Source: an uncultured Rikenellaceae bacterium
Lineage (GTDB): Bacteria; Bacteroidota; Bacteroidia; Bacteroidales; Rikenellaceae
Direction: 5' to 3'
Length of the DNA: 64,000 nt
Assembly: GCA_947040435.1 (NCBI GenBank)
Contig: CAMRBL010000001.1
Coordinates: forward strand, 8,440 to 72,439
Shown: positions 1 to 64,000 of the stretch, piece after piece
How positions within the stretch are numbered: the first letter of the stretch is position 1
How the letters are laid out: the number at the start of each line of letters is the position of its first letter
Made by a program: the position numbers and the translations under genes
The notes under the pieces: model-generated
The model's input: the letters and a program-made list of their open reading frames with translations, nothing else
Told to the model about the DNA's origin: nothing
Databases searched by the model: none

Positions 1-606
1 TACTTCATATACTACTATAAAGGGTATATACTCGCATGTATCTCCGCCATATTCAGACCCAAGATACTAGATAAACTTATGGAGGAACAAAACCATATAT
101 TTGAGACTTTTATGAAGTTCTCAATAGCGTGTGGCTTGTCAACTATTGCATTTACTACACTGAAACTTTTTGAAATTTCATTCCCAACAATAACACTAGA
201 TCAATCATTAAATATATCTACAACAACTCTAGCTTACACAATTATACTAGCAATAGCCACAATATACATATTTAAAACTGTAGCTATATATATAGTCGGG
301 AAACTAACCCATTCAGATGGGCTAATGGTAAGTTTAATCCGATATTTAAACCTAAACCTAATTACTACGACACTTATATTAACGCCCCTTTATATCGTAC
401 TATATCAGTCATTTGGCATTTGGCAAACAATTATACTATATTTGATTGCGATTACTTTAATATTGATGTCAATTTTACTCTTTTTTAATAGTTACCTACT
501 CTTTATTAAGCAAAAAGTTTCTATTTTATATTGGTTTTTGTATCTTTGTGCCATTGAATTTTTACCTCTTAGTTTAGTAATACTTTTGGGGTGTAAAAAT
601 TTATAA
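1..606 (+). CDS. DUF4271-like polytopic membrane protein, 5'-truncated by the window edge
   Basis: Frame 1 is open from base 1 (YFIYYYKGYILACISAIFRPKILDKL precedes the M at 79), so the gene probably starts upstream. The product is very hydrophobic with several TM segments. Its position directly upstream of the HemD-like/rnpA/yidD block is the usual Bacteroidota arrangement. Confidence 0.6.
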   Translation, partial: YFIYYYKGYILACISAIFRPKILDKLMEEQNHIFETFMKFSIACGLSTIAFTTLKLFEISFPTITLDQSLNISTTTLAYTIILAIATIYIFKTVAIYIVGKLTHSDGLMVSLIRYLNLNLITTTLILTPLYIVLYQSFGIWQTIILYLIAITLILMSILLFFNSYLLFIKQKVSILYWFLYLCAIEFLPLSLVILLGCKNL

Positions 607-635
607 CTATATTAGATATCAAAAATATTAGTGTC

Positions 636-1496
636 TTGAAAATAAGCAATATACTTGTGTCACAGCCAGTGCCTGTGGTAATAGAGAAATCACCATTCAG
701 TGATATTATACAGAAATTTAAATTAAAAGTTGCATTTAACCCATTCCTTAAAATAGAAGGGGTAACCCTTAAAGGATTTATTGCACAAAGAGTAAATATT
801 TTAGAACATACAACTATTATATTTACCACAAGAGCAATGATTGATAACTTTTTTAGAATTTGTGAAGAGTCTCGAATCACTATACCAGATACAATGAAGT
901 ATCTCTGCAACACAGAGACAGTTGCCTTATATATGCAGAAATATATTGTATATCGCAAACGCAAAATCTCATTTGCTGATGGTACATTTGCAAACTTTAT
1001 GGAACTCATTATTAAGAACAGAAGTGAAAAATTATTACTTACACTTGCTGATCCTTATAAACCAGAGATTCCTGATGCAATGGAGAAGCTAAAGTTAAAT
1101 TTTTCTAAAGTGATACTATCGAAGACTATTAGTGCAGACCTTTCGGACGTAAAGTTGAAAGATTATGACATGTTAGTGTTTTATAGCCCAAATGAGATTG
1201 CAACACTAGTCTCAGTATATGGAACAGAAAACTTACCATTGATTGCAACCTTTGGTGATGGCACAACTCGTGCTGCAATAAATGCAGGAATTAGTGTCAA
1301 CGTTATGGCGCCAACTCCAAAGGCACCATCGATGTCAAAGGCGCTAGATATATTCCTAACTGAGCTTCAAAGCTGCGATGTAGCGCCAACAATAAATGAG
1401 ATAAAAGAGAATCAGAATGTCGATGAATTCATTAAGGCTCAAGAGGCTAAGCTAGTGAAAAAAACAAGAGTTCGAAAAGCAACTACAATTAAATAG
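636..1496 (+). CDS. Uroporphyrinogen-III synthase (HEM4/HemD-like) family protein with a Lys-rich C-terminal tail
   Basis: The translation shows the two-lobe HemD-like pattern (ILVSQP...FTTRAMIDNFF...VFYSPNEIATL...ATFGDGTTRAA). Synteny with rnpA and yidD supports the call. Confidence 0.65.
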   Translation: MKISNILVSQPVPVVIEKSPFSDIIQKFKLKVAFNPFLKIEGVTLKGFIAQRVNILEHTTIIFTTRAMIDNFFRICEESRITIPDTMKYLCNTETVALYMQKYIVYRKRKISFADGTFANFMELIIKNRSEKLLLTLADPYKPEIPDAMEKLKLNFSKVILSKTISADLSDVKLKDYDMLVFYSPNEIATLVSVYGTENLPLIATFGDGTTRAAINAGISVNVMAPTPKAPSMSKALDIFLTELQSCDVAPTINEIKENQNVDEFIKAQEAKLVKKTRVRKATTIK

Positions 1497-1498
1497 AG

Positions 1499-1918
1499 AT
1501 GGATAAAGTAATGGATAATTCTCTTACCAAAAAAGAGCGTCTTTGCGGAAAGAGTGTTATTTCAGAGCTGTTCAACTCAAATAATTCTCTCTTTTGCTAC
1601 CCATTTAGATGTTTATGGGAAGCTGTTCCTCTAGATAATAGTGAGAATAATGAGAGTAATGACAATCAACCAACAGTTAGCGTACTTTTTTCTGTCCCTA
1701 AAAGGAGAGTTAAGCACGCTAACAAACGGAATCTTGTAAAACGTAGAATGAAAGAGTCTTACAGACTAAATAAACACGCTTTAGTCGACTCCGTAAACAT
1801 TAACAACCAGAGTATTCACGTAGCATTATTATATGTCTCTACGGACATCCTGGATTATCACAAAATTGAAGCGGCAATAAAAACACTACTTGTTGAGATT
1901 GAAAAAGTTAATAAATAG
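1499..1918 (+). CDS. rnpA: Ribonuclease P protein component
   Basis: Small basic protein with the KKERL...[26 protein letters not shown] motif typical of RnpA. It lies immediately upstream of and overlaps yidD. Confidence 0.85.
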
Positions 1919-2132
1919 AGTTCTAATATCACCCTTGCTTCTCCTTATATGGATATATCGCAACTGCATATCTCCATTTACTCCTCCTTCATGCCGATTT
2001 ACACCTACTTGTTCTGCCTACTCAATTGAGGCACTGAAGCGTCATGGAGTAATAAAAGGGAGCTGGCTGACAATTAAACGCCTTTCAAAATGCCACCCTT
2101 GGGGAGGAAGTGGATATGATCCTGTACCGTAA
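1890..2132 (+). CDS. yidD: Membrane protein insertion efficiency factor YidD
   Basis: [46 protein letters not shown] is the conserved YidD signature. Confidence 0.9.
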
Positions 2133-2162
2133 CTGTATCTACTCACTGAAATAACGTAACAA

Positions 2163-2219
2163 CGCCCATACATGAAAGTTCTGTGCTCGAAATAAGCTAG
2201 AAACTCTCTTGTATGGGCG
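2163..2219. terminator. Long hairpin between convergent yidD and trmB; possible bidirectional terminator or structured RNA
   Basis: Perfect 10-bp arms CGCCCATACA (2163-2172) and TGTATGGGCG (2210-2219) are separated by 37 nt that can pair further imperfectly. A moderately T-rich tract follows on the minus strand only. Confidence 0.35.
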
Positions 2220-2259
2220 GTGCTGCTACTACATGATCGAAGTAGTCAAATACTATCGA

Positions 2260-2976
2260 TTATAAATCTTCGTCTGGCGCAAATTCTGGCGACTCGAAGC
2301 TAGTTTTTCCCTCTAAATGGAACTTCAGATAAGTAATAGTAAATCCATCTGCAAGGAACAATCCCTCATATCTTGTACGTATAGATAATACATCATCTGC
2401 ATACCCTGTACCATATATGTCGTTGCAACTCTCCGCAAGTGGTAGTTTATTTAATTCAATATTTGCCTTCGTATACTCGTGTAAGTGCTGACTATCTGTC
2501 TTTAAATTAATGTATCCATTTGGCTCTAAAAAGCCAGAATAAAGTGACAAAAACTCTGGAGATGTCAAACGCTTCTTAACTCTATCCTTCTTTAACTGAG
2601 GATCTGGAAAAGTAATCCATATCTCACTAACCTCATCCTTTGCAAAAAATGAGCTTATAAACTCTATTCTAGTACGAAGGAAGCCAACATTGAACATACT
2701 ATTCTCTGTTGCAGTCTTTGCTCCTCGCCACATTCGTGCTCCCTTGATATCTATTCCGATAAAGTTCTTATCTGGAAATTTCTCCGCTAAATTTACTGTA
2801 TACTCTCCTCTTCCGCACCCAAGTTCAAGAACAATAGGATTATTATTTTTGAAGAATTTTGCTCCCCACTCGCCTTTTAGTTCGTGGTCCTTACGAAATA
2901 TATCATCAAACTCTGGCTGGATAAGGTTTGTGAAGGTTAAATTTTCTTGAAATCTTTTGAATTTATCTTTTCCCAT
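2260..2976 (-). CDS. trmB: tRNA (guanine-N7)-methyltransferase
   Basis: SAM-binding motif LELGCGRGEYTVNLAEKFPDKNFIGIDIKG and the FPDPQLKK motif are characteristic of TrmB. Confidence 0.85.
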   Translation of the reverse strand: MGKDKFKRFQENLTFTNLIQPEFDDIFRKDHELKGEWGAKFFKNNNPIVLELGCGRGEYTVNLAEKFPDKNFIGIDIKGARMWRGAKTATENSMFNVGFLRTRIEFISSFFAKDEVSEIWITFPDPQLKKDRVKKRLTSPEFLSLYSGFLEPNGYINLKTDSQHLHEYTKANIELNKLPLAESCNDIYGTGYADDVLSIRTRYEGLFLADGFTITYLKFHLEGKTSFESPEFAPDEDL

Positions 2977-3081
2977 TACTAAGAAATTGTTTTATATGTA
3001 TTTGTATTTCTAATATTTTATCACTGTAATAATACAGCACGTTACACAAAGGGTAGACTCTTTACTATACGAATAGCCGCT

Positions 3082-3525
3082 CTATTTTGACCGATTAATC
3101 TCAATTCCAACAGAATGAACCGACTTAATAGCACTTTTGTTATGGGAGATACAAAAGTTGTATCTCCCCTTATTTAATCTAACTCTATCCCTAAAGGGGA
3201 TGACTACACTAGTATATCTACTAAACCCTCTTTCATGTTGGAGTTTTTCAATAGTTATATGGTCTGTCACCTCAGCATCCGTTGAATCAGATGTTGTTAT
3301 ATTTACAATTAAATCCTCTTCACTATAATCTTTATTGACTCTTAATATGAAAGACAACTCCAACAATGAAGTTGTGTCAATATTATTATAATCAATACAT
3401 ATTGTATCCAAACCACCCCAATCCATGGGATCTGTCTGTTCTATTACGGCCACATGCGGATTAATACAACTCCCAAAAAGTGACGCAATGAGTGATACTA
3501 TAACTATTTTGAAGCGATTACCCAT
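3082..3525 (-). CDS. gldH: Small lipoprotein, GldH-like (gliding motility/T9SS-associated lipoprotein family)
   Basis: Lipoprotein signal (LIASLFGSC). Size is about 150 aa. The C-terminal pattern RLNKGRYNFCISHN...VHSVGIEI resembles GldH, and the gene sits directly downstream of a PSP1 gene as in many Bacteroidota. Family call is from memory of the pattern, not from a search. Confidence 0.5.
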   Translation of the reverse strand: MGNRFKIVIVSLIASLFGSCINPHVAVIEQTDPMDWGGLDTICIDYNNIDTTSLLELSFILRVNKDYSEEDLIVNITTSDSTDAEVTDHITIEKLQHERGFSRYTSVVIPFRDRVRLNKGRYNFCISHNKSAIKSVHSVGIEINRSK

Positions 3526-3534
3526 AATTATCTA

Positions 3535-5058
3535 CTACTCGTTGCTCTCTGTTTTAGGTTTATTATCCACCCTATCTCTACTTTTGAAACGTCTATTACC
3601 ATTTCTACGAGGTTTGCTTGGACTTTTTGCTGTGTTATCTGCATCAACATTTACAGGAGCTTTAGAGACCTCTTTTTTAACCTCAGGTTGCGGAGATACA
3701 GCACCCGTAACAACCTTAGGTTGCTCTGGTTTTACTCTATTACTCTGTGGTCTATTAGAATTATTTACTCTCCTCCTTTGTGGTCTTTGCCCCTCCTTAA
3801 CTACACTAGCATCCTTCTCTACAACACTATCTGCTACAACTGAATTCGGATTAGGCTTAGATGGTGCTCCAGCAGCTGTTCTTGCTCCAGGACGAGGCTT
3901 ATTATCACCATTTTGACGTTTGCGATTCTTATTGTTTGGTCGCTTAGTACTATCAAAACGTGTAATACTATCTGCTTCAATCATATTGACAAAACTAGGT
4001 TCTGCAACTATCTTTGGACGAGATTTCTCATCTATCATTGAATCGACCTTCTGTCCCCTCTTATTTATCTCTAAGATCTCTTTAACTCTACGAATAGGTA
4101 ATGTAACCAATCCAATCATAGAGTGAGGACTTGTACTAAAGGTCATTGTTCCTGCAAGTATATCATTCTTAAAGAGATAGAACTCTCCATCTAATGCTTG
4201 TAACGGTTGATTTATTCTAGGGAAGGCCTTACGAGCATCAATATATGAATCAAGTTCGTAAACCAAACAACACTTCAACTTACCACACTGACCAGCAAGC
4301 TTCTGCGGGTTCAAAGAGATCTCCTGAGAACGTGCAGAGTTAGTAGTTACCGAAACAAAATTCGACATCCACGATGCACAACAAAGTTGTCTGCCACATG
4401 AACCCAAGCCACCAATACGTCCAGCCTCTTGTCTTGCGCCAATCTGCTTCATCTCAACACGTATGCTGAATTGATCCGCTAGAACCTTTATTAACTCTCT
4501 AAAGTCTACTCGCTCATCTGCAATGTAGTAGAAAATTGCCTTTATCTTATCTCCCTGAAACTCAACGTCTCCAATCTTCATGTTGAGCTTCAACTCTGCA
4601 ACAATTTGACGTGATGCGATCATAGTCTCGTGCTCAAGAGCAATAGACTCTTGCCACTTCTCAATATCATAGGCCTTAGCTTTACGATATATCTTCTTAT
4701 ACTCGCCGTTTAGAGGATTAAAACCTACTCGCTTCATCTGCTTTGCAACAATATCCCCAGTTAAAGAGACAATACCTATATCGTGACCAGGAGACGCCTC
4801 TACGGCAACAATATCTCCCTTTTGAAGAGGTAGGTTGTTTACATTCTTATAGTAGCTCTTGCGAGTATTCTTAAACCTGATTTCAAAAATATCTGTTGGA
4901 AATACATTTGGCATATCCTCCATCCAGTCGGTAGAGGGCAGTTTATAGTAACCCTCATTAGAGAGTGCTGTCGACTCATCGCCACAGTTACAAAAGCTAC
5001 ACCCTCTCTCTGAATCGGTGCAACAACTCCCTTTTTTATATTTATTTTTACAATTCAT
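3535..5058 (-). CDS. PSP1 domain protein (RicT/YaaT-like) with Cys-rich N-terminus and a long basic low-complexity C-terminal tail
   Basis: The core (...GSCGRQLCCASWMSNF...GQCGKLKCCLVYE...) is the PSP1 C-terminal domain signature. The last roughly 150 aa are K/R/P/N/S-rich. Confidence 0.8.
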   Translation of the reverse strand: MNCKNKYKKGSCCTDSERGCSFCNCGDESTALSNEGYYKLPSTDWMEDMPNVFPTDIFEIRFKNTRKSYYKNVNNLPLQKGDIVAVEASPGHDIGIVSLTGDIVAKQMKRVGFNPLNGEYKKIYRKAKAYDIEKWQESIALEHETMIASRQIVAELKLNMKIGDVEFQGDKIKAIFYYIADERVDFRELIKVLADQFSIRVEMKQIGARQEAGRIGGLGSCGRQLCCASWMSNFVSVTTNSARSQEISLNPQKLAGQCGKLKCCLVYELDSYIDARKAFPRINQPLQALDGEFYLFKNDILAGTMTFSTSPHSMIGLVTLPIRRVKEILEINKRGQKVDSMIDEKSRPKIVAEPSFVNMIEADSITRFDSTKRPNNKNRKRQNGDNKPRPGARTAAGAPSKPNPNSVVADSVVEKDASVVKEGQRPQRRRVNNSNRPQSNRVKPEQPKVVTGAVSPQPEVKKEVSKAPVNVDADNTAKSPSKPRRNGNRRFKSRDRVDNKPKTESNE

Positions 5059-5091
5059 TATTTCTGATTTTATACAAAGATAAAATATTTT

Positions 5092-6453
5092 TTATAATTC
5101 GGTAATACGTGCTCTTCTTATCTGAAGATATAATTTTCGATACCTTAGTACAAGGAGTACTGAGGCGATAGATAATCCAATAATAGTTCCAACCCATAAA
5201 CCTGGTGCTCCCATGCCTAAAACAAATGCACAAACGTAACTAGTTGGCATACCAATTAGTAAATATGAAATTGTTGCCACTATCATAATACTTTTCACAT
5301 CCTTCATACCTCGCAACACTCCGATAGCGATACACTGAATTCCATCAGATATTTGAAAGAATGCGATGAAAATCAGTAGATGTGATGCCAACTCAATTGC
5401 AGCAGGATCACTTGTAAACAGCAGTGGGATATGATTCCTTAAAAGGACAATGGTAGTTGCAGATATAATATTCCATACAAAACCGATATGGAACGATGCA
5501 ATCGCAGCCCTATTCATCATCTTTAAATTCCCTACTCCAAACTCATGACTAACGCGAATAGTAGTCGCAGCACACACTCCCAAGACCATCATAAAGGCCA
5601 AAGAACCAATTAATGTCGCAATCTGATTCGCCGCAATCTCCGTTGTTCCGATCCAGCCCATCATTATAGCGATGAGTCCAAAAACAGAACTCTCCATAAG
5701 GAGTTGGAGTGATATGGGTGTTCCCACTTTTAATAGAGATTTAATATATCTACTATTAAATTTAGTCATAGAGAAAAATTTGAAATATTTCTTCAATTTT
5801 GTATTTTTCCACATGTAAACCAAGATTAGTATTGGCATACAAAACCTAGCAATCATTGTACTTAGACCCGCTCCTGCGGCACCCATCTCTGGAAAACCCC
5901 AATTACCATAGATTAGAAGGTAGTTTCCAATAACATTCAGAATGTTGGTCGAGAGCATTACAATCATAGCGATTTTTGTGTTTCCGACACCCTCTAAAAA
6001 CTGCTTACATGTAGAGAATATCATGAAAGGTACAAGAGAAAAAACCAAATATCTATAATAAGGAACTGCAACATCAACAACCTCTTGAGGCTGACCCATA
6101 TGGTCTATCAGTGGTATTGTCAAAAGCTGAAGTGCAGTGATAAATGCTCCACAAAGAATAAATAAAAGGAGTCCATTTTGAAGATACCTCGCTGACTCTT
6201 TGTGATTTCTTCTAGCAAATGACCCCCCAACTAATGGTGTCTCTCCCATGGTCAAGCCCATAGCAAAAACAAAAACTAAAAAAAATAGTGTTCCTCCAAA
6301 TGATACGGCAGCTAGTGGAACAGTACCAATCGTTCCAACCATGGCATTGTCAACTAATTGGACAACAACTTGTCCTACATTGGATATTACGGCTGGTGTA
6401 GCGAGTTTAATAGTTTGAATATATTGGTGTTTATATCGTTTTAGTGCAAACAT
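5092..6453 (-). CDS. MATE family efflux transporter
   Basis: A 453-aa, 12-TM-type protein with the N-terminal pattern ...LATPAVISNVGQVVVQLVDNAMVG... typical of MATE/NorM. Confidence 0.8.
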   Translation of the reverse strand: MFALKRYKHQYIQTIKLATPAVISNVGQVVVQLVDNAMVGTIGTVPLAAVSFGGTLFFLVFVFAMGLTMGETPLVGGSFARRNHKESARYLQNGLLLFILCGAFITALQLLTIPLIDHMGQPQEVVDVAVPYYRYLVFSLVPFMIFSTCKQFLEGVGNTKIAMIVMLSTNILNVIGNYLLIYGNWGFPEMGAAGAGLSTMIARFCMPILILVYMWKNTKLKKYFKFFSMTKFNSRYIKSLLKVGTPISLQLLMESSVFGLIAIMMGWIGTTEIAANQIATLIGSLAFMMVLGVCAATTIRVSHEFGVGNLKMMNRAAIASFHIGFVWNIISATTIVLLRNHIPLLFTSDPAAIELASHLLIFIAFFQISDGIQCIAIGVLRGMKDVKSIMIVATISYLLIGMPTSYVCAFVLGMGAPGLWVGTIIGLSIASVLLVLRYRKLYLQIRRARITEL

Positions 6454-6488
6454 TTTATATCTAATTTTAATTGTACAAAGGTAGTGAA

Positions 6489-6514
6489 GAAAACATGAGT
6501 TTTCAAAAAAGTTA
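6489..6514. repeat. Half copy of the palindromic intergenic element family (see 56041-56096)
   Basis: GAAAACATGAGTTTTCAAAAAAGTTA aligns with the left arm GAAAACGAAGTTTTCAAAGAAGTTT of the full elements. It lies directly 3' of uvrA. Confidence 0.45.
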
Positions 6515-6537
6515 AGTGACTGTTTCAGCTTTTATTA

Positions 6538-9378
6538 TCACCTCTCCTCACTAATGGGCTTTAACATCCCCTTTAAGAATTGACCCGTATAGCTCTCCGC
6601 ACACATCGCAACATCTGTCGGTGTTCCTGTCGTTACAAGGTTACCTCCTGCAGCTCCTCCCTCAGAACCTATGTCTATAATATAATCTGCAACCTTCACA
6701 ACATCAAGGTTATGCTCAATGACGATAACACTATTACCCCTATCCACAAGTCTATTTAGAACATCAAGTAGTTGTCTAACATCTTCAAAATGCAATCCAG
6801 TTGTAGGCTCATCAAATATATATAGTGTCTGACCCGTATCTCGCTTAGATAACTCTGTGGCAAGTTTTATACGCTGACACTCCCCTCCCGAAAGAGTAGT
6901 ACATGGCTGTCCTAAAGTTAGATAACCAAGCCCAACATCTTTTATAGCTTGTAGCTTTATGCAAATACTTGGAAGGTTCTCAAAGAACTCAACAGCACGA
7001 TTTACTGTCATATCCAAAATATCGTTAATGCTTTCTCCCTTATATTTAACCTCTAGCGTCTCTCTATTATATCGCTTGCCTCCGCAAACCTTACATTTTA
7101 CATATACGTCTGGAAGAAAATTCATCTCAATAGTCTGTACTCCAGCTCCTCTACACTCTTCACATCTACCTCCCTTGACATTAAATGAGAAGCGACCAGC
7201 TTTGAAACCCCTAATCTGAGCATCGGGCGTTGCCTCAAACAGCTTGCGTATCAATCCAAAAACATCTGAATACGTAGCGGGATTACTTCTTGGAGTTCTA
7301 CCAATAGGCGATTGATCTACAACAACCATCTTGTCAATATTCTCAATCCCCTCAATAGAGTCATACTCCAACGGCTGATCGTAAGAGTTATACAACTCTT
7401 TACTAAATATAACTTTAAGTGTTCCATTGACAAGCGAGGACTTGCCACTTCCACTGACACCAGTAACGCAAACAAACTTACCCAAAGGGAACTCTACATC
7501 TATATTTTTCAAGTTATTTCCCTTTGCTCCTCGAAGAGTGATAGACTTACCATTTCCCTCTCTAAGTGTTGTAGGTATCTCAATTTGCCTTCTGCCATTC
7601 AGGTAGTCCGCAGTAATGCTATTAGATTTTAGAATATCATCAATTCCACCCTTCGCAACAATCTCTCCTCCTCTTACTCCAGCTAAAGGTCCAACATCAA
7701 CAATATAGTCCGCAGTGCGTATCATCTCCTCATCGTGCTCCACAACAACGACAGAGTTTCCTACCTCCTGCAACTTACGCAGTGATTTTATAAGTTTAAT
7801 ATTGTCTCGCTGATGAAGACCAATACTCGGCTCATCCAATATATATAATACATTTACCAACTTAGACCCGATTTGAGTCGCTAGACGTATTCGCTGACTC
7901 TCTCCTCCCGACAGCGTACGTGTAGCACGACTAAGGGATAGATAACCAAGTCCTACGTCAATAAGAAACCCTAGTCGCTCTCCGATCTCTTTTATAATCT
8001 CTCGTGCGATTGCTTGTTGCTTCTTATTTAAGTCATCACTAATTGTTGAGATCCAATCCTTCAGAGAGTCAATACTCATGGCACAAATATCTGCAATGTT
8101 TTTATCTCCAAGTTTAAAGTGTAAAACCTCATCCTTTAACCTTGAGCCATTACATTTATGACAGGTTTGCTTTACCAAAAATTGACCTCCCCATTTAGAT
8201 CCCTTTCCACTATTTGAATCCTCTTCTGTTCGCCTAATATAGTCCGCAATACCCTCCCAAGCAATCATCTGGTTCTCCGAAGAGTATGAAGAGGCTTTTA
8301 GATTTATTGTCAACGGCTCAGAATCTCCATGTAATATTGAAGATATAGCTTTCTTAGATAGTGATTCGAGTGGGTCGTCAATCGTAAAATCATATCTCCT
8401 CCCAAGCCCCTCCATCAGTGCAAATAGTATATTGTTTTTATACTTACCAAGTGGCTCTACACCTCCTGCTTTTAGACTTACCGAACTATCGGGAATAACT
8501 TTATTGAGGTCAAATACAGCCTCCTCACCAAGCCCATTACAGTGAGGACAAGCCCCCTGAGGTGAGTTGAATGAGAATGTATGAGGCGCAGGGTCTACAA
8601 ATGCCACACCCGTTGAAGGGCACATTAAATTTCGTGAGTAGAATCTTGATGTTCCACTATCGTAATCATGTACCGCCATTGTCCCCTTGCCCTGACGCAT
8701 AGCCTCTTTAAGACTCTTCATCAATCTCTCTGAAGAGCTCTCGCCAATTATTAGACGGTCAATAACAAGGTCAATAGTATGTATCTTATATCTATCTAAC
8801 TTTAATCCAACTGAAATCTCTGTGATCTCTCCGTCGATTCGTGCATATATATACCCCTTTTTTGTAAATGATTCAAACAAATCACGATAGTGACCCTTTC
8901 GCCCATTTACTACGGGAGCAAGTATCGCAAGCTTTCGCCCATTAAATCCATCAGATATAAGAGCTGCAATTTGTTCATCCGTATAATGAACCATCTCCTC
9001 TCCAGTTATTGGAGAGTATGCCTTAGAGGCTCGAGCATAGATTAACCTTAAAAAATCATTAATCTCTGTTACAGTACCTACGGTTGAACGAGGATTTTTA
9101 TTCGTGCTCTTCTGCTCAATGGCAACAACGGGACTAAGCCCAGTTATTTTATCAACATCTGGACGCTCCATATTCCCAACAAACTGTCTCGCATACGTAG
9201 ACAACGTCTCAAGGTATCTGCGCTGTCCCTCTGCATACAGGGTGTCAAATGCCAATGATGATTTACCCGATCCCGAGAGACCAGTTATAACGACCAACTC
9301 ATTCCGTGGAATATCTAGGTCGATATTTTTAAGATTGTGCGTTCTAGCACCTAGTATAGATATTTTATTTTGCTTCAC
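6538..9378 (-). CDS. uvrA: Excinuclease ABC subunit A
   Basis: 946 aa with two ABC ATPase modules (GLSGSGKSSL, GVSGSGKSSL, LSGGESQR/LSGGECQR) and zinc-finger Cys pairs. Confidence 0.95.
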   Translation of the reverse strand: MKQNKISILGARTHNLKNIDLDIPRNELVVITGLSGSGKSSLAFDTLYAEGQRRYLETLSTYARQFVGNMERPDVDKITGLSPVVAIEQKSTNKNPRSTVGTVTEINDFLRLIYARASKAYSPITGEEMVHYTDEQIAALISDGFNGRKLAILAPVVNGRKGHYRDLFESFTKKGYIYARIDGEITEISVGLKLDRYKIHTIDLVIDRLIIGESSSERLMKSLKEAMRQGKGTMAVHDYDSGTSRFYSRNLMCPSTGVAFVDPAPHTFSFNSPQGACPHCNGLGEEAVFDLNKVIPDSSVSLKAGGVEPLGKYKNNILFALMEGLGRRYDFTIDDPLESLSKKAISSILHGDSEPLTINLKASSYSSENQMIAWEGIADYIRRTEEDSNSGKGSKWGGQFLVKQTCHKCNGSRLKDEVLHFKLGDKNIADICAMSIDSLKDWISTISDDLNKKQQAIAREIIKEIGERLGFLIDVGLGYLSLSRATRTLSGGESQRIRLATQIGSKLVNVLYILDEPSIGLHQRDNIKLIKSLRKLQEVGNSVVVVEHDEEMIRTADYIVDVGPLAGVRGGEIVAKGGIDDILKSNSITADYLNGRRQIEIPTTLREGNGKSITLRGAKGNNLKNIDVEFPLGKFVCVTGVSGSGKSSLVNGTLKVIFSKELYNSYDQPLEYDSIEGIENIDKMVVVDQSPIGRTPRSNPATYSDVFGLIRKLFEATPDAQIRGFKAGRFSFNVKGGRCEECRGAGVQTIEMNFLPDVYVKCKVCGGKRYNRETLEVKYKGESINDILDMTVNRAVEFFENLPSICIKLQAIKDVGLGYLTLGQPCTTLSGGECQRIKLATELSKRDTGQTLYIFDEPTTGLHFEDVRQLLDVLNRLVDRGNSVIVIEHNLDVVKVADYIIDIGSEGGAAGGNLVTTGTPTDVAMCAESYTGQFLKGMLKPISEER

Positions 9379-10277
9379 TATTTTGTTCTAAATTCTTTTA
9401 TTGGAATCTTTACTTCAAGCTCTCGTAACGAGCTGTTAGCATACTCATAATCTCGTATCCAGTGGTTGAGCTGTCTTAGCATTTTATAGGTTGTTCCGTT
9501 TGCCTTAGCAAATTTACTCCAATCAATAACCTTGCTTGATGTCTTAACTATTGTATATTCATCTAATGGTGCGTAGTAGTCATTAGGTGTTATGACAAAG
9601 CCATATGCACTTGAATTAAGTGTTAAGATCTTAAATGTCAACACCCTAAAAACATATCGCAATGTCTCCTCAGGAAGAAATGTATCATAATAATTTGTCG
9701 TACCTTGCTTATCTAGCCTACGCTTAAGCCCTGCATTTCCCAAATTATATGCCGCAGCAGCTAAAGTCCATGAACCAAGCCTCTTATACGATGCTAATAG
9801 ATACTTACAAGCTGCTTCAGTTGATTTCTCAATATTGTAACGGTCATCAACCTGCTTCCCAGCTTTTAAACCATACTCCTTGCCAGTTCCAGGCATAAGT
9901 TGCCACAACCCTGCCGCTCCCGCATACGACATAACATTAGGATCTAGCCCACTCTCCGCCATACATAGATACTTAAAATCATCTGGAATATTATACTTTT
10001 TTAAGATCGGCTCAATCACTGGAAAATAGCGTGTTGTTGCCAGTAACGTCATAAATGTACGAGAATGCAGATACGAAGTTGACAACAACTCTCGTCTCAA
10101 ACTCTCCTGTGTGTCGAAATTCTCCAGTGGAACTCTCTCTCCTGCAAATGTCAACTTGCCAGGGATATATGGAAGAACCGATTTTGAAAACTCTAAATTT
10201 GACTCTATGATAGATTGAGCTTGAGATGCAACCACAATCCCCATACTTAACAATATCACCACTACTGTTTTTCTCAT
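9378..10277 (-). CDS. Lytic murein transglycosylase (SLT domain), secreted
   Basis: Signal peptide followed by MAESGLDPNVMSYAGAAGLWQLMPGTGKEYGL, the SLT catalytic motif. Confidence 0.8.
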   Translation of the reverse strand: MRKTVVVILLSMGIVVASQAQSIIESNLEFSKSVLPYIPGKLTFAGERVPLENFDTQESLRRELLSTSYLHSRTFMTLLATTRYFPVIEPILKKYNIPDDFKYLCMAESGLDPNVMSYAGAAGLWQLMPGTGKEYGLKAGKQVDDRYNIEKSTEAACKYLLASYKRLGSWTLAAAAYNLGNAGLKRRLDKQGTTNYYDTFLPEETLRYVFRVLTFKILTLNSSAYGFVITPNDYYAPLDEYTIVKTSSKVIDWSKFAKANGTTYKMLRQLNHWIRDYEYANSSLRELEVKIPIKEFRTK

Positions 10278-10436
10278 TATAACCTATTTTCTATTTAATT
10301 TATACAAAACGTGTAAAGATACAATTTTATTCTTGAACCAAAAACGCTATTCTCAAATTACTGTAACCTCAATGAAAAAAAAATATGTTTTCACCATTGA
10401 GGCTGAATGAATAGGCGTTATTAAATAAATAAATAT

Positions 10437-10444
10437 TATCTTTG
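10437..10444 (+). promoter_or_regulatory. Bacteroidota-type -7 box (TATCTTTG) upstream of the S1-domain gene
   Basis: Matches the TAnnTTTG consensus 28 nt before the ATG at 10472. Confidence 0.35.
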
Positions 10445-10471
10445 TCGTTTAAACATTTAATAGATTAAATT

Positions 10472-11311
10472 ATGTTATTAGCAGGTGATTATCACACTCT
10501 AGAAGTAAATCGTGTCTCTGATTATGGACTCTATCTTATAGACAAAGATGAAGAAGAGGTCCTACTTCCAAATAGATTCGTATCATTGGAAAACAAGGTA
10601 GGTGATATGATACGCGTATTTATATATCACGACTCAGAAGATAGAATTGTAGCTTCAACAGAGACTCCAACAATCGTAGTAGATCAAGTTGCGAGCCTAA
10701 AGGTTGTAGACCAAACTCCACATGGAGCATTCTTAGATTGGGGATTGATGGGAAAAGATATTTTTCTTCCAAACAGAAATATGATAGGTAGAGTTGAAGT
10801 TGGTCAACCTTGTGTGGTTGGTGCATACAGAGACAACATCACAGGACGAGCAGTTGTTACGATGGCTCTCAAAAACTTTATATCAAATGATATTATTGAC
10901 GTTAGACCTCGTCAAAAGGTTGAGATATTAGTGGCACAGGAGACTCCACTTGGCTTTAGGGTTATTGTTGAAGGTAAAAATTGGGGCGTTCTTTATAACA
11001 ATCAAATATTTTCAAGAGTAGAGGTTGGAGATACATTAACAGGATTTGTTCGCAAAATTACTGATGATGACCGAATTGACATAAACCTACAAATGGAGGG
11101 ATACGATCAGGTTAAAGACTCAGCATTGAAGTTAATTGACCTTATGGACAAAAATGGCGGTGAGCTACCTATTGGTGACAATAGCGATCCTGACGCGATT
11201 AGAGTTATGACTCAAATGAGCAAGAAAGTATTCAAACGCTCAGTAGGTTATCTATTGAAGAGTGGAGATGTAGATGCTTCTCCAAGCAAAATCAGATTGA
11301 TAAGAAAATAG
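10472..11311 (+). CDS. S1-like RNA-binding domain protein (CvfB/YitL family)
   Basis: Repeated S1-like modules (GDY.TLEV.RVSDYGLYL; HGAFLDWG..KDIFLP) and a C-terminal winged-helix-like tail. Confidence 0.7.
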   Translation: MLLAGDYHTLEVNRVSDYGLYLIDKDEEEVLLPNRFVSLENKVGDMIRVFIYHDSEDRIVASTETPTIVVDQVASLKVVDQTPHGAFLDWGLMGKDIFLPNRNMIGRVEVGQPCVVGAYRDNITGRAVVTMALKNFISNDIIDVRPRQKVEILVAQETPLGFRVIVEGKNWGVLYNNQIFSRVEVGDTLTGFVRKITDDDRIDINLQMEGYDQVKDSALKLIDLMDKNGGELPIGDNSDPDAIRVMTQMSKKVFKRSVGYLLKSGDVDASPSKIRLIRK

Positions 11312-11313
11312 CA

Positions 11314-12084
11314 ATGGAAAAGACACAGAGTACTGTGCGAGTTTCGCATAGAGACTCCTCAGATAATTTTGTGTTTCAACGCTCAATATTTGCCTACTAC
11401 AAAGCGGCTGAAATTGTAAGTGGTGATGTTTTAGAGATAGGAACAGGCTTAGGGCATGGGGTTGAGATTATTTCACCCCATACTCGTAGCTTTATAACAA
11501 TAGATAACGATGATACGAATTTAGATCTATCTAATTATCCTAATGTTGAGTTTCATAAAATTTCTGCACCTCCAATTAAAGGCATTGCATCTGCAAGTGT
11601 TGACTACGTTATTTGCTTTCAAATCATTGAGCACATTAAACGTGACTTTGACCTAATGAGAGAGATCAATAGAGTTTTGCGACCGGGAGGTAGATTAATC
11701 ATATCTACTCCAAACGCAAAAGCCTCTTTGACTCGAAACCCATGGCACGTAAGAGAGTATACTGCAGATGAATTTAAAAACTTCTTAGGTAGCCTCTTCT
11801 ATCGTGTTGAATCTCTGGGTGTGTTTGGGAGCGACAACGTAGTAACTTATCTAAACAAGAACAGAGAGTCTGTAAGGAATATAACTAGGTTTGACATACT
11901 AAATATCCAGTATTGGCTTCCTCGTTCATTTTTAAAGCTGCCATACAACCTCCTAAATAGGGTTAATAGACGGAGACTTTTAGTTGAAAATAGAAAACTT
12001 ACAACAAGTATATCTATGTCTGATTACTATCTAGAGAGTGCTAATGATAGCTGCTTAGACCTATTCTACATAGCTACAAAATAA
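11314..12084 (+). CDS. Class I SAM-dependent methyltransferase
   Basis: Motif I VLEIGTGLGHG and the post-I/II pattern (VDYVICFQIIEHI...LRPGGRLIIS). Confidence 0.75.
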   Translation: MEKTQSTVRVSHRDSSDNFVFQRSIFAYYKAAEIVSGDVLEIGTGLGHGVEIISPHTRSFITIDNDDTNLDLSNYPNVEFHKISAPPIKGIASASVDYVICFQIIEHIKRDFDLMREINRVLRPGGRLIISTPNAKASLTRNPWHVREYTADEFKNFLGSLFYRVESLGVFGSDNVVTYLNKNRESVRNITRFDILNIQYWLPRSFLKLPYNLLNRVNRRRLLVENRKLTTSISMSDYYLESANDSCLDLFYIATK

Positions 12085-12085
12085 C

Positions 12086-12116
12086 AAATAGCCGAGAACT
12101 AAGTTCTCGGCTATTT
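12086..12116. terminator. Bidirectional intrinsic terminator between convergent genes
   Basis: Perfect 15-bp arms AAATAGCCGAGAACT / AGTTCTCGGCTATTT around one central base, with T-rich flanks on both strands. Confidence 0.8.
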
Positions 12117-12141
12117 ATTTTGGTAGCATCATTATATCAAT

Positions 12142-12618
12142 TTAATTATCAATACTCTTCTTCACAGTAATGTGTCTTACGGTATCTACCGTCTCATCAT
12201 TGTCATTAATCAATGTTTTTGTTATAGTGGTAGTCTTTGCACCATCATAGAACTTAGTCGTCTCATGCTGTATCGAACGTACTTCTTTAACAGAAAAGAC
12301 TCCTATTCCAAATGCGACAAAACATATAAAACAACTTACGAGGGAAGTTACAACCCCTAAAATGGCTAATCCTTGTGGTTTTTCAAACATACCTGCAATT
12401 GCAAAACCTAAGCCAATTACCGATACAAAAATACCACAAAATATAAATATTAGAGTTACTCTCGAAGGCTCAAGGTTGAAAATAGAGAGTACACTCAATA
12501 AAGAGATGACTCCAAACACTAAGCCAATAAGTGCAAAAATAGATCCAACACGACCGAATTGATTCGTCGTTTTACAGTCTGGTGTAACTGGGGGTTGATT
12601 GAAATCTTGATTTATCAT
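12142..12618 (-). CDS. Small membrane protein (Pro-rich N-terminus, about 3 TM, Thr-rich C-terminal tail); paralog of 12739-13233
   Basis: Hydrophobicity pattern and shared architecture with the neighbouring gene. No family recognised. Confidence 0.55.
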   Translation of the reverse strand: MINQDFNQPPVTPDCKTTNQFGRVGSIFALIGLVFGVISLLSVLSIFNLEPSRVTLIFIFCGIFVSVIGLGFAIAGMFEKPQGLAILGVVTSLVSCFICFVAFGIGVFSVKEVRSIQHETTKFYDGAKTTTITKTLINDNDETVDTVRHITVKKSIDN

Positions 12619-12738
12619 TTATTTTATTTTTTTGAAGTTATTGTGATTGTTTAATTTACGAAACAAAATGGTGATCGCATGCAACTAAATATCAATTCAC
12701 ATCTAATGATTTTTACTTTTATATCTACTTGTACCCTC

Positions 12739-13233
12739 TTAAATAGAGACACCATCTCTAGTTACGGTCTCCTTAACGGTGGTTACTCCACTAGTATCTG
12801 TATAGGATATCTCTTCCAACACAAGAGTGCTATTTGTAAAGAAATTTGTTGTAGTCTCTGTTTTCTTTCTGACCTCCCCAGTAATATCCTCTGTAATTGA
12901 AGTTCCACTCGTTGAGACTCTGTTTGTGCCAGCAAAACCTATAAAAAGGAGAGATGCAAGTAGACCTACCGAAGATATAACTAATCCAGCAATAGCGAAT
13001 TGGCGTAACGGTTTAAATGCACCTACAAGCGATAATACAAACCCAGACAGAGATAATATAAAGCCTAATATCCACATAATTAAAAATCCTGGATAAGAAT
13101 ATAAACCCCCAAAACAGCACAGTAGTGCGAAGAATAAGCCTAGGATGGAGAGTCTAAATCCAATATATCCAAATTTACTACTATTGTTATTTTTAGGTAC
13201 GGGTGGTGGTTGAGAATAGGGTTGATTTGTCAT
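12739..13233 (-). CDS. Small membrane protein, tandem paralog of 12142-12618
   Basis: Same layout: M(T/I)NQ..QPP.. N-terminus, G/L/F-rich TM helices, Thr-rich tail. Confidence 0.55.
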   Translation of the reverse strand: MTNQPYSQPPPVPKNNNSSKFGYIGFRLSILGLFFALLCCFGGLYSYPGFLIMWILGFILSLSGFVLSLVGAFKPLRQFAIAGLVISSVGLLASLLFIGFAGTNRVSTSGTSITEDITGEVRKKTETTTNFFTNSTLVLEEISYTDTSGVTTVKETVTRDGVSI

Positions 13234-13407
13234 TTGAGCTAAGATTTAAAGGTTAAAGCTACATATTACTCACTTGCAATATACTCATTATTCACAACAC
13301 AACAAATTTTAAACTAAAAATAATCTCTGATTTTTCATAAGTTTATAAAATCAATATATTATAATCATTTTTTATACGTTATTTTATTAAAATCTTTAGT
13401 TAAAAAT

Positions 13408-13438
13408 TTTGTTCTCATTCAACAGTTCGCTATTTTTG
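13408..13438 (+). promoter_or_regulatory. Putative promoter of the suf operon (TTTG-N19-TATTTTTG)
   Basis: -33-like TTTG at 13408-13411 and -7 box TATTTTTG at 13431-13438, spaced 19 nt apart and about 70 nt before the sufB ATG. Confidence 0.45.
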
Positions 13439-13510
13439 TAGATTGTTTCCACACTGCAATAGTGTGTGTTTATGAGGCAATATTTTAAAAGTTATGCTTA
13501 ATAAAGTAAG

Positions 13511-14956
13511 ATGGAAGAGAGTAATAAAGTAATAGAAGATATAGCAGGGCAAGATTACAAGTACGGCTTCGTAACCGATATTGAAACGGAGATGATCCCT
13601 AAGGGGCTAAATGAAGATGTTGTACGTCTAATTTCGTCTAAAAAGGGAGAGCCTGAATGGATGACGGAGTACAGACTAAAAGCATTCCGCCATTGGCAAA
13701 CCTTAGCTATGCCAGATTGGGCACAACTTAATATCCCTGAGATTGATTATCAGGAGATTATATACTACGCAGCACCAAGAACAACCCCTAAATACCAATC
13801 AATGGATGAGGTTGACCCTGAGTTGATTGAGACATTTGAGAAGCTAGGTGTTCCTATTGAAGAGCAGATGGCTCTTGCGGGGGTAGCAATTGATGCTGTA
13901 ATGGATTCGGTATCCGTAGCAACAACATTCAAAGCCTCTTTAGCTGAGAAAGGTATAATTTTCGGCTCTATAAGCGAGGCAATGAAAGATTATCCAGACC
14001 TTGTTCGCAAGTACATGGGAAGTGTTGTTCCTCATACAGACAACTTCTTTGCAGCCCTTAACGCAGCAGTCTTTTCAGATGGATCTTTTTGCTATATTCC
14101 TAAGGGGGTGAGATGTCCAATGGAGCTTAGCACATATTTTAGAATCAACGCAGCGGGCACAGGGCAATTTGAAAGAACTCTAATTGTTGCAGATGAAGGT
14201 TCGTATGTCAGCTACTTGGAGGGGTGTACTGCGCCGCAAAGAGATGAAAACCAACTTCATGCTGCCGTTGTCGAGATTGTGATTATGAAAGATGCCGAGG
14301 TAAAATACTCTACCGTTCAGAACTGGTATCCCGGAGATAAAAACGGTAAAGGTGGTATATTTAACTTTGTAACGAAGAGAGGAATATGCAAGGGGGAGAA
14401 CTCTCGCCTATCTTGGACTCAGGTTGAGACGGGTTCTGCGATAACGTGGAAATATCCATCATGCATCCTAGCTGGAGATAATAGTGTAGCAGAGTTCTAC
14501 TCTGTGGCATTGACAAATAACTACCAACAAGCAGATACGGGAACAAAAATGATTCACCTAGGCAAAAATAGCCGTAGTAGAATTATCTCGAAAGGAATAT
14601 CTGCAGGTAAGAGCCAGAACACATACCGAGGTCTAGTAAAAGTTGGTAAGCGTGCGGATGGGTCAAGAAACCACTCGCAGTGTGACTCTCTACTTGTTGG
14701 AGATAGATGTGGAGCGCATACTTTCCCATACATGGATGTTCAAAATTCGAGTGCAGTTGTTGAGCATGAAGCTACAATATCTAAGATTAGTGAAGATCAA
14801 TTGAACTACTGTAACCAAAGGGGTATTACAACCGAAGATGCTGTTGGTTTGATTGTTGGAGGATACGCAAAAGAGGTGTTAAATAAACTACCTATGGAGT
14901 TTGCAATTGAAGCACAAAAACTCTTGGCTATTAGTCTTGAGGGTAGTGTTGGATAG
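13511..14956 (+). CDS. sufB: Fe-S cluster assembly protein SufB
   Basis: Highly conserved SufB sequence (…YLEGCTAP…VQNWYPGD…[12 protein letters not shown]-like…). Confidence 0.95.
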
Positions 14957-15021
14957 TCGAGCCAATTAGTCGACAAATAGAACAAATATTAGTTATAGAG
15001 ATAAAATAACAACGATATATA

Positions 15022-15771
15022 ATGTTAGAGATAAAAAATTTACACGCAAGTGTAGGCGGAAAAAAGATATTAAAAGGTATTAATCTTAGTGTTAAAGCTG
15101 GAGAAATTCACGCTATCATGGGTCCTAACGGAGCTGGAAAGAGCACATTAGCATCAGTACTAGCGGGGAATCAAAAATTTGATGTCACTGAAGGTGAGGT
15201 TATCTTTGAGGGTAATAGTCTCCTTGAGTCTAGTGTTGAAGATAGAGCTAGAGCGGGTCTATTCTTAGGATTCCAATATCCAGTAGAGATCCCAGGTGTT
15301 AGTATGGCAAATTTCATGAAACTAGCTATTGCTGAGAGACGAAGACATCAAGGGTTAGAGCCTTTGACTTCAAGTGAGTTTCTGAAATTAATGCGAGAGA
15401 AGAGTCAAGTTGTTGAACTCGGAGGTAAATTGATGGGAAGAGCTGTCAATGAGGGCTTTTCTGGTGGAGAGAAGAAGCGTAATGAGATATTCCAAATGGC
15501 GATGCTTGATCCAAAACTAGCTATTCTTGATGAGACAGATAGTGGTCTAGATATTGATGCGTTGCGAGTTGTTGCAACGGGAGTAACAAAGCTACACAGA
15601 GAAGATAATGCTACAATCGTAATTACACACTACCAACGTCTACTTGATTATATCGTTCCAGATTTTGTGCACGTACTATACGACGGACAAATCATATACA
15701 CTGGAAATAAGGAGTTGGCTCTGAAGCTTGAGGCTGAGGGTTACGACTGGCTAATAAATAAATCTGAATAA
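15022..15771 (+). CDS. sufC: Fe-S cluster assembly ATPase SufC
   Basis: Walker A GPNGAGKSTL, signature FSGGEKKRNEI, Walker B ILDETDSGLD. Confidence 0.95.
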   Translation: MLEIKNLHASVGGKKILKGINLSVKAGEIHAIMGPNGAGKSTLASVLAGNQKFDVTEGEVIFEGNSLLESSVEDRARAGLFLGFQYPVEIPGVSMANFMKLAIAERRRHQGLEPLTSSEFLKLMREKSQVVELGGKLMGRAVNEGFSGGEKKRNEIFQMAMLDPKLAILDETDSGLDIDALRVVATGVTKLHREDNATIVITHYQRLLDYIVPDFVHVLYDGQIIYTGNKELALKLEAEGYDWLINKSE

Positions 15772-15779
15772 TTTCTGCT

Positions 15780-17075
15780 ATGACAAAAAGTACAGAAGAG
15801 AGGTTATTGGAGCTATATTTCGCCAATTTAGATATTATTGGTGATGGATTTCCGCTGAGTCTAAACTCAAAGCGTAGAGATTATCTTGAGAGCTTTAATC
15901 TGATTGGACTTCCATCTAAAAAAGATGAAGCTTATAGACACACTCCAATCAAGGGTATATTTGAACAAGAGTGGGAGAACTATTTTATCCCGACTGAAAC
16001 ACCTAATAATTTGCCTTGTGAGGGAGATTGCGAGTGTTGCATTAAGGTTTCCAATGGTTTTCTTGGAGAGGATTATCGCTGGTTACAGATGGATAATGGC
16101 GTTGCAATTGGCTCTATAAAGAGTGCTTTGCAGCATATGCCCGAAGTTGTGTTATCGCACCTGAACAGCATGGCGCAAAATGATACAGAACCATTAACGG
16201 CATTGAATAGTGCATTTATGCAAGATTGTGTATTTGTATTTATTCCTAAGGGAACCAAAGTTGAGAGATCAATTTGCATTGAATACAACTACTCTACGAA
16301 GGATCAACAAGTAATGAGTTTTGCTCGTATGTTGGTCGTTGCAGAGGATGGCGTAGATGCTAAAATATCTGTACTACATAAGAATAGAGAGGGTTCGTTT
16401 ATGGTAAACTTTGTCAAAGAGGTATACGTGGGAGATAGTGCTACGGTTGAATTGACAGAGTTTAGCGATATGAATTGCAATAGTGTGCTATTTAACAACA
16501 GCTACTCAAGCCAAAAGAAACAGAGTAAATTGAGTGGGGTTAACATCTGGCTCGGGGGTTCAGTGACACGCTACAATGGCGTCGGAGAGTTTGACTCGAC
16601 AGAGAGCGAGAATAAATTCTATGGTCTATATGTCTCCGAAGGGGAGCAAGTTTTTGATATAAACACATATGTGAATCACAAAGTGAGTGATTGTAGCAGT
16701 TATCAACAAGTAAAGGGAATTGCAGGGGGAAGCTCTGTTGGTTCATTTACAGGTAGGGTATATGTTGCTACTGATGCACAGCGAAGTGATGCCGTTCAGC
16801 AGAGCAAGAACCTATTAATGGGAAGCGATGCTAGGGTATATGCAGAACCGCAACTGGAGATATATGCTGATGATGTAAAGTGTAGCCACGGAGCAACTGT
16901 TGGTCAGATAAATGATGACTCCATATATTATATGCGTCAAAGAGGACTTAGCGAGGCTAATGCCCGAAAATTATTGATGCACGGCTATATCAATGACATC
17001 ATCATGCACTGCTCAATAGAGCACGTATGCGATGAGATTGTCTCATCTGTGGATCGTATTGTGGACAGATTCTAA
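15780..17075 (+). CDS. sufD: Fe-S cluster assembly protein SufD
   Basis: The C-terminal beta-helix region (…PQLEIYADDVKCSHGATVGQI…YYMRQRGLS…) is typical of SufD, and the gene sits between sufC and sufS. Confidence 0.9.
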   Translation: MTKSTEERLLELYFANLDIIGDGFPLSLNSKRRDYLESFNLIGLPSKKDEAYRHTPIKGIFEQEWENYFIPTETPNNLPCEGDCECCIKVSNGFLGEDYRWLQMDNGVAIGSIKSALQHMPEVVLSHLNSMAQNDTEPLTALNSAFMQDCVFVFIPKGTKVERSICIEYNYSTKDQQVMSFARMLVVAEDGVDAKISVLHKNREGSFMVNFVKEVYVGDSATVELTEFSDMNCNSVLFNNSYSSQKKQSKLSGVNIWLGGSVTRYNGVGEFDSTESENKFYGLYVSEGEQVFDINTYVNHKVSDCSSYQQVKGIAGGSSVGSFTGRVYVATDAQRSDAVQQSKNLLMGSDARVYAEPQLEIYADDVKCSHGATVGQINDDSIYYMRQRGLSEANARKLLMHGYINDIIMHCSIEHVCDEIVSSVDRIVDRF

Positions 17076-17136
17076 TTAACTTCCCTAGATGGGTAGAGAC
17101 TGCGTTACAGCAGGGAACATTATATATACAAAAATT

Positions 17137-18363
17137 ATGGAGCATTTCGATATAAATAAAGTACGTGCAGAGTTCCCTATTTTAGATCAATTGGTGCACA
17201 AAAAACCATTGATATATTTAGATAGTGGAGCTACGGCACAAAAGCCTTTACAGGTTATTGAGTGCGTCAATAGATTGCATAGAGAGTTAAACTCTAACAT
17301 ACATAGAGGCGTTCACTACTTGAGCGAACGTGTTACGGAGGAGTATGAGGCTTCTAGAGAGTGTGTGCGAGAGTTCATTGGTGCGAAAGAGTGTGCTGAG
17401 GTCATATTCACTTCAGGGGCTACGGCTGGGGTAAATTGTGTCGCTTATAGTTTCGGTGAGGCATTTATTAAAGAGGGAGACAATGTCGTTGTAAGCGAGA
17501 TGGAACACCACTCTAACATTGTTCCATGGCAGTTGATCTGCGAGCGTAAAGGTGCTACAATTAGAGTTCTCCCGTTCGATGACAAAGGCTGCTTATGTAT
17601 AGACCAACTAGATGAGTTGATTGACGAGCGAACACGTATTGTTGCTGTAACTCAAGCCTCTAATGTACTAGGAACTAGACCCAATATAAAGAGAGTCGTT
17701 GAGATAGCTCACGCTAAAAATGTACCTGTATTGATCGATGGATGTCAAGGCATTGTACACGGGGGCGTTAATGTTTCCGATTTAGATTGTGACTTTTATC
17801 TATTCTCAGGACACAAACTATACGCACCAACGGGAATCGGAGTCCTTTATGGAAAGCGAGAGCTACTAGAGAAGATGCCTCCATTTATGGGAGGCGGTGA
17901 TATGGTAGCTACTGTATCGTTTGAGAAGACAACATATGCAGAGTTACCTCTTCGTTTTGAGGCTGGAACTTCAAATTATATAGGAGCAATTGCTCTAGCC
18001 GAAGCGATTAGATTTATTCAACGTTTCGACATGAGTGCGATTGCAAAGCACGAACACTCTCTTCTAAAACATGCTGAGGCTTCTCTATCAGATATTGATG
18101 GAGTTAAGATCTATGGCGAGTGTGCGGATAAGTGTGCAATAGTATCCTTTAATATTGATGGTATACACCCTTATGATTTAGGAATGATTGTTGATAAACT
18201 AGGAGTTGCTATTCGTACGGGAACACACTGCGCTGAGCCAATAATGACTCACTTTGGCGTTACGGGAATGTGTAGAGCATCTTTCGGAATATACAACACA
18301 TTAGAAGATATTGACATTTTCAAGAGTGCACTTAATCGTGCAGTCGGTATGTTGAGAAACTAG
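17137..18363 (+). CDS. sufS: Cysteine desulfurase SufS (class V aminotransferase)
   Basis: FPIL....IYLDSGATAQKP, the PLP-Lys motif SGHKLYAPTGIG and the catalytic RTGTHCA motif. I prefer the internal ATG at 17137 (MEHFDINKVRAEFP) over the track start at 17089. Confidence 0.9.
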   Translation: MEHFDINKVRAEFPILDQLVHKKPLIYLDSGATAQKPLQVIECVNRLHRELNSNIHRGVHYLSERVTEEYEASRECVREFIGAKECAEVIFTSGATAGVNCVAYSFGEAFIKEGDNVVVSEMEHHSNIVPWQLICERKGATIRVLPFDDKGCLCIDQLDELIDERTRIVAVTQASNVLGTRPNIKRVVEIAHAKNVPVLIDGCQGIVHGGVNVSDLDCDFYLFSGHKLYAPTGIGVLYGKRELLEKMPPFMGGGDMVATVSFEKTTYAELPLRFEAGTSNYIGAIALAEAIRFIQRFDMSAIAKHEHSLLKHAEASLSDIDGVKIYGECADKCAIVSFNIDGIHPYDLGMIVDKLGVAIRTGTHCAEPIMTHFGVTGMCRASFGIYNTLEDIDIFKSALNRAVGMLRN

Positions 18364-18428
18364 AGACTACCGACACAAATTAACACACCGCATTGTTGCA
18401 GATAACAGACTATATATAACTATAAAAT

Positions 18429-19118
18429 ATGCCATTTATTGTACTTGAAGGGTTAGACGGAGCAGGCAAATCGACCCAATTAGCCTTAATTAAGGAGCTG
18501 CTAAATAAAAGAGGTGAAGAGTGTGAGTACCTGCACTTCCCACGCTTTGACTCCCCTATTTATGGAGATTTGATCGCAAAGTTCCTAAGGGGTGACCTCG
18601 GTAGCCTAGATCAAGTGAACCCATATCTAGTGGCACTACTATTTGCAGGAGATCGTGCAGATGCAGCAAAACAGATACGTAAGTGGTTAGATAGTGGTAA
18701 GAGTATACTTTTAGATAGATACGTATACTCGAACATAGGATACCAATGCGCTAAACTTGAAGGTATCGCCGAACAAGACACTCTACGTGATTGGATTTTA
18801 GATACTGAATATACACAGTTTGCAATTCCAAAACCTGATATTTCAATATTTTTAGATGTCCCATTTGAATTTACAGCTGCAAAACTAGCTGAAGAGAGAT
18901 CTGGAGATGATAGAGCATATTTAAACGGAAAGAGAGATATACACGAAGATTCGCTAGAGTTGCAGAGGAGCGTTCGTGAAATATACCTAAGAAGTTCAGA
19001 GATTGATGATAAACTAAAGGTCGTTAACTGTGGAACGGATGACAACCAAATGGCATCACCTCAAGTAATATTTAGCCGAATTGAGAGCGTGCTAAACAGT
19101 ATGAATATAATATTTTAG
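18429..19118 (+). CDS. tmk: dTMP (thymidylate) kinase
   Basis: P-loop FIVLEGLDGAGKSTQ and the DRY motif LLDRYVYSNIGYQ. Confidence 0.85.
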   Translation: MPFIVLEGLDGAGKSTQLALIKELLNKRGEECEYLHFPRFDSPIYGDLIAKFLRGDLGSLDQVNPYLVALLFAGDRADAAKQIRKWLDSGKSILLDRYVYSNIGYQCAKLEGIAEQDTLRDWILDTEYTQFAIPKPDISIFLDVPFEFTAAKLAEERSGDDRAYLNGKRDIHEDSLELQRSVREIYLRSSEIDDKLKVVNCGTDDNQMASPQVIFSRIESVLNSMNIIF

Positions 19119-19122
19119 CGTT

Positions 19123-20238
19123 ATGAATGGTCGTGCGTATCGTATTATCTTGACTCTTTTTAGATTAATCCTATCTGCCGTATTTATATTCTCTGGATTT
19201 ATTAAGTCGATTGACCCTTGGGGTACGGCGATAAAAGTTGGGGAGTATATATCAGCTGTTAATCTCGAATTCTCCGATAATATATACTTAGGCCTATCAT
19301 TTCTACTCTGCGGCGGAGAGTTACTCCTCGGATTACTGCTCCTTTTTGGCGTATGGAAAAGAGTGTTTTCAACAGTAGCAATGTTATTTATGTCAGTGAT
19401 GACTCTGCTAACGTTGTGGATTGCCATTTGGAATCCAGTCGCAGATTGCGGATGCTTTGGAGACGCTGTCAAGCTAACTAATTGGGAAACATTCTTCAAA
19501 AATTTAGTACTCTTACCTATAAGTATCATGTTGTGGAGAGCATGGTCTCGACCTGGAGCAACCGAAACAAATACGATGCTATCAAAGAGCATGAGGGTTA
19601 TATTGCCCATTTGTCTATTAAGCTTTATATCTTTTGGAGTCTGCTTTTACTCACTTAAACACCTCCCGATTATAGATTTTTTACCTTATAAAGTTGGTGT
19701 AGACTTACTTTCAGATTTTAAAGATCAAAGTGAAGTAACGAGTGGTGATGAGACAAAACTAATATACAAAAATATTGATAGTGGTAAACTCTCAGAGTTC
19801 ACTCTCAACGATACAGAGTGGTACGACACATTGAAATGGGAATATGTAGAGACAATTACCCCAACAGAGAGCTCGAATAGCGCAATTAATGAATTCATGC
19901 TATTCGATGGGACAGACTTTATTACAGAAAATGTATTGGCCGAGGAGAGAGTTCTACTAATAGCCATCTGGGATATGTCGACACCAATCGCAACCAACTG
20001 TATGACAAATCTAGTGAAATTAGTAGATGATTTAAGTGCAAAAAAATATAAAATATACTGTATAACACCATCTTCACTCGATAAATATCCACGCTTAAAT
20101 ATTGGAGGAGCAACCATTCAGACACTGAATATAGATGGTAAAACGCTTAAAAGTGCAATGAGAAGTGAAGTTGGTATTTTTGAGATTGATAATGGTATTA
20201 TCACCTCAAAAAGAAGCTGCTATAACGCACACAATTAG
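19123..20238 (+). CDS. DoxX/MauE-like membrane protein with a C-terminal soluble (thioredoxin-fold-like) domain
   Basis: The N-terminal roughly 170 aa has 4 TM segments including the CGCFG motif typical of the MauE/DoxX redox-associated family. The C-terminal roughly 190 aa is hydrophilic. Confidence 0.5.
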   Translation: MNGRAYRIILTLFRLILSAVFIFSGFIKSIDPWGTAIKVGEYISAVNLEFSDNIYLGLSFLLCGGELLLGLLLLFGVWKRVFSTVAMLFMSVMTLLTLWIAIWNPVADCGCFGDAVKLTNWETFFKNLVLLPISIMLWRAWSRPGATETNTMLSKSMRVILPICLLSFISFGVCFYSLKHLPIIDFLPYKVGVDLLSDFKDQSEVTSGDETKLIYKNIDSGKLSEFTLNDTEWYDTLKWEYVETITPTESSNSAINEFMLFDGTDFITENVLAEERVLLIAIWDMSTPIATNCMTNLVKLVDDLSAKKYKIYCITPSSLDKYPRLNIGGATIQTLNIDGKTLKSAMRSEVGIFEIDNGIITSKRSCYNAHN

Positions 20239-20360
20239 GCTGAAACACAACTTATATACGTAAAGTACTACTACCGCCTACACTACATGATCAAAGTGCA
20301 GTACAGCAAGCATAGGAGAGTTATATCTGTATCAACTCGCAAACGCATATATAACAAAAC

Positions 20361-20394
20361 AAAAAAGCCCTCAATAATATTGGGGGCTTTTTTG
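20361..20394. terminator. Bidirectional intrinsic terminator
   Basis: AAAAAAGCCCTCAAT-aat-ATTGGGGGCTTTTTT: a 9-bp GC-rich stem with one G.U, flanked by an A-run and a T-run, between convergent genes. Confidence 0.8.
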
Positions 20395-20441
20395 TTATAT
20401 TTTGTTTTATTATCTTATTAACCAGATAGCGTTATAATGTA

Positions 20442-21500
20442 TTACTCCTCTTTATCTTCGTCCACCTCTTTAGGCAAGATCTCTATAGAAAATATCAGTG
20501 GAGTATATGGTTGAATTACAGTCGCACCATCAGTATCCCCCCTATATCCATAGCCATACTTCGATGTGAATACCATATTAAACTTACAACCAAATCTAAG
20601 TGTATCAGTTGCTACAATTGTTTTGAATGCTTGAATTTCTCCCGACGTTTCAGAATAACTACCAAGTGTACCAGCAATCGCTTGATTCCACTCTATTAGA
20701 GCAGTATCAGGATAGTTAGTATCAATAATAAATCCATCTAACGTTCTCGCAACATACTTATATTTAAATGAAGATCCAGTCTTAATAGTATCACTCATAG
20801 TAGCTCCCGAGTAATCAATCTCAGCATAAAAGTTTGGTGCAATCGTATCTCTTTCACTCTCCACTCCTGCATAATTAGCCTTTGCATAGTCATATACATT
20901 CTTATTTTCATAGGCCGTAATACTCCTAACACTCATCATAGCAACCATTCTTATTATTGCCGGTTTATTAGGATTGATTACAACCGTTCCGTTGTATCCC
21001 CAAGTGAATCCAAACATAGCATTTCCACTACCAAAGTCACCGTATGCAACACTAGATGGCATAATAAGTTCAACCTCTTGCCCAACTTTCATCGTCTTCA
21101 ACGCCTCATATTGACCCGGAGTTACACCACTACTATCTTTAACTACACGTACTAATTGTGGAGTGTAGTGTGTTCTAGGACTAAATACACCCTGGTCAAA
21201 TATACGTCTAGCGACATCTTCATACCTATTAGCATAAATATCCCCCTGTAAGTTAGACCCAACATAGTTCAGCAATATCCATGAACCATCATTAATCCCC
21301 TCTGCTCCAGCTTCTGCCTCTTTCAACGTTGAGATATACATACCGTCTTTAAACTTTTTAGCGTTAGGTCTATTCAACTTAACCCACTCATCAACAGAAG
21401 CTTGCTCTACAATATTAGGCTTTTCTGATGTTGTCTCTGCACATGAAAACATGGCAACTACGAATAAAGATAAAAACAGCGTTTTAATAGTATGTTTCAT
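20442..21500 (-). CDS. Lipoprotein with two FKBP-type peptidyl-prolyl isomerase-like domains
   Basis: Lipobox (AMFSC). Contains FKBP-like segments (GQYEALKTMKVGQEVELIMPSSVAYGDFG and ...KYGYGYRGD...IQPYTPLIFSIEIL). Confidence 0.6.
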   Translation of the reverse strand: MKHTIKTLFLSLFVVAMFSCAETTSEKPNIVEQASVDEWVKLNRPNAKKFKDGMYISTLKEAEAGAEGINDGSWILLNYVGSNLQGDIYANRYEDVARRIFDQGVFSPRTHYTPQLVRVVKDSSGVTPGQYEALKTMKVGQEVELIMPSSVAYGDFGSGNAMFGFTWGYNGTVVINPNKPAIIRMVAMMSVRSITAYENKNVYDYAKANYAGVESERDTIAPNFYAEIDYSGATMSDTIKTGSSFKYKYVARTLDGFIIDTNYPDTALIEWNQAIAGTLGSYSETSGEIQAFKTIVATDTLRFGCKFNMVFTSKYGYGYRGDTDGATVIQPYTPLIFSIEILPKEVDEDKEE

Positions 21501-21506
21501 ATATTA

Positions 21507-22043
21507 TTATTTTAAATCTATGATATTAAGTATGTAAAGTATTGCGCTATTACTGCCAATCCCATCAATAGGCTTATCACCATATGCTAGGTCAGACGTT
21601 ATGTACAAGTGGATAGAGTCTCCAACTCGACAGTCAGGTAATCCATATTCAAGCCCTTCAATCAGACCTGAGTTCCCAACCGACACTCTAAGAGGTTTAA
21701 GATTCCAAAACTTCGAATTTAGCCCCTCCTCGGCATCTACTAGCCACTTTTTATTTGTATAAAACCACTCTTCATTCGGAGCAGAGCTAAAGGTATACGC
21801 TTCAAAGTTAAATACTAAAGAGTCTCCAGCCTTTGAGTCAACGAGCTCATCCCTACCGTATCTATCGATATTTAGAATAGACTTATAAACACCATTGACA
21901 TTAGTATATTCAACATCTTTACTATCCAGATATTTAACAATAGACTCTCTCTGGTTAGGTAAAATGTCTGCGTCTGACCCACAAGAGTAAGTCAGACACA
22001 GAGTAGCACTTATAATAAATATAGTAAAGACAAACGTCCTCAT
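21507..22043 (-). CDS. FKBP-type peptidyl-prolyl isomerase-like lipoprotein
   Basis: Lipobox (LTYSC) and the C-terminal motif GLIEGLEYGLPDCRVGDSIHLYITSDLAYGDKPIDGIGSNSAILYILNI. Confidence 0.6.
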   Translation of the reverse strand: MRTFVFTIFIISATLCLTYSCGSDADILPNQRESIVKYLDSKDVEYTNVNGVYKSILNIDRYGRDELVDSKAGDSLVFNFEAYTFSSAPNEEWFYTNKKWLVDAEEGLNSKFWNLKPLRVSVGNSGLIEGLEYGLPDCRVGDSIHLYITSDLAYGDKPIDGIGSNSAILYILNIIDLK

Positions 22044-22202
22044 TTAATTCTCTTTCATCGTCAATAATTATAGCATAACTCCATACTGACTCAATTAAAA
22101 AACACTTTATACAACTCTACAAACCTACATCTTTTTTTTGCCAAAAGCAAGTAATACAAGTTCTGCTCCCATAGAGAACAACAAAGAGTCCTATTTTATT
22201 GT

Positions 22203-24434
22203 CTATTCACCTCTTTTTTCAAGAAAATACTTTTGACTCTTCAATAGATTTCTAGATTGCAATACCATAGTTTTAGTCTCGTTCAAGATATTTAGGTATA
22301 GAATACTAGATTTAGTACTTGTTGTCTTAGTCTTAATACGTCTTAATTGAACCTTAATTGCATCAGCTATTAGTTCAAATAAACCATCTTTAAGTTGTAG
22401 TACAGCCTCAATATTATCAAAATTCTGACTCTGTAACATCACATTAATCTTGTCATATATAATAGACACCTGATCGTTGATTCTAATCAAATCATCAACT
22501 TGATCCTTATTAAGTCCTTCGTGGTTATTATCAATATGGTCGAAAGCAGGGCGAGTAATGTGTACTAATGCTTTTGTCACTTCACTCATATAATCTACAA
22601 CTTGTACATAGAAGTGACCTGTATCAACATAGCTCTCTTCTAATTGTTTAATTGTAGACAACACCTCATACTTACGCTCTCTAGCTGCATAGTATAGCTC
22701 ATTTGCCTCTTTAACAAGAGCTTTCAATGCTTTTCTATCCTCTGTGAAAACACCATCCAAAGTCTCTTTGTATATACGTATCGCAGCAACCATTGTCTCT
22801 GTTACCTCAGCATTACAAATCGCAACGATATCTCCACCCTCTTGGTTTGCATTCATGCGCTTATTATGAGAAGTAGATTTTGCCTCTCTTTTTTTGTGAA
22901 TGATACTACTTTGAATAAATAAATAGACACACAATATTGCAATAGCTATAATAGCGATAGTTCCACCATACATCAATGCCAAACCGATAACATAAGCGAT
23001 AATAAATGCTATAACAGCAGTCAAGAACCATCCAGATATAACGGTCAACACACCAGTTACTCTATAAACAGCACTCTCTCTTCCCCAAGCCCTATCGGAT
23101 AGAGAAGATCCCATCGCAACCATAAACGTAACATATGTTGTTGATAACGGCAATTTTAATGATGTTGCAATAGCTATAAGAATAGATGCCAACGTTAAGT
23201 TAACCGTCGCACGAATCAAATCAAAGTGAACGTGATCTGCTCCATCAACATCTGACATCGGTTCAAATCTTCTTTCAATAGAGTCTTGGATCTTCTTAGG
23301 AACTACTTTTTCGTATTTCTTATTTATACTAAGAGCTAAACGAACAACAGATCTAGAGAAAAGTGTTGATCCAAATCTCTCTGTACCTTCATCTTTTTTC
23401 GCAAGATTAATCTCCGTTTCTGTAACACTTTCTGCTTTTTTAGAGAACCACAATGTCAATACCATAACGATACCTGCAATTGCTAAGAACCAAGAGTTTG
23501 CCTTTATAGGGTTATTTAACGCCCCCATCAACATATTTGGATCGCCAACCTCAGATGCAATTCTAAAAGAGTCATACCCTGCAATAGGAACTCCAATAAA
23601 GTTTACTAAATCATTACCAGCAAATGCTAGAGAGAGTGAGAATGTTCCAGCAAGAATAGTTATTTTAAGTATATTTATCTTGAATAAGTGTTGTAATATC
23701 GCCATTAGGGCACTACAAGTAGCCCATATTAATAGTAGTGATTGCCCTAAATTATTCGATATATAAGACATGAGCTCAGGACTAATTATACCCGATGATT
23801 TCATCCCTTTGAATATTGCGAAATATGCTATTGCAGTAAATGCAATACCGCACCAAAAAGCACCTAATTTAGAGAATATTTTGTGGTATCTAAACGTGAA
23901 TATCATCCTAGTGGTGTACATTACAATTGCACCAGTAATGAACGCAACGACAACAGAGACCAATATTGCGGAGATAATAACCATCGCCTTACCAGAGTTT
24001 ATAAACTTAGATAAGTCATTTAAAGTTAGTGAATCGTCTCCTGAGATCTTTATTGTAGCGACAGCGATAGCTGCACCCAATAGTCCAAATACTAATGAAA
24101 CCGTTGTAGAAGTTGGTAATCCGAATGTATTGAATAGGTCTAATAGAATTACATTTGCAAACATTACTGCTAAAAATAGCATCATAATCTCTTGGAAGGA
24201 GAATGCGGCGGGGTAAAAAACGCCACTACGTGCAACCTCCATCATTCCACTCGAAGTAAGTGCCCCAATCATAATACCTAATGATGCAATAATTAATATT
24301 ACATACTTAGGCGCTGCCTTAGAGCCGATTGCAGAGTTCATAAAGTTTACTGCATCATTTGCGACACCGACAACTAGACCTGAAACTGCAAGGGCCATCA
24401 GAATGCCCACAATTAAAAAATAGATACTATCCAT
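22203..24434 (-). CDS. Inorganic phosphate transporter (PiT/PHO4 family) with a C-terminal cytoplasmic helical (PhoU-like) extension
   Basis: GVANDAVNFMNSAIG and the repeated GNDLVNFIGVP motifs are PiT signatures. The last roughly 230 aa are soluble and helical. Confidence 0.8.
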   Translation of the reverse strand: MDSIYFLIVGILMALAVSGLVVGVANDAVNFMNSAIGSKAAPKYVILIIASLGIMIGALTSSGMMEVARSGVFYPAAFSFQEIMMLFLAVMFANVILLDLFNTFGLPTSTTVSLVFGLLGAAIAVATIKISGDDSLTLNDLSKFINSGKAMVIISAILVSVVVAFITGAIVMYTTRMIFTFRYHKIFSKLGAFWCGIAFTAIAYFAIFKGMKSSGIISPELMSYISNNLGQSLLLIWATCSALMAILQHLFKINILKITILAGTFSLSLAFAGNDLVNFIGVPIAGYDSFRIASEVGDPNMLMGALNNPIKANSWFLAIAGIVMVLTLWFSKKAESVTETEINLAKKDEGTERFGSTLFSRSVVRLALSINKKYEKVVPKKIQDSIERRFEPMSDVDGADHVHFDLIRATVNLTLASILIAIATSLKLPLSTTYVTFMVAMGSSLSDRAWGRESAVYRVTGVLTVISGWFLTAVIAFIIAYVIGLALMYGGTIAIIAIAILCVYLFIQSSIIHKKREAKSTSHNKRMNANQEGGDIVAICNAEVTETMVAAIRIYKETLDGVFTEDRKALKALVKEANELYYAARERKYEVLSTIKQLEESYVDTGHFYVQVVDYMSEVTKALVHITRPAFDHIDNNHEGLNKDQVDDLIRINDQVSIIYDKINVMLQSQNFDNIEAVLQLKDGLFELIADAIKVQLRRIKTKTTSTKSSILYLNILNETKTMVLQSRNLLKSQKYFLEKRGE

Positions 24435-24756
24435 AAATAGGGTTTAAGTTAAATTAATATAAATTTACACTTCTTACAAATTATTATAATTTTGCATGAC
24501 TTTCATACAAAGCAGTTATTTCGAGAGCAAAACTAATAACATTTTTCATTTAATAGTACTCTTTTATCTTTTATTAACAATTCCTTAATACTTATGCAAT
24601 AAAAAAACATCATAAATGTAGCAAAGAAATATCATAAAACTAACTTTTACGGCGACTTTTATAAAACATTCGTAAAAGCGATCTTATCAACTACTATCAA
24701 AATATCTCCTAGTGAGTTAATACATAGCTAGTTCTACATCTGATGAGAAAACACTA

Positions 24757-25359
24757 CTACAATTTCTTTAGCGACATTCTGATTATCTGCTCAACTGTTG
24801 AGTCTGGATTATCCTTTATCATAGATTTTATAACCTTATCTGAACTATTTCTAGCAAATCCAAGCATCGTAAGCGCTGCAATTGCCTCATCGTATATCTG
24901 AGAATTAGCACCTACCTTATCTTTGCCTAACATTGAAAGGGTATCACGACCATCTCCAACAATCTTATCTTTTAACTCAACAATTATCTTTTGAGCTGTT
25001 TTCATCCCTAGACCTTTAACATTTTTGAGCAAGGTCGCATTCTCGTCACAAATAATATTAGCTAATTCAGCAGACTTATATGTAGAGAGGATCATTCTTG
25101 CAGTTCCTCCTCCAACTCCAGAGACACTTATTAGTAAGCGAAAGTGTTCTCGCTCCAACTTTGTCGCAAATCCATATAATACCTGTGCATCCTCGCGAAC
25201 AATATAGTGAGAATAGAGTCTAACGCTAGTTTTGTGCTCTATTTCAGAGAACGTTTGCAATGAAATATTTAAGAAATACCCTACTCCACCACAATTTATT
25301 ACAGCACATGCTGGGGTCAATTCAGCTACTGAACCCTCAAAAAATTCATACATACTCAA
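24757..25359 (-). CDS. ruvA: Holliday junction branch migration complex subunit RuvA
   Basis: M(Y)EFFEG.V....P....I.CGGVGY.L.IS..T N-terminus and HhH motifs (LISVSGVGGGTA, VKGLGMKTAQKII). Confidence 0.9.
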   Translation of the reverse strand: MSMYEFFEGSVAELTPACAVINCGGVGYFLNISLQTFSEIEHKTSVRLYSHYIVREDAQVLYGFATKLEREHFRLLISVSGVGGGTARMILSTYKSAELANIICDENATLLKNVKGLGMKTAQKIIVELKDKIVGDGRDTLSMLGKDKVGANSQIYDEAIAALTMLGFARNSSDKVIKSMIKDNPDSTVEQIIRMSLKKL

Positions 25360-25496
25360 AAAATAATTTTATATCAAATATTATATATCGGAACAAATCT
25401 ACCAAAATAATTCCACAAGACATATTTTTTATAAATCTTTTACACTTTGCAATAGCACTATTCCACCATAATATATGATAATACACAATAAATTAA

Positions 25497-25504
25497 TATC
25501 TTTG
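25497..25504 (+). promoter_or_regulatory. -7 box TATCTTTG upstream of the OmpH/Skp gene
   Basis: TAnnTTTG match about 60 nt before the ATG at 25566. Confidence 0.3.
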
Positions 25505-25565
25505 TATTTCGAATAATTACACCGTTTAAAGTAAAATATATTAAAACCTAAAAATAAAAAAAGTT

Positions 25566-26186
25566 ATGAAAAAGTCATTTATTGTAGTATTTTCAACTAT
25601 TGCAACACTATTTGCAGGAGGATTAGTATCTTGTAACTCAGCTGCGACAACAAACACAACAACAACTCCACAGACAACAACTGTTGCTGTTCCTACTTCA
25701 ACTTCTGCGACAACTATCCCTGTTGCATATCTTAACATTGACTCTCTAGTTAGCGCATACGACCTATACAGAGATCTACGCGGCACATACGAAACAAAAG
25801 CAGCGAAGGTTGAAAAAGAACTAACTTCTAAAAGTCGTAGTTTTGAAAATGATGTACTTAAATTCCAAGAGAAGGTTGAAAAAGGTCTTGTTACTAGATC
25901 TCAAGCTGCTACAATGGAACAAGGGCTACAAAAAAAACAACAAGAATTTGTTAAAAACAGAGATCTTCTACTACAAGGAATGGCTGAAGAGGAGAGAGTT
26001 ATGTTGAATAACATCCAATACAACATTGTGGAGTACCTAAAGGAGTTCAATGCAGACAAGCGTTACGGTGTAATCCTTAGCACTACTGCTGCTGGTCCAG
26101 TTTTGAATGCTGACCCATCTCTAAATATCACAACTATAGTTCTTGACGGACTTAACAAAAAATATGCTGCTGAGAATAAAAAATAA
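25566..26186 (+). CDS. OmpH/Skp family periplasmic chaperone with a Thr-rich linker
   Basis: Lipoprotein-type signal, TTTTPQTTT linker, then a coiled-coil region (…FENDVLKFQEKVEKG…QQEFVKNRD…) typical of OmpH. Confidence 0.7.
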   Translation: MKKSFIVVFSTIATLFAGGLVSCNSAATTNTTTTPQTTTVAVPTSTSATTIPVAYLNIDSLVSAYDLYRDLRGTYETKAAKVEKELTSKSRSFENDVLKFQEKVEKGLVTRSQAATMEQGLQKKQQEFVKNRDLLLQGMAEEERVMLNNIQYNIVEYLKEFNADKRYGVILSTTAAGPVLNADPSLNITTIVLDGLNKKYAAENKK

Positions 26187-26253
26187 TCTCGATAATAACA
26201 CTAGGTCTAAAGAAATTGAGCTAGTAGCAGACAATGCATAGTAACAGATAACA

Positions 26254-26308
26254 AGTAGGCTGTTTGATACTCACTTTAAGTGGATATTAAACAGCCTACT
26301 TTTTTTTT
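26254..26308 (+). terminator. Intrinsic terminator after the OmpH/Skp gene
   Basis: 12-bp stem AGTAGGCTGTTT / AAACAGCCTACT followed by a T8 run. Confidence 0.75.
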
Positions 26309-26618
26309 AAATTACTGATTTTTGAACTACTCTGATAATTAAGGATATGAAATAAATCACAACTCCATAAATAACAGAAACTAGCGAGACTCTAAACGCT
26401 CCAACAATAAGTGCAAGCGAGATGTCTGGCATCTCAATAATCGCACTGCAAGCTATAAAAACACCATATAGTTGCATTGTAACTCCGAACACCATAGCAA
26501 GGAGTCCAATCTCTTTAACCAAAGCGGGAACTCTCCATGCGACAAGAAATAGAGATATTAGAAAAAGCGTTAAAACACCCATGACGAATGGGTTGCCAGC
26601 ATTAAATAATTGTATCAT
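26307..26618 (-). CDS. Small 3-TM membrane protein, family not recognised
   Basis: 103 aa, almost entirely hydrophobic helices. Transcribed divergently from the LytTR gene. Confidence 0.45.
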   Translation of the reverse strand: MIQLFNAGNPFVMGVLTLFLISLFLVAWRVPALVKEIGLLAMVFGVTMQLYGVFIACSAIIEMPDISLALIVGAFRVSLVSVIYGVVIYFISLIIRVVQKSVI

Positions 26619-26772
26619 AATTTTTATAGATTAGTGTATAGCAAATGTAAGTGGAAGTGATATAACAACCTAATTCAAATCCATCTATTGAGATGTCGAA
26701 TCCATTCAATGCTACACTTAAACACGGTTTATAAGATAAAAAAATTATTTTTGCCCCATAAATTTACATAAA

Positions 26773-27465
26773 ATGAAAAAGATTATATATTTTGAACTCT
26801 CATACTGGTTTGTAGTATTACTAATTTTAACCTTTATAACCAAGAGCCTTGCCTACTCATTTGGAGCATCATTCTTTATAGCGTCAGCAATACTCTTGGG
26901 GGTGGTTATAGGTAGAGTTATGTACAAAAAAATTGAATCTAAAAGTAGACGACTGTGGATATTAAACTCTATATATCTAGCTTTAGCTATTTTATTTATT
27001 GAATACCTTGCAATAACTCTTGTACACCTATACCTACCTCTATTGCAGACGGAACAGTGTCCAGAGATATTAATTAATCCTTTTTTCCTATGGATAATAT
27101 CAATTGCTTTTATTATTATTGCTGAGATACTATCAAAGAGACTATTATCTAATGCTGAGCCAGCAAAGTATATTGAATTTACGTCGGATAGAAAGAAGGT
27201 TAAATTATTAGTTGATTCCATTATACTAATTGAATCTAACGGAGATGAGGTAGTAGTTAGAACAATATTGCAAACTTCATTTCGGACGAAGTTGAAAATT
27301 TCACATTGGGAGACTAAACTAGATAGTAGATTTATCAGAGTGCATCGCTCGTACATTGTGAATAAAAATCATGTGGTCGATGCTAATTCCACAGAAGTAA
27401 GAGTAGGTGATTATGTAATTCCAATCTCAAGGAAATACAGAGAGTGTAATCCTATGTGTGAATAA
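26773..27465 (+). CDS. Membrane-anchored LytTR-family DNA-binding protein
   Basis: About 125 aa of N-terminal TM helices, then a LytTR domain (…ILIESNGDEVVVRT…FIRVHRSYIVNKNHV…). A TATTTTTG -7 box lies at 26746-26753. Confidence 0.75.
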   Translation: MKKIIYFELSYWFVVLLILTFITKSLAYSFGASFFIASAILLGVVIGRVMYKKIESKSRRLWILNSIYLALAILFIEYLAITLVHLYLPLLQTEQCPEILINPFFLWIISIAFIIIAEILSKRLLSNAEPAKYIEFTSDRKKVKLLVDSIILIESNGDEVVVRTILQTSFRTKLKISHWETKLDSRFIRVHRSYIVNKNHVVDANSTEVRVGDYVIPISRKYRECNPMCE

Positions 27466-27602
27466 TAAAAATAGGGTTATATTACTACAACTCAGCCCTA
27501 CTCTATCAAAAAAACTTATTTATTTAATAGTGATACATCACATATTTTTTATATATTTGTATATATAGCGTAGTAGTACCAAATAATTTAATAACTATTA
27601 TT

Positions 27603-28157
27603 ATGAATAACTATTTTTATATAGATCAAGATGGGGCTCAACATGGACCATTACCTTTAAGTCAATTGATTGAGAAAAAATGTATACGCCCTGAAACAAT
27701 GGTATGGAACAGCTCTCTTGTAGATTGGCAAAGAGCTGATAGCGTAGATGAATTGAGTGAGTGCTTACGAGAGAGTACGCCGCCGCCTATTTCAGATAAC
27801 AACTCGTACGACAGTAAAACTCAACAAAGACCGTATCAATATCAAAACTATCAGAATCAAATACCTCTAAGACCTGAAAATTGGCTTGTATGGAATATAC
27901 TCGCAACTATTCTATGCTGCGGTTTAATCCCGGGTATTGTTGGTATTATATACTCTAGTAAAGTTGATAATTACTGGGCGATGGGACTACACAATGAAGC
28001 GATGAGAGCAGCGAATACAGCTAAAATCATGTTCTTCATATCACTGGGATTATATGGCTTAACAGCACTTTGGAATATTGGCTCACTATTTGCACTATTT
28101 GGCCTCAGCAATGGCGTGTTTAATATGATGCATATTAATGAGTTTCCATTCAACTAG
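27603..28157 (+). CDS. GYF_2 (DUF4339)-CD225/dispanin family membrane protein
   Basis: N-terminal YFYIDQDGAQHGPLPLSQL.....RPETMVWNSSLVDWQRA is GYF_2-like. C-terminal NWLVWNILATILCCGLIPGIVGIIYSSKV is the CD225 signature. A TATATTTG -7 box lies at 27552-27559. Confidence 0.75.
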   Translation: MNNYFYIDQDGAQHGPLPLSQLIEKKCIRPETMVWNSSLVDWQRADSVDELSECLRESTPPPISDNNSYDSKTQQRPYQYQNYQNQIPLRPENWLVWNILATILCCGLIPGIVGIIYSSKVDNYWAMGLHNEAMRAANTAKIMFFISLGLYGLTALWNIGSLFALFGLSNGVFNMMHINEFPFN

Positions 28158-28188
28158 TTATGACCCTAACAGATAAAGGGTATTAACA

Positions 28189-28578
28189 ATGAGTCCTAAA
28201 AGCAAGATATTAATCACCACTCTACTTATTACAAGTGGGGCGGTACTTTACATACTATATAAGAAATTTGATCCTAGTGATAGTGTATATGCACCAAAAT
28301 GCATATCATACACCACATTTAATATTATATGTCCTGGATGTGGCGTACAAAGAGCCGCACACTCAATTCTAAACGGGGAGATAATGAAAGGTATATACTT
28401 CAATCCGTTGATTGTGCTATCTATACCCTATGTTCTTTTACTGATGTTAATGGAGCTATTCAAATTTAAATATAAGCTACCAAAGTTATATATAACTCTT
28501 TACGGAGAGAAGTCTATATGGATAGTGTTAGTTATATTAGTTCTGTACACACTTTTACGCAATATATTTCAGTTTTAG
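28189..28578 (+). CDS. DUF2752 domain membrane protein
   Basis: CPGCGVQRAAHSILNGE motif followed by TM helices. Confidence 0.7.
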   Translation: MSPKSKILITTLLITSGAVLYILYKKFDPSDSVYAPKCISYTTFNIICPGCGVQRAAHSILNGEIMKGIYFNPLIVLSIPYVLLLMLMELFKFKYKLPKLYITLYGEKSIWIVLVILVLYTLLRNIFQF

Positions 28579-28583
28579 CAAAA

Positions 28584-28630
28584 AAAGCAGTTTTCAGAAA
28601 AGATTATAACTCTTTTCTGAAAACTGCTTT
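28584..28630. terminator. Bidirectional intrinsic terminator
   Basis: Perfect 19-bp stem AAAGCAGTTTTCAGAAAAG / CTTTTCTGAAAACTGCTTT with a 9-nt loop, between convergent genes. Confidence 0.8.
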
Positions 28631-28648
28631 TATTATATTACAATAAAA

Positions 28649-29527
28649 TTACTGCTTTATCATATTTAGGAATATTTGAGGCGTTCTTGTCTCAAAATCC
28701 ATCTCTTCTCCTGTTACAGGGTGAGTAATATTCAATACGTAAGCGTGCAAACAAACTCGGTTTATCTTGCTACTCGCAGCACCATACTTCTTATCCCCAA
28801 CAATCGGAGCTTTCATATACTCCATATGAACACGGATCTGATTCTTCTTTCCAGTCTCCAACTCTAGTTCTACAAGAGTATTCTCTTTACCTGTCTTCAA
28901 GACCTTATATCTCGTGATTGCCAACTCTCCCTCTGAAGAGTCATTCGGCACGTACATCTTTAGAGCTTTATTCTCGACCAATTGAGTTCTTATCTCTCCG
29001 CTTTTCTCAGCAAAGTGACCCTCCACAACAGCAACATATCTTCTCTCTCTTACCAATGTATGCCATCCCTTCTGCATTGTAGATTGAACCTCTTCACTCT
29101 TTGCAAACATCATCAAACCTGAAGTCTCACGATCTAGTCTATGAAGAATAAACAATCTATTATTGGGATCTGCCAACTTAATATAATCACTTAGAATATA
29201 GTAAGCCGTCTTCTCTCTCTGCTTATCCGTTGCCATTGACAATAGACCGTTTCTCTTATCAATAACAATAATATGTTTATCTTCAAAAACAATCCTAAGC
29301 ATTGGGTGCTTCAATTCAAGAGGAGCTCGTCCCGTGCGCACACGCACAACATCACCCTCTTTAAGTCCAAGGTCAAATTGTGTTGTTATTATATTATTTA
29401 CAGATACTTGTCTGTGTGTAAGGTACGATTTAATAGTCGTACGACTCTGATTCTTTATATTCTCAATAAGGCAGGGCATAAGTGTCGTTGCCTCTGGGAT
29501 ATTGAATTCATGAACTTTATCAGCCAT
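28649..29527 (-). CDS. RluA-family 23S rRNA/tRNA pseudouridine synthase with N-terminal S4 domain
   Basis: HRLDRETSGLMMFAKS catalytic motif and an S4-like N-terminus (LTHRQVSVNN...KEGDVVRV). Confidence 0.85.
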   Translation of the reverse strand: MADKVHEFNIPEATTLMPCLIENIKNQSRTTIKSYLTHRQVSVNNIITTQFDLGLKEGDVVRVRTGRAPLELKHPMLRIVFEDKHIIVIDKRNGLLSMATDKQREKTAYYILSDYIKLADPNNRLFILHRLDRETSGLMMFAKSEEVQSTMQKGWHTLVRERRYVAVVEGHFAEKSGEIRTQLVENKALKMYVPNDSSEGELAITRYKVLKTGKENTLVELELETGKKNQIRVHMEYMKAPIVGDKKYGAASSKINRVCLHAYVLNITHPVTGEEMDFETRTPQIFLNMIKQ

Positions 29528-29563
29528 GTGTAGTGGTATTAGTAAGCTACAAAAGTAGTGTAT

Positions 29564-29616
29564 AAAACGAAGTTTCCAAAGAAGTTAGATTAAACTTCTT
29601 TGGAAACTTCATTTTT
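29564..29616. repeat. Palindromic intergenic element, full copy (family with 56041-56096)
   Basis: Perfect 18-bp arms GAAGTTTCCAAAGAAGTT (29569-29586) / AACTTCTTTGGAAACTTC (29593-29610), 6-nt loop, with flanks AAAAC/ATTTTT. It lies directly 3' of the META gene pair. Confidence 0.7.
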
Positions 29617-29699
29617 CAGCTATAAGAACCTAATTTAATAGAGCTATCCAACGTGGAGAACTCTACTTAATCGCATTCAAATAGACATATCTTGTTGAG

Positions 29700-30128
29700 T
29701 TATTTAACCGCAGTTCCTGCTTCAAATATTGCAACTTGCTCGCCATCTGAGAACAGAGACATTAGTTTGCCATCAATCTTAAATGCATCAACCTTAGTAA
29801 GCATCATAATAAATTCACTCTCCATTGATTGGTCTGGACACATCATTCTTGTTCCTGCAACTTTAGAGATTGTAAGTTTACCATCTTTCTCAGCAAAGCT
29901 ACCCATCAATCTATTGCAATCTCCTCTACCAGAAATGTTTCCTTTTTCATGAAACTTCAAGCTATATCCATCTTTTGCATCAAAGCTAGCACCTTCATAC
30001 TGTACCATACTCCAATCTGTTCCAAGGAGTGGTTTTGCATCCTTACTCTTGCTCTTCTTACATGGACAACACGAAATAATCAATAGACTAATTCCAAGTG
30101 TTAATAATCCTTTAAATAGATTTTTCAT
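29700..30128 (-). CDS. META (HslJ-like) domain lipoprotein
   Basis: Lipobox region (LLIISCC) and the META pattern L.GT.W.......SG..DCNR..G.F......L.I......T.M.CP. Confidence 0.7.
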   Translation of the reverse strand: MKNLFKGLLTLGISLLIISCCPCKKSKSKDAKPLLGTDWSMVQYEGASFDAKDGYSLKFHEKGNISGRGDCNRLMGSFAEKDGKLTISKVAGTRMMCPDQSMESEFIMMLTKVDAFKIDGKLMSLFSDGEQVAIFEAGTAVK

Positions 30129-30143
30129 AAGTTCTAAGTTTAA

Positions 30144-30587
30144 TTATTTTTTTGTTGGGACGAAAATAAAGGTAACATCACCATTAGAGTTACTCATAAC
30201 TAATTTATCCTCTTCTGCGATAAATTTTGTCACTTTTTCAAGGGCTACGATATAACTATCTTCAAATGCTAGTGTTGGACACATAGCCATAGTACGTCCC
30301 TTTGTCTCAATTGAGATTACATCCTCATCTTCTGATGTAGCCTCTGTTCCAAATGTACCAAAATACTGGTTGCAACCACCATTACCAGCAAATGTTGTTG
30401 AGTCACTGAATGCAATAGTAACCACACTCTCATTGCTTAGTGGAAGTCCAACAACTTCAGTAACAACACTGTCTAAAGTCCACTCTGTTGCTACAAGATT
30501 CTCTAAATTTGTTCTCTTACTATCAGTACAACTAATAATAGTTGCTCCAATTGCCAATACCATAATAAATTTTGTAATGCTCTTCAT
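30144..30587 (-). CDS. META (HslJ-like) domain lipoprotein, tandem paralog
   Basis: Lipobox (TIISC) and the same META pattern (…WTLDSV…AGNGGCNQYFGTF…RTMAMCP…). Confidence 0.7.
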   Translation of the reverse strand: MKSITKFIMVLAIGATIISCTDSKRTNLENLVATEWTLDSVVTEVVGLPLSNESVVTIAFSDSTTFAGNGGCNQYFGTFGTEATSEDEDVISIETKGRTMAMCPTLAFEDSYIVALEKVTKFIAEEDKLVMSNSNGDVTFIFVPTKK

Positions 30588-30687
30588 AATTAATTTTTAA
30601 TGTTATTTTAAATAGTTATTAACAAATTATGTGCCTAACGAAGATTAAACTCACAAATTGTGTTATTTTGTATATAAATTAATAAAA

Positions 30688-30823
30688 CGTAAATTTTCGA
30701 AGTAAACTTATTTATAGAATATCTCAATATATTATAATATCATCTGACAATTATGATCTCTCAAAATTACATACGACACTAAATATTATGAACACTCCCT
30801 CAAGTTTATTTCGAAAATTTACG
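30688..30823. repeat. 136-bp segment bounded by 22-bp inverted repeats (candidate invertible promoter segment or MITE)
   Basis: CGTAAATTTTCGAAGTAAACTT (30688-30709) matches the reverse complement of AAGTTTATTTCGAAAATTTACG (30802-30823) at 21 of 22 positions. The 92-bp AT-rich spacer contains TAATTTTG (minus strand, 30762-30769) pointing at the META genes. Confidence 0.6.
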
Positions 30824-30852
30824 CTTATTTATTACATCCTCTCGGATTACTC

Positions 30853-31809
30853 CTATTTCTTAGCGATACCGTCTCTCATTGAAGTATCAGCCTGAATATT
30901 TTGAATCTTATAGTAATCCATAATACCTAGGTTTCCACTATTAAATGCCGCAGCAATAGCTGTTGGAATCTCTGCTTCTGCAAGAATTACCATTGCCTTA
31001 GCCTCTTGAGCCTTAGCCTTCATCTCCTGCTCCAACGCAACTGCCATAGCTCTTCTCTCTTCAGCTTTAGCTTGTGCAATATTCTTATCTGCATTAGCTT
31101 GGTCGATCTGAAGCTCAGCACCAATGTTCTTACCAACATTGATATCTGCAATGTCAATAGACAAAATTTCAAATGCAGTTCCTGCATCTAAACCCTTCTC
31201 AAGAACAACTTTTGAGATAGACTCTGGACTTCCTAGTACATCTCTATGAGATGCCGCAGAACCAATTGAAGATACGATACCCTCTCCAACACGAGCAAGA
31301 ACTGTCTCTTCACCAGCTCCTCCAACAAGTTGCTTTATGTTTGCACGCACTGTAACCCTAGCCTTTGCGATCAACTGAATACCATCTTTTGCAACTGCTG
31401 CAACGGGTGGTGTGTTGATAACTTTAGGATTAACTGACATCTGAACTGCTTCCAATACATCTCTACCAGCCAAGTCAATTGCTGTTGCCATTTTAAAGTC
31501 TAGCGTTATATTTGCTTTTTGCGCCGACACAAGAGCATTTACAACACTTGTAACTCTACCCCCAGCTAAATAATGCGCCTCTAACTCATTTGCATTAATT
31601 TTGATTCCAGCTTTTGTGCCGACAATCATTGCTGTAACGATAGTTGATGGTGGAACTTTTCTCCATCTCATCAATACTAATTGAATTAAACTGATGCGAA
31701 CTCCTGAAACTAATGCAGAGAACCATAAGCCAATAGGGATAAAATATAAAACAATCCAAATTGCTACAATTGCAACTACAATAAATAGAGCTAATACTCC
31801 TGCTTCCAT
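30853..31809 (-). CDS. floA: Flotillin-like protein FloA (SPFH/UPF0365 family)
   Basis: Highly conserved FloA sequence (…[17 protein letters not shown]…AHYLAGG.V..VV.ALV.A.KA…). Confidence 0.9.
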
Positions 31810-31944
31810 AATATTTGATTTTTAGTTAATTTTAGTTAATACATTTTTTATATATGTCTCCTGTTTTCAAGTTGTGGGTATTTTACAACATTACTCTCCA
31901 GACAAAGTTCCATATGCAGAGAGCACTGTATGGTATACCCCAAA

Positions 31945-32412
31945 TTAAAGGACAATTTTTTTTACTATAATTTGTGCATTTTCAAATCCTATAACCTCTA
32001 CTGCAACCCCCGGATCAATTAGAGCATTCAAAGATTTACCTTCATAGCTCTTATTATTTATCGTAATAGTTCCAATAGGGTTCAATCTTGTTAATGCAAC
32101 TGCCTTGTCTCCAATCTTCACATCTGCTTCAATAGGGAGTTTATCAATAGACCCATCAATATTTTGATTAAGTGCTAATCTATCCCACATCTTAGAGCGC
32201 AGTGTTAAAATAATTGCAAGTACAGATATAACAAATATCACACCAACAACAATAAACCCAATTGTATTTCCATACTGAGTAAAAGATAGGTATATAGAGC
32301 CACCATAAGCGGCAAAGGCTGCTATTCCAGCGACAGTTACTCCAGGAAGTAATACAATTTCAACCAATAGGAGTATTAGTCCAATGACAATTAACGCAAT
32401 AATTAACAACAT
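31945..32412 (-). CDS. NfeD family membrane protein
   Basis: N-terminal TM helices plus a C-terminal OB-fold-like soluble domain (GDKAVALTRLNPIGTITINNKSYEGKS), upstream of floA as usual for NfeD partners. Confidence 0.8.
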   Translation of the reverse strand: MLLIIALIVIGLILLLVEIVLLPGVTVAGIAAFAAYGGSIYLSFTQYGNTIGFIVVGVIFVISVLAIILTLRSKMWDRLALNQNIDGSIDKLPIEADVKIGDKAVALTRLNPIGTITINNKSYEGKSLNALIDPGVAVEVIGFENAQIIVKKIVL

Positions 32413-32465
32413 AATGAATAAGTTTTAGTTATTTTAATATCGCAATGTACCTCTTTTTTGTCGGA

Positions 32466-33995
32466 TTACAAATTTATTTCTGATATTGTAACATTCACAT
32501 CGGGCATTAAAGCCTTTATCTTTTCAGAGAGCCTTGTAGCTGATGTTTCGGAATTAAACAAACCAATCGTATAAGATTCATTTACTCTTGATATATCTTT
32601 ATTGACCGTGCTCTCGTTAATGAGCTCTACAACCTCTCGAGGTAGAGTCCCATTATAAGCAACTTGTACTCTATACGCAAATCCATCTCTCCCCATCTCT
32701 GCATCCATATCTACATCACATACAACTCCATCGATCCATCCTACAATTATAGGATTTCTGAAGCCTTTAGATTTAAGCAATTTGAAAGCACCAACGGCTT
32801 CTTCTATTGTTCTAAATCCACCAATGTAATAGCTATATCTCCTATTCTCCCCTTTAACGTATGAAATAGGATATGCTCCTCTAAATATTGATGGTGATTG
32901 TTTCACGGTATAACTACCTACGAGTAACTTATAAACAGTACCTCTCAATGGAATTTCAAACTCTGGAATAGGATTTGAATAGTTATATTTTGATGGTTTG
33001 AAAAACTCAACAGAGTCATAATCAATGAATAATCTCTCTTTAATATCGATCTTCTCAAGTTTATAATTGAGCCTATTAAAAGATTTTAGAGCTTTAGATA
33101 GTGAATCACGTGCCGCATCCAAATTAAACACCTTAGCTATATCAATCTCACTCTCAAGTAGCATCTGTTTCTCCAAGTAGTAAGAACAGATAATGTCTGA
33201 GTTATATTTGCCAATTAAACCAACCTCTTTTTGATCTATTGAAGCTAGCTTTTTCCCAAATTTCTCAATCTCTTCTGTTTTATTCAACTTGTCTAAAACC
33301 AAGTTATAATAGTATACTTTATTATCATATATCTTACTCCATATATTAGATATTGTATCGTTTATAACGCTATTTAAACTATTTAACGACTTATATTTCT
33401 CATAGAGACTATCTGCGATTATTATATCCTCTTCAACCGCATATACGTCACGAATAGCAGCAATTGAGTTATAGTTTGTTGTGTAAATATCTACGTATTT
33501 AACCAAAGAACTCTCCGTAGACTGCACCTTTTTGAGCACAGCATAATCTCTGGCAGATAAATTATCATAAAAAATAGAGTTCATAATAAACTCCTTTACA
33601 TCACTAGAGAGACTATCTCTTTTGGGAGCTAGTGCAGTTGGATCTATCGGTTTTCCGCTATTTAGGCTCTCGATTATAAACTCTTGTTCAATAGAGTTTA
33701 TCTCTCCAGAGATTAGTCCCAATTTACTTCTAATATCAAACAATTCACCCTCAATATTTAATATCTGGGATGAATATTTAGCCTTATTCTCTACATCTGT
33801 TTTAAACTTACCTCTAATAACAGCAACTCGCTTCGAGAGTGAATCCTCTTGAAACTTCAGTTCACGCTCATTTTTAAGCAGTTCAACATACTCCTTATTA
33901 TCCTCAAGACCTGCAACATGCGAAGTTTGAGCAACCGACACGAAAGGAGCTAAAGCGATTATAACTAGTATGATATATATATATAATGTTCTCAT
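32466..33995 (-). CDS. Secreted coiled-coil protein with two C-terminal SPOR-like (peptidoglycan-binding) repeats
   Basis: Signal peptide from the internal ATG at 33995 (MRTLYIYIILVIIALAPFVSVAQ). C-terminal YKLLVGSY…IGGFRTIEEAVGAFKLLKSKGF and YRVQVAY…IGLFNSETSATRLSEKIK resemble SPOR repeats. Confidence 0.55.
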   Translation of the reverse strand: MRTLYIYIILVIIALAPFVSVAQTSHVAGLEDNKEYVELLKNERELKFQEDSLSKRVAVIRGKFKTDVENKAKYSSQILNIEGELFDIRSKLGLISGEINSIEQEFIIESLNSGKPIDPTALAPKRDSLSSDVKEFIMNSIFYDNLSARDYAVLKKVQSTESSLVKYVDIYTTNYNSIAAIRDVYAVEEDIIIADSLYEKYKSLNSLNSVINDTISNIWSKIYDNKVYYYNLVLDKLNKTEEIEKFGKKLASIDQKEVGLIGKYNSDIICSYYLEKQMLLESEIDIAKVFNLDAARDSLSKALKSFNRLNYKLEKIDIKERLFIDYDSVEFFKPSKYNYSNPIPEFEIPLRGTVYKLLVGSYTVKQSPSIFRGAYPISYVKGENRRYSYYIGGFRTIEEAVGAFKLLKSKGFRNPIIVGWIDGVVCDVDMDAEMGRDGFAYRVQVAYNGTLPREVVELINESTVNKDISRVNESYTIGLFNSETSATRLSEKIKALMPDVNVTISEINL

Positions 33996-34006
33996 TTTAT
34001 AAAAGA

Positions 34007-35452
34007 TTACTTCCACCATTTAATAATAAACAACTGTATTAACCCAAATATCTCTAAACGACCAAGTAACATAAATAATGTACTGAATATCTTAACAAAA
34101 CTAGATAACCCAGCATAATTGGACATTGAGCCAACCTCTCCGAATCCTGGTCCAACATTACCCATACACGCTACAATCAATGAAGAGCTAGTAATTAGGT
34201 CTACTCCTGTAGCACAAACAACTATCGTACCTATCATTAATATTGCGAGGTAAGTAACAATAAATAACATTGCATAGTTCACAACCGACGGGTCTAATGT
34301 GACGTTATTCATCTTAATTCTAATTATAGCATTGGGATGTTGTTGTTGTAGTATCTGTGCCTTAACACCTTTTATAGCCAACCACACCCTATCAGTTTTC
34401 ATTGCACCAGATGTAGATCCAGCACACGCACCCTGAATAGATAGCATGATTATTACGATCATTGCAAAAGGTGTCCACTGTGTTGTATCAGCCGTTGCGA
34501 ATCCTGTGGTGGTAAAAACCGTTGCCACTTGAAATGACGCATACCTAAAAGCTGTAAACAGATCGGGGTACACACCTGCGTCCCAAATACTTATAGATAC
34601 TGTAACTGTTGCAATAACGAGTACAGCAATATAGAACCTACATATCTCAGAACGGAAAAAATTTTCCGTTTTTCCTATAATCGTAGCGAAAATCAACCCA
34701 AAGTGGAGTCCCGACAACACCATAAACACAGTAGTAATACCCTCAATCCAGATATTATCATAATAGGCAATACTCAAATTTTTCGTACTAAATCCACCCG
34801 TTGCAATAGTTGCGAAAGAGTGGTTTATTGCATCAAACCAAGACATCCCAGCCCCCCATAGGAGTACAGTTTGGAGCGCCGTCATCCCAAGGTATACTAC
34901 AATAAGAATACGTATAATTTTGGGCGTTCTATATCTGTAATTATCTTTTGCGAGACTCGACATCTCCAAGTTAGAGAGTTTAGTTTTGGTTGTTCCACCA
35001 GAAGAGAGTGCAATCAATGCAAATACAACAACACCAACTCCTCCAATCCAATGAGTTGAAGATCTCCAAAACAGAAGCCCATTAGGTAGTGCCTCTATAT
35101 CCATTAAGGCTGTTGAGCCCGTAGTTGTATATCCTGACACAATCTCAAACCATGCAGTTGCAAAATCGAATTCACCTCCCCATAATAGATACGGAAACAT
35201 CCCAACAGCACAACACACCAACCATGATAGAATTACAATTGCGTACCCCTCTTTGTTACTAATTTTCTCTCTTTTACTTACGAAAATCATAGGAAATGCA
35301 CCCATAACAGCAGATAGTAATGCCGATAACATCAGGGGATAAAAACCCGAGTCCATCCCATTAAACAGAGATACCATTGCCGATATAAACATGAATAGTG
35401 TATTCAATAACACTACAATACCAACATATCTTAAAACAACACCAAAATGCAT
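34007..35452 (-). CDS. trkH: TrkH-family potassium uptake membrane protein
   Basis: 481 aa, polytopic, with repeated selectivity-filter-like motifs (SGYTTTGS, ATGGFS, TTTGFA, GNVGPGFG). Confidence 0.9.
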   Translation of the reverse strand: MHFGVVLRYVGIVVLLNTLFMFISAMVSLFNGMDSGFYPLMLSALLSAVMGAFPMIFVSKREKISNKEGYAIVILSWLVCCAVGMFPYLLWGGEFDFATAWFEIVSGYTTTGSTALMDIEALPNGLLFWRSSTHWIGGVGVVVFALIALSSGGTTKTKLSNLEMSSLAKDNYRYRTPKIIRILIVVYLGMTALQTVLLWGAGMSWFDAINHSFATIATGGFSTKNLSIAYYDNIWIEGITTVFMVLSGLHFGLIFATIIGKTENFFRSEICRFYIAVLVIATVTVSISIWDAGVYPDLFTAFRYASFQVATVFTTTGFATADTTQWTPFAMIVIIMLSIQGACAGSTSGAMKTDRVWLAIKGVKAQILQQQHPNAIIRIKMNNVTLDPSVVNYAMLFIVTYLAILMIGTIVVCATGVDLITSSSLIVACMGNVGPGFGEVGSMSNYAGLSSFVKIFSTLFMLLGRLEIFGLIQLFIIKWWK

Positions 35453-35458
35453 CTCTTT

Positions 35459-36226
35459 CTACTCGTTTTTTTTGTTCTTATACAACATTATGAGCCTTTC
35501 AACGCCATCTCTTAGCGATTGAATTTCGTCATTACTCTCGACCTTCACATTAAATGGAATCTTGTTAGTCAAGTATGCATTCAAACTTTTGTTTATATTT
35601 AAAATAGGCTTAATGAAGTATATATCCACAAAGAATAGAAACATTCCAATTATCACCCCTAGTACTGCAATTGTAAGAACATTCGGAGTTGACGCTCTGT
35701 AAGCGCTCTTTTCTAGTTGAATAGTCTGTTCAGCTAAAGAGTTCTGAGACTCACTCATGTGTATCTTTATTGACTCCGTAAATATCGAGTATGAATCCTT
35801 ATAGGTCTTCACAAACCAAGCGACATTCTCCTCTTTACTCCTCTCTCTATACCCCTCCACAACCTTCTCATAAGCAATAGAGGCTGTAAGTACTGGAGCT
35901 AACTCTTTTGGATTTTTAACAATTTTAGTTGCGTTCGCAAGAGATGATGCAAAATCACCTTTACTTACACTGAACAATGAGTCTTGGTTAAGACTATCAC
36001 TCAACATTACAATCTTCAATAGCGCAACATTCTGGTCATGCACAGCATCGAGTATTATCTGCGTTGCTTGCATATTTCGACTACTTGAATCGATTAGCTT
36101 TTGTGTTGATTTGCTTAAATTCTCAAGCTCAAATAGGGAAACAGTACCTGTAAATAGGAGGGTAATCGCAATACCGATAAACCCCGCTAAAATTTTTTTC
36201 CTAAGCCCCATTTTTCTAAGTCCCAT
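35459..36226 (-). CDS. Two-TM sensor-like protein: periplasmic four-helix-bundle (4HB_MCP-like) domain plus a short HAMP-like tail, with no output domain
   Basis: TM1 (ILAGFIGIAITLLFTG), a roughly 150-aa helical periplasmic region, TM2 (VLTIAVLGVIIGMFLFFV), then IKPILNINKSLNAYLTNKIPFNVKVESNDEIQSLRDGVERL, which is HAMP-like. Ends 6 nt upstream of trkH. Confidence 0.55.
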   Translation of the reverse strand: MGLRKMGLRKKILAGFIGIAITLLFTGTVSLFELENLSKSTQKLIDSSSRNMQATQIILDAVHDQNVALLKIVMLSDSLNQDSLFSVSKGDFASSLANATKIVKNPKELAPVLTASIAYEKVVEGYRERSKEENVAWFVKTYKDSYSIFTESIKIHMSESQNSLAEQTIQLEKSAYRASTPNVLTIAVLGVIIGMFLFFVDIYFIKPILNINKSLNAYLTNKIPFNVKVESNDEIQSLRDGVERLIMLYKNKKNE

Positions 36227-36327
36227 GGCAAAATCTTTTATTTAATTATAAATATGTCCATATAAAGTGCTAACTCTTTTCTCCTAGAAAAAAACATAGC
36301 GCAATAAGTCAGCAAAGTTATAATTTA

Positions 36328-37638
36328 TTAATGAGCTATACAAATAAATGATGCAAGCATCTCACCATTATCAAGAGCTTCTACTAATTTAACTCTGACC
36401 AATCTATTAATAAGATCTTTATTGAATGGAATTCTCACCTTGATATAATTCTCTGTATACCCAAACATCATCCCCTCCTTACGTCCACTCTCCATCAATG
36501 CAACCATCTCTGTATCTACGTATTTACTAATGAACTCAGCGTGCAGTTCAGAGCAAAGCTCGGTTAATTCGTGTACCCTCCTAGCTGACTCTTTGGATGA
36601 GACTTTACCTTCAAAATCTATTGCGGGAGTTCCTGGTCTTTCAGAGTATGGAAATACGTGTAAGTAGGCTGGTTTTATTTTTTTCAGGAAATTGTACGTC
36701 TCTTCGAACTCAACTTCCGTCTCTCCAGGGAAGCCAACAATTACATCAATACCTAGAAATACATTAGAAATACTACCTCTAACAGCATTTATACGCTCCT
36801 CAAAGCTCCCCGTCGTATATCGACGTCTCATAAGACCTAGAATCTTATCGGAACCACTTTGGATCGGAATATGGAAATGAGGTTGAAATTTATTCGATTT
36901 TGAAGTGAACTCAATCACCTCATCGGTTAATAAGTTAGGCTCAATGGATGATATTCTGAACCGTTCAACACCCTCTACACTCTCAAGTCCTTTGAGTAGA
37001 TCTATGAAAGTCTCATTCGTTGTACGCCCAAAATCTCCAGTATTAATCCCCGTTATGACAATCTCCTTCTGTCCAGCCGCTGCAATTTGGGTCGCTTCAT
37101 TAACAATCTCATCTATAGATATATTACGACTCGCCCCTCGTGCATATGGTATCGTACAGTAACTACACTTATAATTACAGCCATCTTGAACTTTCAGGAA
37201 TGCTCTTGTTCTGTCTCCAGTTGAGAATGACGCAAAAAAACTAGTCAATTGGTCGCTATCACAACTATATATGGCTGTTTCGCCCTTATGAGATAAGTTT
37301 GTTATCTTTTCAAATAATTCTCCTTTATTATTGTTGCCTATCACAAGATCAACACCCTCTATGTTTGCAATCTCCTGAGGCTTCAGCTGCGCATAACACC
37401 CCGTCACAGCAATTAGAGCATTAGGGCTCTGTTTTATTAGTTTACGTATTAAGTGACGGCATTTTTTATCCGCATTATCTGTTACAGAACAGCTATTTAT
37501 TACACATATATCCGATACATCACCTTTTGATGCTCTAATAAAACCATTATTTTCAAACTGTCTAGCTATTGTAGATGTTTCGGAGAAGTTTAATTTACAT
37601 CCAAGTGTATGAAAACTTACTATTTTAGAGTCTGACAT
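36328..37638 (-). CDS. mtaB: tRNA (t6A37) methylthiotransferase MtaB (radical SAM)
   Basis: UPF0004 N-domain (FHTLGCKLNFSE), radical SAM CNYKCSYC motif and a TRAM-like C-terminus. The internal ATG at 37638 is preferred over the track start. Confidence 0.85.
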   Translation of the reverse strand: MSDSKIVSFHTLGCKLNFSETSTIARQFENNGFIRASKGDVSDICVINSCSVTDNADKKCRHLIRKLIKQSPNALIAVTGCYAQLKPQEIANIEGVDLVIGNNNKGELFEKITNLSHKGETAIYSCDSDQLTSFFASFSTGDRTRAFLKVQDGCNYKCSYCTIPYARGASRNISIDEIVNEATQIAAAGQKEIVITGINTGDFGRTTNETFIDLLKGLESVEGVERFRISSIEPNLLTDEVIEFTSKSNKFQPHFHIPIQSGSDKILGLMRRRYTTGSFEERINAVRGSISNVFLGIDVIVGFPGETEVEFEETYNFLKKIKPAYLHVFPYSERPGTPAIDFEGKVSSKESARRVHELTELCSELHAEFISKYVDTEMVALMESGRKEGMMFGYTENYIKVRIPFNKDLINRLVRVKLVEALDNGEMLASFICIAH

Positions 37639-37795
37639 TATTCCTATTATTATTTGATGCAAAAATACGATAAATTAGGTTAGCAAAAAAATATTTTTCT
37701 CTCCACACGATCACTCAATGCTACGTAATCGCACGGAAGAGATATTATCGTTGTAAAACTCTTCTTTTTTGATTAAAAAAGATTAAATTTGCAGA

Positions 37796-38620
37796 ATGGA
37801 TTTTATAGGAGAAGTTTTTACTTATAAGTTCCTAACCAACGCATTTATAGCCTCAATATTATCAGGGTTGATGTGCGGAGTTGTAGGAACGTATATTGTG
37901 TGTCGCAGATTGGTATTCCTTAGTGGAGGTATTACCCATGCCTCATTTGGGGGTATTGGTATCGCATACTACTTAGGATTAAATCCTATTATTGGAGCTA
38001 TGGTATTTGCACTCATATCATCTTTTGGAATAGAACTTGTCGCAGATAAAGGACGAATAAGAGAAGACTCAGCAATTGGCATTATATGGTCGGTCGGAAT
38101 GTCTATCGGAATTATATTTGTATACATGACACCTGGTTATGCTCCAAACTTAATGAGCTTTCTGTTTGGCAACATACTACTAGTCACGCAACAAGACATC
38201 ACAATGCTCGCTATATTTGCGCTCTTTGTAATAGCAATATTTGCGCTGATGTATAGACCCATCGTTTACAGCGCTTTTGATCGTGAATTCGCAAAAAGCC
38301 AAGGTGCAAGCGTTAGGTTTGTTTCATACCTCATGGCTGCAATAATGGCTCTTACAATAGTGTTAACCATAAGAATGGTGGGTATCGTACTACTTATTTC
38401 ACTCCTCACACTACCAGTAGTTATTGCCAATAGTATATCGAAATCATACCTTAAAATCACATGCTTAGCTGTAGTAATTGCAATCATAGGGAACATCCTC
38501 GGACTCTATTGTAGCTATACAGCAGATATTCCTGCCGCAGCAGCAACAATATTTATACTAACTCTTATGCTTATTTGTGTAAAACTATTACCTTTGTACA
38601 ACAAAAAGCAGAACATATAA
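37796..38620 (+). CDS. Metal (Zn/Mn/Fe) ABC transporter permease (ABC-3 family)
   Basis: 8-9 TM protein with …RRLVFLSGGITHASFGG…, typical of ZnuB/MntB-type permeases. A TAAATTTG -7 box (37784-37791) lies only 4 nt before the ATG, so the mRNA may be leaderless. Confidence 0.75.
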   Translation: MDFIGEVFTYKFLTNAFIASILSGLMCGVVGTYIVCRRLVFLSGGITHASFGGIGIAYYLGLNPIIGAMVFALISSFGIELVADKGRIREDSAIGIIWSVGMSIGIIFVYMTPGYAPNLMSFLFGNILLVTQQDITMLAIFALFVIAIFALMYRPIVYSAFDREFAKSQGASVRFVSYLMAAIMALTIVLTIRMVGIVLLISLLTLPVVIANSISKSYLKITCLAVVIAIIGNILGLYCSYTADIPAAAATIFILTLMLICVKLLPLYNKKQNI

Positions 38621-38621
38621 T

Positions 38622-40103
38622 ATGAAAGCAATACATAAACTTATTATTAAGTCCTATTTAGGTCCAATGATACTGTCATCATTTATTGTGCTGTTTATCC
38701 TAATCATGAACTTCTTGTGGAGGTATATTGACGACTTAGTCGGGAAAGGGCTAGAGCTAAACGTTATTATGGAGCTACTGTTCTATGTATCAATAAATGC
38801 ACTTCCGATGGCACTTCCGCTCTCAATACTCCTCTCCGCAATTATTCTAATGGGAGATCTTGGCGAGAACTATGAGCTACTAGCGATGAAATCGGCAGGA
38901 ATGTCCCTACTATCTATATTAAAACCACTTATTGCCATTGTTGGATTAATAGCAATTGGCAGTTTCTTTATATCTAACGACCTTGTGCCGTACACCACAA
39001 AGAAGATGTACTCTTTGATATACGATATTCAGAATCAGAAACAATCCATAGAGTTTAAAGATGGTGTTTTTTTCAATGACCTTGAAGACATGAGCATTAG
39101 GATCGGAACTCAAGACCCTAAGACAAAATTATTGAATGAGATACTAATATACGACACGAGAGATCGTTATGGAAACATGACAACTACTGTTGCAGACTCG
39201 GGATACATTAAGATTTCAGATGATAGGAAGAGTCTTCAAGTAACTCTATACAATGGAGAGATGTATGAACAAACAAGAGATCGGAGTTGGTTAAACAAAA
39301 ATAAATTAACTCATCGTATTTTCACAAAACAAAAAGGAGCTATCTCTCTTGAAGGCTTTGCTCTAGGGAATACTGATGAAGCACTATTTAACGGCAGTTA
39401 CTCCAAAGATATAAAGGAGCTAAACTATTGGATCGATTCACTACAATTATACTCTGACGGAAAGAATGCAAACTCTTACGAGCCGCTTTTGGAGAAATTT
39501 ATTTTCCCATTTCACAAGTCGCTTATTTATGACAGTCTCAAGGCACAGGACACTATAATACGTAGACAGATTACGATTACTGACCCTATTACAAACATGG
39601 ATGTTTATGAGCAAAGAGCACTATGGCAGCTTGCAAAGAGTAATTCATATAGCTCGAAAGGCTCATTCCGCTTTGATGAAGAGTCGGCAAAAAGTGCCAT
39701 TAGCCAACTATACAAATATCAGGTTGAGTGGCATAAAAAAATACTACTTCCCGTCTCAATCATTGTATTTTTGTTGATTGGAGCACCTCTAGGAGCAATT
39801 ATTAGAAAAGGAGGGCTTGGAATGCCAATTTTGGTCTCTATATTCTTCTTTATTACTTACTATATGATTAGTCTAACGGGAGAAAAAATGGGCATAGAGG
39901 GTACATGGAAAGTATATTTTGGGATGTGGCTCCCAATAATTATTTTAACACCAATAGCAGCATTCTTAACATACAAAGCGACTAATGACTCTAATTTATT
40001 TAATATAGATCGCTATATTGTACTATATATTAGAGTGAAAAATTCGTTAATAGAAATGACAAATAATAAAATAAAGATATGGAACAGAAGAAAAAAACAC
40101 TAA
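38622..40103 (+). CDS. LptF/LptG family LPS export permease
   Basis: N-terminus ILDRY-like ([23 protein letters not shown]), a large periplasmic insert and C-terminal TM helices (…[16 protein letters not shown]…). Confidence 0.8.
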
Positions 40104-41305
40104 ATACAATCAAAGAGGCGATTGAAGATATTCGCAATGGTAAGATAATTATCGTTGTCGATGATGAGGATCGTGAGAATGAGGGTGATTTCATTGTTGC
40201 CGCTGAGAAGGTAACTCCAGAAATCGTGAACTTTATGCTACACAAAGGACGTGGAGTTCTGTGTGTAGCTCTACCAGAGGAGAGGTGTAATGACCTACAA
40301 CTAAATATGATGGTTGGATACAACACATCTGTATTAGATACTCCATTTACAATATCGGTAGACCTTATTGGTCACGGATGTACTACGGGAGTTGCGTCAA
40401 CAGATAGAACTTTAACTATCAACGCACTTGTTGACCCTGAGACTAAGCCTACTGACTTGGGAAGACCAGGACATATATTCCCTCTAAGAGCGAAGCAAAA
40501 AGGGGTATTAAGACGCCCTGGACACACTGAAGCTGTTGTGGATTTAACGAGATTGGCTGGATTAAATCCTGGAGGAGCATTGATCGAGATAATGAATGAA
40601 GATGGTACAATGGCTAGACTTCCTGAATTATTAAAGATTGCTGAGGAGTTTGATCTTAAAGTAGTATCTATTGCGGATTTAATATCTTACAGACTACAAA
40701 CAGAGTCTATTGTTACTAAAGGCGAGGCTGTTGAGATGCCTACTGAGTGGGGTAATTTTAAGATGATACCATTTATTCAGAAGAGTAATGGATTCGAACA
40801 TATTGCACTGATTAAAGGTGACTTCAAAGAGGATGAAGATATTTTAGTGAGAGTACACTCTTCATGTGCTACTGGAGATATTTTTGGTTCATATCGTTGC
40901 GACTGTGGCACGCAGCTACACGAAGCTATGAAAATGGTCGAAAAAGAGGGTAAAGGAGCTGTTATTTATCTGAACCAAGAGGGACGTGGTATTGGTCTAT
41001 TTAATAAACTAAAAGCATACAAACTTCAGGAGCAGGGGTATGACACTGCGGAAGCAAATATAAAATTAGGTTTTGCGGTTGATGAGCGTGACTATGGAGT
41101 TGGTGCTAGTATCATTCGTGAACTTGGAATAACAAATATGAGATTGATGACTAATAATCCTTTGAAGCGTGTGGGTCTTGAGGGGTATGGATTGTCTATA
41201 AAAGACGTCGTTCCAATTGTAGTTGCTCCAAATTGTCATAACGAGAAGTACCTTAAGACTAAGGAGCTTGACATGGGTCATACGCTTGGCATCTTTAAAC
41301 ACTAA
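40079..41305 (+). CDS. ribBA: Bifunctional 3,4-dihydroxy-2-butanone-4-phosphate synthase / GTP cyclohydrolase II
   Basis: [12 protein letters not shown] (RibB) and [21 protein letters not shown]…[11 protein letters not shown] (RibA) motifs. Confidence 0.95.
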
Positions 41306-41372
41306 TATATACATACTGAAAACGAAGTTTTTATCTATGAGTTTTTTTGTAAAATAATAATTTTAAATATTT

Positions 41373-42344
41373 ATGTTGATTAATAGTAAAGAGCTTCGAA
41401 TTGTGTATATGGGAACTCCTGAGTTTGCGGTTGAACCTTTAAAGCGTCTAGTGGAAGAGGGTTATAATATCGTTGGTGTGGTAACTACACCTGATAAACC
41501 AGCTGGTCGAGGATTAAAAGTACATGAGTCAGCAGTTAAACAGTATGCAGTATCACAAGGCTTGCTTGTACTACAACCTATAAAGCTAAAAGACGAGGAG
41601 TTTGTAGCACAATTCAAGGCATTGAATGCTGATTTAGGGGTTGTTATTGCCTTCCGCATGCTTCCGCAGATAATATGGGATGCACCAAAATTGGGAACGT
41701 TTAACCTTCACGCATCACTGTTACCTGATTACAGAGGAGCGGCACCAATAAATTGGGCTATTATTAACGGAGGGACTAAGAGTGGTGTGACAACATTCTT
41801 TTTGAATGACGAGATTGACAAAGGGGACATTATTGCTCAAACAGAGGTTGATATAACTCCTTCGGACAATGCAGGAACTCTACATGATAAATTAATGTGG
41901 AGTGGTGTCGAGTTGGTGACTGAGACTATTAACATTATCTCATCAGGGAAAGTAAAACTTACGAATCAAGATAAATGCTCTACTGAAATTAAACTTGCGC
42001 CAAAGATATTTAAAGAGGATTGTTTGATAGATTGGGCTAAAGATGTAGAGCTTATACACAACCACATAAGAGGACTTAGTCCCTATCCTGCAGCGTGGGG
42101 GCAGATGTGGGAGATGGGTTCAAACACTCTAATTCAAGTGAAAATATACGAGTCAACGTATGAGGTAGATTACGAGCTTAAACACTCTAGTGGGGAAATT
42201 ATTACTGATGGACGCACTTTCTTTAAGGTTGCTTGTGGAAACGGATATCTAACCATTGAAGAGTTGCAGATGGCAGGAAAAAAAAGAATGAGTATTGGTG
42301 ATTTCTTACGAGGATTTAAAGGTCTAGAATCATACAGTTTCTAA
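41373..42344 (+). CDS. fmt: Methionyl-tRNA formyltransferase
   Basis: LRIVYMGTPEFAV, NLHASLLPDYRGAAPINWAIING and a C-terminal Fmt domain. Confidence 0.95.
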   Translation: MLINSKELRIVYMGTPEFAVEPLKRLVEEGYNIVGVVTTPDKPAGRGLKVHESAVKQYAVSQGLLVLQPIKLKDEEFVAQFKALNADLGVVIAFRMLPQIIWDAPKLGTFNLHASLLPDYRGAAPINWAIINGGTKSGVTTFFLNDEIDKGDIIAQTEVDITPSDNAGTLHDKLMWSGVELVTETINIISSGKVKLTNQDKCSTEIKLAPKIFKEDCLIDWAKDVELIHNHIRGLSPYPAAWGQMWEMGSNTLIQVKIYESTYEVDYELKHSSGEIITDGRTFFKVACGNGYLTIEELQMAGKKRMSIGDFLRGFKGLESYSF

Positions 42345-42356
42345 TAATACAATTAC

Positions 42357-42402
42357 GAAAACGTAGTTTTCAAAGAAGTTTGATTAAACTTTTCAAAGTT
42401 TA
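42357..42402. repeat. Degenerate copy of the palindromic element, grading into the tandem array
   Basis: GAAAACGTAGTTTTCAAAGAAGTTTGATTAAACTTTTCAAAGTTTA. The left arm matches the 56041 element with one change; the right arm is replaced by a TAAACTTTTCAAAGTTTA hairpin that resembles the hairpin of the array unit. Confidence 0.55.
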
Positions 42403-42425
42403 TTGCCAAAGGCAGTTTGTAGTCT

Positions 42426-42627
42426 AGTTTGACGGAACTGCCTACGGCGTGAAACTTTAAAAAGTTTCATCAAATTTTTGGAGATGGGAGTTTGACGGAA
42501 CTGCCTACGGCGTGAAACTTTAGAAAGTTTCATCAAATTTTTGGAGAGTGAGTTTGACAGAACTGCCTACGGCGTGAAACTTTAGAAAGTTTCATCAAAT
42601 TTTTGGAGATGGGAGTTTGATAGAACT
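42426..42627. repeat. Tandem direct repeat, 62-63 bp unit x 3.2 copies, each unit containing a hairpin plus T-tract
   Basis: Units start at 42426, 42489, 42551 and 42614 (partial): AGTTTGACGGAACTGCCTACGGCGTGAAACTTTA(A/G)AAAGTTTCATCAAATTTTTGGAGA(TGG/GT)G. Only a few substitutions separate the copies. Confidence 0.9.
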
Positions 42628-42630
42628 TTT

Positions 42631-43998
42631 TTATAGTTTATTCTCAAAGGCAGACAAAGCAGCTTCATACTCAAGATCTGGTTCAATTATCCAACCTCCT
42701 TGCTGATTAATATATCCATACTTACCTCCACTTTTCACTAAAGCAGCACCAGTTTTTTTACGCATATTACCAGCCATCTCATATTGAGGCTCAATAACCA
42801 TATCACCTTTTTTATTGATATAGCCCCACCTTCCACCAACTTCAACGGCAGCAAGGTTATTACTGAAATGTTTAATTTTTGTGGCCCAATTACAATTTAT
42901 AATCTGTCGTCCATTGACATCTATATATTGCCATGCACCACCGAGATTTACTGCGGCTAGACCATCTCTAAACTCATGCGCAGTATCAAATATTGGTTCA
43001 ATGAGTACCTCCCCACTCTCACTCATGTATCCCCATTTACTACACTTATTAAATACAACAAACTCTTGATCTATCTCAGTAATTGGCTTCTGCTGCAAAT
43101 TACAGACTAAATTATATATATTATCTATATCAGGAGTTGAAGACAATAACGCCTCGGCAATCTGAAACAACCCGAATTCACCATTATCAATAAAGGTATG
43201 TTTTATATCATTATATTTTTGCGAGCGGTTAGCAAAAATATCTGCTGGAAGAAAAAGACAACAATCACCACCCTTATCTTTGTCATATATAGTTGTATCA
43301 AGGACTAAAACCCCAAGTATTGTTGCAATCATTGCAATAGAATAATCATCAATACTTTTATTGAAATAGTCCCGATCTCTCAAAGGGTGTTGATAGCCTG
43401 GTGTTCCAATTTCATCTGTGTTATCTCCTGCAAATGCTGGGATATACACCGCATCAAGATCTATTAATGTAAGGCCATCTTGTGTGACAATAATATTTTC
43501 AGGTTTAATATCTCCATGTGCCCACTCTTGTTTGAGTAACCACAAACTTAGCTCAATAAACTTACCGTACAACCACTCTAAACGTGGTTTATCCTCCATG
43601 AGTGCTGATCTTTTTATGGCAGTATTAAGAGTCATCCCCTCTTGCCACTCAGCAATACTAACATCTCTGTATGAGCTATTTCCTGTGATATCATAAACAT
43701 ATATCTCATCCTTTAGCCACGCCTCTTTTGCAAGATAAGGAGTATTAACATTAGATAGATATTGAGAAGTAAGTTCATTTCTCAACGCATTTTTCAGATA
43801 ACATTTGAGTCGTTTTTTAGTTCCGTTTTCAATGATCGGAAACACCACTGATTTATTTCCACAATACAACTCAATATCACCTCTCATATCAGTGCAACAC
43901 CCCATAACATTAAGAGTGCGAAATAACCCGTATGGGTTATTCACACTCTCTATATAGTTTGTAACTGGTATTTGAATATTTGTACTACTCCTCACCAT
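42631..43998 (-). CDS. Atypical Hanks-type protein kinase domain fused to C-terminal WG (KWG-like) beta-repeats
   Basis: Catalytic loop HGDIKPENIIV, DLD in place of DFG, GTPGYQHP activation-segment end, and no Gly-rich loop. Four C-terminal repeats: WGYMSESGEVLIEPIFD, WQYIDVNGRQII, WGYINKKGDMVIEPQYE, YGYINQQGGWIIEP. Confidence 0.7.
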   Translation of the reverse strand: MVRSSTNIQIPVTNYIESVNNPYGLFRTLNVMGCCTDMRGDIELYCGNKSVVFPIIENGTKKRLKCYLKNALRNELTSQYLSNVNTPYLAKEAWLKDEIYVYDITGNSSYRDVSIAEWQEGMTLNTAIKRSALMEDKPRLEWLYGKFIELSLWLLKQEWAHGDIKPENIIVTQDGLTLIDLDAVYIPAFAGDNTDEIGTPGYQHPLRDRDYFNKSIDDYSIAMIATILGVLVLDTTIYDKDKGGDCCLFLPADIFANRSQKYNDIKHTFIDNGEFGLFQIAEALLSSTPDIDNIYNLVCNLQQKPITEIDQEFVVFNKCSKWGYMSESGEVLIEPIFDTAHEFRDGLAAVNLGGAWQYIDVNGRQIINCNWATKIKHFSNNLAAVEVGGRWGYINKKGDMVIEPQYEMAGNMRKKTGAALVKSGGKYGYINQQGGWIIEPDLEYEAALSAFENKL

Positions 43999-44027
43999 TT
44001 ATCACACTGTATTTGATCTAGCTACGT

Positions 44028-45092
44028 TTATTTATTCATTATCTCATTCTGACGACTAATACTCTCAAGGTGAATTGCCTCAAGAATAGTGCGAATAAAT
44101 GGCTCGCTTAGATTCAGTTTCTTAGAGCCAACTACTTTATCAACAATATTATTCCAACGTCCACCCTGAAGAATAGCTACGTTATTATCTCTTTTCAGCG
44201 CACCAATTTTATCTGCAACTTGCATACGTTGGTTCAACAAATAGAAGAGCTCAGAGTCAATTTGGTCAATCTGTTGTCTGTTATTATCAAGCTCTTTCAG
44301 GTAATCTGCCGAGTCAACAGAGTCTGCTCTCCAATTAATTGAGCTAATCAACTCTCCCATCTCTTCAGGAACAATCTGCTGTGCAGCATCACTTAGTGCC
44401 TCTGAAGGACAGATATGACTCTCAAGAATCAAACCATCAAATCTTAAATCGGCAGCTTGTTGTGAAACTTCATGAAGAAGTTCGCTACATCCACAAATAT
44501 GCGACGGATCACAAATCATAGGCATATCAGGGAATCTATTTCTCATCTCAACAACTAAATGCCACATTGGCGAGTTTCTGAATTTACTGTTTCCGAAATG
44601 AGAGAATCCTCTATGTATAAGTCCAATGTTATTTATGTCAATACCTACATTTGTAAGTCTCGCCACAGCACCTGCCCATAAATCTATATCTGGATGCATT
44701 GGGTTTTTGATAAGTATAGTTTTATCTGTACCTCTTAATGCGTCAGCAATATCTTGAACACTAAATGGATTAACCGTTGTACGTGCTCCGATCCAAAGAA
44801 TATCAACATCAAACTCTAGTGCATTCTCAACATGCTTTGACGTAGCAACCTCTACTGCAATTGGAAGACCTGTTATCTCTCTAGCTTTAGCCAACCAAGC
44901 CAAACCCTTTATACCTACACCCTCAAATGATCCTGGTTTTGTACGAGGTTTCCATATTCCCGCACGAAGGACATCAATTTTTCCCGTTGCTGCAAGTCTT
45001 TTGCACGTCTCTAATGTCTGCTCTTCTGTCTCCGCACTACAAGGACCTGATATTATTAAAGGTCTTTTTGCCTTTAGGTTAAATTTTTCCAT
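44028..45092 (-). CDS. Bifunctional 3-deoxy-7-phosphoheptulonate (DAHP) synthase / chorismate mutase type II
   Basis: N-terminal class I-beta DAHPS/KDO8PS-like TIM barrel (…PLIISGPCSAE…LRAGIWKPRT…) and a C-terminal CM_2 helix bundle (…IDQIDSELFYLLNQRMQVADKIGALK…). Confidence 0.85.
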   Translation of the reverse strand: MEKFNLKAKRPLIISGPCSAETEEQTLETCKRLAATGKIDVLRAGIWKPRTKPGSFEGVGIKGLAWLAKAREITGLPIAVEVATSKHVENALEFDVDILWIGARTTVNPFSVQDIADALRGTDKTILIKNPMHPDIDLWAGAVARLTNVGIDINNIGLIHRGFSHFGNSKFRNSPMWHLVVEMRNRFPDMPMICDPSHICGCSELLHEVSQQAADLRFDGLILESHICPSEALSDAAQQIVPEEMGELISSINWRADSVDSADYLKELDNNRQQIDQIDSELFYLLNQRMQVADKIGALKRDNNVAILQGGRWNNIVDKVVGSKKLNLSEPFIRTILEAIHLESISRQNEIMNK

Positions 45093-45106
45093 TACTTCTA
45101 TTTTAA

Positions 45107-45949
45107 TTATTTTAATATTCTAGTTATTGTATTAGCCTTAGTCATTATATCCGTAAGACCCTTTATATCATCTTTTTCTAGCAATTTTCTGAAAATTTGT
45201 AGCTGGTGAATATGCTCCCTTAACACCTCTAATATATTGTATTTGTTCTGCGATAAGATTGGAACCCATGTCTTAGGAGAACTCTTCGCCAAACGCACCG
45301 TACTCTCAAAACCTCCACCTGCGAGGTCAAAGATATGCTCCTCTTCACGCTCTTTCTCAAGAACAGTTAGTGCCAAAGCAAAAGATGTGATGTGAGATAT
45401 ATGAGAAATGTATGCAGAGTGCATATCCTGCTCCTCAGAGCTCATATATTTTGGTCGCATACCTATTTTCACATACATATCTACCACTGTTGCTAAGGCA
45501 TCTTCAGCACTTAACTCCTTGTCGCAAATAACAACCGTTCTTCCAGTAAATGCACCCTTCACAGCGGACTCTGGACCACTATGCTCTGTACCCCACATAG
45601 GGTGAGTTGCGACATACCTATCTCTATTGGGATGAAGTGCGATAATCTCACTTAATTCACTCTTTATAGAGCCCATATCCATTACGATCTGCTGCTTACT
45701 TATCTTATTAAGTAGCTTAACTGAAAGAATTGGAATCGAGTCTACGGGGGTTGCTATAACGATTAAGTCGGCACATTCAATAGCCTCCTCAATAGTCACC
45801 ATCCTATCTACTAACCCTAATTCCAGAGCTTTCTTTCTATTTATATCTGAGTTATCAACTCCTAGTATAGTATTACTTATGTTGTTGTCTCTGAGACTCA
45901 ATGCGAATGAACCTCCAATAAGACCTATACCAATAATCGCTGTTATCAT
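45107..45949 (-). CDS. tyrA: Prephenate dehydrogenase
   Basis: Rossmann motif IIGIGLIGGSFA, …ATHPMWGTEHSG… and operon context. Confidence 0.8.
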   Translation of the reverse strand: MITAIIGIGLIGGSFALSLRDNNISNTILGVDNSDINRKKALELGLVDRMVTIEEAIECADLIVIATPVDSIPILSVKLLNKISKQQIVMDMGSIKSELSEIIALHPNRDRYVATHPMWGTEHSGPESAVKGAFTGRTVVICDKELSAEDALATVVDMYVKIGMRPKYMSSEEQDMHSAYISHISHITSFALALTVLEKEREEEHIFDLAGGGFESTVRLAKSSPKTWVPILSQNKYNILEVLREHIHQLQIFRKLLEKDDIKGLTDIMTKANTITRILK

Positions 45950-47130
45950 TATCGTTTAAAATTTTCCTTTATTTTTCTTATTGCACTCTCTATAACCTGC
46001 TCCGTTGCACATAGAGATATTCTTATGTAACGCTCTCCCTCACTTCCAAATATTCCTCCAGGGGTGACAAACACTCCACAATTATAGAGAATATTATCAG
46101 AAAAATCGTAGCAATCACCCTCAAAATCTTCAGGTAGCTCTGCCCACACGAATAGCCCAGCCTGCCCTGCTCTATACTTACACCCCAGTACATCAAGTAG
46201 TTCGTAACCTTTAGACTCTCTAGCATAGTAAGTAGAATTTAACTCCTCATACCAATCATCGCCAAGGTTAAGGGCAACAGCCGCAGCCTCTTGCATCGGA
46301 AGAAACATTCCTGAATCCATATTACTCTTAAAACGAATAATATCTTCAATTCGCTCCTTTGCTCCGATAATAGCTCCAACTCTCCATCCAGCCATATTAT
46401 GACTCTTACTCAGTGAGTTCAACTCAATAGCGACATCTTTAGCCCCCTCAATAGAGAGTAGACTCATAGGTTTATCGTTTCTCACAAAGCTATATGGATT
46501 ATCGTGCACCAATAGGATGTTATGCCTCTTTGCAAACTCAACAAGTTTTTCAAACAACTCCTCCGTTGGCTTCGCACCAGTAGGCATTTGCGGATAGTTG
46601 ACAATCATCATCTTCACGCCGTCAAGACCATCACGCTCCATCTTTTCGAAATTAGGAAACCAATCATTTTTCGCAGATAGCTTATAATCGACACAAATAC
46701 CCGAAGATATTGTAACTGCAGAGCGATATGTTGGGTACCCAGGATTTGGGATTAACACTTTGTCTCCCTTATCAAGGTAGGTCATACATATGTGCATAAG
46801 CCCCTCTTTCGAACCGATAAGTGGAAGTATCTCACTGCTAGGATTCAACTCTACGTTATATCTATTACGATACCAACTAGCAAAACCTTCACGCAGTACC
46901 GCTGCACCTTTATAAGGCTGATAAGCGTGTGTTGTACTCAATAGAGATGACTCTGTCAATTTAGATATAACAGTGTGGTGAGGAGGACGATCTGGAGAGC
47001 CGATCCCCAAACTTACAATCTCTCTACCCTCTGCTTTCAACTCCTCTATCTCTCTAAGTTTTCTTGAAAAATAGTACTCCCCTACTCCTGAGATGCGCTC
47101 TGATACATCTATTAATAAACCCTTATTCAT
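45949..47130 (-). CDS. Class I/II pyridoxal-phosphate aminotransferase (aromatic/prephenate aminotransferase by context)
   Basis: …NPGYPTY…, …NSLSKSHNMAGWRVG… PLP-Lys motif. The start at 47130 (MNKGLLIDV) leaves 4 nt after the pheA stop. Confidence 0.8.
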   Translation of the reverse strand: MNKGLLIDVSERISGVGEYYFSRKLREIEELKAEGREIVSLGIGSPDRPPHHTVISKLTESSLLSTTHAYQPYKGAAVLREGFASWYRNRYNVELNPSSEILPLIGSKEGLMHICMTYLDKGDKVLIPNPGYPTYRSAVTISSGICVDYKLSAKNDWFPNFEKMERDGLDGVKMMIVNYPQMPTGAKPTEELFEKLVEFAKRHNILLVHDNPYSFVRNDKPMSLLSIEGAKDVAIELNSLSKSHNMAGWRVGAIIGAKERIEDIIRFKSNMDSGMFLPMQEAAAVALNLGDDWYEELNSTYYARESKGYELLDVLGCKYRAGQAGLFVWAELPEDFEGDCYDFSDNILYNCGVFVTPGGIFGSEGERYIRISLCATEQVIESAIRKIKENFKR

Positions 47131-47134
47131 AATA

Positions 47135-47953
47135 TTATTCTCTATTACCTTTTTTATAAACACCGTAAACGTGCACCTCTTTTGCTGTTAATTGCAACTT
47201 ATTCAAAATTCTAATGTAATCATCCAAACACTCAAACTCCATATCAACATGAAACAGATAGCTCCAAGGCTCACTAGGAATTGGATATGATTGCAACTTT
47301 GAGAGGTTTATACTTGGATCATCCATCTGATTCAACACCTTTAGTAGTGATCCCTGCTTATGGTCTGTTTTAAAATATAGTGATGCTTTATTTGCATCTG
47401 AAGAGATATGGTGATCGTGTCTTTTAAGTATTACAAATCTAGTATAGTTATTTTTTATCGTATTAATCGCTGGCGCAATTATTTTCAACCCAAATAACTT
47501 CGCTGCCAGTGAACTAGCAATACCTGCTCTATTTCTGATCTTCTGTTCAGAGATAATTTGCGCACTTAAAGCAGTATCTTCACTCTCTACTAACTTCCAT
47601 TTGTGTGCATCTAAATAGTCAACACACTGCAAAAGTGCCATAGGATGTGAGTGAACCTCCTCTATATCTTCAAGCTCTACATCTGGCAGAACGACTAGAT
47701 TTTGCTCTATTGGCAAGTATGCCTCTCCGTCCACCTGCAATTGATTACTCTGAAGAATGCTGTAATTTGGGATAATACTCCCCGCAATTGAGTTCTCAAT
47801 TGCCATCACACCATAGTCCGCCTCACCCGTCTTTACTCTCCTTGCCAACTCACGGAAAGTTGCACAATATAGTGTGTTAATCTCATCTCCGAAGTACTCT
47901 CTTGCTACAATCTGGTGAAAACACCCTTCATAACCTTGTATTGCTATTTTCAT
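47135..47953 (-). CDS. pheA: Prephenate dehydratase
   Basis: MKIAIQGYEGCFHQ start, …ENSIAGSI… and a C-terminal ACT domain (…LSKLQSYPIP…). The track's extra 29 N-terminal codons run through the attenuator terminator and are rejected. Confidence 0.85.
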   Translation of the reverse strand: MKIAIQGYEGCFHQIVAREYFGDEINTLYCATFRELARRVKTGEADYGVMAIENSIAGSIIPNYSILQSNQLQVDGEAYLPIEQNLVVLPDVELEDIEEVHSHPMALLQCVDYLDAHKWKLVESEDTALSAQIISEQKIRNRAGIASSLAAKLFGLKIIAPAINTIKNNYTRFVILKRHDHHISSDANKASLYFKTDHKQGSLLKVLNQMDDPSINLSKLQSYPIPSEPWSYLFHVDMEFECLDDYIRILNKLQLTAKEVHVYGVYKKGNRE

Positions 47954-48019
47954 ATTTCTTATATTTTCACCTCTAAGTTCATCACTCTCTTCAGAAGATA
48001 TAACCCTAGAGGTATATGT

Positions 48020-48055
48020 AAAAAAAATCCCGATCATCATACTGAGACCGGGATT
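48020..48055 (-). terminator. Intrinsic terminator of the pheA-operon leader (attenuator)
   Basis: Minus strand: AAUCCCGGUC-ucaguaugau-GAUCGGGAUU, a 10-bp stem with one G.U, running into a U8 tract. It lies 66 nt upstream of the pheA ATG. Confidence 0.75.
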
Positions 48056-48089
48056 CTATACTATATTAGTTAAGATTTTATATGCTTGC

Positions 48090-48173
48090 TTATAAACACG
48101 CACCGCCCAGTTCAACTCTCATTTGAAAGTAGAAATAATAATAAAACTGAGTATAAAATGGCGAAAACATCAT
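48090..48173 (-). CDS. 27-aa Phe/Tyr-rich leader peptide MMFSPFYTQFYYYFYFQMRVELGGACL
   Basis: Hand translation of the minus strand; too short for the ORF track. Five F and five Y fall among residues 3-16, including the run FYYYFYF. It sits between a promoter and a terminator directly upstream of the Phe/Tyr biosynthesis operon. Confidence 0.7.
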   Translation of the reverse strand: MMFSPFYTQFYYYFYFQMRVELGGACL

Positions 48174-48217
48174 CTCCTTATCTATTGGTGTTGTTGTTGT
48201 GTTTAAAATATTCGGTA

Positions 48218-48250
48218 CAAATATAGGTATATTTTTTATTCTTATGCAAA
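48218..48250 (-). promoter_or_regulatory. Bacteroidota-type promoter TTTG-N21-TATATTTG driving the leader and pheA operon
   Basis: Minus strand TTTG (48250-48247) and TATATTTG (48225-18) with a 21-nt spacer, about 45 nt upstream of the leader ATG. Confidence 0.55.
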
Positions 48251-48328
48251 TTTACACTGCATTTTATTATATTTTTTTACCTCATATCAGCCTACATAAC
48301 AGCTAGAGGCGTAAAGTACATTCATCAA

Positions 48329-49147
48329 TTAATACAAATTATACTCCATACGACTAATGATACCATCTCTAGTCTCTATAAACTCAGGGTTATTTGGACT
48401 AAGTAAAATAGCTTTATCAACACTAGCAAGAGCCTCTTCAAATCTACTCTCTTGGATATATATATTTGCTATATTCTTGTACGTATCTGCTAAATTAGGA
48501 TTCAATTCCTTTGCTCGAACCAACTCCCTCATCGCATCAGTCAACTCTCCTTGCTTTATGTAGATATCTCCCCGATTACAGTATGACTCTGCCAAATTTG
48601 GTTTCAATTCAATAGATTTACTTAAATCAACTAGAGCCTCATCGTATCTACTCTGACTGGCGTACACTCCAGCTCGATTACAATACGCCTCAGCAATTTT
48701 AGGATTCAATTCAATAGCTCTATTCAAATCCGTTAGTGCTTCATCATATCTCTTTTGCACTAAGTATACTGCAGCTCTATTAGAGTAACCCACTGCAAAC
48801 TTAGGCATCAACTCTACGACTCTATTGAAATCAGTTAGTGCTTCGTCATATTTATTCTGCTTTAGATAGAAACCCCCACGATCTAGAGATACAAATACCG
48901 ATCTAGGCTTAATTTTTGCCAATTTAGTACACAATCGTATCCGTTTATTAGGATCACTCTCTTTCATTGCCAGCCTAATAACTAGAATTTGTTTTAGTTT
49001 CAGAAGCTCCATAACAATCAAGAAGCATATGATTCCAAATAATCCTAAACGTAATATAGAACTCCACAATGGTCCGCAACACTCCAAAGCATCTATTATA
49101 AATAGGACTGCAAGTAATACATATATATAAACCCATCTTCGCATCAT
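48329..49147 (-). CDS. Membrane-anchored tetratricopeptide repeat protein
   Basis: Two N-terminal TM helices, then about five near-identical TPR units (…YDEALTDLNRAIELNPK.AEAYCNRA…). Confidence 0.8.
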   Translation of the reverse strand: MMRRWVYIYVLLAVLFIIDALECCGPLWSSILRLGLFGIICFLIVMELLKLKQILVIRLAMKESDPNKRIRLCTKLAKIKPRSVFVSLDRGGFYLKQNKYDEALTDFNRVVELMPKFAVGYSNRAAVYLVQKRYDEALTDLNRAIELNPKIAEAYCNRAGVYASQSRYDEALVDLSKSIELKPNLAESYCNRGDIYIKQGELTDAMRELVRAKELNPNLADTYKNIANIYIQESRFEEALASVDKAILLSPNNPEFIETRDGIISRMEYNLY

Positions 49148-49289
49148 AATTAATACTCTTTTATATGTTAAGTAATAACCACAAGATACGAAAATAATTA
49201 CATGATAGCTCTACACAGAACAAGTTTAATTGTTTTTTACAATAGATTATCCACCAACAGAATTGCTACGTGGCTACAAGGAACACACT

Positions 49290-50231
49290 CTATTTATACA
49301 GTGCACCTTGGTATGTATCTCTCTCTTCAAGCCTTTTCTCTAACATTGACAAGAGCTGTTCGTTGCGGATAAGTCCCCAATTACGACCAAAATGGTAGCG
49401 TGGAGGAGCTTCACTTGCAAATCGCTCAACAACTAAATCTGGTCTAAGTCTCTCCAAAATATCTATAAATAGATCTATATATTGCGAAACCTCCCAATAC
49501 CGAAATTTCTCAGGATCAACAACATATTCATCTGCCATTGTTGTCCCCTTGAATATCTGTAATTGATGGAATTTAATGGTATCTAACGGTAATGAATTTA
49601 TTAATTCGACTTGGTCTATTAACATTTGATCCGTCTCTCCAGGAAGTCCTAATATGAAGTGTGCACCAGAGTGCAAGCCTCTCTCAGCGGTCATCTCGAT
49701 AGCTCGTTTTGCACACTCAAAGTCATGTCCTCTATTAATATCCTTCAACGTAGCATCATAACACGACTCTACACCATATTCGATAGTGACGTAGTACTTT
49801 TTTGCCAACTCAGCAAAGTAGTCTAATTTCTCTTCATCCACACAATCGGGTCTAGTTCCTATAACTAACCCCGTAATCATTGGGTGGGTAAGTGCCTCAT
49901 CATATATCTTTTTCAACTGCTCAAGTGGCGCATGTGTATTTGAAAAAGATTGAAAGTATGCTAGAAACTTCTCGGCTTTTCTATATCGATTGAGGTGAAA
50001 CTCAATACCCTCTTCAATCTGTTTTGTTACCCTCTTATCGGTTGTACAATAGGATGGAGTAAACGCCTCATTATTACAAAACGTACACCCTCCATGCGCT
50101 AACGTTCCATCTCTATTAGGGCAGGTAAACCCTGCATTTACAGATAATTTCTGAACACGACAACCGAACACTCTCTTGAAATATCCCGAATAACTATTAA
50201 ATCGTCTAACACCGCCCCAAGCATACTCCAT
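49290..50231 (-). CDS. TIGR01212-family radical SAM protein
   Basis: N-terminus …YFKRVFGCRVQKLSVNAGFTCPNRDGT…GGCTFCN… is the hallmark of this family. Confidence 0.8.
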   Translation of the reverse strand: MEYAWGGVRRFNSYSGYFKRVFGCRVQKLSVNAGFTCPNRDGTLAHGGCTFCNNEAFTPSYCTTDKRVTKQIEEGIEFHLNRYRKAEKFLAYFQSFSNTHAPLEQLKKIYDEALTHPMITGLVIGTRPDCVDEEKLDYFAELAKKYYVTIEYGVESCYDATLKDINRGHDFECAKRAIEMTAERGLHSGAHFILGLPGETDQMLIDQVELINSLPLDTIKFHQLQIFKGTTMADEYVVDPEKFRYWEVSQYIDLFIDILERLRPDLVVERFASEAPPRYHFGRNWGLIRNEQLLSMLEKRLEERDTYQGALYK

Positions 50232-50239
50232 ATATAATA

Positions 50240-50932
50240 CTAATGTTTTTTCAACTCCTCAATGAAGTCAGGATGCAGAATCCACAAATGTTCCGTTTGT
50301 AACCATAGCTCTCTAGCTAAAGACTCTCTCGATGGACGCTCCGTCTCAATATCATTAAGATACTCATTTGACACTGGGTGCTCATCAAGCTTAAACTCTT
50401 CGTAGTAGACATGAAAACTCTTCTTAAAGCGAATCATCTCACCTTCAGCTATTTTTCCTGTACGTCGATACTCACTCCAGATATTAAGGAGCTCTTTTTC
50501 CACATACTTGTCACTAATATCATTAATTATCTCATCATACAACTCATACTCCTCTAGTGCGATGTACGAGTATGCTAGTCTCTTTGTAGCCTCAAGATGA
50601 TCCTCTGGATCTAGCTCCAATATGAACTCTAACATAGCTGCACTCATCTCGAAATCACCTACTAAGAAGTGATCTATTGCAGAGTAATTTATTAATAAAA
50701 GTGCATTTTGATTCTCAATAGAGTCCCAATCAAGAGTGATCTCCTCATCATCTGGAATAGATTCCATAAGCTGCTGAAAAGCCTCGAAACGCATATTACA
50801 TGCAAGTTCAATATCTCCATCAAGTTCAAACTCCTTTGAACTCTCCAATATTTTGCCTAGATTAAACTGAGACGATGTATATTGTATTCTAAATGTATTC
50901 TCCGATGTCGGAGTCAGGCGTATTCCTGTCAT
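50240..50932 (-). CDS. Acidic cytoplasmic hypothetical protein
   Basis: A 230-aa ORF with good coding appearance, 8 nt downstream of the radical SAM gene. No family recognised. Confidence 0.5.
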   Translation of the reverse strand: MTGIRLTPTSENTFRIQYTSSQFNLGKILESSKEFELDGDIELACNMRFEAFQQLMESIPDDEEITLDWDSIENQNALLLINYSAIDHFLVGDFEMSAAMLEFILELDPEDHLEATKRLAYSYIALEEYELYDEIINDISDKYVEKELLNIWSEYRRTGKIAEGEMIRFKKSFHVYYEEFKLDEHPVSNEYLNDIETERPSRESLARELWLQTEHLWILHPDFIEELKKH

Positions 50933-51040
50933 ATTTTCCTAATATATTTTGCGAGTGCAAATATAGATATTATTGTTGAATTTACAGCCTATCGGCTATA
51001 TAAGTTACAATATAACCCTAAGATTATATCTATTAATTTA

Positions 51041-51075
51041 TAAAACTAAGCGAGGACCTCACAAGGTCTCTCGCT
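51041..51075 (-). terminator. Intrinsic terminator after the beta-barrel gene
   Basis: Arms AGCGAGGACCT and AGGTCTCTCGCT around a 4-nt loop (cac a) form an 11-bp stem with one bulged base, followed on the minus strand by UAGUUUUA. Confidence 0.5.
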
Positions 51076-51120
51076 AAAATTCAGTAAATCATGTAGAAGA
51101 AACCCTCTACAATAGTTAGA

Positions 51121-52845
51121 TTAAAATGCAATCTTTACTCCTGCGGTACAGTTTACTCCAATTGATTGGTAGTGATTATATTTATACAACTTACTTCCTA
51201 AGACGTTATTAGCTTCAAGAAATATTGTTGTTCTTCGACTAACATCGACATCTAACCCTACATTTAAATTGACTACGGGATCAACCTTCTCGACTAAAGT
51301 TGTTGGAGACGACGATCCAATAGCGCCCCCATCTATGGTAGCGTTATTTAATACATAGAAATATCTGTCTCCAATAAGTTGTGCACCGACCTTAGCTCTA
51401 AAGCTACTGCTGAATGCATAGTTCATATTCAACTCTGCATCATAATTCGCTCTACCCGATGCATGCTCAACATTATCCATTGAATACTTATAATAATTTG
51501 CCGAGACATCATAAAAAAATCGACTATTAATTCGTCCAACAACCTCGCCTCCAACAGTAAAGCATCCTCCATTATCCGTCAACGTAGGAACATGAACAAA
51601 TCTAGCTGTAGAACCTACTGTGTATAGATTTGCGACAACATGATAGTCTCTCAACAATGAGTAACCGACATTAAATTTATACTCTGTTGCTGGAGTAAAA
51701 TTACCCTTAACTCCCGCCATAAAGTCATAAAACTCACTGTTCTCAACAAATGGAAGAGGTAGAATATATGGATTTTCAGTAATATTATTTCTAAAGTTAT
51801 TACTATGTAAACGACTATCAATAGATACAAAAGGGATGATATAACTATTAGTTAACTTTAATTCAAAATCAAATTTAGGGAGAACTCTTACTTTAGTATC
51901 ATGCCCTTCAACATTATCAACCGCAATCTCAGCACCTAAACTCATTAAGATCTTTTCAGTCTCAAGTTTGTATTGGGGGGTAATACTAAAAATACTATTT
52001 CTATAATCGTTCAATTCATCCTTACCACTATATAGGTCATAATCAATAGCCAAAAGTAAAGTATGTTTTTCTGCAAATTCCTTACCCAACTTTAGTCCCA
52101 GATTAAACCCTAACTCCGCAGCATCAGCATTATCCTTTAAGTAGTAAAGATCTGCATCAACTCTAAAATTAAATTCGTCCATATCCGTAAAGTCATTTCC
52201 GAACCATATAGAGGCTTCAGGCGTTTGATAGCCAATTGTAGAGGCATTCAAGGGACCATAATCGTTATTCATCAACAGTATTCCAGGAATATAAAATTGC
52301 CCATAATCAGTGAATAGGTCATAATTGTAATCTATATTTCCACCTAATTCGATTCTGTCCCAACTCTTAGCACCAAATAGACTAAACTCATTATTCATAG
52401 TAGTTGAGCGAATTGAATTACCTAGATCATTTCTAATCTTTCCGTAATCTCCATTGTGGTTAATCGATGCTCCATACATAGACGTTTCACCATCACCACC
52501 AACATAATAACTATCCAATACCGTTCCGCTTGGGTAGCCCAATCCAGCCTTGACGTATAGAAAAGGGTACTCTTTAAAAGAAGCACTCCTAAGTTTTACT
52601 GGATTAATCGCAGTAATGCCAAAGTTCCCAAGCCATGCCGTCGAAGTTATTGAGTAGTCGATCTCAGGTCTCAAAGAGACAGTATCAACCATTCTCGGTG
52701 CGACAGATAACTTTACAGCTCTATTTACATCGGGGATATAATCTTTTGTTACCTCTACTTGTTTCTCAAGCTCCTCACTTCTATCTTGAGCCGAAGCAGT
52801 GAAAAAAGACAAAACTAGAATCAATATAATTGATAATTTTTTCAT
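51121..52845 (-). CDS. Outer-membrane beta-barrel protein (putative porin-like)
   Basis: Signal peptide (…FFTASAQ), alternating-hydrophobic beta-strand pattern throughout, and a C-terminal …AGVKIAF beta-signal ending in Phe. Confidence 0.6.
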   Translation of the reverse strand: MKKLSIILILVLSFFTASAQDRSEELEKQVEVTKDYIPDVNRAVKLSVAPRMVDTVSLRPEIDYSITSTAWLGNFGITAINPVKLRSASFKEYPFLYVKAGLGYPSGTVLDSYYVGGDGETSMYGASINHNGDYGKIRNDLGNSIRSTTMNNEFSLFGAKSWDRIELGGNIDYNYDLFTDYGQFYIPGILLMNNDYGPLNASTIGYQTPEASIWFGNDFTDMDEFNFRVDADLYYLKDNADAAELGFNLGLKLGKEFAEKHTLLLAIDYDLYSGKDELNDYRNSIFSITPQYKLETEKILMSLGAEIAVDNVEGHDTKVRVLPKFDFELKLTNSYIIPFVSIDSRLHSNNFRNNITENPYILPLPFVENSEFYDFMAGVKGNFTPATEYKFNVGYSLLRDYHVVANLYTVGSTARFVHVPTLTDNGGCFTVGGEVVGRINSRFFYDVSANYYKYSMDNVEHASGRANYDAELNMNYAFSSSFRAKVGAQLIGDRYFYVLNNATIDGGAIGSSSPTTLVEKVDPVVNLNVGLDVDVSRRTTIFLEANNVLGSKLYKYNHYQSIGVNCTAGVKIAF

Positions 52846-52905
52846 ATGATTAGGGAATATTAATTTCGTTTTCTATAAAATCTCAATTTATAACACTATA
52901 AAACT

Positions 52906-55900
52906 CTATTGTACTGTTGCAGTCTCACTTGGAGCGACCTCAATTGAGGTCGTATCCGCTGACACAGGCTCTTTTGGAGTCTCTTCTTTAATCGTTTCAA
53001 GGTTTTTGATACGCTCTAAAGCTGCATCCACAACCCCATCATCCGAAGGAGAGTATCCGTCCACAATACTTTGCAGAGTTGCTCGTGCTTGGAAAATATC
53101 CTTTTTAGCAATATAAGTATCACCTAGAATAACAAAGGCTCTACCCAACCAATATGAGTGAGTTGTGTTTGATCCAGATAGAGCTAATACTAATTTCTCA
53201 GCCTCATCATAGCGTTTTTTATTGAAACGATCCTCAATAACCATATACGCAGACTCTGCACCATAAGAGCTCTTAGGTTTAGCACTTAGCTCCTCATATA
53301 TTGCAAGAGCAGATTTTGTATCATCTCTTTTCGTAAATATTTTAGCCTTATCAAATTTTGCTAAGTTACGAACTTCAACAGTTGAAGTTGGGGCTGAAAT
53401 AACATACTCACACGCTGCCATAAGGTCATCATCATTACCTAACATCTCAACACTCTTTAAGTAGCCTTCAAGTGCTTTTGAAGATGTAGTTGGATTAACT
53501 GCTACTTCCGATAATTTTCGGTAAGCGTCTCGACTTATATCATATTTTTTATTCTCAAACGATAGAACTGACAACTTCTCTAATCCTCTTACAGTATACT
53601 CATTATGGTGTAATGAATCTAACCTTTGAAGTGTAGATATTGCCCCATCAATCTCTTTGTCTCTCAACTGGCAAACATAGTAGTAATAGAGTGCATTAGG
53701 AACAAATATACCCTTTTCAAAATCTGCAATATACTCTCCAATCGCCTGTTTTGCCTTTGGGTTACCCGATGCATACAACCTCTCAACCGCACTAAATGAT
53801 AGTGAATCACGCTCAATTGCCCCTATTTCGGTAATGACACCGCTCTCTTCAACAAAATCAACATATCCATCAACATCATTCGAGTTTACGTACATCCCTT
53901 TAAGTCCAATCATTGCGTCTTTAGCCTTTGTAGAGTTAGGAGCTGAACCAACGACCATTTTGTAATACTTCATAGCCATTGCATCGTCACCTAAATTCTC
54001 ATAGACAAGACCCAATTCAGAGATAGCATTAATATACTCTGGTGACGTTGGATAGCGCTGAACAAATCTCTCCAAAGTATTAGCACCCTCTTTGTATCTC
54101 TCTTGCCCTATATATGTACGCCCTAGCTCATACATAGCGTCATCAACATAATCTCCATTACCAGCAGAGATGATACTCTTTAATGACTCTATTTTTGCTG
54201 CAGTTTGTTTTATAAGACCTTGCATGATTGCTCTTTGGTACTGAGCATAGAATCTCTCAGGAGTTCCAAACTTAGATACCAAGCTGTATGTATCAAAGGC
54301 TTTAACATAAGATGTCGCACTAAAATATGCATCTCCCAATCGGTTCAAAGCGTCTGCTCTGTAACTGTCACTCTTTTTATACGCAGACAAGAACGTCTCC
54401 ATAGAGCTAACAACATTAGCCCACTCTTGCATATTAAAATAGCAGTAGCCCAAGCTGTAATTCGTCATAGTATGCTCTACTTCAGAGCTTGGAGACAACC
54501 TCTGATATACTTTATACTTCGTGATAGCACCCTTATAATCACCCTTTCTGTATAGAATCTCTGCCATCCAGAAAGACGCTAGAGCAGTGTACTTAGGGTT
54601 AAACCTATTACTTGCCGACTTATCCAACAGTTCATATGCTTTCGTGTCGTCTCCTTCATTAAAGAACTCCAAAGCCCTAAAATATGTAATTTTCTGCATT
54701 GCAGCTCTCACATTATTATCTGGATTTGGGATCAACTGAATCGCATCGTATGCCGCTTCATAATTATTAGAGTTATAATATGCCGAAACTAGATACTCTC
54801 TAACTTTTTCAATCCTAATCGATTCAGGATAAGTTGTAATATACTTTTGCAGAACATTTATCGCCTCATTAAATACGCCACCACCCAATTCATACTGAAG
54901 TTTTCCATAGTTAAATAGAGCATCCTCTGCAATAACTTTATTGAATTTTGCCTCTGAAGCCATCGAGAATGATGCTATTGCATTTCGTCTATCACCCATC
55001 CTCAAGAAGCAATCTGCAAGATGATATGCAGCATTTTGTGTAAGCTCATCATTTGGGCCACAAGCCTTTTGAAGACTACCTACTGCTTTATCATAATTTT
55101 GCATCTTATAGGTACAAAAGCCAAGTAGGTACATCTCTTGACGCCCCATCTTACCATCTAACTCCTGATAGTTTACGATATAATCTAATGCTTTTGAGTA
55201 GTCTCCTAAATTGAACCACGATTGAGCAAGTACCCTTGCAATCTCTTTTGCTCTCTCACCATGCACTGCGTTTAACAGCTCAACTCCGTTTTCAACTACA
55301 TATTGATGATTATTTTGTAGAAACTCTATCTGTAATATATAGAATGGAATAATGTCACTATATGCCTCTTCACTAGATAGCTCTGCAAATTGAGATTTTG
55401 CTTCATTATAGTTACCTTCAATATAATTCATGTAAGCCATGTGATACTTCACATGAGATGCATATTTACTATTTACACCTACACGACTGAACTCTTTATA
55501 CGCTTTTTCATACTCTTGACTATTAAATAGAGAGTGCCCTAATCTAAAATAGAACTCATCCTTAGCATCTTTTGTTAAGTCATGATTTTCAATCGCCAAA
55601 TATGTATTTGCGGCATCTACGTAGTCCCCTCTCATATAGAATATATGACCTAACATTATATTTATTTGATCTAAATATATTGAATTAGGATAGTTAGATA
55701 TGAAATTTAAAATCTCTTGTTCTGCACTCTGCTGGGATAGCTGTGCGGCACACATAACTCTATAAAAGTCTACTTTTTCGCCATTCAAATGCTCTATCTC
55801 ATCCGTATGAGCCTTCTCGAACTCAAACTGAGCAGCACTATACATCTGTTTTTCGTACAGCTCCACTCCTCTATAAAAAGAGCTATACTTAGTAGGTTGT

Positions 55901-55956
55901 CCGTATATTGATACGGAGATAGTAAGTAGTAATAAAATCAAATAATTTTGACGCAT
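52906..55956 (-). CDS. Large secreted tetratricopeptide repeat protein (about 1016 aa)
   Basis: Signal peptide from the ATG at 55956 (MRQNYLILLLLTISVSIYGQ), with TPR-like A/Y/L periodicity over the whole length. The track's N-terminal extension runs into the palindromic element and is rejected. Confidence 0.75.
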   Translation of the reverse strand: MRQNYLILLLLTISVSIYGQPTKYSSFYRGVELYEKQMYSAAQFEFEKAHTDEIEHLNGEKVDFYRVMCAAQLSQQSAEQEILNFISNYPNSIYLDQINIMLGHIFYMRGDYVDAANTYLAIENHDLTKDAKDEFYFRLGHSLFNSQEYEKAYKEFSRVGVNSKYASHVKYHMAYMNYIEGNYNEAKSQFAELSSEEAYSDIIPFYILQIEFLQNNHQYVVENGVELLNAVHGERAKEIARVLAQSWFNLGDYSKALDYIVNYQELDGKMGRQEMYLLGFCTYKMQNYDKAVGSLQKACGPNDELTQNAAYHLADCFLRMGDRRNAIASFSMASEAKFNKVIAEDALFNYGKLQYELGGGVFNEAINVLQKYITTYPESIRIEKVREYLVSAYYNSNNYEAAYDAIQLIPNPDNNVRAAMQKITYFRALEFFNEGDDTKAYELLDKSASNRFNPKYTALASFWMAEILYRKGDYKGAITKYKVYQRLSPSSEVEHTMTNYSLGYCYFNMQEWANVVSSMETFLSAYKKSDSYRADALNRLGDAYFSATSYVKAFDTYSLVSKFGTPERFYAQYQRAIMQGLIKQTAAKIESLKSIISAGNGDYVDDAMYELGRTYIGQERYKEGANTLERFVQRYPTSPEYINAISELGLVYENLGDDAMAMKYYKMVVGSAPNSTKAKDAMIGLKGMYVNSNDVDGYVDFVEESGVITEIGAIERDSLSFSAVERLYASGNPKAKQAIGEYIADFEKGIFVPNALYYYYVCQLRDKEIDGAISTLQRLDSLHHNEYTVRGLEKLSVLSFENKKYDISRDAYRKLSEVAVNPTTSSKALEGYLKSVEMLGNDDDLMAACEYVISAPTSTVEVRNLAKFDKAKIFTKRDDTKSALAIYEELSAKPKSSYGAESAYMVIEDRFNKKRYDEAEKLVLALSGSNTTHSYWLGRAFVILGDTYIAKKDIFQARATLQSIVDGYSPSDDGVVDAALERIKNLETIKEETPKEPVSADTTSIEVAPSETATVQ

Positions 55957-56040
55957 AATATAATATATTAAGATAAAGGGTGATGAAAATGTAATCTTTC
56001 TCACACCCATCACTTTCACAAAAGTATGAAAATATAATGA

Positions 56041-56096
56041 GGAAAACGAAGTTTTCAAAGAAGTTTTATTAAACTTTTTTGAAAACTTCGTTTTCC
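56041..56096. repeat. Palindromic intergenic element, full copy (strongest member)
   Basis: GGAAAACGAAGTTTTCAAAGAAGTTT-tatt-AAACTTTTTTGAAAACTTCGTTTTCC forms a 26-bp stem with a single G.T. It lies between the TolC-like gene stop and the TPR gene start. Confidence 0.8.
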
Positions 56097-56107
56097 TTCT
56101 CGCAACC

Positions 56108-57391
56108 TTAGAATGTCAAATTACCAACTGCTCTTCTGTATTGTGCCTTGGATACCTTATAGTTATATCCTGCCGTTATTGCATTGGTGTAGAGTTGCAA
56201 CCAAGACAGCTGAGCCGAGAGGACATCTGAGATAGGTATCTGCCCCTCATTGTAACTATACGTATTAAGCTCTAAGTTATCCCTACCTAGTTGTAGATTA
56301 ACCACAGATTTATCTACCTGCTGACCGCTCCGCTCAATAGAGACCCAAGCAACATCCTCCTCTTGAATGATATCGTCTTTCATATTATCACTCTCCAATT
56401 TTGAATTAAGGTATTTATTTCGAGCAATATTCACAATATTACGACGCTCTCCCCATGCGAATATTGGAACCGAGACCCTTACAAACAGATAAGCATCAAG
56501 TCGAGTTCCTCCTCTTACATTGGGGGTATTACTTCGCCATGCTCCACTAACACCGCCAACTACTTGAGGATTATATGCAGACCTTGATGATTTAACTCCA
56601 TACTTCTCATATTCAACACGCTTTATTGAGGCAGAGTAATCGGCTCTATACTCAAGAAGGCTATCCTCCTCTATTCGTTGCGGCAGAACAGAGACAATCA
56701 TAACATCTGCATCTATTTTATATGGTGTGTCCAAATCAACGCCCATTAGCGTATTAAAGTTACTCAAAGATATATCGTACGTCTCTTGTGCACTAATAAG
56801 AGAGAACTCAGCCTCTCCCAATCGCACATCTGTCATTAAGAGATCACGCTTACTTATATACCCATCCTCAAAGCGAAGTTCAATAATCCCCCTAAGCTCT
56901 TTGATTATCTCCACATACTGCTTCGATGCATCCAAATAGGCTCTATTTGAAGCCAAATTCCAATAAGCATACTCTGCGGCATATATAATTTCAGACACAG
57001 TATATAGAGTAGCCATTTTTGCCATATCTAGCTCAATCTGAACACGCTTATAATTATTCTGAACGCTATGCCCTCCATATATTGTCTGTATTATTTGTGG
57101 TTGCAATGTGAATGAATATGGTTTCAATTTGGCATTAATATCTCCAATTTGCATCGTCTTCTCTATTACATTCAACGAAAAATCCCCCGTAGCATTTAAT
57201 GATGGTAGAAATGCTTTTTTCAGAGCACTCTTTTTCTCTTCCAGCGACATCTCTGCCAACACATCCACTTCAATCTCATAGCTATCTGCCAAAACTGCAT
57301 CACGATACATCTCTAGCGAGATGACCTCCTGAGCAAAAGAGCTCCCCACAATAAAGAGATACCCTAAACATATTATCAATACTCTCTTCAT
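56108..57391 (-). CDS. TolC-family outer membrane efflux protein
   Basis: Signal peptide and two-repeat helical/beta pattern. Last gene of the MFP-RND-OMP operon. Confidence 0.8.
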   Translation of the reverse strand: MKRVLIICLGYLFIVGSSFAQEVISLEMYRDAVLADSYEIEVDVLAEMSLEEKKSALKKAFLPSLNATGDFSLNVIEKTMQIGDINAKLKPYSFTLQPQIIQTIYGGHSVQNNYKRVQIELDMAKMATLYTVSEIIYAAEYAYWNLASNRAYLDASKQYVEIIKELRGIIELRFEDGYISKRDLLMTDVRLGEAEFSLISAQETYDISLSNFNTLMGVDLDTPYKIDADVMIVSVLPQRIEEDSLLEYRADYSASIKRVEYEKYGVKSSRSAYNPQVVGGVSGAWRSNTPNVRGGTRLDAYLFVRVSVPIFAWGERRNIVNIARNKYLNSKLESDNMKDDIIQEEDVAWVSIERSGQQVDKSVVNLQLGRDNLELNTYSYNEGQIPISDVLSAQLSWLQLYTNAITAGYNYKVSKAQYRRAVGNLTF

Positions 57392-57396
57392 AAGGT

Positions 57397-60300
57397 TTAA
57401 TTTTTAGGTACTTTAATTTTGAAAAATAGTGCGTATGTAATTGGCAATACTAATATAGTGAGTAGTGTTGCAACAAACAATCCTCCCATTATGGTAGCCG
57501 CCATACCTCCAAACATTGAGTCAAACAGAAGAGGTAACATACCAAGTATCGTTGTTCCTGACGCCATAACAACAGGAATTATACGAGAGCGTGTTGCACT
57601 CATCAACGCCTCATAAGGCTCCTTACCCTCTGCCGCCTCTACATCAATTTGATCGACCAAGACTATGGCATTTTTTATATTCATCCCGACCAGTCCTAAC
57701 AACCCAAGCATTGCAAAGAAGTCAAACATCTTACCCATTACCAACAGCCCAAGAACAACTCCAATAAATACCATCGGAACCATTAGTAATATCACTGCTG
57801 GTTTTTTATAATCCTTAAACAGAAGCAGTAACGTTATAAAGATCAATATAAATGTCAGTGGCATATTTGCTGCTAGAGCAGAGTTAGATTGCTCCTGCGA
57901 CTCCTCCTCACCAAAAATCTTAAATACATATCCCTCAGGGATAACGACATCACTTTGTACTCTATCGTAAATCTGAGTAAACAGCTCCTTTGTGTTGACA
58001 CCTCTTTGCGGATCACACTGCGCCATCATCACTTTCTGGCGATTATATCTCTTTATTTGATTAAATTCATATGAGTAGTCGAAACTAGTAACAACCTGCT
58101 CCAATGGCTGAACCACTCCTTTAGGGGTCATAATTGGAACTGTTCGCATATTACTCAAATCATAGCCCTTCATATTTTCATCTCTCATCAATATTGGCAT
58201 AAACTGATCCTTACGCCTAAAGACTCCAACATTGTATCCATTAGTAGCAAGATTCAACTCCTTAGCCACGCTCTCTCTATTGATCCCAACCCTTGCACCT
58301 TTAACCTGCGAGTAATTTGGTGCCCACGTTGGCACTCTATTCCCCCAACTATTTCGCACCTTATCACTTCCGGGAATATCTTTCATTATAGCCTCCACTC
58401 TTGAGGTCAGTGCGATAAGTGTATCAACATTATCCCCGATAAATCCCATTTCTATTGAAGCCTCCACTGCTGGCGAGAGTTTGAATAGTGACGAGCGGAG
58501 CAATATATCTGGATAATTAGATGAGACATACTCATTAAATCTAGACTCTAACACATTAGTTGAGTCTTTAGTTGTAAGCTCAACAAGAATATTGGCAAAG
58601 TTAGGCTTAGGACCAAAAGAGCTACTCGCTAAGTAGTATCTAGGTGGCGAACTCCCCATTGTTATAGATACGTTCTTGACCGCTGGCTGCTCTACCAACC
58701 ACTCTTCAACACTCTTCATATTCCTCTCCATGTACCTAATATTATACCCTTCAGGCATAAAACAATCGGCTCTAAAGTATGGTTTATCCAGATTTGGGAA
58801 GAAGTTCTGCGGCATAGTCCCCATAATGACAAGAGACAAAACAAACAGACCAACAACCCCCATAAGAGTTAGAACTCTATGTCTAAGTAGAGTTGATAGT
58901 AGCGAATCAAAACTCTTATAGAATTTTGATGTATATGGCTCTTTCACACTATCTGGGCTGACTTCTTTTAGCATAAACGAGCCAAACAGAGGCGTTTGAC
59001 TAAGAGCAAGAACCCAACTTAATATTAATGATATGGCAAGAACAACAAATAATGGCTTAACAATCTCTGCAACCGAAGATGGCGCAAGATAGAGTGGCAA
59101 GAATGAACAAATAGCTATAACCGTGGCCCCAAGGAGTCCCCACTGAGGAGCAACAGCACCATTTATTAGAGCTTCTCTCCGCTTAACCCCTCTCTGCATA
59201 CTAACCATTGCATTGTCCGCCACAACAATTGCATTATCGACCAACATCCCCATTGCAATTATAAATCCCGCTAAAGAGGTTCGATTAAGCCCCTCTCCAA
59301 CAAACATCATTATTAATAGAGTTCCCCCAATGGAGAACAACAGAGAGCTACCAATTAAAATCCCCGCACGAAGCCCCATAACAAGCATAATCACAAGGAT
59401 TACGATCAGTATAGACTCCATAAGGTTGACAATAAATATATTATTTGCCTCACGTGCAATTACATTTTCTGGGTAGAGTGCGACAAGTTCTATCCCGATT
59501 GGCATCTGCGCATAAATTTTATCCAACGCCTCAGTCACCCTATCACCAACCTCGACAACATTCTCGCCTTGATTAGTTGACACACCAATTCCGATACCTC
59601 TCTCTCCATTAACACGCATCAAAGTAGCGGGAGGTTCTAAATACCCCTCTTCAACCGTTACAATATCACCCAATCTTATCTGACGACCACTCTTCATGGT
59701 CAACACCTGATCTGCAATATCATCGATACTTCCGTATGTTCCCGACTCTACGATTTTAATCTGCATACTCCCCGCAACTTTTTCGCCACTATTAATTAGG
59801 GTGTTCTGCACTCTGAGAATTGCGACTATCTCATCTAATGATATAGCCAATTTACTCAACTCAGAGAGAGTAATAGAGAGGTTCACAACAGGGACTTGCT
59901 CTCCGTACAGAGTAATCTTCTGTACTCCTGGTATGGTCACGAGCTCTTTTTTTACCAACTGCGCCCAATCTCTCAACTCATCAGAGCTAAAACCCTCATC
60001 GGCAGTCAAGCCATAGTATATTCCAAACACATCACCGAAGTCATCCGACACACTTATAGATGAAGCTCCTTGCGGCAGCTGTGGCTGTACATTGAGAACT
60101 TTCCTACGCAACTCATCCCACATTTGAGGCATATCCTCTGAGTTTGTCGCAGGATCAAGCTCTATCATTATCTTAGACGACCCATAGTATGAGTCCGAAC
60201 TTATCTTATAGACATTTCGCATTGTCTGAATCTCTCTCTCAATAGGCTCTGTAATTAGCCTCTCAACTTCGTCTGGAGTTGCTCCTGGATACCTAGTAAT

Positions 60301-60447
60301 GATTGCCGCAGTTTTAATAACAAACGGAGAGTCCTCCTTCTTTGGTAGTTCATTAAAGGCAATAACCCCTCCAATCAACATCACAGCAAGAAAGAACCAA
60401 ATAACCTTACTATTATCTAACGAATATTTAGGTATATTCATAATCAA
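57397..60447 (-). CDS. RND efflux transporter permease (AcrB/HAE1-like)
   Basis: 1016 aa with a 12-TM layout and two large periplasmic loops, including …AGFIIAMGMLVDNAIVV…. Confidence 0.9.
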   Translation of the reverse strand: MIMNIPKYSLDNSKVIWFFLAVMLIGGVIAFNELPKKEDSPFVIKTAAIITRYPGATPDEVERLITEPIEREIQTMRNVYKISSDSYYGSSKIMIELDPATNSEDMPQMWDELRRKVLNVQPQLPQGASSISVSDDFGDVFGIYYGLTADEGFSSDELRDWAQLVKKELVTIPGVQKITLYGEQVPVVNLSITLSELSKLAISLDEIVAILRVQNTLINSGEKVAGSMQIKIVESGTYGSIDDIADQVLTMKSGRQIRLGDIVTVEEGYLEPPATLMRVNGERGIGIGVSTNQGENVVEVGDRVTEALDKIYAQMPIGIELVALYPENVIAREANNIFIVNLMESILIVILVIMLVMGLRAGILIGSSLLFSIGGTLLIMMFVGEGLNRTSLAGFIIAMGMLVDNAIVVADNAMVSMQRGVKRREALINGAVAPQWGLLGATVIAICSFLPLYLAPSSVAEIVKPLFVVLAISLILSWVLALSQTPLFGSFMLKEVSPDSVKEPYTSKFYKSFDSLLSTLLRHRVLTLMGVVGLFVLSLVIMGTMPQNFFPNLDKPYFRADCFMPEGYNIRYMERNMKSVEEWLVEQPAVKNVSITMGSSPPRYYLASSSFGPKPNFANILVELTTKDSTNVLESRFNEYVSSNYPDILLRSSLFKLSPAVEASIEMGFIGDNVDTLIALTSRVEAIMKDIPGSDKVRNSWGNRVPTWAPNYSQVKGARVGINRESVAKELNLATNGYNVGVFRRKDQFMPILMRDENMKGYDLSNMRTVPIMTPKGVVQPLEQVVTSFDYSYEFNQIKRYNRQKVMMAQCDPQRGVNTKELFTQIYDRVQSDVVIPEGYVFKIFGEEESQEQSNSALAANMPLTFILIFITLLLLFKDYKKPAVILLMVPMVFIGVVLGLLVMGKMFDFFAMLGLLGLVGMNIKNAIVLVDQIDVEAAEGKEPYEALMSATRSRIIPVVMASGTTILGMLPLLFDSMFGGMAATIMGGLFVATLLTILVLPITYALFFKIKVPKN

Positions 60448-60450
60448 TAA

Positions 60451-61497
60451 CTATTTAAGTACTTTAACTTTTTCACCCTCACTGAGTCTGTACACTCCAG
60501 CAGATACAACCTCTGTATCTGGAGCAAGACCACTCTTCACCGTCACCATATCACTTCCAAATATATCTCCAAGTTCTACACTCTGCGTACGCACAACACC
60601 ATCGGCATCGCATACCCAAACCATAGTACCTCCCGCTGCGGGAGAATATATAGCATTCACTGGAACAGCAGTCATACCCTCTCTACTTTTATTCTCAATT
60701 TTCATATTGATATTACACGACATCCCTGGTGTTATTTTGTACTTACCATTATTAACTCTTGAGTCATCAAGTATAATAGTAACAGGAATTCCTGTCGCAT
60801 CAGAAGAGGAGGATACATACTCATGCAGATATGCAGAGAATAGAACATCAGGATAGTTGTCAAATGCAACAGACAGTTTCATATCAGGCAGTGACAATAG
60901 AGACAATGAGTTGTCAGGCATTGTGAACCTCACTTTTGCAGTGCGAGGAGAGACCAATCTCACAACTGGCTCTCCAGCCGTTGCTCGTTGGTAGTTATTC
61001 ATATATGTTTTCTCAATATTCCCAGAGAATGGTGCGTATAGTCTGGTATCCTCCAGCGCACCTTGGGCATTTTCGAATGCCGATTTACTCTCCTCGTATT
61101 GAGTTTGAGCGATTTCGAAATCTTGTGTAGATACTGCTTGGTGTTTCAAAAGTCTCCCCATGCGCTCAAAGCGAGCCTTTGCACTCACCATCACTGAGCG
61201 TGCAGCATCCTCCTTATACTGAAAATCACGAGGATCTAAACGTGCAATTAGAAAACCTTTATCGACACTCCTACCATCCTCAATATCGAGAAGAATGAGT
61301 TGCCCTGAGACCCTAAATGCAAGCTCTGCAATCTCTTCGGCAACAGACATCCCAGCAAAATCTTTATTTATCCTACCTAAAGATTCTGTTTTATACAGCT
61401 TAACGGGTCTTACACTATCAGTCTTAGTGGGTGTAGTAGAGCAACCATATATAAGCAATAGTGAAAACAATAATATAGATAATACATTTTTAAACAT
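60451..61497 (-). CDS. RND efflux periplasmic adaptor (membrane fusion protein), lipoprotein
   Basis: Lipobox (LLIYGC), coiled-coil hairpin and beta-barrel domains (…LDPRDFQYKEDAA…RLYAPFSGNIE…). Confidence 0.85.
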   Translation of the reverse strand: MFKNVLSILLFSLLLIYGCSTTPTKTDSVRPVKLYKTESLGRINKDFAGMSVAEEIAELAFRVSGQLILLDIEDGRSVDKGFLIARLDPRDFQYKEDAARSVMVSAKARFERMGRLLKHQAVSTQDFEIAQTQYEESKSAFENAQGALEDTRLYAPFSGNIEKTYMNNYQRATAGEPVVRLVSPRTAKVRFTMPDNSLSLLSLPDMKLSVAFDNYPDVLFSAYLHEYVSSSSDATGIPVTIILDDSRVNNGKYKITPGMSCNINMKIENKSREGMTAVPVNAIYSPAAGGTMVWVCDADGVVRTQSVELGDIFGSDMVTVKSGLAPDTEVVSAGVYRLSEGEKVKVLK

Positions 61498-61668
61498 ATG
61501 CGATAATAATTAGACGTATAGGTTATAAATACAAAATATGACTTGCAGTTATGACGTCAAGAATCATACCACAAATCATATTTTATATTGATGTAAAACT
61601 ATATTTTTTGAACTACCCCACTTTATCAATAGTGCACTACACTATCAGAGGTGGTGTTATATTCAACC

Positions 61669-62520
61669 TTAGTAAGCCTTTAAGCTCATATCCAAACTTT
61701 TAATCTGGTGAGTAAGTGCACCTACCGATATATAATCTACTCCGCACACAGCATACTCTCTTAATGTATCAAAAGTGATACCACCCGAAGATTCGACCTC
61801 AGTCGCTCCATCTATCTTAGCCACGGCTACTTTTGTCATCTCTGGCGTAAAGTTATCAAGCATAATTCTATCAACACCACCCAAAGCCAACACCTCGTCA
61901 ATATCTGACATTGTTCTCACTTCAACCTCAATCTTAATAGCCTTACCCTTCTCACTAAGATACTCCTTAACTCTAGTTATAGCCGCAGTCACTCCACCCG
62001 CGAAATCAATATGGTTATCCTTAATAAGGATCATATCAAACAGCCCCATACGATGGTTCTCACCACCACCTAGTTTCACTGCCATTTTATCTAAAACCCT
62101 CATTCCTGGAGTCGTCTTTCTTGTATCTAGCACCTTACACTTCAACCCCTTTAACTCATCTACATATACAGCCGTTTGTGTTGCGACTCCACTCATACGC
62201 TGCATAATATTCAGCAATATGCGCTCCGACTGCAATAGAGTAATGGTTCTCCCCTGAACATAGAACGCAACATCTCCAACAGAGACTCTATCTCCGTCAT
62301 TAATCAACTGTTCAAAAATAATATCAGCATCTAGTCTCAGCAAGACTATCTTTGCAATTTCAATACCTGCAATGATACCATCTTGCTTCACAAGTAATTT
62401 CATTCTACCATGACTATCAGCAGGTATCGTACTTAATGATGTGTGATCACCATCTCCAATATCTTCTCTAATTGCTAACTCTATTAGTTCGTTAACAAAA
62501 GGTACGTATTCTCTCTCCAT
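61669..62520 (-). CDS. nadC: Nicotinate-nucleotide diphosphorylase (carboxylating)
   Basis: …LDTRKTTPG.R…K.AV..GGG.NHR.GL.D..LIKDNH… signature. Confidence 0.9.
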   Translation of the reverse strand: MEREYVPFVNELIELAIREDIGDGDHTSLSTIPADSHGRMKLLVKQDGIIAGIEIAKIVLLRLDADIIFEQLINDGDRVSVGDVAFYVQGRTITLLQSERILLNIMQRMSGVATQTAVYVDELKGLKCKVLDTRKTTPGMRVLDKMAVKLGGGENHRMGLFDMILIKDNHIDFAGGVTAAITRVKEYLSEKGKAIKIEVEVRTMSDIDEVLALGGVDRIMLDNFTPEMTKVAVAKIDGATEVESSGGITFDTLREYAVCGVDYISVGALTHQIKSLDMSLKAY

Positions 62521-62576
62521 TTTTATATTATTTAAAAAATATTAGTTTACTTATCTATTAATTAGGTAAAAAATTA

Positions 62577-62584
62577 TAACTTTG
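62577..62584 (+). promoter_or_regulatory. -7 box TAACTTTG upstream of ilvD
   Basis: TAnnTTTG match about 170 nt upstream of the ilvD ATG. Confidence 0.3.
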
Positions 62585-62756
62585 TAAGTGAAAGCGACTA
62601 AGCATGTATTGCAATTTGTTACTTAAATAACATTAAACATGGTTATTTTCACAAAAAACTTATATACTAACTATGGAATTACACTAAAGGCCATAATTTA
62701 CACACAGTTTATAAGTATTAAACCAACTACAAACAGGGTCAAATATACAAAAAAAA

Positions 62757-64000
62757 ATGAGAGTACTCAAAAGTAATACATCAACACAAGGTAGAAAAAT
62801 GGCAGGGGCACGAACATTATGGCGTGCAAATGGTATGAAGAGTGAGCATATGGGGAGACCCGTAATTGCTATTGTGAATTCATTTTCTCAATTTGTTCCA
62901 GGTCATGTACACCTACACAACATAGGTCAACAGATCAAGGCAAGAATTGAAGAGCTGGGTTGCTTTGCAGCAGAATTTAATACGATAGCAATTGACGATG
63001 GAATCGCTATGGGTCATAGCGGAATGCTCTATTCACTCCCTTCAAGAGATATTATTGCCGATAGTGTTGAGTATGTAGTTAATGCTCACTGTGCCGATGC
63101 AATGATATGTATCTCAAACTGCGATAAAATAACTCCTGGAATGTTAATGGCTTCAATGCGCCTAAATATTCCATCTGTATTTGTATCAGGAGGAGCTATG
63201 GAGGCAGGTTTGGTTGATGGTAAGTATATGGACCTTGTAGATGCAATGGTCAAAGGTGCAGACGACACTACTCCAGACGATGAGTTAGAGAGAGTTGAAG
63301 CTGGAGCTTGCCCTACGTGTGGAAGTTGCTCTGGAATGTTCACTGCAAACTCAATGAACTGCTTAACAGAGGCTCTTGGTCTATCCCTTCCAGGAAATGG
63401 AACTGTACTTGCAACACACGCTGAGAGAGAGTCGATGTTTATGAAAGCGGCTGATCTTATCGTAAGAAATGCAAATGACCACTACTTTAATGATAATGAC
63501 AATATTCTTCCCCGCTCAATAGCGACAAAAGAGGCATTTATGAATGCAATGTCACTAGATATTACTATGGGTGGATCGACAAATACAGTACTCCATCTAT
63601 TAGCAATAGCACACGAGGCAGAGGTTGACTTCACAATGAATGATATTGACAATCTTTCACGAAAAATTCCAGTATTGTGTAAAGTTGCTCCAAGCAGCTC
63701 ATACCACATTCAGGATATTAATCGTGCAGGGGGAATTCTCTCTATATTAGGAGAACTTGACAAGATAGGATTATTAGATACAACAGCATATAGAGTCGAT
63801 TATCCGACACTAAAAGCGGCAATAGAAGATAATGACATACTAAATCCAGCTGTCTCACAAGAGGCTATCACGAGAGCACATGCTGCTCCTGGAGGAGTAT
63901 TCAATCTAGTACTAGGGTCACAAAATAACCAATACAAGGAGCTAGACACTGATCGTGAGCAAGGATGTATCCGCTCAGCAGAATATGCATACTCTAAAGA
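62757..64000 (+). CDS. ilvD: Dihydroxy-acid dehydratase, 3'-truncated by the window edge (absent from the ORF track)
   Basis: Hand translation from the ATG at 62757: [28 protein letters not shown]…[19 protein letters not shown]…[20 protein letters not shown]…[15 protein letters not shown]…VSGGAMEAG… The frame stays open to the end of the window. Confidence 0.9.

Follow-up and report, generated by a model that had tools for sequence, protein, structure and literature searches.

The window, i.e. the entire stretch of 64,000 nucleotides that was analysed, carries on its minus strand an operon whose products make both phenylalanine and tyrosine. The gene order had been given in the earlier note as pheA, aminotransferase, tyrA and DAHP synthase/chorismate mutase (DAHPS/CM), and the Pfam domains of the encoded proteins agree with it:

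47135..47953, minus strand: pheA, prephenate dehydratase, first gene of the operon (Pfam PDT, 8.3e-55; start from homologue alignment)
45949..47163, minus strand: class I/II aminotransferase (Pfam PF00155, 3.5e-56)
45107..45949, minus strand: tyrA, prephenate dehydrogenase (Pfam PDH_N and PDH_C)
44028..45092, minus strand: DAHP synthase/chorismate mutase fusion (Pfam DAHP_synth_1 and CM_2)

The region upstream of pheA comprises a promoter motif, a short open reading frame (ORF) rich in Phe and Tyr codons, and a terminator, accompanied by several predicted pairing segments:

48247..48250, minus strand: -33 box TTTG of a Bacteroidota-type promoter (sequence)
48218..48225, minus strand: -7 box TATATTTG, of the form TAnnTTTG, 21 nt 3' of the TTTG box
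48174..48212, minus strand: predicted 5' UTR of the leader transcript, A-rich and unstructured (unpaired in the centroid fold)
48090..48173, minus strand: leader ORF of 27 codons plus TAA, encoding MMFSPFYTQFYYYFYFQMRVELGGACL (sequence, homologous F/Y-rich ORFs)
48126..48167, minus strand: regulatory codons for residues F3 to F16, comprising 5 Phe and 5 Tyr codons (sequence)
48144..48163, minus strand: region 1, predicted 5' strand of an anti-antiterminator (RNAfold of the full leader)
48104..48115, minus strand: region 2, UUGAACUGGGCG, within ORF codons 20-23 (RNAfold, family-conserved position, covariation)
48082..48103, minus strand: small hairpin across the leader stop codon with the UAA in or beside the loop (-6.1 kcal/mol, z = -2.0)
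48042..48055, minus strand: region 3, terminator 5' arm AAUCCCGGUC plus UCAG (RNAfold, hairpin conservation)
48026..48035, minus strand: region 4, terminator 3' arm GAUCGGGAUU (RNAfold, covariation in relatives)
48020..48027, minus strand: U8 tract of the intrinsic terminator (sequence)
47968..48014, minus strand: extra hairpin, 3' of the terminator and 5' of the pheA ATG (-17.8 kcal/mol, z = -3.5)

Promoter, Leader ORF and Terminator

The promoter TTTG-N21-TATATTTG (48250-48218), the 27-codon ORF and the hairpin with its U8 tract (48055-48020), all of which had previously been read from the letters by eye, are present at these positions. Of the general pattern TTTG-N17-23-TAnnTTTG, the window holds 12 matches, one of which is the leader promoter, as compared to 2.85 +/- 1.64 in shuffles. 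Moreover, 72 of 74 related leaders have a TAnnTTTG box at most 120 nt 5' of their ATG, as do just 7.8% of shuffles. The transcript would start near 48212, as judged from the spacing in the corresponding element of Flavobacterium psychrophilum, where the leader RNA begins at the sixth nucleotide past TTTG.

Ten of the leader residues 3-16 are Phe or Tyr, including a consecutive stretch of seven (FYYYFYF), and a further in-frame ATG is located at 48170. Among 551 small ATG ORFs in the window, the leader ORF alone reaches 8 F/Y in 10 residues, while mononucleotide shuffles of the window reach 7. Within the window alone, the F/Y richness thus exceeds chance only marginally, and the question is settled by the 73 of 81 related sequences in which the leader ORF is conserved. 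No convincing candidate for another leader-peptide-like ORF, with runs of His, Trp, Thr, Leu, Ile, Val, Met or Cys codons, emerged from the window.

The terminator hairpin begins 34 nt past the leader stop and has a predicted stability of -17.5 kcal/mol (RNAfold, as for all terminator energies; z = -4.8), which was equalled by 0 of 200 shuffles. Its 5' arm AAUCCCGGUC occupies 48055-48046, and the antiterminator draws its 3' strand from positions 48052-48042. Across the relatives, 92.3% of the terminator helix is paired, and double-sided changes number 80 as against 22 in shuffles. A hairpin of -13 to -27.6 kcal/mol followed by a T-run lies between the F/Y ORF and pheA in all 73 leaders analysed. 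An automated terminator scan of the window missed this particular terminator because its loop and inner stem are beyond the limits of the scan. The pheA gene itself starts at the ATG at 47953, 66 nt past the U-run, which corresponds to the start of its homologues at MKIAIQGYEG and bears out the assignment made in the earlier note. Equally, the complaint raised there that the ORF list over-extends pheA through the terminator is justified, the listed start being an ATG at 48040 in the terminator loop. The extra hairpin immediately preceding pheA is restricted to the window and one relative (L001), in which a hairpin with another inner stem sequence is located at the equivalent position; the spacers of the other loci are too short to accommodate it.

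Mutually Exclusive Folds of the Leader RNA

In general, region 2 can adopt two alternative partners, namely region 1 or the 5' arm of the terminator, the latter pairing constituting the antiterminator. RNAfold of the full-length leader RNA yields the region 1:2 helix together with the terminator. Region 1 consists of CGCC (48163-48160, in the Ser4-Pro5 codons) and CAGUUU (48149-48144), which are predicted to pair with GGCG and GAACUG, respectively, on a leader free of ribosomes. When the F/Y codons are masked and the 3' arm is absent, as in a nascent RNA, positions 48115-48106 are paired with 48052-48042 instead, with a whole-fold energy of -16.6 to -20.9 kcal/mol. The terminator and antiterminator helices are mutually exclusive, and folding of the minus-strand RNA has hence delivered the competing structures that the earlier note had proposed to look for.

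In the window, the antiterminator is formed by UUGAACUGGG (48115-48106) and CCCGGU-C-UCAG (48052-48042), and comprises 10 bp, two of them G-U, interrupted by a bulge of one nucleotide. Its duplex energy amounts to -10.6 kcal/mol versus -17.5 kcal/mol for the terminator, and 11 of 200 dinucleotide shuffles match it (z = -1.8); taken alone, the window antiterminator is weak. Of the two antiterminators suggested before, the pairing of ACUGGG with CCCGGU holds, as it has a homologous counterpart at a conserved position and is extended to 10 bp by RNAfold. The pairing of AUACUCAG with CUCAGUAU appears in no predicted fold, is without a conserved counterpart and is comparatively unsupported.

The related loci provide a far larger basis for judging this helix. 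In most loci, the segment forming the most stable duplex with the terminator 5' arm begins 6-9 nt past the last F/Y codon, and it typically ends 11 nt short of the end of the stop codon. Over all loci, the median z of the antiterminator duplex against dinucleotide shuffles is -4.2, with z < -2 in 61 of 73 cases. On a structure-naive MAFFT alignment, 77.5% of the cells pair in register as compared to 48-53% at a slide of +/-1, and 61 double-sided changes contrast with 28.7 +/- 4.9 in shuffles (0/500). This count is an underestimate, since the register differs by one nucleotide between clades (CCUGACC versus CCCGGUCC). An alignment-free mix-and-match energy test was added alongside and gave a mean of -17.0 kcal/mol for cognate versus -12.0 kcal/mol for non-cognate partners (0/10,000 permutations, z = -12). 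Taken together, the comparison establishes an antiterminator whose changes are coupled to those of the terminator 5' arm. In 48 of 73 relatives, the minimum free energy fold pairs 60% or more of region 2 with leader sequence upstream of it; the partner varies by clade, and the motif of this predicted 1:2 helix varies too little to be informative on covariation.

Conservation and Codon Content of the Leader

Alignment of pheA upstream regions, likewise proposed in the earlier note, was carried out on 81 pheA loci from Rikenellaceae, Chitinophagaceae and Sphingobacteriales. An F/Y-rich ORF of 19-34 amino acids together with a terminator is conserved upstream of pheA in 73 of them, with a median length of 26 amino acids and medians of 5 Phe and 4 Tyr. 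Cultivable carriers among these loci include Alistipes hominis New-7 (L048), Millionella massiliensis (L054), Filimonas zeae (L065), Pseudoflavitalea rhizosphaerae (L067), Paracnuella aquatica (L075) and Ilyomonas limi (L076). At least three Bacteroidota lineages have kept, 5' of pheA, the F/Y ORF with a promoter box of its own and the terminator. All 73 loci retain the start codon, the frame, the Phe and Tyr codons and a stop just past region 2, while the F/Y codons vary synonymously (TTT 248, TTC 87, TAT 156, TAC 132). Outside the helices, mean column identity is 48%, and no conserved aptamer-like structured domain was found. For four of the loci with no leader (L007, L018, L032 and L046), the upstream sequence is simply missing. 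The leader is truly absent in three others (L049, L061 and L080) although the operon is the same, from which it follows that the element is dispensable.

The C-terminal tails of the peptides are conserved within clades. These tails coincide with RNA pairing segments, in that GGUCAGGAU encodes G-Q-D and CCGGGAUUGCUUUUGUU encodes P-G-L-L-L, so that their conservation requires no function of the peptide. In the Chitinophagales and Sphingobacteriales, the leader ORF begins just 4-12 nt past the -7 box.

With respect to codon content, 72 of 73 leaders contain at least two Phe and at least two Tyr codons, and every leader at the approximately 66 loci with tyrA has at least two Tyr codons. The only operon devoid of tyrA (L039) is preceded by the only Tyr-free leader, which carries 7 Phe and 0 Tyr codons. 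This supports the notion, already expressed for the window, that a mixed F/Y leader suits an operon making both amino acids, and suggests that leader codon content follows operon content, a correlation that rests on the one tyrA-less locus.

Relation to Known Leader Elements

A cmscan of positions 47000-49500 against 4227 Rfam 15 families matched no leader family at E values up to 10, including the gamma-proteobacterial Phe leader, Bacteroid-trp (RF01692) and the Leu/phe leader (RF01743); the output consisted of six unrelated matches, all far below gathering scores. On the other hand, a covariance model built from 62 relatives and F. psychrophilum, from which the window and its 97%-identical relative were left out, matches 48137-48020 on the minus strand over its full length (52.5 bits, E = 2e-8), whereas its next match is partial (E = 0.035). 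Like the other Bacteroidota pheA leaders with F/Y codons, the window element lies directly 5' of pheA behind its own TAnnTTTG promoter. It unites a cognate-codon ORF, an intrinsic terminator and a mutually exclusive antiterminator, three features of the attenuator class, with a presumptive ribosome footprint geometry.

The closest counterpart is the pheA-aspC3 leader of F. psychrophilum, THC0290_N_0195, which is covered in the supplementary material (SI D9 and Table S7) of Guérin et al. 2021 (PMC9723704). The study reports that the start site was mapped, that read-through depends on the conditions and that expression of the operon peaks in minimal medium, and it proposes terminator and antiterminator hairpins within a leader-peptide attenuation mechanism (PMC9723704). 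Both elements belong to the same phylum, share the head of the operon (pheA followed by the aminotransferase) and encode peptides of 27 amino acids. The F. psychrophilum peptide (MNTNNTFYSNNSFYFYWNIGRDCYMVI) also mixes Phe and Tyr, but its F/Y run is sparser than that of the window and includes Trp. The terminator arm is of the AAUCCCG type in both, and GGGAUUGU, located towards the 3' end of the F. psychrophilum ORF, is complementary to the terminator 5' arm ACAAUCCC, an architecture like that of the window. In contrast to the window, F. psychrophilum belongs to the Flavobacteriales rather than to the Bacteroidales/Rikenellaceae, and its element is without the extra hairpin before pheA; moreover, it is backed by experiment, whereas the window element is known from sequence alone.

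The pheL-pheA system of Escherichia coli and other gamma-proteobacteria follows a common logic, i.e. a short ORF with a run of regulatory codons, 1:2, 2:3 and 3:4 helices and a terminator before pheA. In E. coli, tyrA is controlled by TyrR and not by the pheL attenuator. The window leader differs from pheL in its promoter type (TTTG/TAnnTTTG) and displays no similarity of sequence or structure to it, as judged from the Rfam scan. In addition, it contains both Phe and Tyr codons ahead of an operon making the two amino acids, while pheL contains Phe codons only (PMC3082878).

Leaders that integrate several amino acids by interleaved codons also exist in enterobacteria, namely thrL (Thr, Ile) and ilvL (Leu, Val, Ile). 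These resemble the window leader in matching several amino acids per leader to the operon products, but they concern other amino acids in another phylum and show no homology. Within the Bacteroidetes, the Bacteroid-trp motif is located upstream of trp genes and presumably acts via a leader peptide. It is a curated RNA motif that belongs to a different operon and has no similarity to the window element at the level of models. Weinberg et al. 2010 list it, under RF01692, as probably cis-regulatory and not a riboswitch (PMC2864571).

Proposed Mechanism and Alternative Explanations

In our view, the element is very probably a ribosome-mediated transcription attenuator of the pheA-aminotransferase-tyrA-DAHPS/CM operon that senses charged tRNA-Phe and tRNA-Tyr. 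This was also the reading of the earlier note, and it is upheld mainly by the relatives, through the conservation of the leader, the covarying antiterminator and the match between codons and operon. Transcription would begin at the TTTG/TATATTTG promoter, and a ribosome would start on the 27-codon leader while RNA polymerase advances. With ample Phe and Tyr, the ribosome would pass the ten F/Y codons and reach the UAA, where it would cover region 2 (48115-48104), or region 2 would re-pair with region 1 after its release. The terminator (48055-48026) with the U8 tract could then form, and transcription would stop approximately 66 nt short of pheA. If, on the contrary, either charged tRNA is scarce, the ribosome would stall within the F/Y run, thereby breaking the 1:2 pairing and setting region 2 free. 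Free region 2 would pair with CCCGGU-C-UCAG of the 5' arm before the 3' arm is synthesized, no terminator would form and the operon would be transcribed. Because region 2 starts 6-9 nt past the last F/Y codon, stalls at the last F/Y codons would mask it, and only earlier stalls would give read-through. For this scheme, we infer that the leader is translated, that the ribosome footprint has the appropriate geometry and that Phe and Tyr actually evoke the response.

A pair of terminator and antiterminator is by itself silent on what flips the switch, and the weak antiterminator of the window might need help, so that the switch could be real but set by a trans-acting protein, a tRNA or a ligand or metabolite, with the small ORF being incidental. 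We regard this as highly improbable, as the region matched no Rfam riboswitch, T-box or protein-binding leader even at E values up to 10, and no aptamer-like domain is conserved. Furthermore, what the 73 loci keep is the coding potential, from ATG to stop position, over synonymously varying nucleotides, and the Tyr codons are lost precisely in the leader of the operon devoid of tyrA. It is scarcely credible that the ORF arose merely by chance in DNA rich in T and A, with the hairpin taking no part in amino-acid sensing and serving just as a terminator, ordinary or leaky, or as a transcript stabilizer. The genome has a GC content of 37%, mononucleotide shuffles come close to the F/Y density of the leader, and three relatives manage without it. 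Nevertheless, ORF, promoter, terminator and co-varying antiterminator persist in families whose sequences differ; it would be senseless to terminate between the promoter of a biosynthetic operon and its first gene unless termination is conditional, and the F. psychrophilum homologue does show conditional read-through.

Control might also be mainly translational or post-transcriptional, via translation of the leader or the 48014-47968 hairpin, or be exerted in trans by the terminated leader RNA or the peptide, in the manner of rnTrpL/peTrpL of Sinorhizobium. The strong, lineage-specific hairpin close to the pheA start and the clade-conserved peptide tails point in this direction, and precedents for attenuator RNAs and peptides acting in trans are on record (PMC7298713 and PMC7968998). 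We consider this explanation unlikely, given that the hairpin and the U8 tract together make a canonical intrinsic terminator, which recurs in all 73 leaders, whereas the extra hairpin is confined to two loci and the conserved tails coincide with pairing segments. A role in trans would in any case be an addition to the cis mechanism and not its replacement.

Beyond attenuation as such, the features of the family can be combined into a bolder and rather doubtful reading, according to which the leaders form a phylum-wide, uncurated RNA family whose workings are unlike the enterobacterial paradigm. One interleaved run of Phe and Tyr codons may constitute an OR-type sensor of two amino acids. Leader mRNAs of the Chitinophagales and Sphingobacteriales, whose ORFs begin so shortly past the -7 box, would be leaderless or nearly so, and initiation would proceed without a Shine-Dalgarno-dependent mechanism. 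In addition, the predicted, abundant terminated RNA of approximately 190 nt, or the peptide with its clade-conserved tail, might also act in trans, similar to the rhizobial rnTrpL/peTrpL.

Significance

The mechanism of attenuators is well understood, a pheA leader has already been noted in F. psychrophilum, and knowledge of attenuation is left unchanged by the present element. Vitreschak et al. 2004 reportedly predicted attenuators in Bacteroidetes/Chlorobi. The earlier claim that leader-peptide attenuators of Bacteroidota have only been proposed computationally is overstated, considering the start site and read-through reported for F. psychrophilum (PMC9723704) and the listing of Bacteroid-trp (PMC2864571). 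For Bacteroides and Alistipes, a literature search for leader peptides, Term-seq and ribosome profiling turned up only a general remark in PMC7366714 that concerns B. thetaiotaomicron, whose long 5' UTRs contain small ORFs.

For the annotation of gut Rikenellaceae, the analysis adds a previously unannotated regulatory ORF, corrects the pheA start and explains the terminator in the 5' region of the gene. Moreover, approximately 70 leaders with co-varying terminator and antiterminator, none of them matching Rfam, offer a basis for a new Bacteroidota RNA family. The element further represents a simple system for studying the coupling of transcription and translation in a phylum that initiates translation unlike E. 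coli. Finally, a model of that family would allow Phe/Tyr limitation in Alistipes and its relatives to be gauged in situ from metatranscriptomes, by how much leader RNA there is relative to operon RNA.

The leader of the pheA operon

Upstream of the pheA-aminotransferase-tyrA-DAHPS/CM operon, the promoter, small ORF, hairpin with U8 tract and pheA start codon were all found on the minus strand as an earlier note had placed them, and the leader comprises the following elements:

48250-48218, minus: promoter motif, TTTG (48250-48247), 21 nt spacer, TATATTTG (48225-48218)
48173-48090, minus: leader ORF (ATG start), encoding MMFSPFYTQFYYYFYFQMRVELGGACL
48163-48144, minus: region 1, upstream leader strands
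48115-48106, minus: region 2 antiterminator strand, UUGAACUGGG, at a position homologous to the relatives' segment
48055-48026, minus: terminator hairpin, AAUCCCGGUC (48055-48046) / GAUCGGGAUU (48035-48026), beginning 34 nt past the leader stop
48027-48020, minus: U8 tract, directly at the 3' arm of the hairpin
47953, minus: pheA ATG, 66 nt beyond U8

Phe and Tyr account for ten of leader residues 3-16, seven of them consecutive, and eight F/Y per 10-residue stretch are attained by the leader alone among the 551 small ATG ORFs of the window. Since shuffled windows reach seven, the reality of the ORF is unproven from the window alone. The terminator hairpin has a folding energy of -17.5 kcal/mol (z = -4.8), equalled by none of 200 shuffles, and the leader promoter is one of 12 window matches to TTTG-N17-23-TAnnTTTG, where 2.85 +/- 1.64 would be expected. 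Transcription probably starts near 48212, and the predicted 5' UTR of the leader is about 39 nt.

The four genes that follow lie close together on the same strand and code for prephenate dehydratase, a class I/II aminotransferase, prephenate dehydrogenase and a fusion of DAHP synthase with chorismate mutase, which bears out their earlier identification. Homologue N-termini agree with a pheA start at 47953; the mechanical ORF start, an ATG in the terminator loop (48040), indeed over-extends the gene. Next to the operon on its 3' side, 29 nt away, a gene (42631-43998, minus) encodes a protein of 455 aa that has WG-containing beta repeats and matches protein kinase weakly, below the threshold.

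Two further hairpins were observed on the minus strand. One, at 47968-48014 between the U-tract and the pheA ATG (-17.8 kcal/mol, z = -3.5), lacks a U-run on its 3' side; L001, the 97%-identical relative, also has a hairpin there, its inner stem differing in sequence, and the spacers of the remaining loci (14-50 nt) are too short for it. An influence on the translation of pheA or the stability of its mRNA is conceivable, as is an origin as a small inserted palindrome. The other (48082-48103; -6.1 kcal/mol) spans the leader stop codon, while the Alistipes group (e.g. L016, L022, L025, L028) has a different conserved hairpin, AUGAAG...UUCAU, directly 3' of the stop. Pausing, timing of ribosome release or a mere spacer are candidate roles for these stop-codon hairpins.

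Conservation among relatives

By its PheA protein the window belongs to the Rikenellaceae (Alistipes-like gut metagenome-assembled genomes; best match 97% identical). Scanning one genome per species with a PheA alignment yielded 80 related loci, which belong to Rikenellaceae, Chitinophagaceae and Sphingobacteriales. With the window included, 73 of the 81 sequences keep an F/Y-rich ORF of 19-34 aa that starts with ATG (medians 26 aa, 5 Phe, 4 Tyr) and is followed by a terminator. In these 73, the ORF ends about 60-270 nt 5' of pheA, and a hairpin (-13 to -27.6 kcal/mol) with a subsequent T-run invariably lies in between. The remaining eight include four loci without upstream sequence and L079, where ORF and hairpin are present and the T-run is interrupted. 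In the three others (L049, L061 and L080, of Alistipes or Rikenella type) leader ORF and terminator are truly absent upstream of an operon that is still pheA-aminotransferase-tyrA, so that some lineages have lost or replaced the attenuator; the upstream regions of L061 and L080 have 59% GC.

Of 74 leader ATGs, 72 have a TAnnTTTG box within the 120 nt 5' of them, as compared to 7.8% of shuffles. In about 22 of the loci L051-L079 (Chitinophagaceae, Sphingobacteriales) this -7 box ends merely 4-12 nt before the leader ATG (e.g. tatttttgaagcgcaATG). The start site mapped in Flavobacterium psychrophilum (PMC9723704) is the 6th nt past TTTG; if this spacing holds in L051-L079, the leader ORFs would reside on leaderless or nearly leaderless mRNAs.

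Two mutually exclusive helices

In a structure-naive MAFFT alignment, 92.3% of the terminator helix is paired and double-sided changes number 80, versus 22.3 in shuffles (0/500). The antiterminator, which the earlier note could not convincingly place, emerges from the comparison of relatives. In most loci, the leader segment with the best pairing to the terminator 5' arm begins 6-9 nt past the last F/Y codon; its end lies within the ORF, most commonly 11 nt short of the end of the stop codon. Compared with dinucleotide shuffles, this duplex has a median z of -4.2 and falls below -2 in 61 of 73 loci. The segment is in effect a duplicate of the terminator 3' arm, and both vary together from clade to clade:

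Leader segments and terminator 5' arms by clade
GGUCAGGAU, pairing with AUCCUGACC
GGUCGGGAU, pairing with AUCCCGACC
GGACCGGAU, pairing with AUCCGGUCC
GGGCGG, pairing with CCGCCC
GGCCGGGA, pairing with UCCCGGCC
GAGCGGGAUU, pairing with AAUCCCGCU

In an alignment-free comparison, a fixed 30-nt stretch after the last F/Y codon was paired with the 5' arms of its own and of other loci, giving means of -17.0 kcal/mol for cognate versus -12.0 kcal/mol for non-cognate combinations (z = -12; the observed mean was attained in 0 of 10,000 permutations). In the MAFFT alignment already used for the terminator, in-register pairing of the antiterminator amounts to 77.5%, against 48-53% when slid by +/-1, with 61 double-sided changes versus 28.7 +/- 4.9 in shuffles (0/500). 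Clade-conserved C-terminal tails of the peptide (..NGQDVVC, ..SGxGxxC, ..RPGLLLL) overlie the pairing segments, and their conservation is thus ascribed to constraints on RNA pairing.

In the window, RNAfold with the F/Y codons masked by a ribosome and the 3' arm untranscribed pairs 48115-48106 with CCCGGU-C-UCAG (48052-48042). The resulting helix of 10 bp, with two G-U pairs and one bulge, occupies nearly all of the terminator 5' arm (entire nascent RNA -16.6 to -20.9 kcal/mol); terminator and antiterminator are mutually exclusive. Of two antiterminator pairings proposed earlier, ACUGGG with CCCGGU forms part of this helix, while AUACUCAG with CUCAGUAU found no support. The isolated duplex is weak (-10.6 kcal/mol, z = -1.8), which is the chief soft spot for the window's copy of the switch.

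In the predicted fold of the full leader without a ribosome, two upstream strands, CGCC (48163-48160, at the Ser-Pro codons) and CAGUUU (48149-48144), engage GAACUG and GGCG within region 2. The F/Y run is thereby enclosed, and this fold contains the terminator too. For 48 of 73 relatives, folding predicts that region 2 pairs with upstream sequence in a similar way. The Ser-Pro preceding the F/Y run (xSPF, UCG CCN) is kept as the nucleotides UCGCC in the window (48160-48164, minus) and in many Rikenellaceae leaders. In the predicted fold UCGCC pairs with GGCG(G), the beginning of region 2, so that its conservation probably reflects an anti-antiterminator RNA helix rather than peptide function.

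Codon content and operon content

Of the 73 leaders, 72 contain two or more codons each for Phe and Tyr. Loci with enough downstream sequence contain pheA and tyrA, usually with the aminotransferase between them, and DAHPS/CM comes next wherever the sequence extends far enough. The sole exception is L039 (JAISGX010000018.1, 2296-4510), where DAHPS/CM directly follows pheA; this only operon devoid of tyrA and aminotransferase has the only Tyr-free, Phe-only leader (MLKSLFSFGFSFFRFFQSGPGEVCA). This is what the model predicts, in a single case. The L039 contig carries a Verrucomicrobiota MAG label, while the PheA it encodes shares 64% identity with the Rikenellaceae query and both leader and terminator are of Rikenellaceae type, a discrepancy that suggests mis-binning or horizontal transfer.

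A model of ribosome-mediated attenuation

When charged tRNA-Phe and tRNA-Tyr are ample, a ribosome translating the leader would reach the stop codon and its footprint would cover region 2, allowing the terminator to form; alternatively, the ribosome would be released and region 2 would fold back onto region 1, with the same outcome. When either tRNA is short, the ribosome would stall in the F/Y run and free region 2 to take the terminator 5' arm, whereupon the operon would be transcribed in response to Phe or Tyr shortage. Read-through would be expected only from stalls in the early or middle part of the run, because region 2 begins so soon after it. The observed elements, their conservation, the covariation of both alternative helices, their mutual exclusivity and the codon-operon match support the leader-peptide attenuator first read from the window, and this classical model very probably holds. 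Multi-amino-acid leaders, e.g. thrL and ilvL, sense several amino acids, and the window element would analogously sense two, Phe and Tyr.

Relation to known systems

This kind of element is already known in Bacteroidota, and its novelty is low. Bacteroid-trp (RF01692) appears as a trp-associated Bacteroidetes motif in the list of Weinberg et al. 2010 (PMC2864571). For the pheA leader of F. psychrophilum, Guérin et al. (PMC9723704) mapped the start site, describe read-through in specific conditions, with the operon most highly expressed in minimal medium, and draw putative hairpins for terminator and antiterminator in a figure. The design of that leader is the same as in the window, an in-ORF GGGAUUGU pairing with ACAAUCCC of the terminator arm. 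E. coli pheL-pheA, as outlined in PMC3082878, works alike but is unrelated in sequence.

A covariance model built from 62 relatives and the F. psychrophilum sequence, leaving out the window and its near-identical relative, recovers the window element over its full length (52.5 bits, E 2e-8); matches ranked below it are partial and terminator-like (E 0.035 or worse). Weak matches of the terminator half only (E 0.035, 0.089) lie on both strands at 20347-20422, between the convergent ORFs 19123-20238 (plus) and 20442-21500 (minus), where the sequence resembles an intrinsic terminator that acts in both directions, in the same AAUCCCGG...CCGGGAUUUUUU style. A search of Rfam, leader families included, returned no family match at E up to 10. 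The analysis thus yields, as by-products, a family of about 70 members absent from Rfam, the identification of its antiterminator and a correlation between leader codons and operon content.
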